Shown here: piece by piece, positions 1 through 39,573 of the stretch | Layout: each line of letters starts with the position of its first letter | Position numbering within the stretch: the first letter of the stretch is position 1 | NCBI GenBank assembly: GCA_902783985.1 | Contig: CACZTI010000032.1 | Location: forward strand, 1-39,573 | Direction: 5' to 3' | DNA: 39,573 bases | Source of the DNA: an uncultured Erysipelotrichaceae bacterium | Lineage (GTDB): Bacteria > Bacillota_I > Bacilli_A > RF39 > UBA660 | Made by a program: the position numbers and the translations under genes | Notes under the pieces: generated by a model | Told to the model about the DNA's origin: nothing | The model's database searches: none | The model's input: only the letters and a program-made list of their open reading frames with translations

Positions 1-83
1 AGATAAACTAACTCAATTGACAACTTAATTTTAGCACGATTTTACACTTTTTTCTTAAAAATTCCACTTTCTACTTGAAATTT

Positions 84-110
84 GGCTACTTGATTATTTA
101 TCAAGTAGCC
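84..110. terminator. Hairpin at the 3' end of mbl
   Basis: Inverted repeat GGCTACTTGAT-tattt-ATCAAGTAGCC overlapping the mbl stop; no clear U-tail on the minus strand. Confidence 0.45.
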
Positions 111-1077
111 TTAAATTATCTAATAAAATACCAGTTCCAGATACAACACTGATTAATGGATTTTCTGCCACATTAGAAGATACAGCAAGTTCATTACTAA
201 AGACTTTATCTATACCATCTAAAAGAGCTCCACCACCAGTAATCATAATACCATTTTTATAAATATCTGCTGCAAGTTCCGGAGGAGTATTTTCTAAAAC
301 CCATTTGGTAGCATCTATTATTTTCTTTATATCATTTGATAAAGCCTGATATATTTCATTAGAATCAATAGTTAAACTTTTAGGAAGCCCAGAAACTAAA
401 TCTCTTCCTTTAATTTTCATTGATTTTTTCTTATCTGGTTTAATTACAGTTCCTATTTCATGTTTAATATCATTTGCCGTTCTCTCACCAATTAATAGTT
501 TATGTTTATCCTTAACAAAATCTTTTATATCATTATCAAAAGAATTACCGGCAACTTTTAAAGATTTACTAATTACAATATCACCAAGTGATAATACCGC
601 AATATCTGTTGTACCACCACCTATATCAACAATCATATTACCTTCTGGTTTACTAATATCAAGCCCTGCTCCTATTGCTGCCACCTTAGGTTCCTCTTCA
701 AGATATACTCTTTTAGCACCAAGTCTCTCTGCTGCTTCTCTTAAAGCATTTTTTTCAACTTCTGTAGTATCAGTAGGACAACAAATAATTATTTTAGGTT
801 TTTTAAACATTCCAAAACCTTTAACTTTATTAATAAAATAATTAAGCATCATTAAAGTTATATCAAAATCTGCTATAACACCATCTTTCATTGGTTTAAT
901 CGCTTCATATTTTCCTGGTGTTTTACCAAGCATATTATATGCATCAATTCCAAAAGCAAGAGGCCTTTTAGAATCCTTTTCAATTGCCACAACACTTGGT
1001 TCATTTAAAACAATTCCTTCACCTTTGATATATATAAGTACATTAGCAGTCCCTAAATCAATTCCAATATTTTTCAT
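94..1077 (-). CDS. mbl: MreB-like rod shape-determining protein (Mbl)
   Basis: IGIDLGTAN, EPSVVA, DGVIAD, DIGGGTTD and TGGGALL motifs; follows spoIIQ-spoIIID as in Bacillus; start moved to ATG 1077 after AGGTGA RBS. Confidence 0.9.
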   Translation of the reverse strand: MKNIGIDLGTANVLIYIKGEGIVLNEPSVVAIEKDSKRPLAFGIDAYNMLGKTPGKYEAIKPMKDGVIADFDITLMMLNYFINKVKGFGMFKKPKIIICCPTDTTEVEKNALREAAERLGAKRVYLEEEPKVAAIGAGLDISKPEGNMIVDIGGGTTDIAVLSLGDIVISKSLKVAGNSFDNDIKDFVKDKHKLLIGERTANDIKHEIGTVIKPDKKKSMKIKGRDLVSGLPKSLTIDSNEIYQALSNDIKKIIDATKWVLENTPPELAADIYKNGIMITGGGALLDGIDKVFSNELAVSSNVAENPLISVVSGTGILLDNLRLLDK

Positions 1078-1081
1078 ATAA

Positions 1082-1300
1082 TCACCTAATAATAGTATTA
1101 CCAACTTTTCCTAAATTATTTATTATATTTAATTCTTTTTGACATCTATCATATAACTTACAATCAATATTCCTTAGTTTAATATTTAAATCATCCCAAA
1201 TAATATCCTCACTAATTCCAAAAATATGAGATAACTCTTGATAATTTTTATCAAGTGTAAGTAAATAGCGACATTCTAACATTATTCTTTCAACATCCAT
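1082..1300 (-). CDS. spoIIID: Divergent SpoIIID-like HTH protein
   Basis: ERI...Y...FGIS...DL..KL..ID..L pattern matches the SpoIIID fold; located between spoIIQ and mbl. Confidence 0.6.
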   Translation of the reverse strand: MDVERIMLECRYLLTLDKNYQELSHIFGISEDIIWDDLNIKLRNIDCKLYDRCQKELNIINNLGKVGNTIIR

Positions 1301-1332
1301 ATTTCACCAATTAATCATATTAAAAAAGATGA

Positions 1333-1965
1333 TTAAATATCACCTAATTTTTTATTATAAACATTATTAGGATTAATTATTTTACCATCTTGATAAACCT
1401 CAAAATGTAAATGATTCCCTAAACTTTCATTTAATTTACTAAAACCACTTGTTCCAATTTTTTGATTAGTAACAACAATATCTCCTTTTTTAACTTCAAT
1501 ATTTGCAAGTCCTTGATAAACACTTATAAATGAAGAATTATGTCTTATTTTAACAGTTTTACCAAGAAGTTCATCATCCATTACGTCAATTACTGTACCT
1601 TCATATATTGAAACAACATCAAAAGTATCATCCATTACATAATCAATACCAGTATTTTGCATAAAAGTATTACCATATAACACAATTGCTTTTTCTTTTT
1701 CTTCATCTGATAAATTACTATCATAATATTCTCTAGCTACCTTAACAGATTCATTGATAAATGGTTTACCAATTTTTTCATCACTAACACTATTTATTAC
1801 AGGAATACTTCTATTTAATATTGTATTAGAGACAAAATTAATATTATCAAATAACTTCTCATTTTCCTTTTTATCAAATGATTTTTTAGTAAAATAAACT
1901 CCTACAGTAATAACAAACAAAACTAAAACATATAATGTTGGTATTAATAATGATTTTCTTTTCAC
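1333..1965 (-). CDS. spoIIQ: SpoIIQ-like M23/LytM membrane protein
   Basis: N-terminal TM; NTGID (degenerate HxxxD), D.LLG.TVKIRH, VKKGD.V...QKIG, HLHFEV; GTG start after GAGGTGA; synteny. Confidence 0.8.
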   Translation of the reverse strand: MKRKSLLIPTLYVLVLFVITVGVYFTKKSFDKKENEKLFDNINFVSNTILNRSIPVINSVSDEKIGKPFINESVKVAREYYDSNLSDEEKEKAIVLYGNTFMQNTGIDYVMDDTFDVVSIYEGTVIDVMDDELLGKTVKIRHNSSFISVYQGLANIEVKKGDIVVTNQKIGTSGFSKLNESLGNHLHFEVYQDGKIINPNNVYNKKLGDI

Positions 1966-2011
1966 ATTTATCACCTCAGTAATAGTTATTTACAAAAAAA
2001 AACTTTTTATA

Positions 2012-2413
2012 CTAAAAAAGTTTTGAGAATATATTTAAAATAATAAAAATCAATGGAATAATACCAATAACTATTAAAAATATTTTTTCTATTAAAAGAT
2101 ATTTATTTAACTTTATTGATTGTTCTTTTTTAAGTTTAATAGTTTTTAATATCAAAAATATTGCTATAGCAATAAAAATAATAACAAATATTCCAAGATA
2201 TATACCTAGATTATTTACAAAATTAATTTCATCATTATAAAAATTCACTAATCCATTTTTAAAATATGATTGAGCATCATTATTCAACACACCAAAAAAA
2301 TGCTTAACTAAAATATAAACCATATATAATAAAAATAAAAAATATTCAACACCAACACCAAACCCAATAATCATATTCATAAAATAATTTTTTTCTAAAT
2401 TTTTCTTTTCCAT
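2012..2413 (-). CDS. Hypothetical membrane protein (about 3 TM)
   Basis: Three hydrophobic segments; GGAG RBS. Confidence 0.7.
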   Translation of the reverse strand: MEKKNLEKNYFMNMIIGFGVGVEYFLFLLYMVYILVKHFFGVLNNDAQSYFKNGLVNFYNDEINFVNNLGIYLGIFVIIFIAIAIFLILKTIKLKKEQSIKLNKYLLIEKIFLIVIGIIPLIFIILNIFSKLF

Positions 2414-2423
2414 AAAAACACTC

Positions 2424-2615
2424 CTAAAATATTTTAATGTTTATAAAATCATATAAAAAATTAGCTAAAAGGTATATTAATACCAAAGCTATAACTACAT
2501 AAAATACTCTAGCCTGAACTACCTTACCTTTTTTAAAAATACCATTAATATTAACAGCATCAATAGACCATATAACAATAATACTACTTAATAAATAAAC
2601 AGCAAATTTAAGCAT
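2424..2615 (-). CDS. DUF1146 (YwzB-like) small membrane protein
   Basis: W.I.AVN...IFKKGKV.QAR......A....YL.ANF..DF pattern; same position as B. subtilis ywzB. Confidence 0.75.
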   Translation of the reverse strand: MLKFAVYLLSSIIVIWSIDAVNINGIFKKGKVVQARVFYVVIALVLIYLLANFLYDFINIKIF

Positions 2616-3060
2616 GATATTCCTCTTTTTCAATTAATTTAACTTTATTAATTCTTCTTATATGCTTTTCTAAATTAGAAAACTCTGTTTCAACAAATGT
2701 TTTTACAATTTCTAAAGCTTCATCAAGATCTTTTTCTCCATTAAATGCAACACAATTAGTATCATTATCACATCTTGTATGATATGCATCCATTTTATTA
2801 TCTACTTTAGCACAATAAATACCTTTCATTTTATTTAAAGCAATACTAATACCTATACCACTACCACAAATAGCAATACCATAATCAACCTCATGATTAA
2901 TAATACCATTACCTAATTTATAAGCGAAATCTGGGTAATCACATGATTCTTTACTATTTGTTCCATAATCAATTATAATATACCCTAATTCTTTTAATTT
3001 ATTAATTAATTCATTTTTTAATTTAAAACCACGATGATCTGATGCAATACCTAACTTCAT
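2608..3060 (-). CDS. rpiB: Ribose-5-phosphate isomerase B
   Basis: ASDHRG, DYPDFA, ICGSGIG and H.RRI.K motifs. Confidence 0.92.
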   Translation of the reverse strand: MKLGIASDHRGFKLKNELINKLKELGYIIIDYGTNSKESCDYPDFAYKLGNGIINHEVDYGIAICGSGIGISIALNKMKGIYCAKVDNKMDAYHTRCDNDTNCVAFNGEKDLDEALEIVKTFVETEFSNLEKHIRRINKVKLIEKEEYHA

Positions 3061-3115
3061 ACTTTATCCTCCAATACTTATCTTATCATAAAAAAACAAA
3101 AAAGAATAGTATAAA

Positions 3116-3328
3116 CTATCCTTCATATCCATATTTTTTATTAAATTTATCAACTCTACCTGTCTTAGATCCTCTTGCTTGTTTTCCAGTATAAAATGGA
3201 TGACATTTAGAACAAATTTCAACATTTATTTCACTTTTAGTAGATTTTGTTTTAAAAGTTTCTCCACAAGCACAAGTTACAGTACAATCAACATATTCAA
3301 CTTTCTTTTCATTATTAGCCTTTGCCAT
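3116..3328 (-). CDS. rpmE: 50S ribosomal protein L31 (Zn-binding type)
   Basis: CACG...[23 protein letters not shown]. Confidence 0.95.
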
Positions 3329-3332
3329 AATA

Positions 3333-3378
3333 TTCTCCTTTCGCCATGAATTTAATCATAGTAATACAAATTACTAGG
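3333..3378 (-). promoter_or_regulatory. Probable L31 ribosomal leader RNA
   Basis: Minus strand CTATGA-ttaaat-TCATGG-CGAAAGGAG hairpin next to the RBS, plus AGTAAT/ATTACT stem, downstream of a TATAAT; resembles Firmicutes rpmE leaders. Confidence 0.5.
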
Positions 3379-3405
3379 ATATTATAACAATTTTTATTAT
3401 TAAAA

Positions 3406-4068
3406 TCAAGTATTTTCTAATAAATAAGTCTTAATTATCTTAGCAATTTCTCTGTTTCCTTCAATATTTAAATGAATTTCATCACTTTTATAGTTATTAC
3501 CTTTAACTATTTCATATAATTTTATATAATTTATATTATTTTTAATCATTAAGTTAGACAACCTATTATCTATATCAAAAAAGAATTCATCAGTTTTACT
3601 ATCATAATAATTAGTAGGATTATAATATCCTAAAAACATTATTTTGCCTTTGGCATATTGATTTATTTCATTAATCAATAATTCAATATCATTATACATT
3701 TTATTAAAATAATAATAATTTTTATTCATATCAAATTTACTATAATTTTTACTTAATTCTTCTTCACCAATAAATATTACTAAAACATCACTTTCTCTTA
3801 AATCTTTTTTTATATAATAATCTTTATCATTAAATCTAATAGTTTTATTATTCTTTATATCTTTAATTAAACTATTAATATCTTTATTAATAAATAAGTT
3901 ATTATAATTTAATAAGTGATTATTTAAATAATTTTTAATTATTTCATTATAATTATAACAGTTTAAAGTATCATTAAAAGAAACATAATTTACTAAATTA
4001 TTATTAAAATTACTATAAATTATATATATACCAAAAAAAGTTAATAAGAAATATATTATTTTTTTCAT
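3406..4068 (-). CDS. Degenerate SGNH/GDSL hydrolase-like membrane-anchored protein
   Basis: N-terminal TM; YVSFND (block I-like), IFIG.EEL, LGYYNP, DEIHLN..GN (DxxH). Confidence 0.6.
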   Translation of the reverse strand: MKKIIYFLLTFFGIYIIYSNFNNNLVNYVSFNDTLNCYNYNEIIKNYLNNHLLNYNNLFINKDINSLIKDIKNNKTIRFNDKDYYIKKDLRESDVLVIFIGEEELSKNYSKFDMNKNYYYFNKMYNDIELLINEINQYAKGKIMFLGYYNPTNYYDSKTDEFFFDIDNRLSNLMIKNNINYIKLYEIVKGNNYKSDEIHLNIEGNREIAKIIKTYLLENT

Positions 4069-4103
4069 AAACACCAATAAATTATATTTCTTAATAACTT
4101 TAT

Positions 4104-5357
4104 TTATTCTTCAATCAATTCTATCTTAGCTCCTATATTTGTAAGTTTAGATACAATATCTTCATAACCTCTTAAAATATATTGAGCGTTTAAAATTCTT
4201 GTATGACCTTCTGCTTTTAAAGCTGCCAAAAGAAGTGATGCACCAGCTCTTAAATCAGTAGCCATAACCTCTTCACCATGTAAGTGATTAGATCCTAAAA
4301 TCGTTAATTCTCTTCCATTAATTGATATATTAGCTCCCATTTTATTTAAATATGGAATATTCATAAATCTATTTTCATATATTGTTTCATTTACAGTACT
4401 TTTTCCTTTTGCTCCAACAAGTAATGGAACAAATGGTTGTTGTAAATCCGTTGGGAATCCAGGATAACCTGATGTTTTAACATCACATCCTATTATATTA
4501 TCATTAGCATTAACAATAATATTATCATCATTTATTACTATATCACAACCCATATCAATCATTTTATCTGTAAGACTTTTAACATGTTCTGGAATAATAT
4601 TTTGGATATTTAAATAACTTCCTTTTAAAGCTCCTAAAATAATATATGTTCCCGCTTCTATTCTATCAGGTATTACATCATGAAAACAACCATCAAGCTT
4701 ATCAACACCAACTATTTTTATAGTCTCATATCCTGCACCTGTAATTTTAGCCCCCATTTTATTAAGCATATTGGCAAGATCAACGATTTCTGGTTCTTTA
4801 GCAGCATTATGAATAATAGTTTCCCCTTTTGCTAATACTGACACTATTAAAGCATTAACAGTAGCCCCAACACTAGGCATATCAAGAGTAATTTCATTTC
4901 CAATTAGTTCTTTGGCTGTAATATGAAATATACAATCTTTTTCTTCTATCAAGGCTCCTAATTTTTCAAAAACTTTTAATGTTTGATCAATAGGACGACT
5001 TCCAATACTACATCCTCCTGGAAATGACATATGAACTTCACCAAATCTTGCTAATAAACTAGCCATAAAGTAATATGATGCACGAAGCTTATTAGAATAT
5101 TCATCTGGTATTTCTTTATTAACTAAATTACTTGGATCAATTACCATACTTCCACTAGCTTCATTAACTGTCACATTTAAATATCTTAAAATATCACATA
5201 ATGCATTAATATCAGTAATATTTGGAATATTTGTTAATGTTGTTTTATTGCTAGTTAAAATAGCAGCTGGTATTAAAGATACTGCACTATTTTTAGCACC
5301 ACTTATATAAACAGTTCCAGTTAGTGTTTTCCCTCCATCTATTTCTAAAATTTTCAT
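4104..5357 (-). CDS. murA: UDP-N-acetylglucosamine 1-carboxyvinyltransferase
   Basis: SGAKNS, LRASYY, PGGCSIGSRP (active-site Cys), PDRIEAGT, DLRAGA. Confidence 0.96.
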   Translation of the reverse strand: MKILEIDGGKTLTGTVYISGAKNSAVSLIPAAILTSNKTTLTNIPNITDINALCDILRYLNVTVNEASGSMVIDPSNLVNKEIPDEYSNKLRASYYFMASLLARFGEVHMSFPGGCSIGSRPIDQTLKVFEKLGALIEEKDCIFHITAKELIGNEITLDMPSVGATVNALIVSVLAKGETIIHNAAKEPEIVDLANMLNKMGAKITGAGYETIKIVGVDKLDGCFHDVIPDRIEAGTYIILGALKGSYLNIQNIIPEHVKSLTDKMIDMGCDIVINDDNIIVNANDNIIGCDVKTSGYPGFPTDLQQPFVPLLVGAKGKSTVNETIYENRFMNIPYLNKMGANISINGRELTILGSNHLHGEEVMATDLRAGASLLLAALKAEGHTRILNAQYILRGYEDIVSKLTNIGAKIELIEE

Positions 5358-5375
5358 TTAACACCTCATATTATT

Positions 5376-6221
5376 TTATTTATTATCATTTAAAATGTTA
5401 ATTTTATCCTCAATAAACTTTTCCATAGCATCTTTTCCACTATAAATAATTTTACGTGGATCATATACATTAGGATTATTATTTATAAATTGTTTAACCG
5501 CTTCCATCCAAACATATTGAATATCAGAATTAACATTAATTTTACTAATACCACATTTAATAGATTTTCTTAAAATATCATGCGATAAACCAGAACCTCC
5601 ATGCATAACTAAAGGAACATCTATATTATCTCTTAATTTCTTTATTAAATCATATTGAATATTAACTTCACCTTTATATATACCATGAACTGTACCAATT
5701 GCTGGAGTAAAAGAATCAATACCAGTTTCATTAACAAATCTTATACATTCATCATAATCAGCAACCAATATATTACTTGCCACATTATCTTCAATACCAC
5801 CAACATGACCAAGTTCAGCCTCAACAGTTACATTTTTTAAATGTGCATAATCAACAACTTTCTTTGTTTCTTTAATATTTTCTTCTAAACTTAATTTTGA
5901 TGCATCTATCATAACAGATGTAAAACCAGCATCAATTGCTTTTTTACAACTATCAAAACTATCACCATGATCTAAATGTAAGCAAACTGGAATATGAATA
6001 TCTAAATCATTTACTAAACTATTAACTAAACTTGCAACTACATTAAATCCACCCATATATTTTATAGCCCCTAAACTAGCTCCAAGTATAACAGGTGTAT
6101 TCATACTATTACATTTTTCTAAAATGATTTTAGCCCACTCTAAATTATTAATATTAAAGTGATATACCACTTGATAATTCTCTCTAGCCTCCATTAACAT
6201 TTTTTTACTATTTACTAACAT
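5376..6221 (-). CDS. fba: Class II fructose-1,6-bisphosphate aldolase
   Basis: HLDHG, SVMIDAS, VEAELG, GTVHG, LVMHGGSG; start moved to ATG 6221 after GAGGTG. Confidence 0.92.
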   Translation of the reverse strand: MLVNSKKMLMEARENYQVVYHFNINNLEWAKIILEKCNSMNTPVILGASLGAIKYMGGFNVVASLVNSLVNDLDIHIPVCLHLDHGDSFDSCKKAIDAGFTSVMIDASKLSLEENIKETKKVVDYAHLKNVTVEAELGHVGGIEDNVASNILVADYDECIRFVNETGIDSFTPAIGTVHGIYKGEVNIQYDLIKKLRDNIDVPLVMHGGSGLSHDILRKSIKCGISKINVNSDIQYVWMEAVKQFINNNPNVYDPRKIIYSGKDAMEKFIEDKINILNDNK

Positions 6222-6237
6222 AAAACACCTCATATAC

Positions 6238-6266
6238 ATCATAATACAAATTTTCAATAAAGTCAA
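6238..6266 (-). promoter_or_regulatory. Sigma-A-like promoter for fba
   Basis: TTGACT-N17-TATGAT. Confidence 0.5.
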
Positions 6267-6292
6267 AAAAAATACTAGTATAAACTAGTATT
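6265..6292 (-). terminator. Intrinsic terminator of the 7505-6291 gene
   Basis: AATACTAGT-N4-ACTAGTATT followed by a T-run on the minus strand. Confidence 0.65.
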
Positions 6293-7505
6293 ATCTTACT
6301 CTTCCACTTTCAAATAGTTGAGATGTAATTAAATTATAGTTTTCTTCAAGTTCACTGATTATTGTATTAAAATCACACATATTACCATTTATATCTTTTG
6401 AATAAGCATGATTTGTTTCAAGTGTAGTTTGACCTAACATAAAAACAATATATCTTGCAATAGGTGAAATATCATAATATCCATATCTATTACCATTATG
6501 TTCAAATGTTACATTACCAAATATAAAATCCAAAAAGAAATCATTATAATCATTAACATCACTTGTAGTTAAAGCTCTATCTCCGTTATATGCATCATCA
6601 ACTAACATATTTCTTCTTGATGTAAAACTAGAGATAACTTCATATTCAATAGAACCTTCTGGAAACATAACATCAAACAATGGGAATATTTTATCACCTG
6701 ACATGTTTCCACCTTCAATTAATTTTTCTACCTCAGCCATATTAGCTTGACATAATCTATTAATACCATTGATAGTATCAAATAGTTCTTCTTCGCTTAA
6801 TCTTTCTCCATTATTTAATCTTATAATATTTCTTGTTAATGGATCAACATTCTCGATTGTTTCACCAACATTCTCACGGAATGTTTCATTATATTCTTCA
6901 TCAGTTTGAGTATTAGAATCCTCTACTGATACAACTTGAATAGGTTCCTCCGTAACATAAGGAGTTGGTACTTCCGTAGGAACAGCAGTTACTACAGGTG
7001 TAATATAAGGTGTAGGTGCCTCTGTTACAATTGCAGTAGGTGTTACTATAGTCTCTGGTTTTGGTGTAAAAGTAGCACTTTGTTCAATAACAGGTTTTTT
7101 TCCAAATATTTGAAACAATTTTGATTTTTCTTTATTAAGAACAAAATCAACAGCAACACCACCGATTACAAGAGCTGATACAAGAGCAAGCAATTTAACA
7201 CCAGTTTTTCTTGATGAACGTTCTTCACCCTTTGTTTCCTCTACTTTATCTGAATCACTACTATGTTTTTCATTAACAATAGGCACTACTTTTTCCTTTT
7301 TACTATCTTTTTGAAATTCATTTAATTCCACTCTCGGATCTTTCATAACCTTCTCTAAAGTTAATCCTTCTTGATTCATAAACTTAAATATTGCACCTAA
7401 AACATCATTAGTAATTTCACTAGAACCATCTTCATAATAAATAATACAATTATTAAAAACATTTTTTTCTTTATCTACAGAATAAATGATTTTTTCAATC
7501 TTCAT
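6291..7505 (-). CDS. Hypothetical single-pass membrane protein with Pro/Thr-rich linker
   Basis: About 70-aa N-terminal domain, charged linker, TM (LLALVSALVIGGVAVDFVL), TP/PTP-rich stalk, helical acidic C-domain; GGAGG RBS. Confidence 0.8.
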   Translation of the reverse strand: MKIEKIIYSVDKEKNVFNNCIIYYEDGSSEITNDVLGAIFKFMNQEGLTLEKVMKDPRVELNEFQKDSKKEKVVPIVNEKHSSDSDKVEETKGEERSSRKTGVKLLALVSALVIGGVAVDFVLNKEKSKLFQIFGKKPVIEQSATFTPKPETIVTPTAIVTEAPTPYITPVVTAVPTEVPTPYVTEEPIQVVSVEDSNTQTDEEYNETFRENVGETIENVDPLTRNIIRLNNGERLSEEELFDTINGINRLCQANMAEVEKLIEGGNMSGDKIFPLFDVMFPEGSIEYEVISSFTSRRNMLVDDAYNGDRALTTSDVNDYNDFFLDFIFGNVTFEHNGNRYGYYDISPIARYIVFMLGQTTLETNHAYSKDINGNMCDFNTIISELEENYNLITSQLFESGRVR

Positions 7506-7552
7506 TTTCCCCTCCAAATACAAGGGTATTATACCATAAATAAGTCAAAAAG

Positions 7553-8050
7553 TCAATTTGAAAGCAAATCATATATAAGAGAACGATATTCCACATCACT
7601 AGTATTATCATTTTCATCTATTAAACATAATGGTGGATATAATACACACCACCAATTATCACCCAATCCCTTACCTAAAGTAATTACCAAAGATTCATAT
7701 TCACCATCCTGATAAACAACACCTTTATAACTTTTTCTAGGAAAATAATTCATCCCATAATTAATCTTATAATTATTTATTTTACTACCAATTATTTTAT
7801 TAATTTCATCCATATTGTTTTTTATACTAAATCTTGCTTCACTAACACTACTTGCATTACCAATAATATTATAAATATCATTTTCTATTTCTTCTTTTAA
7901 TTTTTTCTTTTCATATAAATCACTAATACTATTGCTATTAGCAATAATTCTTATTCTAATAGCATCACTTGGTATCATAATTTCTTCATTTTTATTTTTA
8001 ATCATTATTCCAATAACACAACATATTAATAACACCATTAGTTTTTTCAA
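7553..8050 (-). CDS. spoIIR: Stage II sporulation protein R
   Basis: IP.DAIRIRIIANSNS, G.YESLVITLG.G.G.NWWCVLYPPLC; downstream of prfA-prmC as in Bacillus; TTG start after AAGGTGA. Confidence 0.92.
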   Translation of the reverse strand: MKKLMVLLICCVIGIMIKNKNEEIMIPSDAIRIRIIANSNSISDLYEKKKLKEEIENDIYNIIGNASSVSEARFSIKNNMDEINKIIGSKINNYKINYGMNYFPRKSYKGVVYQDGEYESLVITLGKGLGDNWWCVLYPPLCLIDENDNTSDVEYRSLIYDLLSN

Positions 8051-8114
8051 AAAAATCACCTTCATTATTAATAATGAGATGATTCTTTTATTTTATACAA
8101 AAAAATAAGTATTT

Positions 8115-8930
8115 CTACTTATCTCTTATTACAAAAATCATTCGATCTCTTCCTGATAAATCTTTTTTACATGTTATAGAAACATCTTTCATATCACTAA
8201 AAAGTTTAATAATATCATCTTTTTCATCATAACCAATTTCCATAGCTAAAATAAATTTATCATTAACATAATTTTCTAAATTATTTCTAATTTTTTTATA
8301 AATATCAAGTCCATCTATACCACCATATAAAGCAAGATGTGGTTCATTATTATATACAATGTCTTCTATTTCTTCATCATTTTTAATATATGGAGGATTA
8401 CTTATAATAACATCATATTTATCATAAACATTATTCCACATATCACTTTGAATAAAGGATACATCAACCTTATTTAATAATGCATTATCTCGTGATACCT
8501 TTAAAGCATCATTACTAATATCTAATAAAGTAACCCTAGATTCAGGTAACTTTTTCTTTAATGTAATACCAATACATCCAGAACCAGTTCCCAAATCAAT
8601 AATATTAACTGGTTTGTCAAAATGTTCTTTAATTAAATTAATAGTATTTTCCACTAATTCTTCTGTTTCAAATCTTGGAATTAAAACATTTTCATTTACT
8701 TTAAATATATTTCCATAAAAATTAACATTTCCAATTACATATTGAATAGGTTTATTCTTTAATAAAGCTATTTTTTCTTGAAATTCCTTTATTTTAGAAT
8801 CACTAACATTTTCATCTAAATGTAACAATAATTCCAGTGAATCATAACCTAAAATACTTCCTAATAGCATCATAACTTGATCTTTATGAAGATATTTTTT
8901 TCCTAAAATAATTAATTCTTGAATAGTCAT
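8115..8930 (-). CDS. prmC: Release factor glutamine methyltransferase
   Basis: PIQYVIG, VLIPRFETE, DLGTGSG, SNPPY. Confidence 0.95.
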   Translation of the reverse strand: MTIQELIILGKKYLHKDQVMMLLGSILGYDSLELLLHLDENVSDSKIKEFQEKIALLKNKPIQYVIGNVNFYGNIFKVNENVLIPRFETEELVENTINLIKEHFDKPVNIIDLGTGSGCIGITLKKKLPESRVTLLDISNDALKVSRDNALLNKVDVSFIQSDMWNNVYDKYDVIISNPPYIKNDEEIEDIVYNNEPHLALYGGIDGLDIYKKIRNNLENYVNDKFILAMEIGYDEKDDIIKLFSDMKDVSITCKKDLSGRDRMIFVIRDK

Positions 8931-9991
8931 TATTCTTCTTCGCCCATTAATTTTCTTTTTTGATCTTCGGTAATTAAAGCTTCAATTATATCATCCAAAG
9001 CACCATTCATAACTCTATCCAAATTATTAGTAGTATAACCTATACGATGATCAGTAACTCTATTTTGAGGATAATTATAAGTTCTTATCTTTTCACTACG
9101 ATCTCCTGTACCAATTTTACTCTTTCTTTCACTTCCTACTTTTTCATCTTGTTCTCTTTGTTTTGCTTCATAAAGTCTTGCACGTAATACTCTCATTGCT
9201 TGTTCTTTATTTTGAATTTGACTTCTTTCATTTTGACAAGTAACAACCGTATTTGTAGGAATATGAGTAATTCTAACAGCAGAAGGTGTTGTATTAACTC
9301 CTTGACCACCATGACCAGATGCACAATATACATCTATTCTTAAATCATTGGGATTAATATCAATACTTACATCTTCTACTTCTGGCATAACTAAAACCGT
9401 CGCTGTTGAAGTTTGAATTCTTCCATTAGCTTCCGTTACTGGAACTCTTTGAACTCTATGAGATCCATTTTCATATTTAAGTTTAGAATAAGCATTAGCA
9501 CCTTTAACGATAAATTCAATCCCTGCATATCCACCAGATGCCCCTTCAGTATAATCAACAATTTCTATTTTAAACCCATTGTTTTCACAATACTTTTGAT
9601 ACATTCTAAATAAGTCACCTGCAAAGATATTCGCTTCATCTCCACCAGCAGCTCCTCTTATTTCCATAATAACATTCTTGCCATCATTTTCATCTTTTGG
9701 TATTAATAAAATCTTAAGTTTTTCTTCCATTAATTCTTTTTCACTAGATAATCTTGTAAGTTCTTCTTTGGCAAAATCAGCTATTTCACTATCTTTTAAC
9801 ATTTCTCGAGATTCTTCCATATCACTTAAAATCTTTTTATAATCTCGATATGCCATAACCACTTCCTCTAAATTTGAAAGTTCAATAGATAATTCTCTCG
9901 ATTTCTTAATATCATTTAATGTATCTTCTTGCATTAATAAATTATTAATTTCATTATATCTATTTTCTATTAAATTTAATCTCTCTATCAT
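8930..9991 (-). CDS. prfA: Peptide chain release factor 1
   Basis: PVT specificity motif, GGQ, GDRSEKIRTYNYPQ. Confidence 0.97.
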   Translation of the reverse strand: MIERLNLIENRYNEINNLLMQEDTLNDIKKSRELSIELSNLEEVVMAYRDYKKILSDMEESREMLKDSEIADFAKEELTRLSSEKELMEEKLKILLIPKDENDGKNVIMEIRGAAGGDEANIFAGDLFRMYQKYCENNGFKIEIVDYTEGASGGYAGIEFIVKGANAYSKLKYENGSHRVQRVPVTEANGRIQTSTATVLVMPEVEDVSIDINPNDLRIDVYCASGHGGQGVNTTPSAVRITHIPTNTVVTCQNERSQIQNKEQAMRVLRARLYEAKQREQDEKVGSERKSKIGTGDRSEKIRTYNYPQNRVTDHRIGYTTNNLDRVMNGALDDIIEALITEDQKRKLMGEEE

Positions 9992-10005
9992 AATATCACT
10001 CAATC

Positions 10006-10458
10006 TTAATTATTTTCTATATCCATTTCATCATCATCAACAATAACTAAATCTGATAAATCATCATCGTCATCATCACCATATGGTGTATCCTCATCAT
10101 CAGATAATTCTTCATCAAAATTAATATCATCATCGTAATTATCTTCTTCTAATAAATTACCTTCTTCATCTTCTTCTTCATCTTCATCATCATCAACACT
10201 ACTTAATAGTTTATCAGAAGTATGTCTTGTTCTTAAATCCCACATTCCATCAACTAATAAAAATCTTTTATCAGTAGTTAATGAAGTATAATAATCACCT
10301 ATTTTATTATCAATAGTATTACTAGGTAATTCCAATAATTTCACTATATTACTAAATAAATCTAAAGTATTCATACTTTTCTTTTCTTTTTCTAAAATCA
10401 AATAAGTAATATCCTTAAAAGATAAATTTTCAATATCTTCCTTTTTAATATCTTTCAT
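10006..10458 (-). CDS. rpoE: RNA polymerase delta subunit
   Basis: YT.L..D.RF....G.W.LR N-domain followed by a long acidic tail. Confidence 0.9.
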   Translation of the reverse strand: MKDIKKEDIENLSFKDITYLILEKEKKSMNTLDLFSNIVKLLELPSNTIDNKIGDYYTSLTTDKRFLLVDGMWDLRTRHTSDKLLSSVDDDEDEEEDEEGNLLEEDNYDDDINFDEELSDDEDTPYGDDDDDDLSDLVIVDDDEMDIENN

Positions 10459-10519
10459 GTTCCCTCCACATAATTAATTATCATAACACTTATATCATTT
10501 TTCTTTACTAAAATCAATA

Positions 10520-10867
10520 TTAATTTTTAAACTTAACAAAATATTCATTAACCATATTCTCTTCCATCAAAGAATATCTTACTAAATAACTATTCTTTTT
10601 CCTAGTTAAAATCAATGTTTTTATTTCTTTTATAAAATCCATTTTCAATTTTTTAGCATAAATAAAAATTTTATTTTTTTTAAAATCTAATGTAAACTCA
10701 TATTCACTATTTTCTCTTGTTATAATATCATTTTCCATATCAATAACCATTTTATTATTAGCTAAATCAATATATTTTATTACATTATTATTTTTAATTG
10801 CCATAATATTATAATTTTCTTCGTTTTTTTCTAATTTAGTATAGACTGATATTTCTTTTCTTTCCAT
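10520..10867 (-). CDS. Hypothetical beta-rich protein, possibly DUF1934/YwiB-like
   Basis: Alternating beta-strand pattern; position between rpoE and pbpG-like gene. Confidence 0.45.
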   Translation of the reverse strand: MERKEISVYTKLEKNEENYNIMAIKNNNVIKYIDLANNKMVIDMENDIITRENSEYEFTLDFKKNKIFIYAKKLKMDFIKEIKTLILTRKKNSYLVRYSLMEENMVNEYFVKFKN

Positions 10868-10954
10868 AACTCATCGTGTTTGATTATAGCATAAATTATC
10901 AAGAAATCAATACATATTTAAAAAAATTTTTTTCATAATAATAATGGTGATATC

Positions 10955-12898
10955 ATGAAATTAAAAAAAAGATTATTTAAATACTTTTTCTTTATATTAT
11001 TATTCATTATTTTTTCTATAAATGGTATTTATTTAATTGCAAAACATAAAGAAAAATTAGATATCAATAATGTTAATAGTTTTTATTTATATGATAATAA
11101 TACAAATCTTTATTTTCAAGGTAGTAATGGTAAAGAATGGGTTAAATTAAATGATATTAACCCATATGTTATTAAATCAACTATTAATATTGAAGATAAA
11201 AATTTTTATTCCCACCATGGTTTTGACATTCTAAGAATAGCAAAAGCATTATTTAATAATATTAAAAATAAAAAAATAGTAGAAGGAGCTTCCACTATTA
11301 CCCAGCAATACGCTAAAAATCTTTATTTAGATTTTGATAAAACTTTAAAAAGAAAAATAGATGAATTATGGATAACTATTCAAATAGAAACTCATTATAC
11401 TAAAGATGAAATATTAGAAGGATATTTAAATACCATTAATTATGGTCATGGCAACTATGGTATAAAAGCTGCTAGTAACTTTTATTTTAATAAAAATCCC
11501 CTTGATCTAACATTAGCAGAAAGTGTTATTCTATCAAATATTCCTAAATCACCTAATAATTATTCACCTATTAATAATCCTGAAATATCAAGAAAAAGAT
11601 TAGAAAAAACACTCAATAATCTAAAAGAAGACAACATAATTACGGATGAAGAATATCATCAAGCTTTAAATGAAGAAATAAAAATATATGGTAAAAAAGA
11701 AACCATTAATCTTAAAACATTAATGTATTACGAAGAAGCTGTCTTTAAAGAACTAAAAAGTCTTTCCGATATTCCCAAATCATATCTTGATTCAGGAGGA
11801 CTTAAAATATATACCACTTTGGATTTAAATGCTCAAACTATTTTAGAAGATAATATTAATAAAACTATTAAAAATGATAACTTAGAAGTAAATAGTATTA
11901 TGATGGATTCTAAAACCGGAGCCATTATTGCATTAATAGGTGGAAGAGATTATAACAAAAGTCAATATAATCGATCACTTTATTCTAAAAGACAAGTTGG
12001 TTCAACCATGAAACCAATATTATACTATACCGCTCTTTTAAATGGATTCACCCCATCAAGTTCCTTCCTATCAGAAAAAACAACCTTTAAAATATCACAA
12101 GATAAAACATATTCTCCCAAAAATTATGGTGATTTATATGGTAACAAAGCTATTTCTATGGCCGAAGCCATCGCTGTATCTGATAATATTTATGCCATTA
12201 AAACCCATTTATTTTTAGGAGAAAAAGCGATGATAAACACCGCATATAAAATGGGTATTAAAACCAAATTAGAAGAAATACCATCTCTTCCACTAGGTAC
12301 TATTCCTTTAAATATTATTGAAATAACCAATGCATATCAAACACTAGCAAATGAAGGAATCAAATGTGAACCATATTTTATAAGTAAAGTAACTGATATG
12401 AATGATAATATTTTATATGAACACAAAGATACATCAGAAATAGTCTTACAAAATGATTTAGTCTATATCTTAAATGAAATGTTATCCCTTACATATGACT
12501 ATGATTTAATAGATTATTCCTATCCTACCAATATTTCAATTAAAGCGTTACTTTCTAATAAATACGCTATAAAATCAGGATCAACTAGTACAGATAATTG
12601 GGTAATAGGATTTAATAAAAACGTTGTAACAAGTATTTGGGTTGGCAATGATGATAATAGTGATATTGGAGGAACTGATTATAAATATGTCAAAAAAATA
12701 TGGGCCAATACTATGGAAAAATATTTAGAAAACAAAGATAATACCTGGTATACCAAACCAAATAATGTTGTCGGAGTATTTGTAGACCCCATAACAGGAA
12801 CCCTTGCTAATAAAGATACCAAAAAAAGAAAAATATTTTACTATCTTGAAGGCACAGAACCAACTGATATCCAAGAAGTATTTCAAGAATTAGAATGA
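10955..12898 (+). CDS. Class A penicillin-binding protein (PbpG/PBP2d-like)
   Basis: TGase motifs EDKNFYSHHG and GASTITQQYAK; TPase motifs STMK, SDN, KSG; divergent orientation as for pbpG. Confidence 0.9.
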   Translation: MKLKKRLFKYFFFILLFIIFSINGIYLIAKHKEKLDINNVNSFYLYDNNTNLYFQGSNGKEWVKLNDINPYVIKSTINIEDKNFYSHHGFDILRIAKALFNNIKNKKIVEGASTITQQYAKNLYLDFDKTLKRKIDELWITIQIETHYTKDEILEGYLNTINYGHGNYGIKAASNFYFNKNPLDLTLAESVILSNIPKSPNNYSPINNPEISRKRLEKTLNNLKEDNIITDEEYHQALNEEIKIYGKKETINLKTLMYYEEAVFKELKSLSDIPKSYLDSGGLKIYTTLDLNAQTILEDNINKTIKNDNLEVNSIMMDSKTGAIIALIGGRDYNKSQYNRSLYSKRQVGSTMKPILYYTALLNGFTPSSSFLSEKTTFKISQDKTYSPKNYGDLYGNKAISMAEAIAVSDNIYAIKTHLFLGEKAMINTAYKMGIKTKLEEIPSLPLGTIPLNIIEITNAYQTLANEGIKCEPYFISKVTDMNDNILYEHKDTSEIVLQNDLVYILNEMLSLTYDYDLIDYSYPTNISIKALLSNKYAIKSGSTSTDNWVIGFNKNVVTSIWVGNDDNSDIGGTDYKYVKKIWANTMEKYLENKDNTWYTKPNNVVGVFVDPITGTLANKDTKKRKIFYYLEGTEPTDIQEVFQELE

Positions 12899-12924
12899 AA
12901 ATATCCACAAAATTGTGGATATTT
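12899..12924. terminator. Bidirectional terminator between convergent PBP and pduL
   Basis: AAATATCCACAA-aa-TTGTGGATATTT. Confidence 0.7.
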
Positions 12925-13483
12925 ATACTATAATTTCTACTTCATCACCTTGTTTTAATAAAAATCCATTAGCATCATCAGTATCAAGATGTAGTTCAAA
13001 ATAAGCTTTATCAGAATCTTTTAAATAAACATTATTTATTATACCACTTTTCTCACCGTCAATTTTGACACTAACTTTTTCTACTCCAACCAAATTATGT
13101 TTAATTCTTTCATTTTCATCAACATGTATATGTCTTGTCGCAATTATACAAGCTTTCTTGGTTATCTCTCCTTTTGGTCCTATAATAGTTATCAATGCAG
13201 CATCAAGAAGATCTCCCGAATTTCTAACAGGAGGATCAACTCCTAAATAATAAGCATCTGTTTTAGAAATTTCAACTTGTGTATAAGTTCTATTAGGTCC
13301 TAATATCCTAACACCTTCATATTCTCTTTTATTACCTTTAATAGTAACTGTTTCATTACAAGCATACATTCCCGGTTGTGTTAAATCATTTCTCTTAGTT
13401 AATGGTATATCACCAAACAATATTTTATAATCTTCTTCACATAAATGAACATGTCTATTTGATATTCCAACATTTACTTTCAT
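12923..13483 (-). CDS. pduL: PduL-family phosphate acyltransferase
   Basis: SNRHVHL, VRILGP.R..TQVEISKTD, RHIH, HLDTDDAN. Confidence 0.92.
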   Translation of the reverse strand: MKVNVGISNRHVHLCEEDYKILFGDIPLTKRNDLTQPGMYACNETVTIKGNKREYEGVRILGPNRTYTQVEISKTDAYYLGVDPPVRNSGDLLDAALITIIGPKGEITKKACIIATRHIHVDENERIKHNLVGVEKVSVKIDGEKSGIINNVYLKDSDKAYFELHLDTDDANGFLLKQGDEVEIIV

Positions 13484-13565
13484 AAATCACTCTCCATTAA
13501 CCATTTTAACACATTATATTCATAAATAAAATGATATTTCATAAAATTATTTGAAAGGTGATTTA

Positions 13566-13853
13566 ATGAATAATAATCTCTATCCAAATAATGGATATAT
13601 TAATCCAAATCCTATAATACCTAATGTTAACATCAAACAAAATACATCTACCTATGTCGAAGATTACTTAAAAAGAAATATTGATAAAATAATTGAAGCA
13701 CATGTATCATTTTGTGATTCCATTGAATGGCGTGATAGTATCTTTACAGGTAAATTAATATCAGTTGGTAAAGACTATATTGCTATTAATAATAATCAAA
13801 ATACCTTTATTATTTGGAATATTTACTTAGATTATATTGTTATTAAAGATTAA
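13566..13853 (+). CDS. gerQ: Spore coat protein GerQ
   Basis: Asn/Pro-rich N-terminus, then YVE..L..N, F..S.EW...IF.G.....G.D.I, IYLDYI as in GerQ. Confidence 0.8.
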   Translation: MNNNLYPNNGYINPNPIIPNVNIKQNTSTYVEDYLKRNIDKIIEAHVSFCDSIEWRDSIFTGKLISVGKDYIAINNNQNTFIIWNIYLDYIVIKD

Positions 13854-13911
13854 GAGAATACTTGAATATTCTCATCTTTTATTTTATAATATCATTATGG
13901 TAGGTGAAATA

Positions 13912-14460
13912 ATGAATATATATGTAATTATTTGTATAATAGTTGCTTTAATAGCATCAATAATAATTTTTTTAATCAATATTTATAATAAATATCAATG
14001 GGTACTAATAAAAATAAAAAAAGGAGAAAACAATATTGAAAGTTTCTTAAATATTAAATACGATACCTTAATGAGATATTTTGAATTTTTAAAAAGCAAT
14101 ATTACAGTTGATGAAGATGATTTTGAAGAATATAAACTATTTAATACCGAAGTATCCTTAAATAAATTAAATGATAAAATTATTGATTTAAAAAACCTAA
14201 TTAATCGTTATATGGATAATAATGAAGAATTATATAAAAATGAAACTATTACTAAAATTAATGAAGAATTATATAATATTAATTTAAGTATCAATAGTTC
14301 TAAAAAATATTATAATGAACATGTAGCCGAATACAATAATTTATGTCAATCGTATCCTTCAAAAATAATCGCTAATATTTTTAAATATAAAACAAAATCA
14401 TTTATCGATGAAGACGCTCCAGATAACTTAAAAATACTTAATCAGGAAGAACAATCCTGA
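13912..14460 (+). CDS. LemA family protein
   Basis: N-terminal TM, YN, long helices, KKYYN..V..YN.....YPS.IIA..F. Confidence 0.8.
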   Translation: MNIYVIICIIVALIASIIIFLINIYNKYQWVLIKIKKGENNIESFLNIKYDTLMRYFEFLKSNITVDEDDFEEYKLFNTEVSLNKLNDKIIDLKNLINRYMDNNEELYKNETITKINEELYNINLSINSSKKYYNEHVAEYNNLCQSYPSKIIANIFKYKTKSFIDEDAPDNLKILNQEEQS

Positions 14461-14467
14461 TTTTTTT
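14440..14467 (+). terminator. Intrinsic terminator of lemA
   Basis: AATCAGGA-N7-TCCTGATT followed by a T-run. Confidence 0.6.
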
Positions 14468-14474
14468 CATATGA

Positions 14475-14501
14475 AAATGAGGAATAAATTATTCCTCATT
14501 T
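14475..14501 (-). terminator. Hairpin after cdaR
   Basis: AAATGAGGAATAA-a-TTATTCCTCATTT. Confidence 0.6.
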
Positions 14502-14502
14502 A

Positions 14503-15867
14503 CTATTTTTTTCTAATAATAACTTTTACTTTAGTAGTTTTAGCTTCATAACTAAGTCTTACATCCTCGCCACTAACTTTTACATCAACTTCATATTCAC
14601 CAGGATTTGTACATTTTGATAAATCAATCGTAGCCGTAATTTTACTTTCATCAAGATCTTTTAAAGCATCTTCACTACCTTTAACAATAACAGATGTTTT
14701 AACATTACTTTCACTTGTTGTCATAACCGCTAAATCATTACTTAAATTTTCATGAATAATTGGTACATTACTAATTTCTTTTTGACTTTCTTTAGTTACT
14801 GTTAAATTAACTGTAATTGTCTTTATACTTATATCTCTTACACCATTAGGTTTTTTAATATTAACTGTATAAGATTTATTTTCACTTACACCATTTGTAT
14901 CAACGTAAACTGGAACAAATTCAATTTTTTCTAAAGCTTCTTCACTTCCATAAATTTCAATTGAATTAGAACTTGGTGTTAAAGACATAATAGCATATCC
15001 AAGAGCTGGTTTATCACCATCATTTGGCATAACTTTAATAGGAACTGTTTTACTTGATGATGATAGTTTAATCGTTGCATCAACTGTTTCTGGTAATATC
15101 TCTACGTTAACAACCTCACCATTATCGTCATAAGCCACTAATTTACAATTTTTAATAGTAGCTTCTCCTGCTTTAGGATTAACTAAATTACTTAAATCAA
15201 TCAAAGCTTTAACATATCCAACTTTTTGTAAAGTCTTCTCATTTCCTTTAATTGTAACCTCACTCTTACTTAGAGTAACATCTGTTATATCTAATTTACT
15301 ATCCAAACTTTCTCGATGTAATAATTCATATGTAGCTTCACGAGATGCCGATATTTTATCATATATTACAACAGTAACATAACTAGGATCTATTGTATAA
15401 TCAACAAATCCAAAAGATTGACTATATTTAAGTTCTACTTTATGAGTTCCTACTGATAATTCTCTTAAATCTACCGTTATTCCTTTAGTTGGATATTGTT
15501 TTGCAAGATAAATATTTGATTTATTACCAATTAATACTACATCCGCACTTTTAGGAATACCTTCCACTACATAACTTTCATCATTATATATAGCCGTTAC
15601 CGGTTCATTATTAAGTCTCTCAGCATAACTATTCATCATAATATTAGAATCTTTATCTAATTTATAAAAAGCAATAAAAGCAAAAATTAATGCAATTACT
15701 AGTAATGCCTTCTTTGTTGTTAAAAAGTTTTCAATACCTTTTCCATTGTTTTTAAAGAAATCACCAATTTTTAATATTACCTTCATTAATGGTGTAATTA
15801 TTATCTTATCAAAGAACATAATAATTTTACCAATAAACCTTAGTATCTTTTTAATTAATTTCTTCAT
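14503..15867 (-). CDS. cdaR: CdaR/YbbR-like diadenylate cyclase regulator
   Basis: TM followed by about 4 YbbR-type repeats (V.V.G, DL..L..G, P.V.V); immediately downstream of cdaA. Confidence 0.85.
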   Translation of the reverse strand: MKKLIKKILRFIGKIIMFFDKIIITPLMKVILKIGDFFKNNGKGIENFLTTKKALLVIALIFAFIAFYKLDKDSNIMMNSYAERLNNEPVTAIYNDESYVVEGIPKSADVVLIGNKSNIYLAKQYPTKGITVDLRELSVGTHKVELKYSQSFGFVDYTIDPSYVTVVIYDKISASREATYELLHRESLDSKLDITDVTLSKSEVTIKGNEKTLQKVGYVKALIDLSNLVNPKAGEATIKNCKLVAYDDNGEVVNVEILPETVDATIKLSSSSKTVPIKVMPNDGDKPALGYAIMSLTPSSNSIEIYGSEEALEKIEFVPVYVDTNGVSENKSYTVNIKKPNGVRDISIKTITVNLTVTKESQKEISNVPIIHENLSNDLAVMTTSESNVKTSVIVKGSEDALKDLDESKITATIDLSKCTNPGEYEVDVKVSGEDVRLSYEAKTTKVKVIIRKK

Positions 15868-16672
15868 AATCATCATCCTCCAAGGCTACTTCAACATCTT
15901 GTTTAGGTTTAAGTTCATCGATTAGCATCATCCTTGCATCATCTAAAGATAGATTATAGAATAATTCTCCCTTAACACAAATGGAAACTCTACCAGTTTC
16001 TTCACTAACAACAATACTAATGGCATCAGATTCTTCTGCAATACCTAAAGCTGCACGATGTCTTGTGCCAAGTCGTTTATTAAGACTTATACTGTTACTT
16101 GTAGGAAATACTGCTCCTGCACAACTAATTCTATTTCCTTGAATAATTACAGCTCCATCATGTAATGGATTATTAGGGAAGAAAATACTTATCAATAACT
16201 CACTTGATAAATCTGCATATAATGGTTTAGCTTTATTGATATAATCAAGTAAACTAACATCTCTTTCAATAACAATTAATCCACCAATTCTTGATTTACG
16301 AAGATAACCAACAGCATTAATTATTTCATAAACCATTTTTTCTCTCTCATCAACTGATAATGTTTTATGTCTACCTAATAATTGACTTCTACCAAGTTGT
16401 TCCAATACACTTCTAATTTCAGGTTGAAAAATAACTATAATTGCAAGAGGTCCATACATAATAACATATTCAAGTATTAAACCTAATGTATTAAGTTTTA
16501 ACCAATAACTCAACAGTTTTAATATAATAACTATTAATACCCCTTTAAATATTAAAGTCATTTTAACATTACTTTTAATATTCTTTAATATATAATAAAA
16601 CAAAAACCAAACTAATAAAACATCCAAAATGTTTCTTAAAATATCTAATATATTATCTACTATCATTTTCAT
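15851..16672 (-). CDS. cdaA: Diadenylate cyclase CdaA/DacA
   Basis: 3 TM, FQPEIR..LE.LG, PLHDGA, LGTRHRAA, VSEETG. Confidence 0.95.
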   Translation of the reverse strand: MKMIVDNILDILRNILDVLLVWFLFYYILKNIKSNVKMTLIFKGVLIVIILKLLSYWLKLNTLGLILEYVIMYGPLAIIVIFQPEIRSVLEQLGRSQLLGRHKTLSVDEREKMVYEIINAVGYLRKSRIGGLIVIERDVSLLDYINKAKPLYADLSSELLISIFFPNNPLHDGAVIIQGNRISCAGAVFPTSNSISLNKRLGTRHRAALGIAEESDAISIVVSEETGRVSICVKGELFYNLSLDDARMMLIDELKPKQDVEVALEDDDYEEIN

Positions 16673-16747
16673 GCTCCTTTTATTTATTAAGTATACCAAA
16701 AAAAAGACAAATAGTAAATAACATAATCAAAGTTTTTACAAATTCGT

Positions 16748-17560
16748 CTATTCCATAACCTCATAACAATTATCTGTAGTAAAAAAGATTTCTTTATCAA
16801 TATTTATTAAATCATTTCTAATAAAAGAATAATATCTATTACTAGAAAGTACCATTAATGTAGGATCATCATTATCTAACACTATTGCATTAATATTATA
16901 TTTGTTTTTTAAATACTTAATAATATCATCACATTTTTTACTTCTAATTAATATAACTTTATTTTGTGATACACCCAAAATTATCATATTACATATATAA
17001 TTACTAATATACAAATAACATAGTGCATATAAAATAATATTAAATCCAAAGAAATATCCTCCCATTAATAAAATCATTGTATTAATAACAAAATTAGTAG
17101 AACTTATTGATACCTTAAAATATTTATTAATAATAGGAGATATAATCCCTAAACCACTAGAAGCAAAACCATTTTTATAAATAATACCATTGCTAATACC
17201 AGAAACAATACTTGCAATAATAACAATCAAAAAAATATCACGATAATTTAACATTACAACACTGGTAATATTCTCTGTTAAATTAACAAATAATGGATAT
17301 ATTATACTTGCATAAATAATTCCAATAATACTTTTTTTATCAAGAAAGATAAACCCCAAGATAAAAGTAATAATATAAATAATAACAATAATTTGACTAG
17401 TTGATAAATTAACAATTTTACTAATAACTAAAGAAAGTCCCGGACTTCCACCACTTACTAAATTAATAGGTTTAACAAGTAAATTAAAATTAATAGCGGA
17501 TATTAAATTAGCAAAAGTAAGCATTAAATATCTTGGTAAATTCTTTTTAATTATATCCAT
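16748..17560 (-). CDS. YitT family membrane protein (divergent copy)
   Basis: LVSGG.PG, G.ASSG; shortened C-terminal DUF2179-like domain. Confidence 0.8.
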   Translation of the reverse strand: MDIIKKNLPRYLMLTFANLISAINFNLLVKPINLVSGGSPGLSLVISKIVNLSTSQIIVIIYIITFILGFIFLDKKSIIGIIYASIIYPLFVNLTENITSVVMLNYRDIFLIVIIASIVSGISNGIIYKNGFASSGLGIISPIINKYFKVSISSTNFVINTMILLMGGYFFGFNIILYALCYLYISNYICNMIILGVSQNKVILIRSKKCDDIIKYLKNKYNINAIVLDNDDPTLMVLSSNRYYSFIRNDLINIDKEIFFTTDNCYEVME

Positions 17561-18384
17561 TATTTACCACCACCAACTTCATAACTATTTGAAACAACAA
17601 AGAAGGCATTACTATCAATATTTCTTAAACCATCTTTTAATTTATAATAATCTCTTGTCGGTATAACAACAAATAAAATATATCTTTCTTCACCAGTATA
17701 AGCCCCTTTTCCTTTTAAAATAGTTACACCATGTGATAAGTCTTCCATAATAAATTTTTTTACTTCATTAGGTTTATTAGTAATAATATAAAATGATTTA
17801 TTACCACTTAAACCAAGAATAACCTTATCTATCATAACACTATAAATATATATAGATATACCAGAATATATAAAGGTTTCAAGTCCAAATACAATACATC
17901 CCATAAAAGTAATGACTAAATCAATAAAAAAGGTTAATACACCAAATGGGATATGAAAATATTTATTAAAAATCTTCGTTATAATATCCACACCACCTGT
18001 TGTATATCCTTCTTTATAAATAATTCCTAATCCAAATCCAAATAAAACACCACCAATAACTGAAGCAAGTAATCTATTATCAATTTGCAAATTAAGCTTT
18101 ACTAATACTAAATTTGTTAAATATATAAATAAAGGAAATAATATACTACCTAAAAAAGACTTTAGCATATCTTCTTTATTTAAAAACAAAAATCCAATAC
18201 CAAATAATACTACTGATAAAATAAAAATTACTAAAGCTTCAGAAAAATTAAATAAATAATTTAAAAGTACTGCAATACCTGATAATCCACCAGATACAAT
18301 ATGATATGGTGAAAAAAAGATATTAAAAGCGATAGCACAAATTAATGTACCAATTACAATAATTAAAAAACTCCTTATTTTCAT
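17560..18384 (-). CDS. YitT family membrane protein (YvjA-like)
   Basis: IVSGGLSG, G.TTGG.D, HGVT...G.GAYT, D.NAF......EV.GG; follows prfB. Confidence 0.9.
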   Translation of the reverse strand: MKIRSFLIIVIGTLICAIAFNIFFSPYHIVSGGLSGIAVLLNYLFNFSEALVIFILSVVLFGIGFLFLNKEDMLKSFLGSILFPLFIYLTNLVLVKLNLQIDNRLLASVIGGVLFGFGLGIIYKEGYTTGGVDIITKIFNKYFHIPFGVLTFFIDLVITFMGCIVFGLETFIYSGISIYIYSVMIDKVILGLSGNKSFYIITNKPNEVKKFIMEDLSHGVTILKGKGAYTGEERYILFVVIPTRDYYKLKDGLRNIDSNAFFVVSNSYEVGGGK

Positions 18385-18392
18385 AATCTACC

Positions 18393-19485
18393 TCATTTTT
18401 TCAAATAACTTAATATAAATTCATTAATATCACCATCAAGAACCTTTAAAACATTACTTGTTTCATAATTAGTTCGATGATCTTTAACTAAAGAATATGG
18501 ATGCATTACATAACTTCTTATTTGACTACCAAAGCTTGTTATTTGATTTTCCCCTTTGATATTATTTAATTCTTGTTCTTTTTTTTCTATTTCAAGCAAT
18601 TTTAATTTACCTTTTAATACATTCATCGCACTTTCTTTATTTTGATGTTGACTTCTTTGACTTTGACATGTAACCACAATTTTGGTTGGCAAATGGGTTA
18701 TTCTAACAGCAGATTCGGTTCTATTAATATGTTGTCCTCCAGCTCCACTACTTTTATATATATCTATTTTTAAATCTTTTTCATCAATAACAATACTATT
18801 ATCTTCCCTAAATTCTGGAGTAACATCAACACTAGCAAAAGAAGTATGTCGTTTATGATTAGCATCAAACGGACTCAGTCTCACAAGTCGATGAACTCCT
18901 TTTTCTCCTTTTAAATAACCATAAGCAAAATTACCACTAACTTTAATTGAACAACTTTTAAGACCAACATCTTCACCATCTAAATATGATAATACCTCAT
19001 ACTTAAAATTATTTTTTTCAAAATATCTTAGATACATTCTAAATAACATATCTGCCCAATCACAAGCTTCTGTTCCACCAGCACCAGCATGTATTTCTAA
19101 AATACAATTATTTTTATCATATGGTCCTGATAATAACAAAAATATTTCAAGATCCTTCATCTCTTCTTCAATTTTTTGATAATCATTAGAAACCTCAGTT
19201 AATAATGACATATCATTTTCATTATCTAATAAATCACAAATTTCTAAATCATTTAAAATATCATCTTTAACACTTTGCATTTTTGAAACTATTAAAGATA
19301 AATTATTTTTTTCATCAATTATTTCTTGTGCTTTATCTCTATCATTCCAAAAATCAGGATTATTTATTTCTATTTCTAATTCATTTATTTTTTTTAATTT
19401 ACCATCTCCGTCAAAGAGACCTCCATAAATCATCTACTTTTTCCAAATATTTTAATAATCCTCTTTTTATTTCTCCTATATCCAT
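18393..19485 (-). CDS. prfB: Peptide chain release factor 2 with programmed +1 frameshift
   Basis: ATG 19485 after GGAGG gives MDIGEIKRGLLKYLEKVDDLWRSL, then CTT TGA C; SPF and GGQ motifs are in the +1 frame. Confidence 0.96.
19410..19424 (-). other. prfB +1 frameshift site
   Basis: GGAGGT-CT-CTTTGAC: internal SD plus slippery site. Confidence 0.95.
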
Positions 19486-19506
19486 ATAACCTCCATAACT
19501 ATATCA

Positions 19507-19535
19507 ATTATATATTATTTAATTAATTATTTCAA
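19507..19535 (-). promoter_or_regulatory. Sigma-A promoter for prfB
   Basis: TTGAAA-N17-TATAAT. Confidence 0.65.
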
Positions 19536-19598
19536 TATAAAAGAAAAGAGATAGTAGTTAGGAGTTAGATGAAGAAAAGACTATCCCTTTTCAAGAAT
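19535..19598 (-). ncRNA. Candidate stem-loop sRNA with anti-SD/anti-start-codon loop
   Basis: 13-bp stem GAAAAGGGAUAGU/ACUAUCUCUUUUC (G-U wobble possible only on the minus strand), 24-nt G-free loop, U-tail; extended -10 TGtGATAAT upstream. Confidence 0.6.
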
Positions 19599-19618
19599 TA
19601 AATATTATCACAAATCAT

Positions 19619-19645
19619 TGTCGAAATATGTCGAATTTTGTCGAA
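19619..19645. promoter_or_regulatory. Three tandem Spo0A boxes (TGTCGAA x3, 10-bp period)
   Basis: Perfect TGTCGAA at 19619, 19629 and 19639. Confidence 0.75.
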
Positions 19646-19662
19646 AATATATTTTTTTTATA

Positions 19663-19694
19663 AAATCCCTAATTATTATAACAATTAGGGATTT
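19663..19694 (-). terminator. Terminator of the nucleoside kinase-gap-small ORF unit
   Basis: AAATCCCTAATT-N8-AATTAGGGATTT. Confidence 0.7.
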
Positions 19695-19697
19695 ATA

Positions 19698-19832
19698 TTA
19701 TTTACTACTTTGATATTTTTGTGTAACTAAATAACCTATAATAGCGAAAATAAGAAATAAGATTATTGAAGCATAGATAAAGTAAGCAAAACCTGATATA
19801 TCATCTCTAAAAAATCTTACGATACTTTCCAT
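19698..19832 (-). CDS. Unannotated 44-aa single-pass membrane protein
   Basis: MESIVRFFRDDISGFAYFIYASIILFLIFAIIGYLVTQKYQSSK; ATG lies 2 nt after the gap stop with an AGGT RBS; stop is followed directly by the terminator. Confidence 0.7.
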   Translation of the reverse strand: MESIVRFFRDDISGFAYFIYASIILFLIFAIIGYLVTQKYQSSK

Positions 19833-19834
19833 AA

Positions 19835-20836
19835 CTACCTACTCATTAAATATCTTGCTGTTCTAACCATTTGAGTACTATAACCCATTTCATTATCATA
19901 CCAAGCTACAATCTTAACAAGTTGTTTTCCATCAACATCTAATACATTAGTACAAAGTCCATCAACAACGGCACCATACATAGAACCAATAACATCACTT
20001 GATACAATAGGATCTTCCGTATACATAATAGTTTCATTTTGATTATTTTTAAATAATTCATTAATTTCTTCTTTAGTAGTATTTCTTTTTAATTCTAAAG
20101 ATAAATCAATAACAGAACCATCTGGTACAGGTACTCTCATTGCAGTTCCATCAAGTCTTCCATTAAGTTCAGGAATAACTTTTCCTATAGCGCTAGCAGC
20201 TCCAGTTGATGCTGGAATAATATTAGCAGCACAAGCTCTTCCTCTTCTTGAATACATTCCTTTTTTATGAGCAACATCAAGAGTTGCTTGATCATTAGTA
20301 TATGCATGAACTGTTGTCATATATCCTTTAACAACACCCAAATTATCATTAATTATTTTAAGTACTGGAGCAAGACAGTTAGTTGTACAACTTGCTGCAG
20401 AAATAACCTGTTCTGTTCCATCTAATATTTCATGATTTACATTATATACAATTGTTTTAAGATCTCCCTTTGCAGGAGCAGATATTATAACTTTTTTAGC
20501 TCCAGCATTAATATGTGCCATTGCTTTATCTTTATCAGTAAATAATCCCGTACACTCCATAACAACATCAATACCTAATTCTTTCCAAGGTAAATTAGCT
20601 GGATCTTTTTCACTATAAACTTTTATTTTCTTACCCATTACAATAATATTTTCATCATCACTTTTAATACTATCTACTAAAAAATTACGATGATTTGTAT
20701 CATATTTTAATAAATAAGCCAAATCTTCAGCACTTGTTAAATCATTGATGGCAACCACTTCCATTTTAGGATCATCCATCATTAATCTAAAAACAAGTCT
20801 TCCTATTCTTCCAAAACCATTAATCGCTACTTTCAT
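19835..20836 (-). CDS. gap: Type I glyceraldehyde-3-phosphate dehydrogenase
   Basis: [24 protein letters not shown]. Confidence 0.97.
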
Positions 20837-20852
20837 TTTTCATCTTCCTTTC

Positions 20853-22505
20853 CTAAAAACAACTTCCCCCAATAAATTCTCTTAATAATGAATCCGCTGG
20901 TATGGCCTCACTTGGTATTGGTAAAAATACATCAAGTATTTTCATAAGCCTTACGGCTTCACTATAATTTTTATCATCACTTTTAACAGAATATAAAAGT
21001 GGTAACACATAAGTTTTTAAAATACAAAATTCATATATCAACGAAGTGTTAAATACATAATCTGCTTCATCTTGATAAGCAAAAACATATTTTTCTTCAC
21101 CTTCTCTAACATCATCCCATAAATCAAGAGTACGAGAAACATTATACCCTCTTGTTCTATTATCCCTAATCATTCTTCTTAAAAGTCTATTATCTGTTGT
21201 TGACATACGATTATCTTTATCAATATTAATCGCAGTTAAAGGTGATAAGTAAACTTTATATTTATATTCTCTAGGAATATCAGGAAGAAGTTTAGGGTTC
21301 AATGCATGAATACCTTCTATTAATAAAATATCTGTTTTAGCAAGAACCATTTCTTCCTTAAATTTCTTCTCCCCAGAATAAAAATCAAATGTTGGCATCT
21401 TAACTTTTTTACCATCCAATAAATCTTTTAAAGTTTTATTAAACAATTTCAAATCAAGGGCATCTAAACTTTCAAAATCATACTCTCCATTAGGCTTTTT
21501 AGGAGTTTCAGTTCTTTCTTTAAAGAAATTATCCATTGATATAACTTTTGGAGTTAAACCAAAACTAGCTAAATACATCGCAAGTTTATAGCAAGATGTT
21601 GTCTTACCACTACTTGATGGTCCAGATATCAAAACAATTTTTATTTTATAACCACTTTTCTTTATTTCTTTAACTTGATCTAGTATTCTATTGTTTTGAA
21701 GAGTTTCACTAATTCTTATTAAATAATCAATTTGTCCACTAGCAACAATATCATTTAAATCACCAGCAGTTTCAATATTAATTAATTTTCCCCATTCTTT
21801 TTCTTGTTTAAAAACCTCAAATAATTTATCATGATGAACATATGGCTTTATCTTATCATTAATATAGACAGTAGGAAATTGTAAAACAAATTCATAATTA
21901 TCTAAATAAGTTAATTTAAACTCACTTAAACATGATGTTTCACAAGGCATCTTACTAAAAACATAATTATACATATTTCCCATTTTATATAAATGAACAT
22001 AAGTATTTGTCATATATTTTAATAATTTAGCTTTTTTTACATCACCCATTTTTGTAAAATATTCCAAAGCTTCTGTTTTTAAAACGGTAACTTTTGTAAT
22101 AGGTAAATTAGCATCAACCAGTGATTTCATCTTACTTTCAACCAATTTTAAATCTTCCTTAGTAATTTTATCACTGGTTTCAATACATAATGCTTTATCA
22201 GCAGAATGTTTAACAGTAATTACATTACTTCCATGATAAATCTCATTAAAAGCATAATTAACTAAGAAAATTAAACCATTCAAATATACATTATTAGCAT
22301 AATAATTAGTTAAATCAAGAAAAGTAATTTTATCTTTGTTATTAGCAACTTCAGATAATTCCACATATTGTCCATTAACAAAAGCTATTATTGCTTTTCT
22401 CATACCGTCTTTATAAAACATTTTACTTATTTCTAAAAGGGTGGTACCTTCAGTTACCTCTATAACATTTCCATCAACCGTAACCTTAATATTTTCTTTA
22501 ATCAT
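20853..22505 (-). CDS. Nucleoside (uridine) kinase with N-terminal TGS/ThrRS-like domains
   Basis: TGS-like N-terminus; GPSSSGKTT P-loop, IEGIHALN, RLLRR..RD...RG, SLLREFIGGSCF. Confidence 0.85.
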   Translation of the reverse strand: MIKENIKVTVDGNVIEVTEGTTLLEISKMFYKDGMRKAIIAFVNGQYVELSEVANNKDKITFLDLTNYYANNVYLNGLIFLVNYAFNEIYHGSNVITVKHSADKALCIETSDKITKEDLKLVESKMKSLVDANLPITKVTVLKTEALEYFTKMGDVKKAKLLKYMTNTYVHLYKMGNMYNYVFSKMPCETSCLSEFKLTYLDNYEFVLQFPTVYINDKIKPYVHHDKLFEVFKQEKEWGKLINIETAGDLNDIVASGQIDYLIRISETLQNNRILDQVKEIKKSGYKIKIVLISGPSSSGKTTSCYKLAMYLASFGLTPKVISMDNFFKERTETPKKPNGEYDFESLDALDLKLFNKTLKDLLDGKKVKMPTFDFYSGEKKFKEEMVLAKTDILLIEGIHALNPKLLPDIPREYKYKVYLSPLTAINIDKDNRMSTTDNRLLRRMIRDNRTRGYNVSRTLDLWDDVREGEEKYVFAYQDEADYVFNTSLIYEFCILKTYVLPLLYSVKSDDKNYSEAVRLMKILDVFLPIPSEAIPADSLLREFIGGSCF

Positions 22506-22640
22506 TCCCCTTCACCTACTCTCTATATCTAGTATACCATATTTTTCCTAATTTAAAATTTATTTTTCAAAAAATTATATAAACTTGACATTTTTAAGTA
22601 TATTATCATCTAAATTACATAATTTATTAAAGGTGATAAA

Positions 22641-23222
22641 ATGAGTTTAATACCAATTATAATTGATAAAGAACAAGATGGTGAAAGAAGTTATGATATT
22701 TTCTCAAGATTATTAAAAGATCGCATTATCTTTCTAAGTGGAGAAATTGATGATAATATATCTAATACTATTGTTAGTGAATTATTATATTTAGATTCAT
22801 TAAATCATGATGATATCTATCTTTATATCAATAGTCCTGGTGGTTCCATAACAAGTGGAATGGCTATTATGGACACAATGAATTTTATAAAAAGTGATGT
22901 AAGAACCATATGTCTTGGTATGGCTGCAAGTATGGCTGCCTTCCTTCTTTCATGCGGTACTAAAGGAAAACGTTTTGCCCTTCCCAATGCCGAAGTAATG
23001 ATTCACCAACCACTAGGTGGAGTTAATGGTCAAGCAACAGAAATCAAAATAGCAGCTGAAAGAATCTTAAAATTAAAAAAGAAATTAAATGAAATATTAG
23101 CTAAAAATACAAATCAAAAATTAGAAAAAATAGAAATTGATACTGAAAGAGATTATTTTCTATCAGCTATAGAAGCCAAAGAATATGGAATAATTGATGA
23201 CATAATAAAAAATACAGATTAG
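22641..23222 (+). CDS. clpP: ATP-dependent Clp protease proteolytic subunit
   Basis: [32 protein letters not shown]. Confidence 0.97.
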
Positions 23223-23238
23223 ACAATCTGTATTTTTT
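23207..23238. terminator. Bidirectional terminator between clpP and the WXG100-like genes
   Basis: AAAAAATACAGATT-agac-AATCTGTATTTTTT. Confidence 0.8.
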
Positions 23239-23591
23239 TACTCTCTTGGCATTGTTCCAGCATTTATTGCATTAGCAGTATCACTATATTTTGTAAGTTC
23301 TGCTAATAGATTATTAAGTTCTGTTCTCATGTTAATAAGTTCACTATTAACTTCTTCTACTGAAGATTTAGCTTTTTGTGATGCTTCACTTGTCCAAGCT
23401 AAAACTAATTCATTAGCAAGTTCTTCAAGTTTAGTAATTTCTTTATGTAATTCACTACCTTCATTTACTTTAGCAATAACCAATTTTAAACTTGCTGCTA
23501 ATCCCTCATAATCAATTTTTTCTTTATCACTATATGCACCACCAATACCTGGATCTGATGCTTCATAAAATTTTCTTATTTTTAAATTCAT
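23238..23591 (-). CDS. WXG100-like helical hairpin protein
   Basis: 117 aa; IDYE start of helix 1, central AWTSEAS turn, heptad helices. Confidence 0.65.
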   Translation of the reverse strand: MNLKIRKFYEASDPGIGGAYSDKEKIDYEGLAASLKLVIAKVNEGSELHKEITKLEELANELVLAWTSEASQKAKSSVEEVNSELINMRTELNNLLAELTKYSDTANAINAGTMPRE

Positions 23592-23622
23592 ATTCTTCCT
23601 CCTTTAAATTATAACAACTTTT

Positions 23623-23895
23623 TTATCCATTAAAACGAAGATTATTAAAAGCTTCAGCTTTTTGTTGAATAAAAGTATCTGCATTATCTAAATTAGCACT
23701 GATTTTATCAAGACTTTCACTAATTCTTTTAAAAATCATAGTAGCATTTTCACTATCGCCACCTTGCCATTTACCTTCAATTTCTAAAAACTCACTTTTA
23801 ATTCCTTCAAAAGTAGCTTTTGTTTGCTTTAAATTTGCATTAAAATTACTAGTTAATTCTGCTAGTCCAGCTCTTGAAAAACTAAATTCTGCCAT
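23623..23895 (-). CDS. WXG100 family (EsxA-like) type VII secretion target
   Basis: 90 aa; central KWQGGDS (WxG); amphipathic helices; AGGAGG RBS. Confidence 0.75.
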   Translation of the reverse strand: MAEFSFSRAGLAELTSNFNANLKQTKATFEGIKSEFLEIEGKWQGGDSENATMIFKRISESLDKISANLDNADTFIQQKAEAFNNLRFNG

Positions 23896-23917
23896 ATATA
23901 TTCCTCCTATCATTTTC

Positions 23918-23946
23918 AATATATCATCTAATATCAATAATTGCAA
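23918..23946 (-). promoter_or_regulatory. Promoter for the WXG100 pair
   Basis: TTGCAA-N17-TATATT with extended TG. Confidence 0.5.
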
Positions 23947-24025
23947 TAATAATCAAAAAAAATTTACATTTTTTTACAAGAAATCAAAAAAATATATAAA
24001 ACATTGTAAAAAATTAACTTTTCAC

Positions 24026-24055
24026 TTGCAATATACACCTATTATTTAGTAAAAT
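24026..24055 (+). promoter_or_regulatory. Promoter for the 24076 operon
   Basis: TTGCAA-N18-TAAAAT. Confidence 0.45.
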
Positions 24056-24075
24056 TAAAATATGGAAGGTGAAAC

Positions 24076-25812
24076 ATGATATTAAAAAAGAATTTTCTAT
24101 ATAGTGGAGAAGGATCTGGCTACTCTGATAATGTTTATATTTATGATACATTAGAGACAATGTTAAATGAAATGGGAACTATAGGTGTATGGGAAAACTT
24201 AACTGAATCAGTTGATAAAGCAAACAAATACACTGATACAACCAGTGAAATATACGCTGATTTTAGACCAAAAGAATTATTAGAACCAGAATTCAAACTA
24301 GATACAGAATTAAATGCTATAAAAGTAGAAATAATGAATATATTAAATGATATACATTCATATATTGAAATACTTAAAGAAACTGAACATGGTGACATTC
24401 CCCGTGGTAGTGGAGGATATGATGGTTCTTACGGATATTATACTGAAGGAACCGATGCTAGTACTCCTTCTGAAATAACCGATGGTGGAACAGTTCCAGG
24501 AGCACCTATTCCAATTGTTACAGGGGAGGATACCGCTGATACCACTCCTGAAATAGAAATAGATCAAGGAATTACTACTCCACCAGAAGGTGAAACAATA
24601 ATACCAGATCAATCAAAACAAATTGCAACATTATATGTTGAAGAAGGAACTATTGATGTATTTGATGGAAATGGTAAAAAAATTGATACCTATGGTAAAG
24701 GTAAATATACAATATACGAATATCGTTATGATGAAAATGGAAATCCTATTGCTGCAAGAATAAGTCCTGATGGTGAAGATGAAAAATGGATTAATCTAAA
24801 AGATACAAATGATAGTATTTATACAGTAGCAGAAGGACAAAAAGGAAATTATGATTTAGGAGAAAATTCCTTCCCTGTTTATGATGAAAATGGTAAACAA
24901 ATTGGTACTGTAGATGCTGGAAAATATACTGTATATGAAACCAAATATGATGGAAATGGAAATGCTATCGCTGTTAGAATAAGCCCAGATGGTGAAGATG
25001 AAAGATGGTTATATCTAGAACCTGGCAAAACTAATGGATACTATTATGAAATAGGACAAAAAGGAAATTACTTCTTAAGAGATGGTTCATTAAGTATATA
25101 TAACGAAAATGGTGAAATAATAGGAACAGCTACAACAGGAAATTACACTGTATATGGAACCAAAATGGATGCTAATGGCAATGTTATAGCTATAAAAATA
25201 AGCAAACCTGGAGAAAACGAACAATGGATATATCTTGATAATAATACCAATGGATTCTATATGGGATTAGGACAAAAAGGAACATATACAACCAATGGAC
25301 AAGAAGTAAAAATCTTTGATAATAAAGGAAATGTTATTGGCGTTCTAAAAGATGGAAATCATAGTGTATATGAGGTAAAATATGATGCTAATGGTAATCC
25401 TATTGCTGTTAGAATAAGTCCAAATGGAAAAGAAGAACAATGGATATATACAACTGATGAAAATGGTAATATTATTGGTGAATTTAAATCAATTGAACAA
25501 ATGATGCAATTAGATGATGGAAAAGCAATTGTAACTACTACAACCAAGAGAAAGAGTAATGCTCTTAAATATCTTGGAATATTAGGTGCTCTATCAGTTG
25601 CCCTTGGAACTACACTTGTTGTTAAAAAGAAATTAAACAAAAATAATGAGGAATACAGTGACGATGAGTATAGTGACGAAGAATATACTGAAGAACCACT
25701 AGAACCAGGTGATTATAACATTTACGAATTTAAAAAAGATGAAAATGATAATATAACAGATGCAAGAATCAGCGAAGATAATGCCAAAGAAGACTTATGG
25801 GTTCATTTCTAG
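24076..25812 (+). CDS. WXG100-like N-domain, Pro/Thr/acidic linker, four SH3b/SLAP-like repeats and C-terminal TM anchor
   Basis: No signal peptide; N-domain aligns to the 117-aa protein; 72-73 aa repeats; TM YLGILGALSVALGTTLVV followed by KKK. Confidence 0.75.
   Translation: MILKKNFLYSGEGSGYSDNVYIYDTLETMLNEMGTIGVWENLTESVDKANKYTDTTSEIYADFRPKELLEPEFKLDTELNAIKVEIMNILNDIHSYIEILKETEHGDIPRGSGGYDGSYGYYTEGTDASTPSEITDGGTVPGAPIPIVTGEDTADTTPEIEIDQGITTPPEGETIIPDQSKQIATLYVEEGTIDVFDGNGKKIDTYGKGKYTIYEYRYDENGNPIAARISPDGEDEKWINLKDTNDSIYTVAEGQKGNYDLGENSFPVYDENGKQIGTVDAGKYTVYETKYDGNGNAIAVRISPDGEDERWLYLEPGKTNGYYYEIGQKGNYFLRDGSLSIYNENGEIIGTATTGNYTVYGTKMDANGNVIAIKISKPGENEQWIYLDNNTNGFYMGLGQKGTYTTNGQEVKIFDNKGNVIGVLKDGNHSVYEVKYDANGNPIAVRISPNGKEEQWIYTTDENGNIIGEFKSIEQMMQLDDGKAIVTTTTKRKSNALKYLGILGALSVALGTTLVVKKKLNKNNEEYSDDEYSDEEYTEEPLEPGDYNIYEFKKDENDNITDARISEDNAKEDLWVHF
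24622..25490 (+). repeat. Four intragenic ~216-219 bp repeats
   Basis: GQKG.Y codons start at 24835, 25054 and 25270; shared VYD.NG..IG...G.Y.VY..K.D.NGN.IA.RIS..G..E.W.Y. Confidence 0.9.
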
Positions 25813-26071
25813 GAGATTATAATGGATAATTACTATATTGAACAAGGTAATGCTATTAATCAAAAATTAAATGAAGGAAGCACCATACTTATAGAAGATT
25901 TAAAAGGAAAAATTGAAAAAATTAAAGAAGAATTAGAAAAAACCAACGATTATACTGCCGAAACACATATTAATAATTGTATTGATATGTGTAACAAAAT
26001 AAATGACAATTTGTTAGTTAAAATTATCGATAAAATTGAACTTGTCAAAAAAAATGCTGATACATGGCAAG
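25810..26071 (+). repeat. Direct repeat copy 1 (RBS plus 5' coding region)
   Basis: Near-identical to 26468-26729 at offset 658. Confidence 0.9.
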
Positions 26072-26439
26072 GATGGTATAACAACTTAAACGGAATAAAA
26101 GGAAATAATGGTTACGATTGGGCAAAAGCTAATGGTTTTAATACTAAAGAAGAAACAATAACAATAAAAGAAAATACGGATGACAGAATAGAAGCTGGTC
26201 GTGAAGATATTGGAGGAGCATTATTTAACTTATTTAATCCACCAAAAACTATAACAAAAACCATGTATTACTGGACTGCTTATACCGATATTACAATTGA
26301 TGGCAATGGTTATATGAATATTTCAATTAATAATTATAAAAGTGAAGATGGATCAGTTTCAGGAATAGGTAGTAGTACAGGTATAGTACATGATGAAGCA
26401 AGTTATAATACATATTATAATGGAAGAGGAAGTATATAA
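25822..26439 (+). CDS. Hypothetical protein, helical N-domain plus beta domain (paralog A)
   Basis: AGGAG RBS; residues 3-62 identical to the next gene. Confidence 0.8.
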   Translation: MDNYYIEQGNAINQKLNEGSTILIEDLKGKIEKIKEELEKTNDYTAETHINNCIDMCNKINDNLLVKIIDKIELVKKNADTWQGWYNNLNGIKGNNGYDWAKANGFNTKEETITIKENTDDRIEAGREDIGGALFNLFNPPKTITKTMYYWTAYTDITIDGNGYMNISINNYKSEDGSVSGIGSSTGIVHDEASYNTYYNGRGSI

Positions 26440-26467
26440 TCATTTAGTGGTGGATATTAATTAAAAA

Positions 26468-26729
26468 TAGGAGGTTATAATGAATAATTACTATATAGAA
26501 CAAGGAAATGCTATCAATCAAAAATTAAATGAAGGAAGCACAATACTTATAGAAGATTTAAAAGGAAAAATTGAAAAAATTAAAGAAGAATTAGAAAAAA
26601 CTAACGATTATACTGCCGAAACACATATTAATAATTGTATTGATATGTGTAACAAAATAAATGATGATTTACTACTTAAAATTATTGATAAAATTGAACT
26701 TGTTAAGAAAATTGCTGATACATGGCAAG
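26468..26729 (+). repeat. Direct repeat copy 2
   Basis: Near-identical to 25810-26071. Confidence 0.9.
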
Positions 26730-27751
26730 AAGGTTTTAATGAACTAATATCTTTGGAAGGAAACAATGGTTACGATTGGGCAGTAGCAAATGATTTCGAG
26801 ACAAATACAGAAACCAAAACTATAACAGTTTCAAATCAAAACTCAAACACAAAATCTGATAATAATTTCGTATATACTGATTCAATGGCATTAACAGATG
26901 GATTTTCATTATTATTTGGTGGCAGCAATAATCAAAAAACTGAAACAATCACTATATATTATTGGACAGCATATATTGATATTACAATAAATAATGAAGG
27001 TTATATTGATTTCAAACTTAATCGTTATAAAAGCGAAAATAAAGATGATAAAAATGGTGAAATAACAGAAACTGAAAATATAACTATTCGAAGTCTTGAA
27101 GATTTTAATAAATGGTTAAAAAAGAACAAATTATCATTAACAGATAACCCACCTGTATCTAGTAGTTATAATAACGACAAAACACAAGCACCAGAAAATA
27201 ATGCATCACAAGAATCTTCTCTTGAAACGAGAATGCTAGCTATGAAAGATGGTGATAAGATAACCGTCTACGATAAAGAGAGTGGTAAAGAAGTAACGAT
27301 AACAAGAAAAGGAAATAAATGGTTATCAGACGATAGTCGAAGAAATAGTTATCGTGTAGATTTATTTACCGATATATATACAACTTCAAAACCACAAACA
27401 AATGCAACGCCAGCAGCTACATCTGTGCAATTTGACTATGAAAAAATTAGAACTAATGGTACAGTGAAAAAAGATGGAAGCATTGTTTTATCAACTGGTC
27501 CAGGTAGTAGTATAACATTATTTCAAGATGGAACAATAAAAACATTAGAGGTAGATTCAAATTATCCAATTTCTCCAGGTGGCATTACAACAACTACTAC
27601 AACAACTAAACAATATGATCAAAACGGCATTTTAGTTACAACATCAAAAGAAATAGCTAAATTTGACCAAAACCATTCTCTGATTGAAATAACAAACGAA
27701 ATATATGATGCAAATAATAATTTAACATCTAGCACTACTAAGGAGTATTAA
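26480..27751 (+). CDS. Hypothetical protein, paralog B with ~210-aa C-terminal extension
   Basis: AGGAGG RBS; shared N-domain; C-terminus contains YD-like turns (YDQNG, FDQNH, YDANN). Confidence 0.8.
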   Translation: MNNYYIEQGNAINQKLNEGSTILIEDLKGKIEKIKEELEKTNDYTAETHINNCIDMCNKINDDLLLKIIDKIELVKKIADTWQEGFNELISLEGNNGYDWAVANDFETNTETKTITVSNQNSNTKSDNNFVYTDSMALTDGFSLLFGGSNNQKTETITIYYWTAYIDITINNEGYIDFKLNRYKSENKDDKNGEITETENITIRSLEDFNKWLKKNKLSLTDNPPVSSSYNNDKTQAPENNASQESSLETRMLAMKDGDKITVYDKESGKEVTITRKGNKWLSDDSRRNSYRVDLFTDIYTTSKPQTNATPAATSVQFDYEKIRTNGTVKKDGSIVLSTGPGSSITLFQDGTIKTLEVDSNYPISPGGITTTTTTTKQYDQNGILVTTSKEIAKFDQNHSLIEITNEIYDANNNLTSSTTKEY

Positions 27752-27779
27752 AAAAAATCAAGAAAATCTTGATTTTTTT
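27751..27779. terminator. Bidirectional terminator closing the island
   Basis: AAAAAAATCAAGA-aaa-TCTTGATTTTTTT. Confidence 0.75.
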
Positions 27780-27824
27780 ATTTTATCTTTGTTCTATTTA
27801 AATATAACAATTCATATTATATAA

Positions 27825-28349
27825 TCATTTTTTAACTACTTCCATATATATTGAATCAATATATTTACCATCTCTAAATAATGCTTCACATCTTCTTCCA
27901 AACTCTTTAAATCCACATTTATTATAACATTTAATAGCTCTTATATTATCACCATAGACAGTTAACATAATATTATGAAGTCTTATATTATTAAAAGCAT
28001 AATTAATCAATAATTTAATCGCTTCACTACCATATCCTTTTGATAAATTATCTTCTTCACCAATAAAAATACCAAGTTCTGCAGATCCATTTTTATAATC
28101 TATATTATTTAATCCAATATTACCTATTAATTCATTATTATCTACTTTAACAATTGAAAAAATAAATTCTTCATATGATAATCTTTCTAATATTTCTTTT
28201 TCTTTATTTAAAGATAATAACTGATTTTGCATTGTCAAATATTTATTTATATTAGAATTATTAAGCCATTTTGTATAAATTGGATAATCATCAATATTAA
28301 TTGGAGATAAATATACATTTTCTCCTTCTAATCTCTTAAAATATTTCAT
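27825..28349 (-). CDS. GNAT N-acetyltransferase (RimJ/RimL-like)
   Basis: AELGIFIG, KGYGSEA, N.RAI.CY.K.GF. Confidence 0.88.
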   Translation of the reverse strand: MKYFKRLEGENVYLSPINIDDYPIYTKWLNNSNINKYLTMQNQLLSLNKEKEILERLSYEEFIFSIVKVDNNELIGNIGLNNIDYKNGSAELGIFIGEEDNLSKGYGSEAIKLLINYAFNNIRLHNIMLTVYGDNIRAIKCYNKCGFKEFGRRCEALFRDGKYIDSIYMEVVKK

Positions 28350-29283
28350 TTTTTTTACTCTCCTTTATTCTATTAGCCATTTCTCTAATTTTTCTAAAAC
28401 GATGATTTAAACCAGATTTAGTAATATTTTTATTCAACTCATTACTCATAATCTCACTTAATTCTTGTAAAGAACTTTCTGGGTATTGGATTCTATATTT
28501 ACAAACTTCTTTTATTTTATCATCTAATAATTCTTCTCCAAATACCTTCATAATTATATTTATATCATTTATTTGATCTAACGCAGTATTAATTGTTTTT
28601 TCAATATTAGCTTGTTCCATATTATTTAATCTATTAGTCATATTCTTATGATCTCTATATATCCTTATATCTTCATAATACATTACTGCATTACTAGCAC
28701 CGATAATTCTTAAAAAATCACCAATTTTCTCAGCTTCTTTTATATAAACCATATATTTTTTATCTTTAAGAATAACCTTACTATTTAACAAATAACTATT
28801 TAATAAATCATTAACAAAATAGGCTTCATCTACCTTTTCAATAAAAAACTCTAAATGATATCTACTTGTCTTGGGATCATTTACACTTCCACATGATAGA
28901 AATATTCCTCTTAAATAAGCTCTTTTATCATCTTCATTTTCAATCATATAATTACTAATAACTTTTTTGTATTTCAAATTATCATCAATTACCTGCAAAT
29001 CTTTTAAAACAAAAATTATATCACCAGTAGCCTGAATTAAATATAATCTATTTCTATTAAAAGCATTATCTCTATCAGTTATAGTAACAGATAAATTATA
29101 TATATCAGATAATAATAAATATACTCTTCTAGCTACTTTAGAATTTTCAGTAGATATAACTATTTTATTTTCATCATATTTAGCGTTATTTCTAACTATC
29201 GCTGATAAAGTTGACATTTCTTCATCTTTTGTTCCTGTATAAAACGCTATTTCATTTTTTATATTACTTGTAAATGATATCAT
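28336..29283 (-). CDS. whiA: DNA-binding protein WhiA
   Basis: SFT..IKNE, YLRG.FL..GSVNDP....YHLE, NRL.N.E.AN..K, KSGLNHRFRK. Confidence 0.95.
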   Translation of the reverse strand: MISFTSNIKNEIAFYTGTKDEEMSTLSAIVRNNAKYDENKIVISTENSKVARRVYLLLSDIYNLSVTITDRDNAFNRNRLYLIQATGDIIFVLKDLQVIDDNLKYKKVISNYMIENEDDKRAYLRGIFLSCGSVNDPKTSRYHLEFFIEKVDEAYFVNDLLNSYLLNSKVILKDKKYMVYIKEAEKIGDFLRIIGASNAVMYYEDIRIYRDHKNMTNRLNNMEQANIEKTINTALDQINDINIIMKVFGEELLDDKIKEVCKYRIQYPESSLQELSEIMSNELNKNITKSGLNHRFRKIREMANRIKESKKNEIF

Positions 29284-30062
29284 ACTTCACCATTATATTT
29301 ATCTTTCTTCTTGCTTATAACAATTAATATTAAACCAATAATAAACAATACAATCGAAATAACTTGAGCCATTCTTAAATTACCTAACATCAAACTATCG
29401 GTTCTTAAAGATTCTACAAAAAATCTAACTATACTATACCACATAAAATATAATCCTGTAATAACACCAATATGAATCTTTTTATTTTTTCTTAAAATCA
29501 TTAAAATAATAAAACCAATTAAATTAAAGAAAGATTCATATAAAAATGTAGGATGATAATAATTACCATTAATATACATACCATTTATAATAAATTCAGG
29601 TAAATGTAGACTTTCTAAAAAACTTCTTGTGACAATACCACCATGAGCTTCACTATTAAAGAAATTTCCCCATCTACCAATAATTTGACCTATCATTAAA
29701 GCAGGCGCACAAATATCTAACATTAAAAAGAAATCTATTTTTTTCTTTTTACAATAAATAAATATTGCCAATACTGCACCTATAATACCACCATGAATAG
29801 CAAGACCACCATTCCATACTTCAAGTATCTCTATTGGATTATTTAGATAATAATCAAGATTAAATAAAACATAATAAAGTCTAGCTCCTAAAAAACCAAA
29901 TACTATAGCATAAAAAGCCATGTTTTCAAAATAATCAATATTTATTTTTTTTCTTTTAATCTCAATATAAGCTACAATAACCCCTAATAATACACCTAAA
30001 AACATAGTAATAGAGTACCAATAAATCTTAATAAAACCTAAATCTAATAAAACTCTATCCAT
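29280..30062 (-). CDS. lgt: Prolipoprotein diacylglyceryl transferase
   Basis: GARLYYV, GGLAIHGG, GRWGNFFN.E, HPTFLYES. Confidence 0.96.
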   Translation of the reverse strand: MDRVLLDLGFIKIYWYSITMFLGVLLGVIVAYIEIKRKKINIDYFENMAFYAIVFGFLGARLYYVLFNLDYYLNNPIEILEVWNGGLAIHGGIIGAVLAIFIYCKKKKIDFFLMLDICAPALMIGQIIGRWGNFFNSEAHGGIVTRSFLESLHLPEFIINGMYINGNYYHPTFLYESFFNLIGFIILMILRKNKKIHIGVITGLYFMWYSIVRFFVESLRTDSLMLGNLRMAQVISIVLFIIGLILIVISKKKDKYNGEV

Positions 30063-30168
30063 AATTCCTCCGCAAAAATAGTATATCATATTTTACATTA
30101 TTTCCCAAAAAAACTTTATTAAATAAAAAAAATATATTATAATTATTATAGAGGTGATAAATAATTAA

Positions 30169-31158
30169 ATGGAATCGAAAAAGAAAAAATATACAATTAT
30201 AGGTATAATTATATTATTAGCGTTAGCTATAGGAATAATAACAACAATAATAATCAATAATTCATCAGGTGAAACACCAATTAAAGATACAGAAACTAAC
30301 AAAGAAAATATTACTCCACTAATGTATGAAGTAACAAAAGAAGGAAGTAACAATAAAATATATTTATTTGGAAGTATTCATATGGCAGATACTGATAAAT
30401 TTAATTTTCCTGATTATCTAACAAATGCATACAATAAAAGCCAATACCTTGCATGTGAATTTGATATAGTAGAATATCAAAAAGATCAAGAAAAAATGCT
30501 ACAAGGAATACAAGATTTAATTTATAATGATGGAACAACAATAAAAGATCACTTAAGTAAAGATACATATAATAAACTTGTTACTTTTCTAAAAGAAAAA
30601 GAAATGTATACTGAGATGTATGATATATATAAACCAATATATTTTGAGTCATTAATCACATCAATTATGGCCAATGAAGCCAAAATAAAAATAAATGATG
30701 GTATTGATACATATTTCTTAGATAAAGCAAAAACAGATAATAAAACTATACTAGAAGTAGAATCATATGATTATCAAATAAAATTATTATCAGCATTTAG
30801 TGATCAATTATATGAATTATTAATTTCAGATTTATTGGATAAATATGATGAAGAGGTACAATCACTAAAAGATCTATATGATGCTTGGAAAAAAGGTGAT
30901 ATTGAAAGAATAGTTAAAGCTTCTAATGATGAATTAGAAATAAAAAGTAACTACACCAAAGAAGAAATTAATATCATTAAAGATTATAATAAAAAATTAC
31001 TAGATGATAGAAATATTAATATGACAAACAAATTAATAGATTATTTTAATAATAATTATGATACTTTTTATATGGTAGGTGCAGCCCACTTAGTTGGAGA
31101 TAAAGGTATAGCAAAGCTACTACAAGAAAAAGGATATAATGTTAAACAAATGAGATAG
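30169..31158 (+). CDS. TraB/GumN (TIKI-like) family membrane-anchored protein
   Basis: N-terminal TM; YLFGSIH, GID, E....Q, RN..M, VGAAHL. Confidence 0.88.
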   Translation: MESKKKKYTIIGIIILLALAIGIITTIIINNSSGETPIKDTETNKENITPLMYEVTKEGSNNKIYLFGSIHMADTDKFNFPDYLTNAYNKSQYLACEFDIVEYQKDQEKMLQGIQDLIYNDGTTIKDHLSKDTYNKLVTFLKEKEMYTEMYDIYKPIYFESLITSIMANEAKIKINDGIDTYFLDKAKTDNKTILEVESYDYQIKLLSAFSDQLYELLISDLLDKYDEEVQSLKDLYDAWKKGDIERIVKASNDELEIKSNYTKEEINIIKDYNKKLLDDRNINMTNKLIDYFNNNYDTFYMVGAAHLVGDKGIAKLLQEKGYNVKQMR

Positions 31159-31169
31159 GAGAGAAAAAT

Positions 31170-31811
31170 ATGAATAATGAAGGATTTATCGGAATAATCA
31201 CAGATGATGTAAAAAAAACTGTTGAAAGAATATATGAATTAGGAATAAATACCATTGTAAAATGCATGAGTAAAGAAGCAATAGATTTCTTTACTGACTT
31301 AAAATACACATGGTGTTCACCAAAAGCAGTCAAATTCTATAGCGAACATGCTGCTCCATTAGTTGATACAATAAATTATATTTCAGATGAAATTATCAAT
31401 ATATGTAAAAAGGTAGAAGAAGCCCACAATATTATGTCGACATCCAATAACTCCGACCTAGTTATTGTTGATATGCCAAACTACAAGTTATTATCTCTAC
31501 CACAATTATTGGATAACCTAAACGAAATACGTGGAATGAATGTAACAAAAGTAAAAAACAGAACTAGACAATTTAAAGAATTGATGAAAATATCAATTGG
31601 AAAATTAGAAGATTTACCAATTAGAATTTCTTTATTTGATCCTGGTCGTGATTTAGCAATTACTTATCGACACATGTTAGATGAAATGAAAGAAAAAGCA
31701 ACAGCAGAAATTGATGCAATTGTAGAAAAAATTACTAAAGATGCGGAAACTGAAGTAGATCAAGTTATTCTTTCAAAAGAATATGCCGAATCCGTATTAT
31801 CAAATAAATAA
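31170..31811 (+). CDS. All-helical hypothetical protein with WXG100-like N-half
   Basis: W-C-S-P-K-A turn at residue ~48 between two long helices; no signal peptide; AGGAG RBS. Confidence 0.5.
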   Translation: MNNEGFIGIITDDVKKTVERIYELGINTIVKCMSKEAIDFFTDLKYTWCSPKAVKFYSEHAAPLVDTINYISDEIINICKKVEEAHNIMSTSNNSDLVIVDMPNYKLLSLPQLLDNLNEIRGMNVTKVKNRTRQFKELMKISIGKLEDLPIRISLFDPGRDLAITYRHMLDEMKEKATAEIDAIVEKITKDAETEVDQVILSKEYAESVLSNK

Positions 31812-31830
31812 TTAAATATAGATAATTACA

Positions 31831-31860
31831 AAAAAAACAGATATTTCCCATATCTGTTTT
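31831..31860. terminator. Bidirectional terminator
   Basis: AAAACAGATAT-ttccc-ATATCTGTTTT. Confidence 0.75.
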
Positions 31861-34666
31861 ATAATACTCTTTTTAAGAACTCTCCTGTATAACTATTTGC
31901 AATTTTACTAACCTCTTCTGGTGTTCCTGAAGCAACTATATTACCTCCACCACTTCCTCCTTCTGGTCCTAAATCAATAATATAATCAGCAACCTTTATA
32001 ACATCCAAATTATGTTCAATAACAATTACTGTATCACCATTATCTACTATTCTTTGTAAAATTACAAGAAGTCTTTTAATATCATCAGTATGAAGTCCTG
32101 TAGTTGGTTCATCTAAAATAAATAAACTCTTACCTGTAGGTTTCTTTTGAAGTTCCTTTGCAAGTTTAACCCTTCCTGCTTCACCACCTGACAATGTTGT
32201 CGCACTTTGACCTAGTTTTACATAACCTAATCCAACATCTTCCATTGTCTGTAATTTATGTTTAATTTTAGGAACATTACTAAAGAATTCTAAAGCTTCA
32301 CTAACTCTCATATCAAGTACATCAGAAATATTTTTCCCTTTATATTTAATAGATAAAGTTTCACTATTATAACGAGTTCCATGACATACCTCACAAGGTA
32401 CGTAAACATCTGGTAAAAAATGCATCTCTATTTTTTTTACACCATCACCCCAACATGCTTCACAACGACCACCTTTAACATTAAAAGAAAATCTATTCTT
32501 ACCATATCCTAACATTTTAGCTTCTTTAGTATTTGTAAATAATTCTCTAATATCATCAAAAACACCTGTATATGTTGCGGGATTACTTCTTGGAGTTCTT
32601 CCAATAGGATTTTGACTAATAAAAACTAATTTATCGATATTATCCATTCCCTTTATTTTATCAAATTCCATTGGTTTTTCTTTTGATTTATATAATTTTT
32701 GACTTAAAGCTTTCATTAATATTTCATTAACTAAACTACTTTTACCACTTCCAGATACACCAGTAACACAAGTAAATGTATTAAGTGGAAATTTAACCGT
32801 TATATTATTTAAATTATTAGCGCGAGCCCCTATTACTTCCAAATATTTCTTATTACCTTTTCTTCTAACTTTAGGAACCTCTACCTTTAATTCACCTTTT
32901 AAATATTTACCAGTTAAACTATTAGGATTATTCATAACTTCTTCTGGTGTTCCAGAAGCTACAACATACCCTCCATCATCACCAGCTCCAGGACCAATAT
33001 CTACTAAATAATCAGCCGCCAACATGGTATCAGTATCATGTTCTACAACAATTAAAGTATTCCCTAAATCTCTCATTTCTTGCAATGATTTAATAAGTTT
33101 TTCATTATCTTTTTGATGTAATCCAATACTTGGTTCATCAAGTACATATAAAACACCAGTAAGACGAGAACCAATTTGTGTAGCAAGTCTAATTCTTTGA
33201 CTTTCACCACCTGATAATGTACCTGCACTTCTTGAAAGTGTTAAATAGTCAAGTCCTACATTATGTAAAAAATTAAGACGATTTTTTATTTCATTAATTA
33301 AAAGTCCAGCAATATCTTCTTCTTTCTTTGTTAATTTTAAATCATCAAACCAATTAATTAAATCAATAATAGACATACAAGTGACATTATAAATATTTTT
33401 TTTATTAACAAAAATGTTTAAAACACTATCATCAAGTCTTGCACCATGACATTTTGGACATTCTAGTTCAATCATATAATTAGATAACCAATCTCTAATC
33501 CATTCACTTGTAGTATCCATATATCTTCTTTCAAGATTATTAATAACACCTTCATAATATGAAATACTTTTATTTACATTACCACTCTTTGTTGTAATTT
33601 TAAATTCTATTAAATCATTTGATCCATATAAAATAATATTTTGTTTATCCATTGATATTTTATTAAATGGTTTATTCATATCAATTTTATATTTTTTACA
33701 TACAATCTCTAATTTCTTATAATCAATTGATTCCTTATCATCTGATAAAGTAACAATACAATTTTCATTTAAACTCTTTTCTTTATCTGGAATAACCAAA
33801 TCAGGATCTATTTTAAGTTTTGTTCCTAATCCTTTACATTCCTTACAAGCTCCATATGGACTATTAAAACTAAATAATCTTGGTTCTAGTTCTGGTAAAG
33901 AATAATCACATATAGGGCAAGCATATTTAGTAGAAAATAAAACTTCTTTATCACCAACAATATCTATTACTACTTTACCATCAGCCTTATTAGTTGCAAG
34001 TTCTATTGCTTCAAATAATCTACTTCTAATATCTTCTTTAATTACTATTCTATCAATAATAATATCTATTTTATCTTTAATATTTTTATCTAAAACAATA
34101 TCTTCTGATAAATCAATTACATCCCCATTAACTCTAACTCTTACAAAACCTTCTCTTCTTAAAGTTTCAAATAAATCCTTATGAGTTCCTTTTTCTCCAT
34201 GAACAACTGGTGACATAATAACCATTTTAGTACCTAAAGGATATTCCAATAATTTATTAACAATCTCTTCAACACTTTGACTTTTAATTGGAATATGATG
34301 ATTAGGACAATAAGGAACACCTATTCTTGCAAACAAAAGTCTTAAATAATCATATATTTCTGTAACAGTACCAACTGTACTTCTTGGATTATTATTAATA
34401 GATTTTTGATCAATACTAATACTAGGAGATAAACCTTCTATACTATCAACATCAGGTTTTTCACTTCCTCCTAAAAATTGTCTAGCATAAGAAGAAAGAC
34501 TTTCAATATAACGACGTTCTCCTTCAGCATAAATAGTATCAAAAGCAAGACTACTCTTACCACTACCTGATAATCCCGTCATAACAATTAATTTATTTTT
34601 TGGCAATACTAAATCAATATTCTTTAAATTATTTTCTCTTGCACCTTTTATAATAATATTTTCCAT
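31859..34666 (-). CDS. uvrA: Excinuclease ABC subunit A
   Basis: Two GxSGSGKS Walker A motifs, LSGGE signatures, Zn fingers; start moved to ATG 34666 after GGAG. Confidence 0.97.
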   Translation of the reverse strand: MENIIIKGARENNLKNIDLVLPKNKLIVMTGLSGSGKSSLAFDTIYAEGERRYIESLSSYARQFLGGSEKPDVDSIEGLSPSISIDQKSINNNPRSTVGTVTEIYDYLRLLFARIGVPYCPNHHIPIKSQSVEEIVNKLLEYPLGTKMVIMSPVVHGEKGTHKDLFETLRREGFVRVRVNGDVIDLSEDIVLDKNIKDKIDIIIDRIVIKEDIRSRLFEAIELATNKADGKVVIDIVGDKEVLFSTKYACPICDYSLPELEPRLFSFNSPYGACKECKGLGTKLKIDPDLVIPDKEKSLNENCIVTLSDDKESIDYKKLEIVCKKYKIDMNKPFNKISMDKQNIILYGSNDLIEFKITTKSGNVNKSISYYEGVINNLERRYMDTTSEWIRDWLSNYMIELECPKCHGARLDDSVLNIFVNKKNIYNVTCMSIIDLINWFDDLKLTKKEEDIAGLLINEIKNRLNFLHNVGLDYLTLSRSAGTLSGGESQRIRLATQIGSRLTGVLYVLDEPSIGLHQKDNEKLIKSLQEMRDLGNTLIVVEHDTDTMLAADYLVDIGPGAGDDGGYVVASGTPEEVMNNPNSLTGKYLKGELKVEVPKVRRKGNKKYLEVIGARANNLNNITVKFPLNTFTCVTGVSGSGKSSLVNEILMKALSQKLYKSKEKPMEFDKIKGMDNIDKLVFISQNPIGRTPRSNPATYTGVFDDIRELFTNTKEAKMLGYGKNRFSFNVKGGRCEACWGDGVKKIEMHFLPDVYVPCEVCHGTRYNSETLSIKYKGKNISDVLDMRVSEALEFFSNVPKIKHKLQTMEDVGLGYVKLGQSATTLSGGEAGRVKLAKELQKKPTGKSLFILDEPTTGLHTDDIKRLLVILQRIVDNGDTVIVIEHNLDVIKVADYIIDLGPEGGSGGGNIVASGTPEEVSKIANSYTGEFLKRVL

Positions 34667-34719
34667 AACTAACTCCAAATCCATATTATTGTACCACAAA
34701 ATATCAAATTCATACAAAA

Positions 34720-35292
34720 TTATTTTAAACTAAAGTATTTTTTTAACTCTAATATTGTTAATTTATGATAAAAAACAAATAACATTACTAAAACTATTAT
34801 TGCCAAACTAAAAGAAACAATAATTGCCCAATTAAAAGGTAAAACCCTTAATATAGATAAGATCCCAATAATAATTGAACATAAAGATGAAAAAAGCATC
34901 ATTACAATCATATATTTATGATAATTATAATTAATAAAAAAAGAAATTATTTGTAACAATAAAAGAATATATATTAAAATATCATTAACTAAAAAAGACC
35001 AATTTGTATTATTAATTAAATCTATATAATAAAAATAAATAATTATTAATAAAAATATAAAACAAACACGGTATATCATTATATTATCAACTAAAAATCT
35101 TTTAAAAAAAATAAAATATAATATTACCTCACCAAATAACACATAAAAACACCAAAGACTTCCCCCTAATGATAAATTAACAATTAAACAACATATAAAT
35201 GATATTATAAAGATAATTCCAACTACTTTTTTTATTAACAAAAAATAATTAATTTTTTTATTTATTGAAGGATAATTATTTTCGATATTCAT
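34720..35292 (-). CDS. Multi-pass membrane protein (DUF6320-like partner of the acyltransferase)
   Basis: YP near N-terminus, about 6 TM, C-terminal ELKKYF.L. Confidence 0.55.
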   Translation of the reverse strand: MNIENNYPSINKKINYFLLIKKVVGIIFIISFICCLIVNLSLGGSLWCFYVLFGEVILYFIFFKRFLVDNIMIYRVCFIFLLIIIYFYYIDLINNTNWSFLVNDILIYILLLLQIISFFINYNYHKYMIVMMLFSSLCSIIIGILSILRVLPFNWAIIVSFSLAIIVLVMLFVFYHKLTILELKKYFSLK

Positions 35293-36754
35293 ATTCCTCA
35301 CTTCCTTTAATATTAATAATTAGATTTTCTTTTTTTAATAAATTATATAAATTATTTTCAAATGATTTATTTGTTGTAAATTTAGATATTGAAAGTGTCA
35401 ATACCTTATTTATAGTTATAATAGAAACTAAAACTCTATTAGATAAATTTGTTCCCAAAACAAAATCACCACTTGTTACACTTGATTTCATCGAATTAGG
35501 CAAAATAATATTTCCTAAATTAGACACGACTATTGTACTTGATTTATCACTAAAATATTTAAAAATGAAATTAGCAAGGGGTTTTTTAATAAATAATGGA
35601 ATAAAACTAAGATAGTGAACCAAATTTTTAGCATTTAACATAACACCATCCATTACTTCTTTACTCAATTTTTCATTTGATTGCTGTCTTACTTCTTTTA
35701 AAATATTATCAATATTATTTAAATTTTTTTTATTTATACTTATTGTATTATATAGAGAAAAATTTCTAATAGTATTAATTTTATAATATTTTCTCATATC
35801 AACGGGAACCTGTATTTTTATATTTCCATTTTTACTTGTACAAATACCTATTACCATAAATAAATATGATAATATTAATTGATTTATTGTAACATTTTTT
35901 TTATGTGCAATAACATGTATTTTATCTAAATCTATATCAAAGTGTATAACTTGACATGGTTTTATTGAAGATAATCTACCATCTATTTGTAAAGTTCTCT
36001 TATCAATTAATGATATTTTTTTTATATTCTTATCAATAGAAGTTTTCAAAAAAGCATCTTCATTTTCAAAATTTGATGATTTTAGCAAAGTATTCCATGC
36101 ATATTCATTGTAATTTACTTTTTTACCAAGTAATCTTAAATATTCATTAACCAAACTAGTCAAAAAAATCATCCCTCCATGAGCATCACATATTAAATGA
36201 AAATATTCACAACTTATTCTATTTTTATAATAAATTACCCGAAATGCACTTTTATTAACTTTTGAAATATTTAATCTAGAACATGGAATATTATCTTCTT
36301 TATAAACCTTAATTCTTATATTTTGATAATCTAAATAATTCCAAAAAAAACCTTTATGTATACTAGTTGAAAATAAAGGAAATCTTCTAATAGTATAATT
36401 AAGAGCCATTTGCAAAACTATTTCATTAATATCATCATTTAAATACAAAGATAATCTAAAAACACTCATCCATTCTTCATTCATTGAAAGAGGATAAATT
36501 TTAGATGATGTATCTAAACTATACCATTTACTTTCATCTTTTTTAAATACTTCTATTGGTATTAATTTTAAAATATTACTTACTTTCATTTTCATATCAT
36601 AACAAAATAATATATATTTCATAAAATCATTAATAACCTGTATTTTATCCTTTTTACTATATTTAATATCTTTTAAATTATTAAAATAATTTATAATTAT
36701 CTTTTGATCATTTTTATTAAAATTATTGTAAAAATCACTAACATTGTCCATCAA
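35276..36754 (-). CDS. CoA-dependent acyltransferase (alcohol acetyltransferase/condensation-like)
   Basis: W..LD...KIYP, FRLS, RFP.F.....GFFW.Y, H-x-x-x-D (HLICDAHGG), PVD.R, SNLG. Confidence 0.75.
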   Translation of the reverse strand: MMDNVSDFYNNFNKNDQKIIINYFNNLKDIKYSKKDKIQVINDFMKYILFCYDMKMKVSNILKLIPIEVFKKDESKWYSLDTSSKIYPLSMNEEWMSVFRLSLYLNDDINEIVLQMALNYTIRRFPLFSTSIHKGFFWNYLDYQNIRIKVYKEDNIPCSRLNISKVNKSAFRVIYYKNRISCEYFHLICDAHGGMIFLTSLVNEYLRLLGKKVNYNEYAWNTLLKSSNFENEDAFLKTSIDKNIKKISLIDKRTLQIDGRLSSIKPCQVIHFDIDLDKIHVIAHKKNVTINQLILSYLFMVIGICTSKNGNIKIQVPVDMRKYYKINTIRNFSLYNTISINKKNLNNIDNILKEVRQQSNEKLSKEVMDGVMLNAKNLVHYLSFIPLFIKKPLANFIFKYFSDKSSTIVVSNLGNIILPNSMKSSVTSGDFVLGTNLSNRVLVSIITINKVLTLSISKFTTNKSFENNLYNLLKKENLIINIKGSEEYEYRK

Positions 36755-36802
36755 GAATCACCAAATAATATTTTACAATTATTTAGAAAAAAAAGAAAGT
36801 CA

Positions 36803-37048
36803 TTAAAAACTTTCTATATTTATTTTTACTCTTTTATTATCTTGTAAATAACTATTAGCTTGAACCAACACTCTAATTGCATTAGCAATTTTACCGTTTT
36901 TACCAATAACTTTTCCCATATCATCATTTGATACCAAAACTTCAATAATCATTTCTTTATCATCTTCTGATGGAAATTCTTTAACAGTAACAGCATCTTT
37001 ATCAGTTACTAAACTTTTTACAAGATATTCTGTCATTTCAACTAACAT
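36803..37048 (-). CDS. khpA: KH-domain RNA-binding protein KhpA (YlqC)
   Basis: DMGKVIGKNG..A.AIR; follows rpsP. Confidence 0.92.
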   Translation of the reverse strand: MLVEMTEYLVKSLVTDKDAVTVKEFPSEDDKEMIIEVLVSNDDMGKVIGKNGKIANAIRVLVQANSYLQDNKRVKINIESF

Positions 37049-37056
37049 AAATACTC

Positions 37057-37335
37057 CTATTTAGTTTTTTTACTTTTAGCTTCAGCATATTTCTTCATAA
37101 TACCTGCATCACTAAATAAATTTCTAACAGTATCAGAAGGAATAGCACCAATATTTAACCATTTTAATGCAACTTCTTCATTAATTTTTACAGTTGCTGG
37201 TTTAGTTAAAGGATTATATGTTCCAATAAGTTCAATATATTCTCCATCTCTTTTTGTATGAGAATCAGTTGCAACAACACGATACATTGGTTGTTTCTTC
37301 TTTCCCATTCTTGTTAATCTTAATTTAACTGCCAT
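37057..37335 (-). CDS. rpsP: 30S ribosomal protein S16
   Basis: MAVKLRL.R.G.KK.P.YRVV. Confidence 0.97.
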
Positions 37336-37364
37336 AATTACATCTCCTTTCAAAATTCTCTTAT

Positions 37365-37393
37365 ATTATATAATAATTTAAAATGACTGTCAA
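37365..37393 (-). promoter_or_regulatory. Consensus sigma-A promoter of rpsP
   Basis: TTGACA-N17-TATAAT. Confidence 0.85.
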
Positions 37394-37410
37394 CACTTTT
37401 TTGTTAACAC

Positions 37411-38067
37411 CTATCCATTTGTAATACTTCCATCACCTTTTAAATCAATTTTATCCCCTAAATACTTACTTTTCGGCTTAAAAATTACCTTAAAAAAGTT
37501 TTTATCTCTTGATAGAATCTCCCTTATTTCATTTTTTAGCATAATACCTTTATATGGAACATCTTCTGCGATAACTCCATATGCTTCTATACCAAGATGT
37601 TTAGCAATGTAAAGTGCTCGATAAAGATGATATTTTTGTGTTACAATAACAATTTTCCTAGCATTAAAAACTTCCTTTACACGATATATACTATCATATG
37701 TGTTAAATCCTGCATGATCAAGAAAAACATCACTACTAGGAATATTACTTTCTAAAAGATAGTTTTTCATTACATTTACTTCGTCATATTCATCTCTTCC
37801 ATGATCACCAGATAAAATTATTTTATAATTACTTTTACTATACAAATAAATCCCTTTATCTAATCTTTTTTCTAACATAAGTGAAGGATAATTACCATTA
37901 ACTTTACATCCTAAAACTAAAATAGCATCTACATTTTCTAATAATTCAAATTCTTTTTCATTAATAATATTATTTTTTGTACTCTTAATCATATAGATAT
38001 TAATAAATAAAGTAGTTATCAAACATGTAATAACTACTAATATTATTATTTTCAAATACTTTTTCAT
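37411..38067 (-). CDS. SanA/ElyC/YdcF (DUF218) family protein
   Basis: ILVLG, SGD....YDEV, D.AGF.TYDS, VTQ.YHL.RA, RE.L. Confidence 0.9.
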   Translation of the reverse strand: MKKYLKIIILVVITCLITTLFINIYMIKSTKNNIINEKEFELLENVDAILVLGCKVNGNYPSLMLEKRLDKGIYLYSKSNYKIILSGDHGRDEYDEVNVMKNYLLESNIPSSDVFLDHAGFNTYDSIYRVKEVFNARKIVIVTQKYHLYRALYIAKHLGIEAYGVIAEDVPYKGIMLKNEIREILSRDKNFFKVIFKPKSKYLGDKIDLKGDGSITNG

Positions 38068-38543
38068 TATTTATTAACTTTCTTTTTTGTAGTACTTTTT
38101 TTACCAGTATTTTTAGAAGAAGTGCTAACTTTCTTTTTTGTTTCTGGTGTTTTTTTAACAATTTTTTTAGTTGAAGATGTTTTTGTTTTCTTTTCAGTTT
38201 TTGGTTCATCTTTAACTAATGGTTTAGTTTCTTCTTTTATTTCTTTTTTAATGATATCATTTTTCTTTTCTTCACTACTTTTCTTTTGATTTAAACGATA
38301 TTCTTCATATGCTCCAAAATAAATACCAATCAATTCACCAGTTAATATTAATAAAAAAATAACCACAAACAAAAGCCAATCATAATAACGATAATCTCCT
38401 GTTGCATTAAAATTTCCACACATATAACCAAATAAAGTAGATGAAACAAGTCCTAAAATTATTCCCATAATAAATAGTGCTAACTTACTTGCTCCACTTT
38501 CTGTTTTATTAAATAATTTAAAAATATCTCTTTCTTTCTTCAT
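38067..38543 (-). CDS. Hypothetical 2-TM protein with Lys/Thr-rich tail
   Basis: Two hydrophobic segments and a low-complexity basic C-terminus; AGGAG RBS. Confidence 0.75.
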   Translation of the reverse strand: MKKERDIFKLFNKTESGASKLALFIMGIILGLVSSTLFGYMCGNFNATGDYRYYDWLLFVVIFLLILTGELIGIYFGAYEEYRLNQKKSSEEKKNDIIKKEIKEETKPLVKDEPKTEKKTKTSSTKKIVKKTPETKKKVSTSSKNTGKKSTTKKKVNK

Positions 38544-38590
38544 ATCATACTCCTATTATAAGGATATAATATTTTTTAAAAAAAAGCAAG

Positions 38591-38618
38591 AAAAAAACAT
38601 AGAAATATCTATGTTTTT
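38591..38618 (-). terminator. Terminator of rplJ-rplL
   Basis: AAAAACATAGA-aata-TCTATGTTTTT. Confidence 0.75.
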
Positions 38619-38620
38619 AA

Positions 38621-38992
38621 CTATTTAACTTCAACTTCAGCTCCAGCTTCTTCTAGCTTAGCTTTAATTTCATTAGCTTCATCAACGGAAATATTTTCTT
38701 TAACAGCACCACCATTATCAGCGATGTCTTTACTTTCTTTTAATCCAAGACCAGTAATTTCTTTAATAACCTTAATTACATTAACTTTAGCAGCTCCTGC
38801 ATTAACTAATGTTACAGTAACTGTACTTGGTCCTTCGTTTGCTTGAGCATCACCAGCAACTGGTGCAGCAACAGCAACACTACTTGGATCTACTCCAAAT
38901 TCTTCTTTCATTGCATCTACTAATTCTTTGATTTCTAATAAATTCATTTCCTTTAATGCACTAATAAATTCATCTCTTGTTAATTTAGCCAT
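38621..38992 (-). CDS. rplL: 50S ribosomal protein L7/L12
   Basis: EEFGV, K..VIKV..EITGLGLKE.K, KLEEAGA.VEVK. Confidence 0.97.
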   Translation of the reverse strand: MAKLTRDEFISALKEMNLLEIKELVDAMKEEFGVDPSSVAVAAPVAGDAQANEGPSTVTVTLVNAGAAKVNVIKVIKEITGLGLKESKDIADNGGAVKENISVDEANEIKAKLEEAGAEVEVK

Positions 38993-39023
38993 TTTCTTTT
39001 CCTCCTAATTTTAATTTTTTTAA

Positions 39024-39512
39024 CTATTCTTTTTCCTTAGAATATAAATCTAAGCATATTGATAAATCTTTAACGATACCAATCATGCCACCAGCAAGCA
39101 TTGTAAGTAATCCATCTCTTGATGGTATTGTAGCAAGACTTGCTAACTTTTCCTTATCCGTAACTTCATTATCAACTATACCTACTTTAAGTACTACAGC
39201 TTCATGCTTTTTAGCAAAATCTGATAATACTTTAATTGGAGATATTTGATCATCCGAATAAGCAAGGGCAGATGGTCCAGTAAGACTATCATTAATGTCA
39301 ATATTTAAGTCATTCATTGCTCTTGCCATTAAAGTATTTTTATATACTTTATAGTCAGCTCCAGCATTTCTAAGACTTCTTCTTAATTCTTTAGCCTCAG
39401 CATCAGTAAGTCCACGATAATCAAATAATACGACACCTTTTGAATTAGTAATACGATCTTTAATTTCATCTATTACTTCTTGCTTCTTAGCTAAAATCTT
39501 TACATTTGCCAT
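39024..39512 (-). CDS. rplJ: 50S ribosomal protein L10
   Basis: DYRGL, KVYKNTL, L.GP.A, LA.IPSR. Confidence 0.97.
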   Translation of the reverse strand: MANVKILAKKQEVIDEIKDRITNSKGVVLFDYRGLTDAEAKELRRSLRNAGADYKVYKNTLMARAMNDLNIDINDSLTGPSALAYSDDQISPIKVLSDFAKKHEAVVLKVGIVDNEVTDKEKLASLATIPSRDGLLTMLAGGMIGIVKDLSICLDLYSKEKE

Positions 39513-39544
39513 TTTGCCTCCTTCTAAAATTATTCAAAATACCA

Positions 39545-39573
39545 TAATAAAAGTCCTTACATAGAATAAGGAC
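39545..39573 (-). promoter_or_regulatory. 3' end of probable L10 leader attenuator (truncated by window edge)
   Basis: GTCCTTA-N7-TAAGGAC-TTTT hairpin upstream of rplJ. Confidence 0.6.

Follow-up and report, generated by a model that had tools for sequence, protein, structure and literature searches.

A possible Spo0A-controlled small RNA gene upstream of prfB in an uncultured Erysipelotrichaceae bacterium

The intergenic region preceding prfB contains, on the minus strand, a compact unit in which an extended -10 element is followed by a long hairpin, and the question raised by this locus is what such a unit encodes. No minus-strand ORF of at least 20 aa was found within it. The window analysed is the whole stretch of 39,573 nt, which lies on contig C32 of the source genome (G000; 1.31 Mb, 25% G+C, 101 contigs); two other genomes of the genus are referred to as G002 and G007. 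In the preliminary description, based on the letters and their reading frames, the unit was regarded as an unannotated small RNA whose loop, complementary to a Shine-Dalgarno (SD) sequence and a start codon, occludes the translation starts of genes beginning with MKK-. The notion of a non-coding unit running from promoter to hairpin has been strengthened by the box promoter, the missing ORF and a homologue in G007, and the targeting of MKK- genes is unsupported. The reading put forward here, tentative and yet quite possible, is that the unit (minus strand, about 19645-19534) may be under the control of Spo0A and encode a small non-coding RNA. The features are as follows.

19835-20836, minus strand: gap gene, upstream of the intergenic region preceding prfB
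19698-19832, minus strand: 44-codon membrane ORF, between gap and the upstream hairpin
19663-19694: upstream hairpin of 12 bp with an 8-nt loop, ending the unit of gap and the 44-aa ORF; flagged as terminator-like on the plus strand only
19639-19645, minus strand: 0A box 1, TTCGACA, exact match, at about -50 to -44 relative to the predicted start
19629-19635, minus strand: 0A box 2, TTCGACA, exact match; its TCGACA lies 21 nt 5' of the -10 hexamer
19619-19625, minus strand: 0A box 3, TTCGACA, exact match, ending 11 nt before the -10 hexamer
19602-19610, minus strand: extended -10, TG-a-TAATAT, with the register taken from alignment of sister promoters and genus relatives
19592-19597, minus strand: probable transcription start zone, 5-10 nt past the -10, as judged from promoter geometry
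19580-19592, minus strand: 5' stem arm GAAAAGGGAUAGU with the SD-like AAGGGA, from the fold; kept in the G007 homologue
19556-19579, minus strand: 24-nt G-free loop CUUUUCUUCAUCUAACUCCUAACU, from the fold
19567-19556, minus strand: 3' half of the loop, UAACUCCUAACU, identical in the G007 homologue
19543-19555, minus strand: 3' stem arm ACUAUCUCUUUUC, from the fold and the G007 homologue
19534-19542, minus strand: U-rich tail UUUUAUAUU, overlapping the prfB -35 hexamer TTGAAA (19535-19530)
19507-19535, minus strand: sigma-A-type prfB promoter TTGAAA-17-TATAAT, an 11/12 match to the consensus and the best in the region
19494-19490, minus strand: prfB SD sequence GGAGG
19485-19483, minus strand: prfB ATG

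The hairpin and its strand

The hairpin, its loop and its U-rich tail are all present where they had first been placed, and so is the separate prfB promoter. The hairpin at 19663-19694, which had been considered an upstream terminator insulating the unit, does exist, but it is terminator-like on the plus strand only, and its U-run on the minus strand is short. The 13-bp stem (19592-19580 / 19555-19543) contains one G-U pair on the minus strand. The minimum-energy fold of this strand corresponds exactly to the 13-bp hairpin (-13.7 kcal/mol, z = -3.45), and none of 200 shuffles was as stable, whereas the plus strand reached only -10.6 kcal/mol (z = -1.50), a stability matched by 16 of 200 shuffles. 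The assignment to the minus strand, originally argued from the G-U versus A-C asymmetry, is thus supported, because the plus strand folds worse and leaves the A-C position unpaired. The composition of the loop is rare: of the intergenic 24-mers in the source genome, 0.24% lack G and have at least 8 C.

The plus strand nevertheless offers a product of its own, a ten-codon ORF (MKKRLSLFKN, 19569-19601) with the SD sequence AGGAG in the hairpin loop, and the locus could then be a mini-gene read in the opposite direction. A matrix derived from 899 real start regions gives its start a score of 10.16, which corresponds to the 21st percentile of real starts and to the top 2.2% of other ATGs; however, 1158 of 51,824 non-start ATGs score as high, and the gap between SD and ATG is only 4 nt. 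The weaker plus-strand fold and the absence of a promoter of the box class facing this way on the plus strand also count against it. Moreover, the corresponding frame in G007 is only four codons long (MLIT), i.e., the reading frame is not conserved, and such a mini-gene appears extremely unlikely.

The usual loop of an intrinsic terminator comprises 3-8 nt. The hairpin of the unit has some features of a terminator, namely the 13-bp stem (4 G-C and 1 G-U pairs) and a tail with 6 U in 8 nt, and it was left unflagged by the terminator consensus scan because its 24-nt loop exceeds the loop limit of 8 nt set in that scan. The hairpin would be an atypical terminator, and some degree of read-through is likely, since the 24-nt loop is atypical and the homologue in G007 has no U-tail after its hairpins. 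The description of the element as unannotated holds: no match at the gathering score was obtained with the Rfam 15 covariance models in the whole window, only chance-level matches occurred in 19350-19850, and Rfam had no family for the related sRNA loci either.

The promoter class and the presence of Spo0A

Three perfect TTCGACA heptamers with exactly 10-bp spacing are located directly upstream of the hairpin on the minus strand, and the stretch TGTGATAATAT lies between the third of them and the 13-bp stem. Read on the other strand, TTCGACA is TGTCGAA, the Spo0A box. In the available parts of two papers, TGTCGAA is given as the core box, and functional sites are pairs of boxes 3 bp apart (PMC3485338, PMC2731898). 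Both properties of a 0A operator are found here, as the exact core heptamer is present three times and the tandem boxes are 3 bp apart, which gives the 10-bp phasing. The triple TTCGACA array does not appear in the preliminary description.

The heptamer itself is not over-represented in the source genome (79 copies vs about 102 expected). Neighbouring heptamers exactly 10 bp apart form 14 pairs at nine loci, and a double box with at most two mismatches occurs at 16 loci, thirteen of which were inspected; the three left out are single-pair loci with two mismatches. A common architecture, consisting of 2-3 boxes, 11-12 nt and TGn with the -10 hexamer, was observed at 11 of the 13 loci (those on C37 and C55 lie outside it), and the orientation was constant in all 11, with the promoter pointed at the downstream unit. 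At eight of these 11 promoters an SD sequence and an ORF follow immediately: a ComK gene before recF-gyrB-gyrA (Pfam ComK, 141.1 bits), three PDDEXK_2 paralogues, two small proteins and two copies cut by contig ends. The promoter on C69 precedes a small ORF and topA. Those of the hairpin unit on C32 and of a locus on C34 lead to a hairpin that has no ORF before it. The -10 register of the unit was set by alignment with the promoters on C1, C18, C19, C39, C34, C96 and C11. The extended -10 reported earlier is therefore present, but not in the register TGtGATAAT (19612-19604), since TG-a-TAATAT (19610-19602) fits the ten sister promoters better.

The class extends beyond the source genome. A triple box with at most three mismatches was found in six of eight genomes of the genus (no match for the reversed-pattern control), and one with at most two mismatches in 26 of 121 sampled genomes of the family (one match for the control). 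The source genome has the most triple-box matches, ten, vs at most three in each of the 25 other positive family genomes. The downstream units were classified for 31 triple-box sites in other genera. A ComK-like gene, recognised by N-terminal resemblance, follows at 14 of them and a polytopic membrane histidine kinase at ten (one was checked: HisKA 39.9 bits, HATPase_c 82.9 bits). ORF reading gave a short kinase at one site and, at another, a small protein homologous to the ORF on C8 of the source genome; two sites precede a gene which, by resemblance, we take to be AgrB-like, one precedes another gene, and two have no SD-ORF. Within the genus the triple box also precedes a 200-aa kinase without a sensor domain. 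In the genus and the wider family alike, ComK and orphan histidine kinases are thus among the genes behind the box promoter, and the recurrence of this layout strongly suggests that the promoter of the hairpin unit belongs to the Spo0A-box class.

The regulator is encoded in the same genome. Spo0A was recognised by PF08769 (136.5 bits), its DNA-binding domain scores 154.6 bits against structure 1FC3 and 151.5 bits against 1LQ1, and the stretch NTTASRVERAMRHAIE is conserved in this domain. SpoIVA (341.7 bits) and SpoIIGA are encoded as well, and SpoIID was looked for in the source genome and not found.

Spo0A-activated promoters such as spoIIG and spoIIE carry a -35-like element 21-22 bp from the -10, and the promoter of the hairpin unit resembles them in that TCGACA stands as a -35-like element at this distance, as the spacing is generally given. 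It has an extended -10, which distinguishes it from spoIIG and spoIIE, and no properly spaced -35. With the Spo0A operators of Bacillus (spoIIG, spoIIE) and the 0A-box pairs of phages phi29/Nf it shares TGTCGAA and the 3-bp distance between boxes (PMC3485338, PMC2731898); it differs in that all its boxes are perfect and that the third is located inside the spacer, 11 nt before the -10. Its predicted product is a non-coding hairpin, unlike the sporulation operons behind spoIIG and spoIIE.

With its three perfect boxes, the array ranks among the strongest Spo0A sites predicted for the genome, and it could act at the level of DNA, as a site that binds or titrates Spo0A~P or as an operator for the neighbouring genes, with the hairpin being incidental. 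Spo0A also acts at non-promoter sites, e.g., replication origins, according to the available part of PMC2731898. However, the fixed distance and orientation to the extended -10 are common to ten other, gene-driving promoters, which speaks for a promoter on C32 as well, and a purely DNA-level role seems very unlikely.

Since the hairpin unit stands behind three perfect Spo0A boxes, the RNA would probably be a small regulatory one, switched at sporulation entry. Phosphorylated Spo0A would bind the three phased boxes over -50 to -24, and the most likely effect would be activation, as at Spo0A-activated sigma-A promoters with a distant -35-like element. The sign of the control is not readable from the sequence, and 0A boxes that overlap the core promoter can repress, as in the case of phi29/Nf A2c in the available part of PMC2731898. 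Transcription would start just before the stem and yield an RNA of about 55-60 nt, composed of one hairpin and the U-rich tail.

Relatives of the RNA and the neighbouring prfB gene

One homologue of the hairpin RNA was observed, on contig C27 of G007, where two boxes and TGATAATAT are followed by a hairpin with matching stem arms. The stem has a bulged A at the position of the G-U pair of the source genome, and the loop is 47 nt long and ends in the identical 12-nt UAACUCCUAACU. Of the 24-nt loop, the 3' half is thus identical, and the 5' half, which is the part complementary to MKK- starts, is not conserved. A second hairpin with the loop ACCCUCUUUACUUCUG is also present, with no U-tail. The unit in G007 follows a lysyl-tRNA-synthetase-like gene (judged on its C-terminal translation only) and precedes an unrelated membrane-protein gene, 152 nt from its start, with a separate promoter between them. 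The RNA thus occurs at non-syntenic loci in the two genomes and, as a type, in only two of the eight genus genomes.

Wider searches gave no additional copy. In public genome and metagenome contigs, the pattern TAACTCCTAACTN{0,8}ACTATC gave chance matches, e.g., cyanobacterial repeats; there was no homologue among the matches listed, none of 239 having a double 0A box (at most three mismatches) within 220 nt upstream. A covariance model, R1, was built from the single hairpin of the source genome. When it was run on 141 family genomes, the best 29 foreign loci had no exact 0A box in the 120 nt upstream, and when run on the eight genus genomes it did not recover the G007 homologue because of the 47-nt loop of the latter; a filter-free run placed this homologue in a wrong register. 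BLAST of the G007 RNA against the genus returned promoters only and no further RNA of the hairpin type. As no more relatives were found, the conservation of the hairpin RNA rests on two species, and its stem displays no real covariation.

A second, larger type of sRNA is preceded by the box promoter in all three genomes in which it was found (C34 of the source genome, 5528-5385; C5 of G002; C23 of G007). It comprises a 5' hairpin, a long AU-rich stem with a CU-rich loop of 50-65 nt containing ACUCCU or CCUCCU, and a canonical terminator. The stems differ in sequence with the pairing kept, and 4 of 18 predicted pairs are changed on both sides in the three-sequence alignment. Small hydrophobic peptides were also considered as products of these C34-type RNAs, and the idea was dropped because the frame is not conserved between the source genome and G002.

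The position of the hairpin unit next to prfB allows a reading in cis, in which the box promoter would be a second, Spo0A-dependent promoter of prfB and the hairpin would lie in its leader. It could then operate by transcription attenuation, by pairing of the loop with the prfB ribosome-binding site on read-through or by interference at the prfB -35. Several observations are consistent with this. The tail UUUUAUAUU overlaps the prfB -35 TTGAAA (19535-19530), the 24-nt loop makes a poor terminator, and on contig C59 of G007 a canonical terminator comes immediately after another box promoter, before a small ORF. Moreover, the prfB start region AGUUAUGGAGGUUAUAUG is similar to AGUUAGGAGUUAGAUG, the loop's reverse complement, and the duplex energy is -14.8 kcal/mol (rank 115 of 1361, top 8.4%). 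In G007, a duplex of -14.2 kcal/mol (top 4.8% of a proxy background) is obtained between the 3' part of the loop and the start region of the gene that lies downstream there. However, these ranks are modest and come from a comparison chosen post hoc, and a near-consensus prfB promoter lies between the hairpin and the gene. In G007 the module stands before an unrelated gene, 152 nt upstream and with a promoter in between, and the prfB upstream region of G002 has neither boxes nor hairpin. Therefore, prfB does not need the module, and a cis element of prfB is considered unlikely.

Pairing of the loop, comparison with known small RNAs and transcript data

If the unit encodes a small RNA that acts in trans, its G-free CU-rich loop with UAACUCCUAACU would pair with the purine-rich ribosome-binding regions of mRNAs and, independently of Hfq, lower their translation at sporulation entry or in the stationary phase. 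Neither Hfq nor CsrA was found in the source genome, which is 94.6% complete, and pairing by an exposed loop with no chaperone is therefore plausible. Duplex energies were calculated between the loop and the 1361 start regions of the source genome, with 100 composition-preserving shuffles of the loop as a control. The mean was -10.0 kcal/mol for start regions vs -6.95 for internal coding windows, and 7.3% of start regions vs 1.2% of internal coding windows reached -15 kcal/mol or lower. The shuffle controls show that this preference is due to base composition: 16 of 100 shuffled loops equalled or bettered the real mean energy, and 56 of 100 equalled the best real duplex (-22.3 kcal/mol). The complement of the conserved 12-mer, with at most two mismatches, occurred in ten start regions vs a mean of 23.3 for flank-shuffled versions keeping AGGAG, and 199 of 200 such versions reached the real count.

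The genome-wide comparison with all start regions therefore gave no specificity, and no specific target or class of targets is supported by it. This also bears on the original proposal of a loop occluding the starts of MKK- genes, as shuffled loops pair equally well, the seed is not enriched and the anti-MKK half is not conserved. The gene at 38543, named earlier as a candidate target, ranks 11-12 of 1361 with -19.2 kcal/mol, a value within the range of shuffled loops. Start regions of spo0A (rank 916 of 1361), comK (470 of 1361), spoIVA and spoIIGA are poor predicted partners. Pairing of the exposed ACUCCU with SD sequences is plausible, and so is an anti-SD mechanism in trans, although the latter gains no support from the tests of specificity.

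The lack of specificity in the target statistics is also compatible with an orphan or decayed promoter module, whose gene has been lost and whose hairpin is a leftover or a stop protecting prfB, with the RNA having no function. The unusually large number of triple-box promoters in the source genome fits such an origin, as do the box promoters that precede multi-copy, transposase-like PDDEXK_2 genes at contig ends and the restriction of the RNA type to two of eight genus genomes. The unit also has the look of a decayed leader, because the 5' stem arm GAAAAGGGA occupies the position at which the sister promoters have the SD sequence UUGAAAGGAGG. On the other hand, the extended -10 and all three boxes are undamaged and perfect, two species have retained the 12-nt loop motif as well as both stem arms at non-syntenic loci, and the sister sRNA type is present in three species with stems that differ and still pair. 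A functionless remnant is considered unlikely.

A close parallel concerns the csRNAs, which in the available part of PMC3091779 are small RNAs of streptococci that depend on CiaR and whose promoters have repeats about 10 nt upstream of the -10. As far as that text goes, the two systems have in common direct repeats of a response regulator near the -10 that drive, or here would drive, short non-coding RNAs, a regulon with several related sRNAs, a CU-rich stretch that is left unpaired, is complementary to the SD sequence and contains CAU, and host organisms with no Hfq. Competence belongs to the circuit in both cases, through comC in streptococci and through the ComK gene with a box promoter in the source genome. 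They differ in the repeats (TTTAAG-N5-TTTAAG for CiaR vs three TTCGACA with a 10-bp period) and in structure, since csRNAs have two stem-loops flanking the unpaired stretch and the hairpin unit has a single hairpin with the motif in its 24-nt loop. There is also no sequence similarity between them, and no Rfam match for the hairpin unit. By this analysis, the unit is csRNA-like in its logic and not a member of the csRNA family.

Small RNAs wired into the sporulation decision are described for C. difficile and Bacillus in the available parts of the literature, namely SpoZ, SpoY/SpoX, SR1 and Bvs196, and the hairpin unit would resemble them in this respect. SpoZ is directly activated by the orphan two-component regulator RgaR, which also drives agr (available part of PMC10602386). 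The others, as far as the accessible texts go, act on spo0A or kinA mRNA and are not driven by Spo0A, whereas the loop of the hairpin unit pairs poorly with the spo0A start region. Bvs196 is given there as dependent on sigma-F/G, and neither a Spo0A box nor a Spo0A regulon is mentioned in the available part of PMC10267692. A search of the literature library revealed no 0A-box promoter linked to an sRNA gene; Bacillus transcriptome atlases and supplements may contain non-coding segments that depend on Spo0A.

Exposed C/U-rich loop motifs that pair with SD regions and do not need Hfq are known from Firmicutes sRNAs with C-rich loops, RsaE/RoxS and the LhrC family. The motif of the hairpin unit differs in being ACUCCU in an AU-rich context, and there is no sequence or Rfam relationship. 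The unit can be regarded as a new candidate sRNA, restricted to this lineage and belonging to a known kind, and the regulon around it is noteworthy. Should the RNA be real, it would provide a directly testable case of a sporulation master regulator switching sRNAs through three boxes and an extended -10, in a host with a 1.3 Mb genome in which no Hfq or CsrA was found. The principle of the csRNAs, anti-SD sRNAs governed by a response regulator, would then apply to the control of sporulation as well. The Spo0A regulon outlined by the box promoters is compact (ComK, orphan kinases, small proteins and two sRNA types) and could be worked out nearly in full from sequence and a few binding and reporter assays. 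A broader proposal, which is possible but rather doubtful, would be that in one large group of uncultured, small-genome, spore-forming Firmicutes of the gut and rumen Spo0A directly drives Hfq-independent sRNAs with CU-rich loops through triple 0A boxes in helical phase. At least two types of them, with the hairpin unit being the smallest, would form a post-transcriptional arm of sporulation beside ComK, orphan kinases and agr-like genes, and they may derive from SD-bearing leaders of mRNAs of the regulon.

A discrete small RNA from the hairpin unit is a likely prediction. In public data, five RNA runs from ruminant gut contain parts of the region 18400-20900 as assembled contigs. One of them, from sheep gut, includes a 249-nt contig over 19558-19806 with four differences, which carries no strand or transcript ends and may derive from DNA; it counts neither for nor against the small RNA. 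This contig bridges the upstream hairpin, and none of its four differences affects the boxes, the TG or the -10 hexamer.

Larger sRNA candidate and the shared leader element

A second, larger sRNA candidate lies behind the same kind of promoter as the predicted Spo0A-controlled hairpin sRNA located between gap and prfB, and it was found in three species, represented by the source genome (G000) and two other genomes of the genus (G002 and G007):

G000 C34:5385-5576 (L043), G002:C5 (L037) and G007:C23 (L323): larger sRNA candidate, ~145 nt, 0A-box (TTCGACA) promoter as for the main sRNA

Besides a 5' hairpin and a canonical terminator, the candidate has a long stem, whose CU-rich loop measures 50-65 nt. 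The stem sequences diverge between the species, and the pairing is retained. The Rfam search gave no match for this C34-type candidate. The other G000 promoters of the box class aligned with that of the main sRNA share the element UUGAAAGGAG(G), located at a constant distance, approximately +8 to +18 past the -10 hexamer. This element serves as the SD in the mRNAs of the regulon and forms the 5' stem arm in the sRNA candidates. Its fixed place in both kinds of transcript suggests that the sRNAs originated from mRNA leaders, or that the element is recognized by an additional factor.

Other members of the box-promoter set

Protein-coding genes found behind 0A boxes include the following.

G000 C96:17768-18279 (L038): ComK gene (Pfam, 141.1 bits)
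G000 C1:6462-7430, C18:1-152 and C19:1-152: three paralogous PDDEXK_2 "transposase-like" genes with near-identical triple-box promoters
G000 C8:1729-1975 and C39:2100-2328, G092:C60 (L074), G002:C36 (L035): two small proteins, both conserved, one of 57-58 aa and the other of 52-53 aa

The ComK gene, preceded by three perfect boxes, lies immediately upstream of recF-gyrB-gyrA, and 0A boxes also precede ComK-like genes in many genera of the family. Two of the three PDDEXK_2 paralogues are located at contig ends, hinting at a repeated and perhaps mobile unit. The two small proteins have no match in Pfam, and their membership of the set extends beyond a single genus or species. In two other genera, triple boxes precede one gene each (L056, G115:C46; L065, G076:C65), both of which look AgrB-like. 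At G007:C59 (L384), homologous to G000 C69:4672-4860, a canonical short terminator follows the 0A-box promoter within ~10 nt, and a small membrane-peptide ORF, in G000 situated upstream of topA, begins only beyond it. Such a promoter-terminator-ORF order may represent an attenuator design inside the regulon.

Neighbours of the main sRNA candidate

Two features flank the main sRNA candidate in the window:

19698-19832, minus strand: 44-codon membrane ORF, between gap and the hairpin at 19663-19694
19405-19485, minus strand: prfB, programmed +1 frameshift region

The membrane ORF gave only a weak, sub-threshold match to DUF6724 (16.9 bits). The prfB layout is classical: ORF0 has 24 codons, its end reads CUU UGA C, and GGAGG is placed three bases upstream.

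Follow-up and report, generated by a model that had tools for sequence, protein, structure and literature searches.

A five-gene island at positions 23238-27751 of a 39,573-nt window (the whole stretch of DNA that was analysed) is interpreted here as an orphan substrate cassette of the host's EssC-type (type VII) secretion system, encoding a surface structure and not a toxin; this reading is given a probability of about 55%. Dependence on type VII secretion is suggested by gene linkage, by co-occurrence and by a predicted pairing of helical domains. The initial annotation had proposed an orphan substrate locus with non-toxin cargo, which agrees with the WXG100-like proteins, the EssC in the genome, the lack of a detected toxin and the beta-rich, wall-binding-like cargo, but its central protein p3 now appears to be anchored, having a conserved C-terminal transmembrane (TM) helix and tail, and is not a released effector.

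The host belongs to a small-genome Clostridia lineage repeatedly met in ruminant gut metagenomes. All five ORFs of the island proved real and lie, as annotated, between two AT-rich hairpin terminators. The island and its flanks comprise the following features:

22641-23222, + strand: clpP, left flank of the island
~23207-23238: left terminator-like hairpin, AT-rich, with an A-run on one side and a T-run on the other, located between the stop codons of clpP and p1
23238-23591, - strand: p1, 117 aa, type-B small helical protein with W66-T67-S68, WXG100-like below cut-off
23623-23895, - strand: p2, 90 aa, type-A WXG100-like protein with W43-Q44-G45 and a C-terminal tail ending in AFNNLRFNG
23896-24075: divergent intergenic region between p2 and p3, AT-rich, 180 bp, with presumed divergent promoters
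24076-25812, + strand: p3, 578 aa, without signal peptide
25822-26439, + strand: p4, 205 aa, helical hairpin (aa 4-91) and small beta domain (aa 108-189)
26480-27751, + strand: p5, p4 duplicate (aa 1-188) with an orphan 235-aa beta-rich extension ending in YD-like hairpins
27751-27779: right terminator-like hairpin, AT-rich, bordered by an A-run and a T-run, downstream of p5
27825-28349, - strand: GNAT-like ORF, right flank, before whiA
28336-29283, - strand: whiA, right flank, beyond the GNAT-like ORF

The two terminators had been called bidirectional, and folding against shuffled sequences bears this out. The left hairpin reaches -12.4 kcal/mol on one strand and -12.9 kcal/mol on the other (z -5.2 and -4.9), and none of 200 shuffled sequences folds as well; the right one reaches -11.0/-10.5 kcal/mol (z -4.0/-3.6). 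Taken together, both fold on either strand at -10.5 to -12.9 kcal/mol with z between -3.6 and -5.2, an energy matched by no more than one of 200 shuffled sequences. Both are missing from a terminator consensus scan because that scan demands three G-C pairs. The island adjoins clpP as described, but it is set apart from whiA by one gene, the GNAT-like ORF. Promoter-like hexamers occur at 24026-24061(+) and 24031-24003(-), at a density not above chance. The p2 ORF, given as 23623-23946(-), extends without a stop to a TTG at 23946, but translation probably begins at the ATG at 23895, which an AGGAGG precedes; this yields 90 aa, the length of the orthologue in genome G002.

The leftward pair had been described as a WxG protein with a WXG100-like partner, and this holds, p1 carrying Trp-Thr-Ser in place of the WxG of p2. 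On PF06013 (cut-off 27.3) p2 scores 27.0 bits and p1 20.1, and on TIGR03930 (cut-off 44.85) p2 scores 24.9 bits and p1 21.5; both proteins are therefore WXG100-like, yet both stay just under the curated cut-offs. The best PDB sequence matches of p2 are EsxB/CFP-10 over the full length (E 0.005). A profile of six cassette small proteins matches the ESAT-6-like structure 12fa (5e-5), 3o9o, 2vrz, 3gvm and 3fav, in a search in which coiled-coil chemoreceptors rank top. Among eight small proteins from the cassettes of relatives, six match WXG100 at E <= 0.02 and one, the protein at the orthologous position in genome G001, passes the cut-off (31.9 bits). The W-x-G motif is present in 10 of the 12 type-A cassette proteins and p1-type partners lack the Gly. 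A paralogue of p1 lies on contig C23 (14218-14577, E 2.7e-10), the N-terminal ~20 aa being common to both. None of the Lap families DUF3130, DUF3958, DUF5344 and DUF5082 was found for p1 or p2 in a Pfam scan at E <= 1. Sequence comparison thus makes p2 (type A, WXG) and p1 (type B, WxS) divergent members of the WXG100-like kind, presumably helical hairpins.

The large protein p3 is organised as follows:

24076-24390, + strand: N-terminal helical domain, aa 1-105, with a conserved F-R-P-K-E-L motif at aa 63-68
24391-24612, + strand: low-complexity linker rich in Pro, Thr, Gly and acidic residues, aa ~106-179, predicted disordered (pLDDT <50 at aa 105-179)
24613-25491, + strand: four beta repeats of ~73 aa each, aa ~180-472, modelled with an SH3b-like fold
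25564-25623, + strand: predicted single TM helix, aa 497-516, with conserved G501, G504, L506 and G511, followed by K517-K519
25624-25809, + strand: C-terminal tail with a Lys cluster, an acidic stretch, a terminal half-repeat and the end W-V-H-F

The absence of signal peptides claimed for the three rightward proteins was confirmed, as no 19-residue Kyte-Doolittle window beginning at one of the first 25 positions exceeds 0.49 in p3, p4 or p5, and each of these ORFs already starts at the first start codon after a stop. In the p3 model the N-terminal helices span residues 22-33, 40-53 and 76-104. Across the family P65 of this domain is nearly invariant and I93 invariant. It has no sequence relation to the WXG100 profile (hhalign probability 0.5%) and none to PDB sequences, and this ~105-aa helical domain is, as far as profiles can tell, novel. 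At the DNA level the four repeats occupy 24615-25454 with a period of 216-219 nt. Foldseek relates p3 to the YrvJ model 9a7d (E 1.4e-8), the LTA-binding domain of SlpA 7qeh (probability 1.00) and the LysPBC5 cell-wall-binding domain (0.99); probabilities for 7qeh, 6ilu and 9a7d range over 0.99-1.00. VIA-align gives Z scores of 7.3 for PlySb, 7.0 for Ly7917, 6.1 for the lysostaphin SH3b domain and 5.6 for ALE-1, and at least 26 of its best 30 rows are wall-binding domains (endolysins, lysostaphin, ALE-1, NlpC/P60, S-layer proteins, InlB), all at Z <= 7.3. None of the SH3 Pfam families reaches its cut-off on p3, and LytB_SH3 is seen only in relatives, where its 17-24 bits fall short of the 25.8 required. 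The modelled repeats thus resemble SH3b-type cell-wall-binding domains, with Z below 8 and a mean pLDDT of 65.5 for the whole model and about 80-90 in the repeats. Two RHS/YD models were passed by p3, PF05593 (32.5 bits, cut-off 22) and TIGR01643 (27.0 bits, cut-off 15.8). An RHS shell was nevertheless rejected, since there are only four 73-aa repeats and the model shows separate small beta domains; Rhs cores reach Foldseek probabilities of 0.12-0.38, against 0.99-1.00 for the wall-binding domains.

One hydrophobic TM segment is found in all 34 members of the p3 family, followed by 3-7 Lys/Arg within 12 residues; in the p3 model a helix covers residues 496-510 at this site. The 62 residues beyond the TM helix include the invariant columns G545, Y547, Y550 and W575, and the model shows three short strands there (pLDDT 46-58). 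Anchoring by sortase at an LPXTG motif was rejected because p3 lacks both this motif and a signal peptide and continues for those 62 residues after the helix; Gram_pos_anchor scores 11.7 bits (E 0.26) against a cut-off of 20. The protein is predicted to be membrane-anchored; charge favours neither topology clearly, since Lys/Arg stand on both sides of the TM segment across the family (2-4 per 12 residues on the N side, 3-7 on the C side).

The p4 model (pLDDT 85.5, pTM 0.72) has helices at residues 4-39 and 46-91. Its relatives number 11 among 1.84e9 representatives, and Y5, L38, G163 and Y164 are nearly invariant. Comparison of the hairpin with WXG100 structures gives Z 8.5-9.5, within the unspecific range of the tool for helical hairpins. 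The downstream p5 is evidently a recent duplicate of p4 (E 2e-68), the first 272 nt being 93% identical, including 12 nt upstream of the start codon. Residues 185-423 of p5 have no relatives besides p5 itself, and RHS_repeat matches residues 409-420 at E 0.16. The ~85-105-aa helical N-domain ascribed to each rightward protein is seen in the models of p3 and p4, but the stretch common to p4 and p5 is about 180 aa long instead of about 85.

Complex prediction for p3(1-112) with p4 gave ipSAE values of 0.86, 0.87 and 0.86, with at least 90% of contacts shared between runs and a partner pLDDT of 89. In the calibration of the tool, 58 of 80 solved complexes and 2 of 110 mismatched pairs attained its mark, counts that are only a rough guide here because own alignments were supplied. 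The best control, with the p3 N-domain replaced, still reached 0.33, so p4 is somewhat sticky in the model; the others gave 0.00 and 0.01. On the p3 side the predicted interface covers residues 18-100, including P65 and I93, and all four nearly invariant residues of p4 lie within it. The p3 N-domain and the p4 hairpin are therefore predicted to form one helical-bundle heterodimer. The three rightward proteins are therefore not regarded as three independent substrates, p3 and p4 being predicted to bind and p5 duplicating p4.

A bona fide EssC is encoded in the genome, away from the island, on contig C85 (TIGR03928, 1069 bits, cut-off 778), next to a 98-aa WXG100 protein (41 bits). Of 41 relatives, 16 have an EssC above the cut-off; they include all 8 genomes of the genus, and such an EssC occurs in seven other genera of the family, so that the search for essC/yukB recommended for this locus was successful. 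It had also been remarked that the window holds no EssC/FtsK ATPase, and none of the nine FtsK/EssC matches in the genome is on its contig. The parallel search for essB, esaA and yukD (TIGR03926, PF10140, TIGR03929, PF08817) found nothing over cut-off in the 94.6%-complete genome, which makes the secretion machine atypical; the sole match to these core components is PF10140 at 16 bits on contig C45. An LXG domain (PF04740) was likewise not detected in p3, p4 or p5 at E <= 1 or genome-wide at E <= 0.1. Toxin, immunity, defence and phage families, including PADLOC and PHROG, gave no match in the island at E <= 0.001, in accordance with the earlier remark that a toxin motif and a small immunity gene are lacking.

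Seven cassettes of the genus and 10 metagenome loci show this same make-up of one or two WXG-like genes with a p3-like and a p4-like gene. In all seven genus cassettes, and in all 9 metagenome loci that keep the downstream flank, the gene after the p3-like one is p4-like. Small WXG-like genes stand beside 6 of 7 genus cassettes and in 8 of 8 metagenome loci keeping the upstream flank, with one downstream in locus L046; they are mostly divergent from the p3-like gene. Partner hairpins of different cassettes are homologous (hhalign 89.6%, E 1.9e-6). The distribution is island-like and patchy, at a variable junction: p3 was not found in 3 of 8 genus genomes (65-87% complete) nor in 398 other genomes sampled from the class, and it is present in two divergent copies in genomes G001 and G004. 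None of the RNA runs contains the locus. Within the p3 family conservation lies in the repeats, TM segment and tail and variation in the N-domain, and this is not the pattern of polymorphic toxins.

Under the preferred reading of an orphan substrate cassette, p3 would pair in the cytoplasm with p4 or, alternatively, with its duplicate p5, and the WXG-like pair would be a co-substrate or help in targeting, much like the Lap proteins of LXG toxins or EsxA/B with ESX substrates. EssC would then export the helical end first, and p3 would remain anchored through the TM helix, its Lys cluster and tail facing the cytoplasm. The SH3b-like repeats would bind the wall, and the Pro/Thr linker may present the helical tip, with the beta domain of p4 or p5, at the surface; the variable parts (N-domains and p4/p5 cargo) would form the exposed, interaction-specific end. 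We know of no type VII system whose substrate stays attached in cis through a C-terminal TM helix. Small WXG100-related genes do adjoin candidate substrates in variant type VII systems (PMC11217815).

A rival idea is that p3 is an exported, membrane-targeting antibacterial toxin, whose repeats would bind the target wall and whose Gly-rich helix would insert, p4 and p5 acting as chaperones or stabilisers. The glycines G501, G504 and G511 recall the glycine-zipper toxin TelE, but their spacing is GxxGx6G and not GxxxGxxxG, and the Lys cluster and folded-looking tail after the helix in 34 of 34 members are anchor-like. The patchy, island-like distribution would suit a toxin, and most T7SSb substrate cassettes known to date encode toxins with small WXG100-like helpers (PMC11217815, PMC10801868). 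With no toxin family detected, no membrane-protein immunity candidate in any cassette inspected, and a C-terminal part that is most conserved where polymorphic toxins vary, this explanation is considered unlikely.

Still less probable is that p3, with p4, is an envelope-spanning apparatus or accessory part comparable to EsaA, or to TsdI of T7SSd/e/j, in a lineage without EssB, EsaA and EssA. The failure of the EssB, EsaA and YukD models would favour this, as would the combination of beta repeats and a C-terminal TM helix, which recalls the Ig-like domains and C-terminal TM helix of TsdI (PMC11217815), and the conserved TM glycines, suggestive of helix-helix packing with another membrane protein. 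Against it, p3 is not encoded beside EssC, was not found in some genomes of the genus and in others sampled from the class although EssC occurs in seven other genera, exists in two divergent copies in two genomes, and lacks the signal peptide of TsdI. A tail-anchored cytoplasmic complex independent of type VII secretion, with the bulk of p3 and p4 inside, the ~60-aa tail outside and the small proteins no substrates, is regarded as very unlikely. It would account for the missing signal peptide, the positive charges on both sides of the TM helix and the WXG100 scores under cut-off, and SH3-like folds occur inside cells too; yet an acidic tail of 46-71 aa preceded by 3-7 Lys/Arg better fits an inside location, the linker rich in Pro and Thr and the specific similarity to SH3b domains that bind the wall suit repeats lying outside the cell, and the linkage to WXG-type genes with a true WXG motif is persistent.

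The orphan substrate cassette can be taken one step further, although only tentatively: an EssC-only type VII system may build a surface appendage in which p3 is anchored in cis through lateral release of its TM helix, bound to the wall and fitted with an exchangeable p4/p5 tip on a PE/PPE-like bundle. If so, it would be the first type VII-dependent, cis-anchored surface display or adhesion module in Bacillota, and its targeting domain would belong to a novel class. In Bacillota, research on type VII secretion has mostly dealt with antibacterial toxins of the LXG type, and to our knowledge non-toxin cargo, non-LXG targeting domains and minimal EssC systems without EssB, EsaA and EssA are barely charted. 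The cassette offers a compact, conserved and testable case that combines a putative new helical targeting domain, a predicted PE/PPE-like pairing, wall-binding-type repeats and a predicted membrane anchor. Confirmation of export would extend the function of type VII systems to the building of surface structures and would make their handling of a C-terminal TM segment a mechanistic question.

Several known systems share parts of this organisation. Like EsxA/EsxB (ESAT-6/CFP-10), the small proteins comprise p2-type members with a central WXG and a conserved C-terminal tail ending in an aromatic residue, and p1-type partners without the Gly; lengths are 90-117 aa, and among PDB sequences EsxB and EsxA match best. 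The p2-type tail presumably resembles the CFP-10 signal. In contrast to EsxA/EsxB, p1 and p2 score at or below curated cut-offs and their genes lie away from EssC. The LXG toxins of Streptococcus intermedius with Lap1/Lap2 or Lap3/Lap4 (TelA, TelC, TelD) likewise pair a large protein lacking a signal peptide and beginning with a helical domain with one or two small WXG100-like helical proteins encoded alongside; their helical parts assemble into a bundle that acts as export signal (PMC10801868). Unlike them, p3 has no detectable LXG and an N-domain of ~105 aa instead of ~200 aa, the small genes mostly run divergently instead of lying upstream in the same direction, p4 with its own beta domain joins as a fourth partner and binds the N-domain in the model, and the cargo consists of SH3b-like repeats with a TM anchor, not a toxin, in a cassette without an immunity gene.

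EsaA has several TM helices and is a core-cluster gene product, whereas p3 has a single predicted TM helix and is encoded elsewhere. Together with TsdI, TseI and TsjI, EsaA resembles p3 in its long extracytoplasmic repeated beta domains and C-terminal TM helix (PMC11217815), but TsdI has a Sec signal peptide and a core-cluster gene, and the copy number of p3 varies. The p3 repeats share with SH3b wall-binding domains a length of ~70 aa and show, in the model, an SH3b-like fold at Z 5-7.3 (rmsd 3.0-3.8 A over 57-73 residues); unlike SH3b proteins, p3 has no attached hydrolase and no signal peptide, and carries a half-repeat beyond the TM helix.

In the PE/PPE proteins adjacent genes encode N-terminal helical domains that pair in a bundle and may each carry a variable C-terminal domain, the products being surface-associated and not toxic. 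The different phylum and envelope, the TM anchor of p3 and the lack of sequence relation (PPE appears only at chance level, E 0.064, for one small protein) separate the cassette from these proteins of mycobacterial ESX (T7SSa), which it resembles in having two adjacent genes whose helical N-domains are predicted to pair; a described PE-type product is PE_PGRS33. A parallel for location is TspA of Staphylococcus aureus, from which p3 differs in its single predicted integral TM helix, its SH3b-like repeats and the lack of an immunity gene; TspA is an EssC-dependent substrate at the extracellular (outer) face of the producer's membrane that, like p3, is encoded away from the ess locus (PMC7456083).

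The window corresponds to contig C32 of its source, a draft genome of 1.31 Mb in 101 contigs (94.6% complete), with a G+C content of about 25-30% around the island. The five open reading frames of the initial annotation were recovered at the coordinates it had listed, in the following arrangement.

Open reading frames of the island (23238-27751)
p1, leftward, 117 aa, WXG100-like
p2, leftward, WXG100-like
p3, rightward, 578 aa
p4, rightward, 205 aa
p5, rightward, 423 aa

The TTG listed as the start of p2 is probably wrong, judging from the sequence; an ATG at 23895, following AGGAGG, would give a protein of 90 aa, like its orthologue in G002, another genome of the genus. At each end of the island lies an AT-rich hairpin with an A-run on one side and a T-run on the other, in agreement with the bidirectional terminators originally proposed; folding energies range from -10.5 to -12.9 kcal/mol over both strands, with z from -3.6 to -5.2. 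These hairpins are absent from a consensus terminator scan because the latter needs three G-C pairs. Insertion between clpP and whiA had also been proposed, and clpP indeed adjoins the island on the left, but on the other side a GNAT-like ORF lies between p5 and whiA.

Near-identical contig pieces from four public runs, belonging to four studies of bovine and sheep gut metagenomes, cover 30 of 30 bins of the stretch. The arrangement, including p5, is therefore not an assembly accident; the joints found in this comparison were set aside, every one having sides shorter than 31 letters. The locus occurs in no listed RNA run among the public runs. A search with PADLOC gave no match and one against PHROGs gave only two, at E of about 0.007-0.01, with no stretch passing. 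A phage or defence-island origin was dropped, there being no match to support either.

The contents of the clpP|whiA junction differ among genomes of the genus. The two genes are separated by only 23-38 bp in G003 and G005. G007 has just a GNAT gene between them, and G006 a 96-aa ORF as well as a GNAT gene; G004 has a phosphoglucomutase-like gene together with the gene of an 860-aa protein that is hydrophobic at its N-terminus. Only in the source genome and in G002 is the cassette found here. The term 'island' is a fair one. This convergent junction (23207-28339 in the window, and its counterparts in G001-G007, L034-L036) represents a variable spot in the genus.

The cassette itself, consisting of one or two WXG-like genes, a p3-like gene and a p4-like gene, recurs beyond this junction. 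Genes matching the p3 profile were found in five of the eight genus genomes, the three without a match being 65-87% complete, and seven cassettes were counted in total. G002 is syntenic with the window (clpP, p1, p2, p3, p4, whiA), while the cassettes of G001 (two), G004 (two) and G003 (one) reside at other loci. In all seven, a hairpin-plus-beta protein is encoded after the p3-like gene, and the N-terminal hairpin of these partners is homologous to that of p4 (hhalign probability 89.6%, E 1.9e-6, 89 columns). One or two WXG-like genes adjoin six of the seven, the second cassette of G004 sharing those of the first. A search for related loci with a closer p3 alignment yielded one locus, on a G001 contig, and a metagenome scan with the same alignment yielded 11 loci, of which ten are true; a scan with another alignment yielded none. 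At the discarded locus, L047, the context is phage-like and the YD-like ORF is unrelated, without an HMM match. A p4-like partner is present in all nine metagenome loci that retain the downstream flank, and two small genes, of the types A and B defined below, are present in all eight that retain the upstream flank; in a further locus, L046, they lie downstream. The p3 profile was also scored against 398 other genomes from across the class, a sample in which it had no match; another two were unscorable.

The initial annotation had described the small proteins as a WxG protein and a WXG100-like partner. Their likeness to WXG100 proteins is supported, but formal membership is narrowly missed on score: with the Pfam WXG100 model p2 reached 27.0 bits against a cut-off of 27.3 and p1 reached 20.1 bits, and with NCBIfam TIGR03930 (cut-off 44.85) they scored 24.9 and 21.5 bits, respectively. 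Among PDB sequences the best match of p2 is M. tuberculosis EsxB/CFP-10, with full-length alignments at E 0.005. A profile built from six small proteins of related cassettes matches ESAT-6-like and EsxA/EsxB entries (12fa at 5e-5, then 3o9o, 2vrz, 3gvm and 3fav), although coiled-coil chemoreceptors outrank the ESAT-6-like entries in the same search. Two types of small protein can be distinguished across the cassettes. In type A, to which p2 belongs, 10 of 12 proteins contain a true W-x-G, and the conserved C-terminal tail closes with a basic and then an aromatic residue (...LKF, ...IRF, ...VKY; ...LRFNG in p2), while W-x-S is characteristic of type B, represented by p1. On sequence grounds, p1 and p2 may be regarded as WXG100-like.

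Ends of this kind, a basic residue or histidine followed by an aromatic one, are shared by other cassette proteins, the p3 family often ending in W-V-H-F; in some p4 relatives a Gly/Ser-rich tail leads to a final H-S-F or H-G-F. A common C-terminal recognition signal may exist in p2 (23623-23650), p3 (25798-25809) and the relatives P0036, P0037, P0042 and L022:5294-5860.

A search for the secretion machine revealed a 1542-aa EssC on contig C85 of the source genome, for which an FHA domain and two FtsK domains are listed; its score with TIGR03928 is 1069 bits, the cut-off being 778. Its neighbours are an 84-aa ORF without a family match, a 106-aa helical protein and a 98-aa WXG100 protein (41 bits); the minimal EssC locus corresponds to C85:13016-18562 (L009). 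EssC above the cut-off was detected in 16 of 41 relatives, including all eight genomes of the genus. The models for EssB/YukC, EsaA and YukD gave nothing above cut-off in the genome, so the C85 locus may represent a T7SS arrangement outside the canonical T7SSb, and its 84-aa ORF is possibly a YukD/TsxB analogue. The LXG model had no match at all in the genome.

The source genome also contains at least four further clusters in which WXG-like genes adjoin large proteins without a family match.

Further WXG-like clusters of the source genome (L025-L028) and their large proteins
C23:13859-23562, 2872 aa
C57:1879-4987, 369 aa
C89:4373-6780, 327 aa
C31:173-1116, 369 aa

The large proteins of these four clusters have no Pfam match at E <= 0.01. 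The C23 cluster includes a paralogue of p1 (E 2.7e-10), almost identical to it over the N-terminal 20 residues, which precedes the 2872-aa ORF.

All 34 relatives of p3, found among 5.8 billion clusters, have one common architecture.

Architecture of the p3 family, from N- to C-terminus
No signal peptide
Helical N-domain, variable, ~100 aa, with the conserved motif [YF]-[KR]-P-[KR]-E-[LI]
Linker rich in Pro, Thr and acidic residues
Three to nine beta repeats of ~70 aa each
One hydrophobic helix, then a Lys/Arg cluster
Tail of 46-71 aa, ending in a half-repeat with invariant G, Y, Y, W

Conserved columns fall in the repeats, the transmembrane helix (G501, G504, L506, G511) and the tail, the N-domain being the variable part. 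Among the contigs of metagenome run X3, no piece of the island diverges more than the N-domain and linker (24164-24532), where 25 letters differ and 6 gaps occur over 369 nt; elsewhere, pieces differ at 1-10 letters, which fits the N-domain as the fast-evolving part. The N-domain profile matched nothing below E 0.15 among PDB sequences and showed no relation to the cassette WXG profile. A search for fused proteins of greater length (1013-2890 aa) containing the repeats found none, which is weak evidence by the search tool's own grading.

The AlphaFold2 model of p3 (mean pLDDT 65.5, about 80-90 in the repeats) consists of separate small beta domains. Foldseek matched it to a YrvJ model (E 1.4e-8), the LTA-binding domain of SlpA (probability 1.00) and the LysPBC5 CBD (0.99), and VIA-align gave Z of 7.3 for PlySb, 7.0 for Ly7917, 6.1 for lysostaphin SH3b, 5.6 for ALE-1, 5.2 for SlpA and 4.8 for InlB. 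Since all Z values are below 8, the likeness of the modelled repeats to wall-binding modules is a consistent theme rather than proof. An N-out orientation is tentatively favoured by the wall-binding type of the repeats, the Pro/Thr linker and a tight cluster of Lys/Arg behind the transmembrane helix, although basic residues lie on both flanks of this helix. The terminal half-copy of the SH3b-like repeat (aa 545-578; 25708-25809), separated by the helix from the four full repeats, is kept in all relatives inspected and is accounted for by none of the proposed explanations.

p4 has just 11 relatives (E <= 0.001) among 1.84 billion representatives. In its model (pLDDT 85.5, pTM 0.72) two long helices (aa 4-39 and 46-91) form a hairpin, followed by a beta domain of four strands and a short helix; Foldseek gave no match to it in the PDB at E <= 0.001. 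A wide VIA-align search with p4 returned only generic helical hairpins, over residues 1-84, including WXG100 entries at Z 8.5-9.5, which is within the noise range for helical models, and the beta domain was barely covered. p5 corresponds to p4 over about 180 aa, with 93% nucleotide identity in the first 272 nt, 12 nt ahead of the start codon among them; as G002 has p4 without p5, the latter is a recent duplicate. The remaining 235-aa extension of p5 had no relative but itself among the proteins of 232-741 aa searched, and the ESM Atlas gave nothing usable for p4 or for the C-terminal part of p5. At metagenome locus L040 (5752-6405) the p4-like gene is split into ORFs of 115 and 90 aa, both matching the p4 profile, which reflects a frameshift, a pseudogene or a sequencing error.

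Prediction of a complex between p3 residues 1-112 and full-length p4 gave ipSAE values of 0.86, 0.87 and 0.86, against 0.00, 0.01 and 0.33 for controls, the last with the p3 N-domain replaced. In calibration, 58 of 80 solved complexes reached the mark applied, as did 2 of 110 mismatched pairs; these counts carry over only roughly, the alignments being self-supplied. The models contain 120-125 contacts with at least 90% agreement between runs and a partner pLDDT of 89. The predicted interface runs along both helices of p4 (aa 5-82), with 161-164 and 190-191, and over residues 18-100 of p3, centred on the K-P-K-E-L-type motif. Within it lie P65 and I93 of p3 and all four of the p4 positions that are nearly invariant (Y5, L38, G163, Y164). 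The modelling supports binding of p4 by the p3 N-domain as a prediction.

The best-supported reading of the island is an orphan type VII substrate cassette. One rival is a membrane-targeting toxin. The proteins could alternatively form a component of the machine, whose EssC is encoded on C85, or a tail-anchored complex independent of T7SS. An RHS toxin was also considered and rejected: p3 does exceed the cut-offs for RHS/YD repeats (32.5 and 27.0 bits), but solely through the hairpin motif; it has only four repeats of 73 aa, its model shows separate small beta domains, and Rhs cores reach Foldseek probabilities of only 0.12-0.38 against this model. In the initial annotation, a lineage devoid of a T7SS ATPase was to count against type VII dependence; EssC was detected in all eight genomes of the genus. 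As an orphan type VII substrate, p3 would be an anchored wall-binding stalk, its helical tip shared with p4 or p5; the weakest step of this model is the release by T7SS of the C-terminal transmembrane helix into the cell's own membrane.

No literature linking T7SS substrates with SH3b-type repeats was found in searches of main texts; related clusters may be contained in the locus tables that accompany PMC11217815. The non-LXG N-domain, its predicted PE/PPE-like pairing with a hairpin-plus-beta partner, the occurrence of SH3b-like repeats in such a cassette, and the conserved transmembrane helix and tail appear to be undescribed. The WXG100-like helpers, helical targeting and EssC are of known kinds, and three parallels can be drawn for the island. 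In the T7SS variants c to j, candidate substrates are adjoined by small WXG100-related genes (PMC11217815); helical targeting complexes of the LXG-Lap-Lap type are described in PMC10801868; and TspA, according to PMC7456083, takes an EssC-dependent position on the external face of the membrane of the cell producing it.
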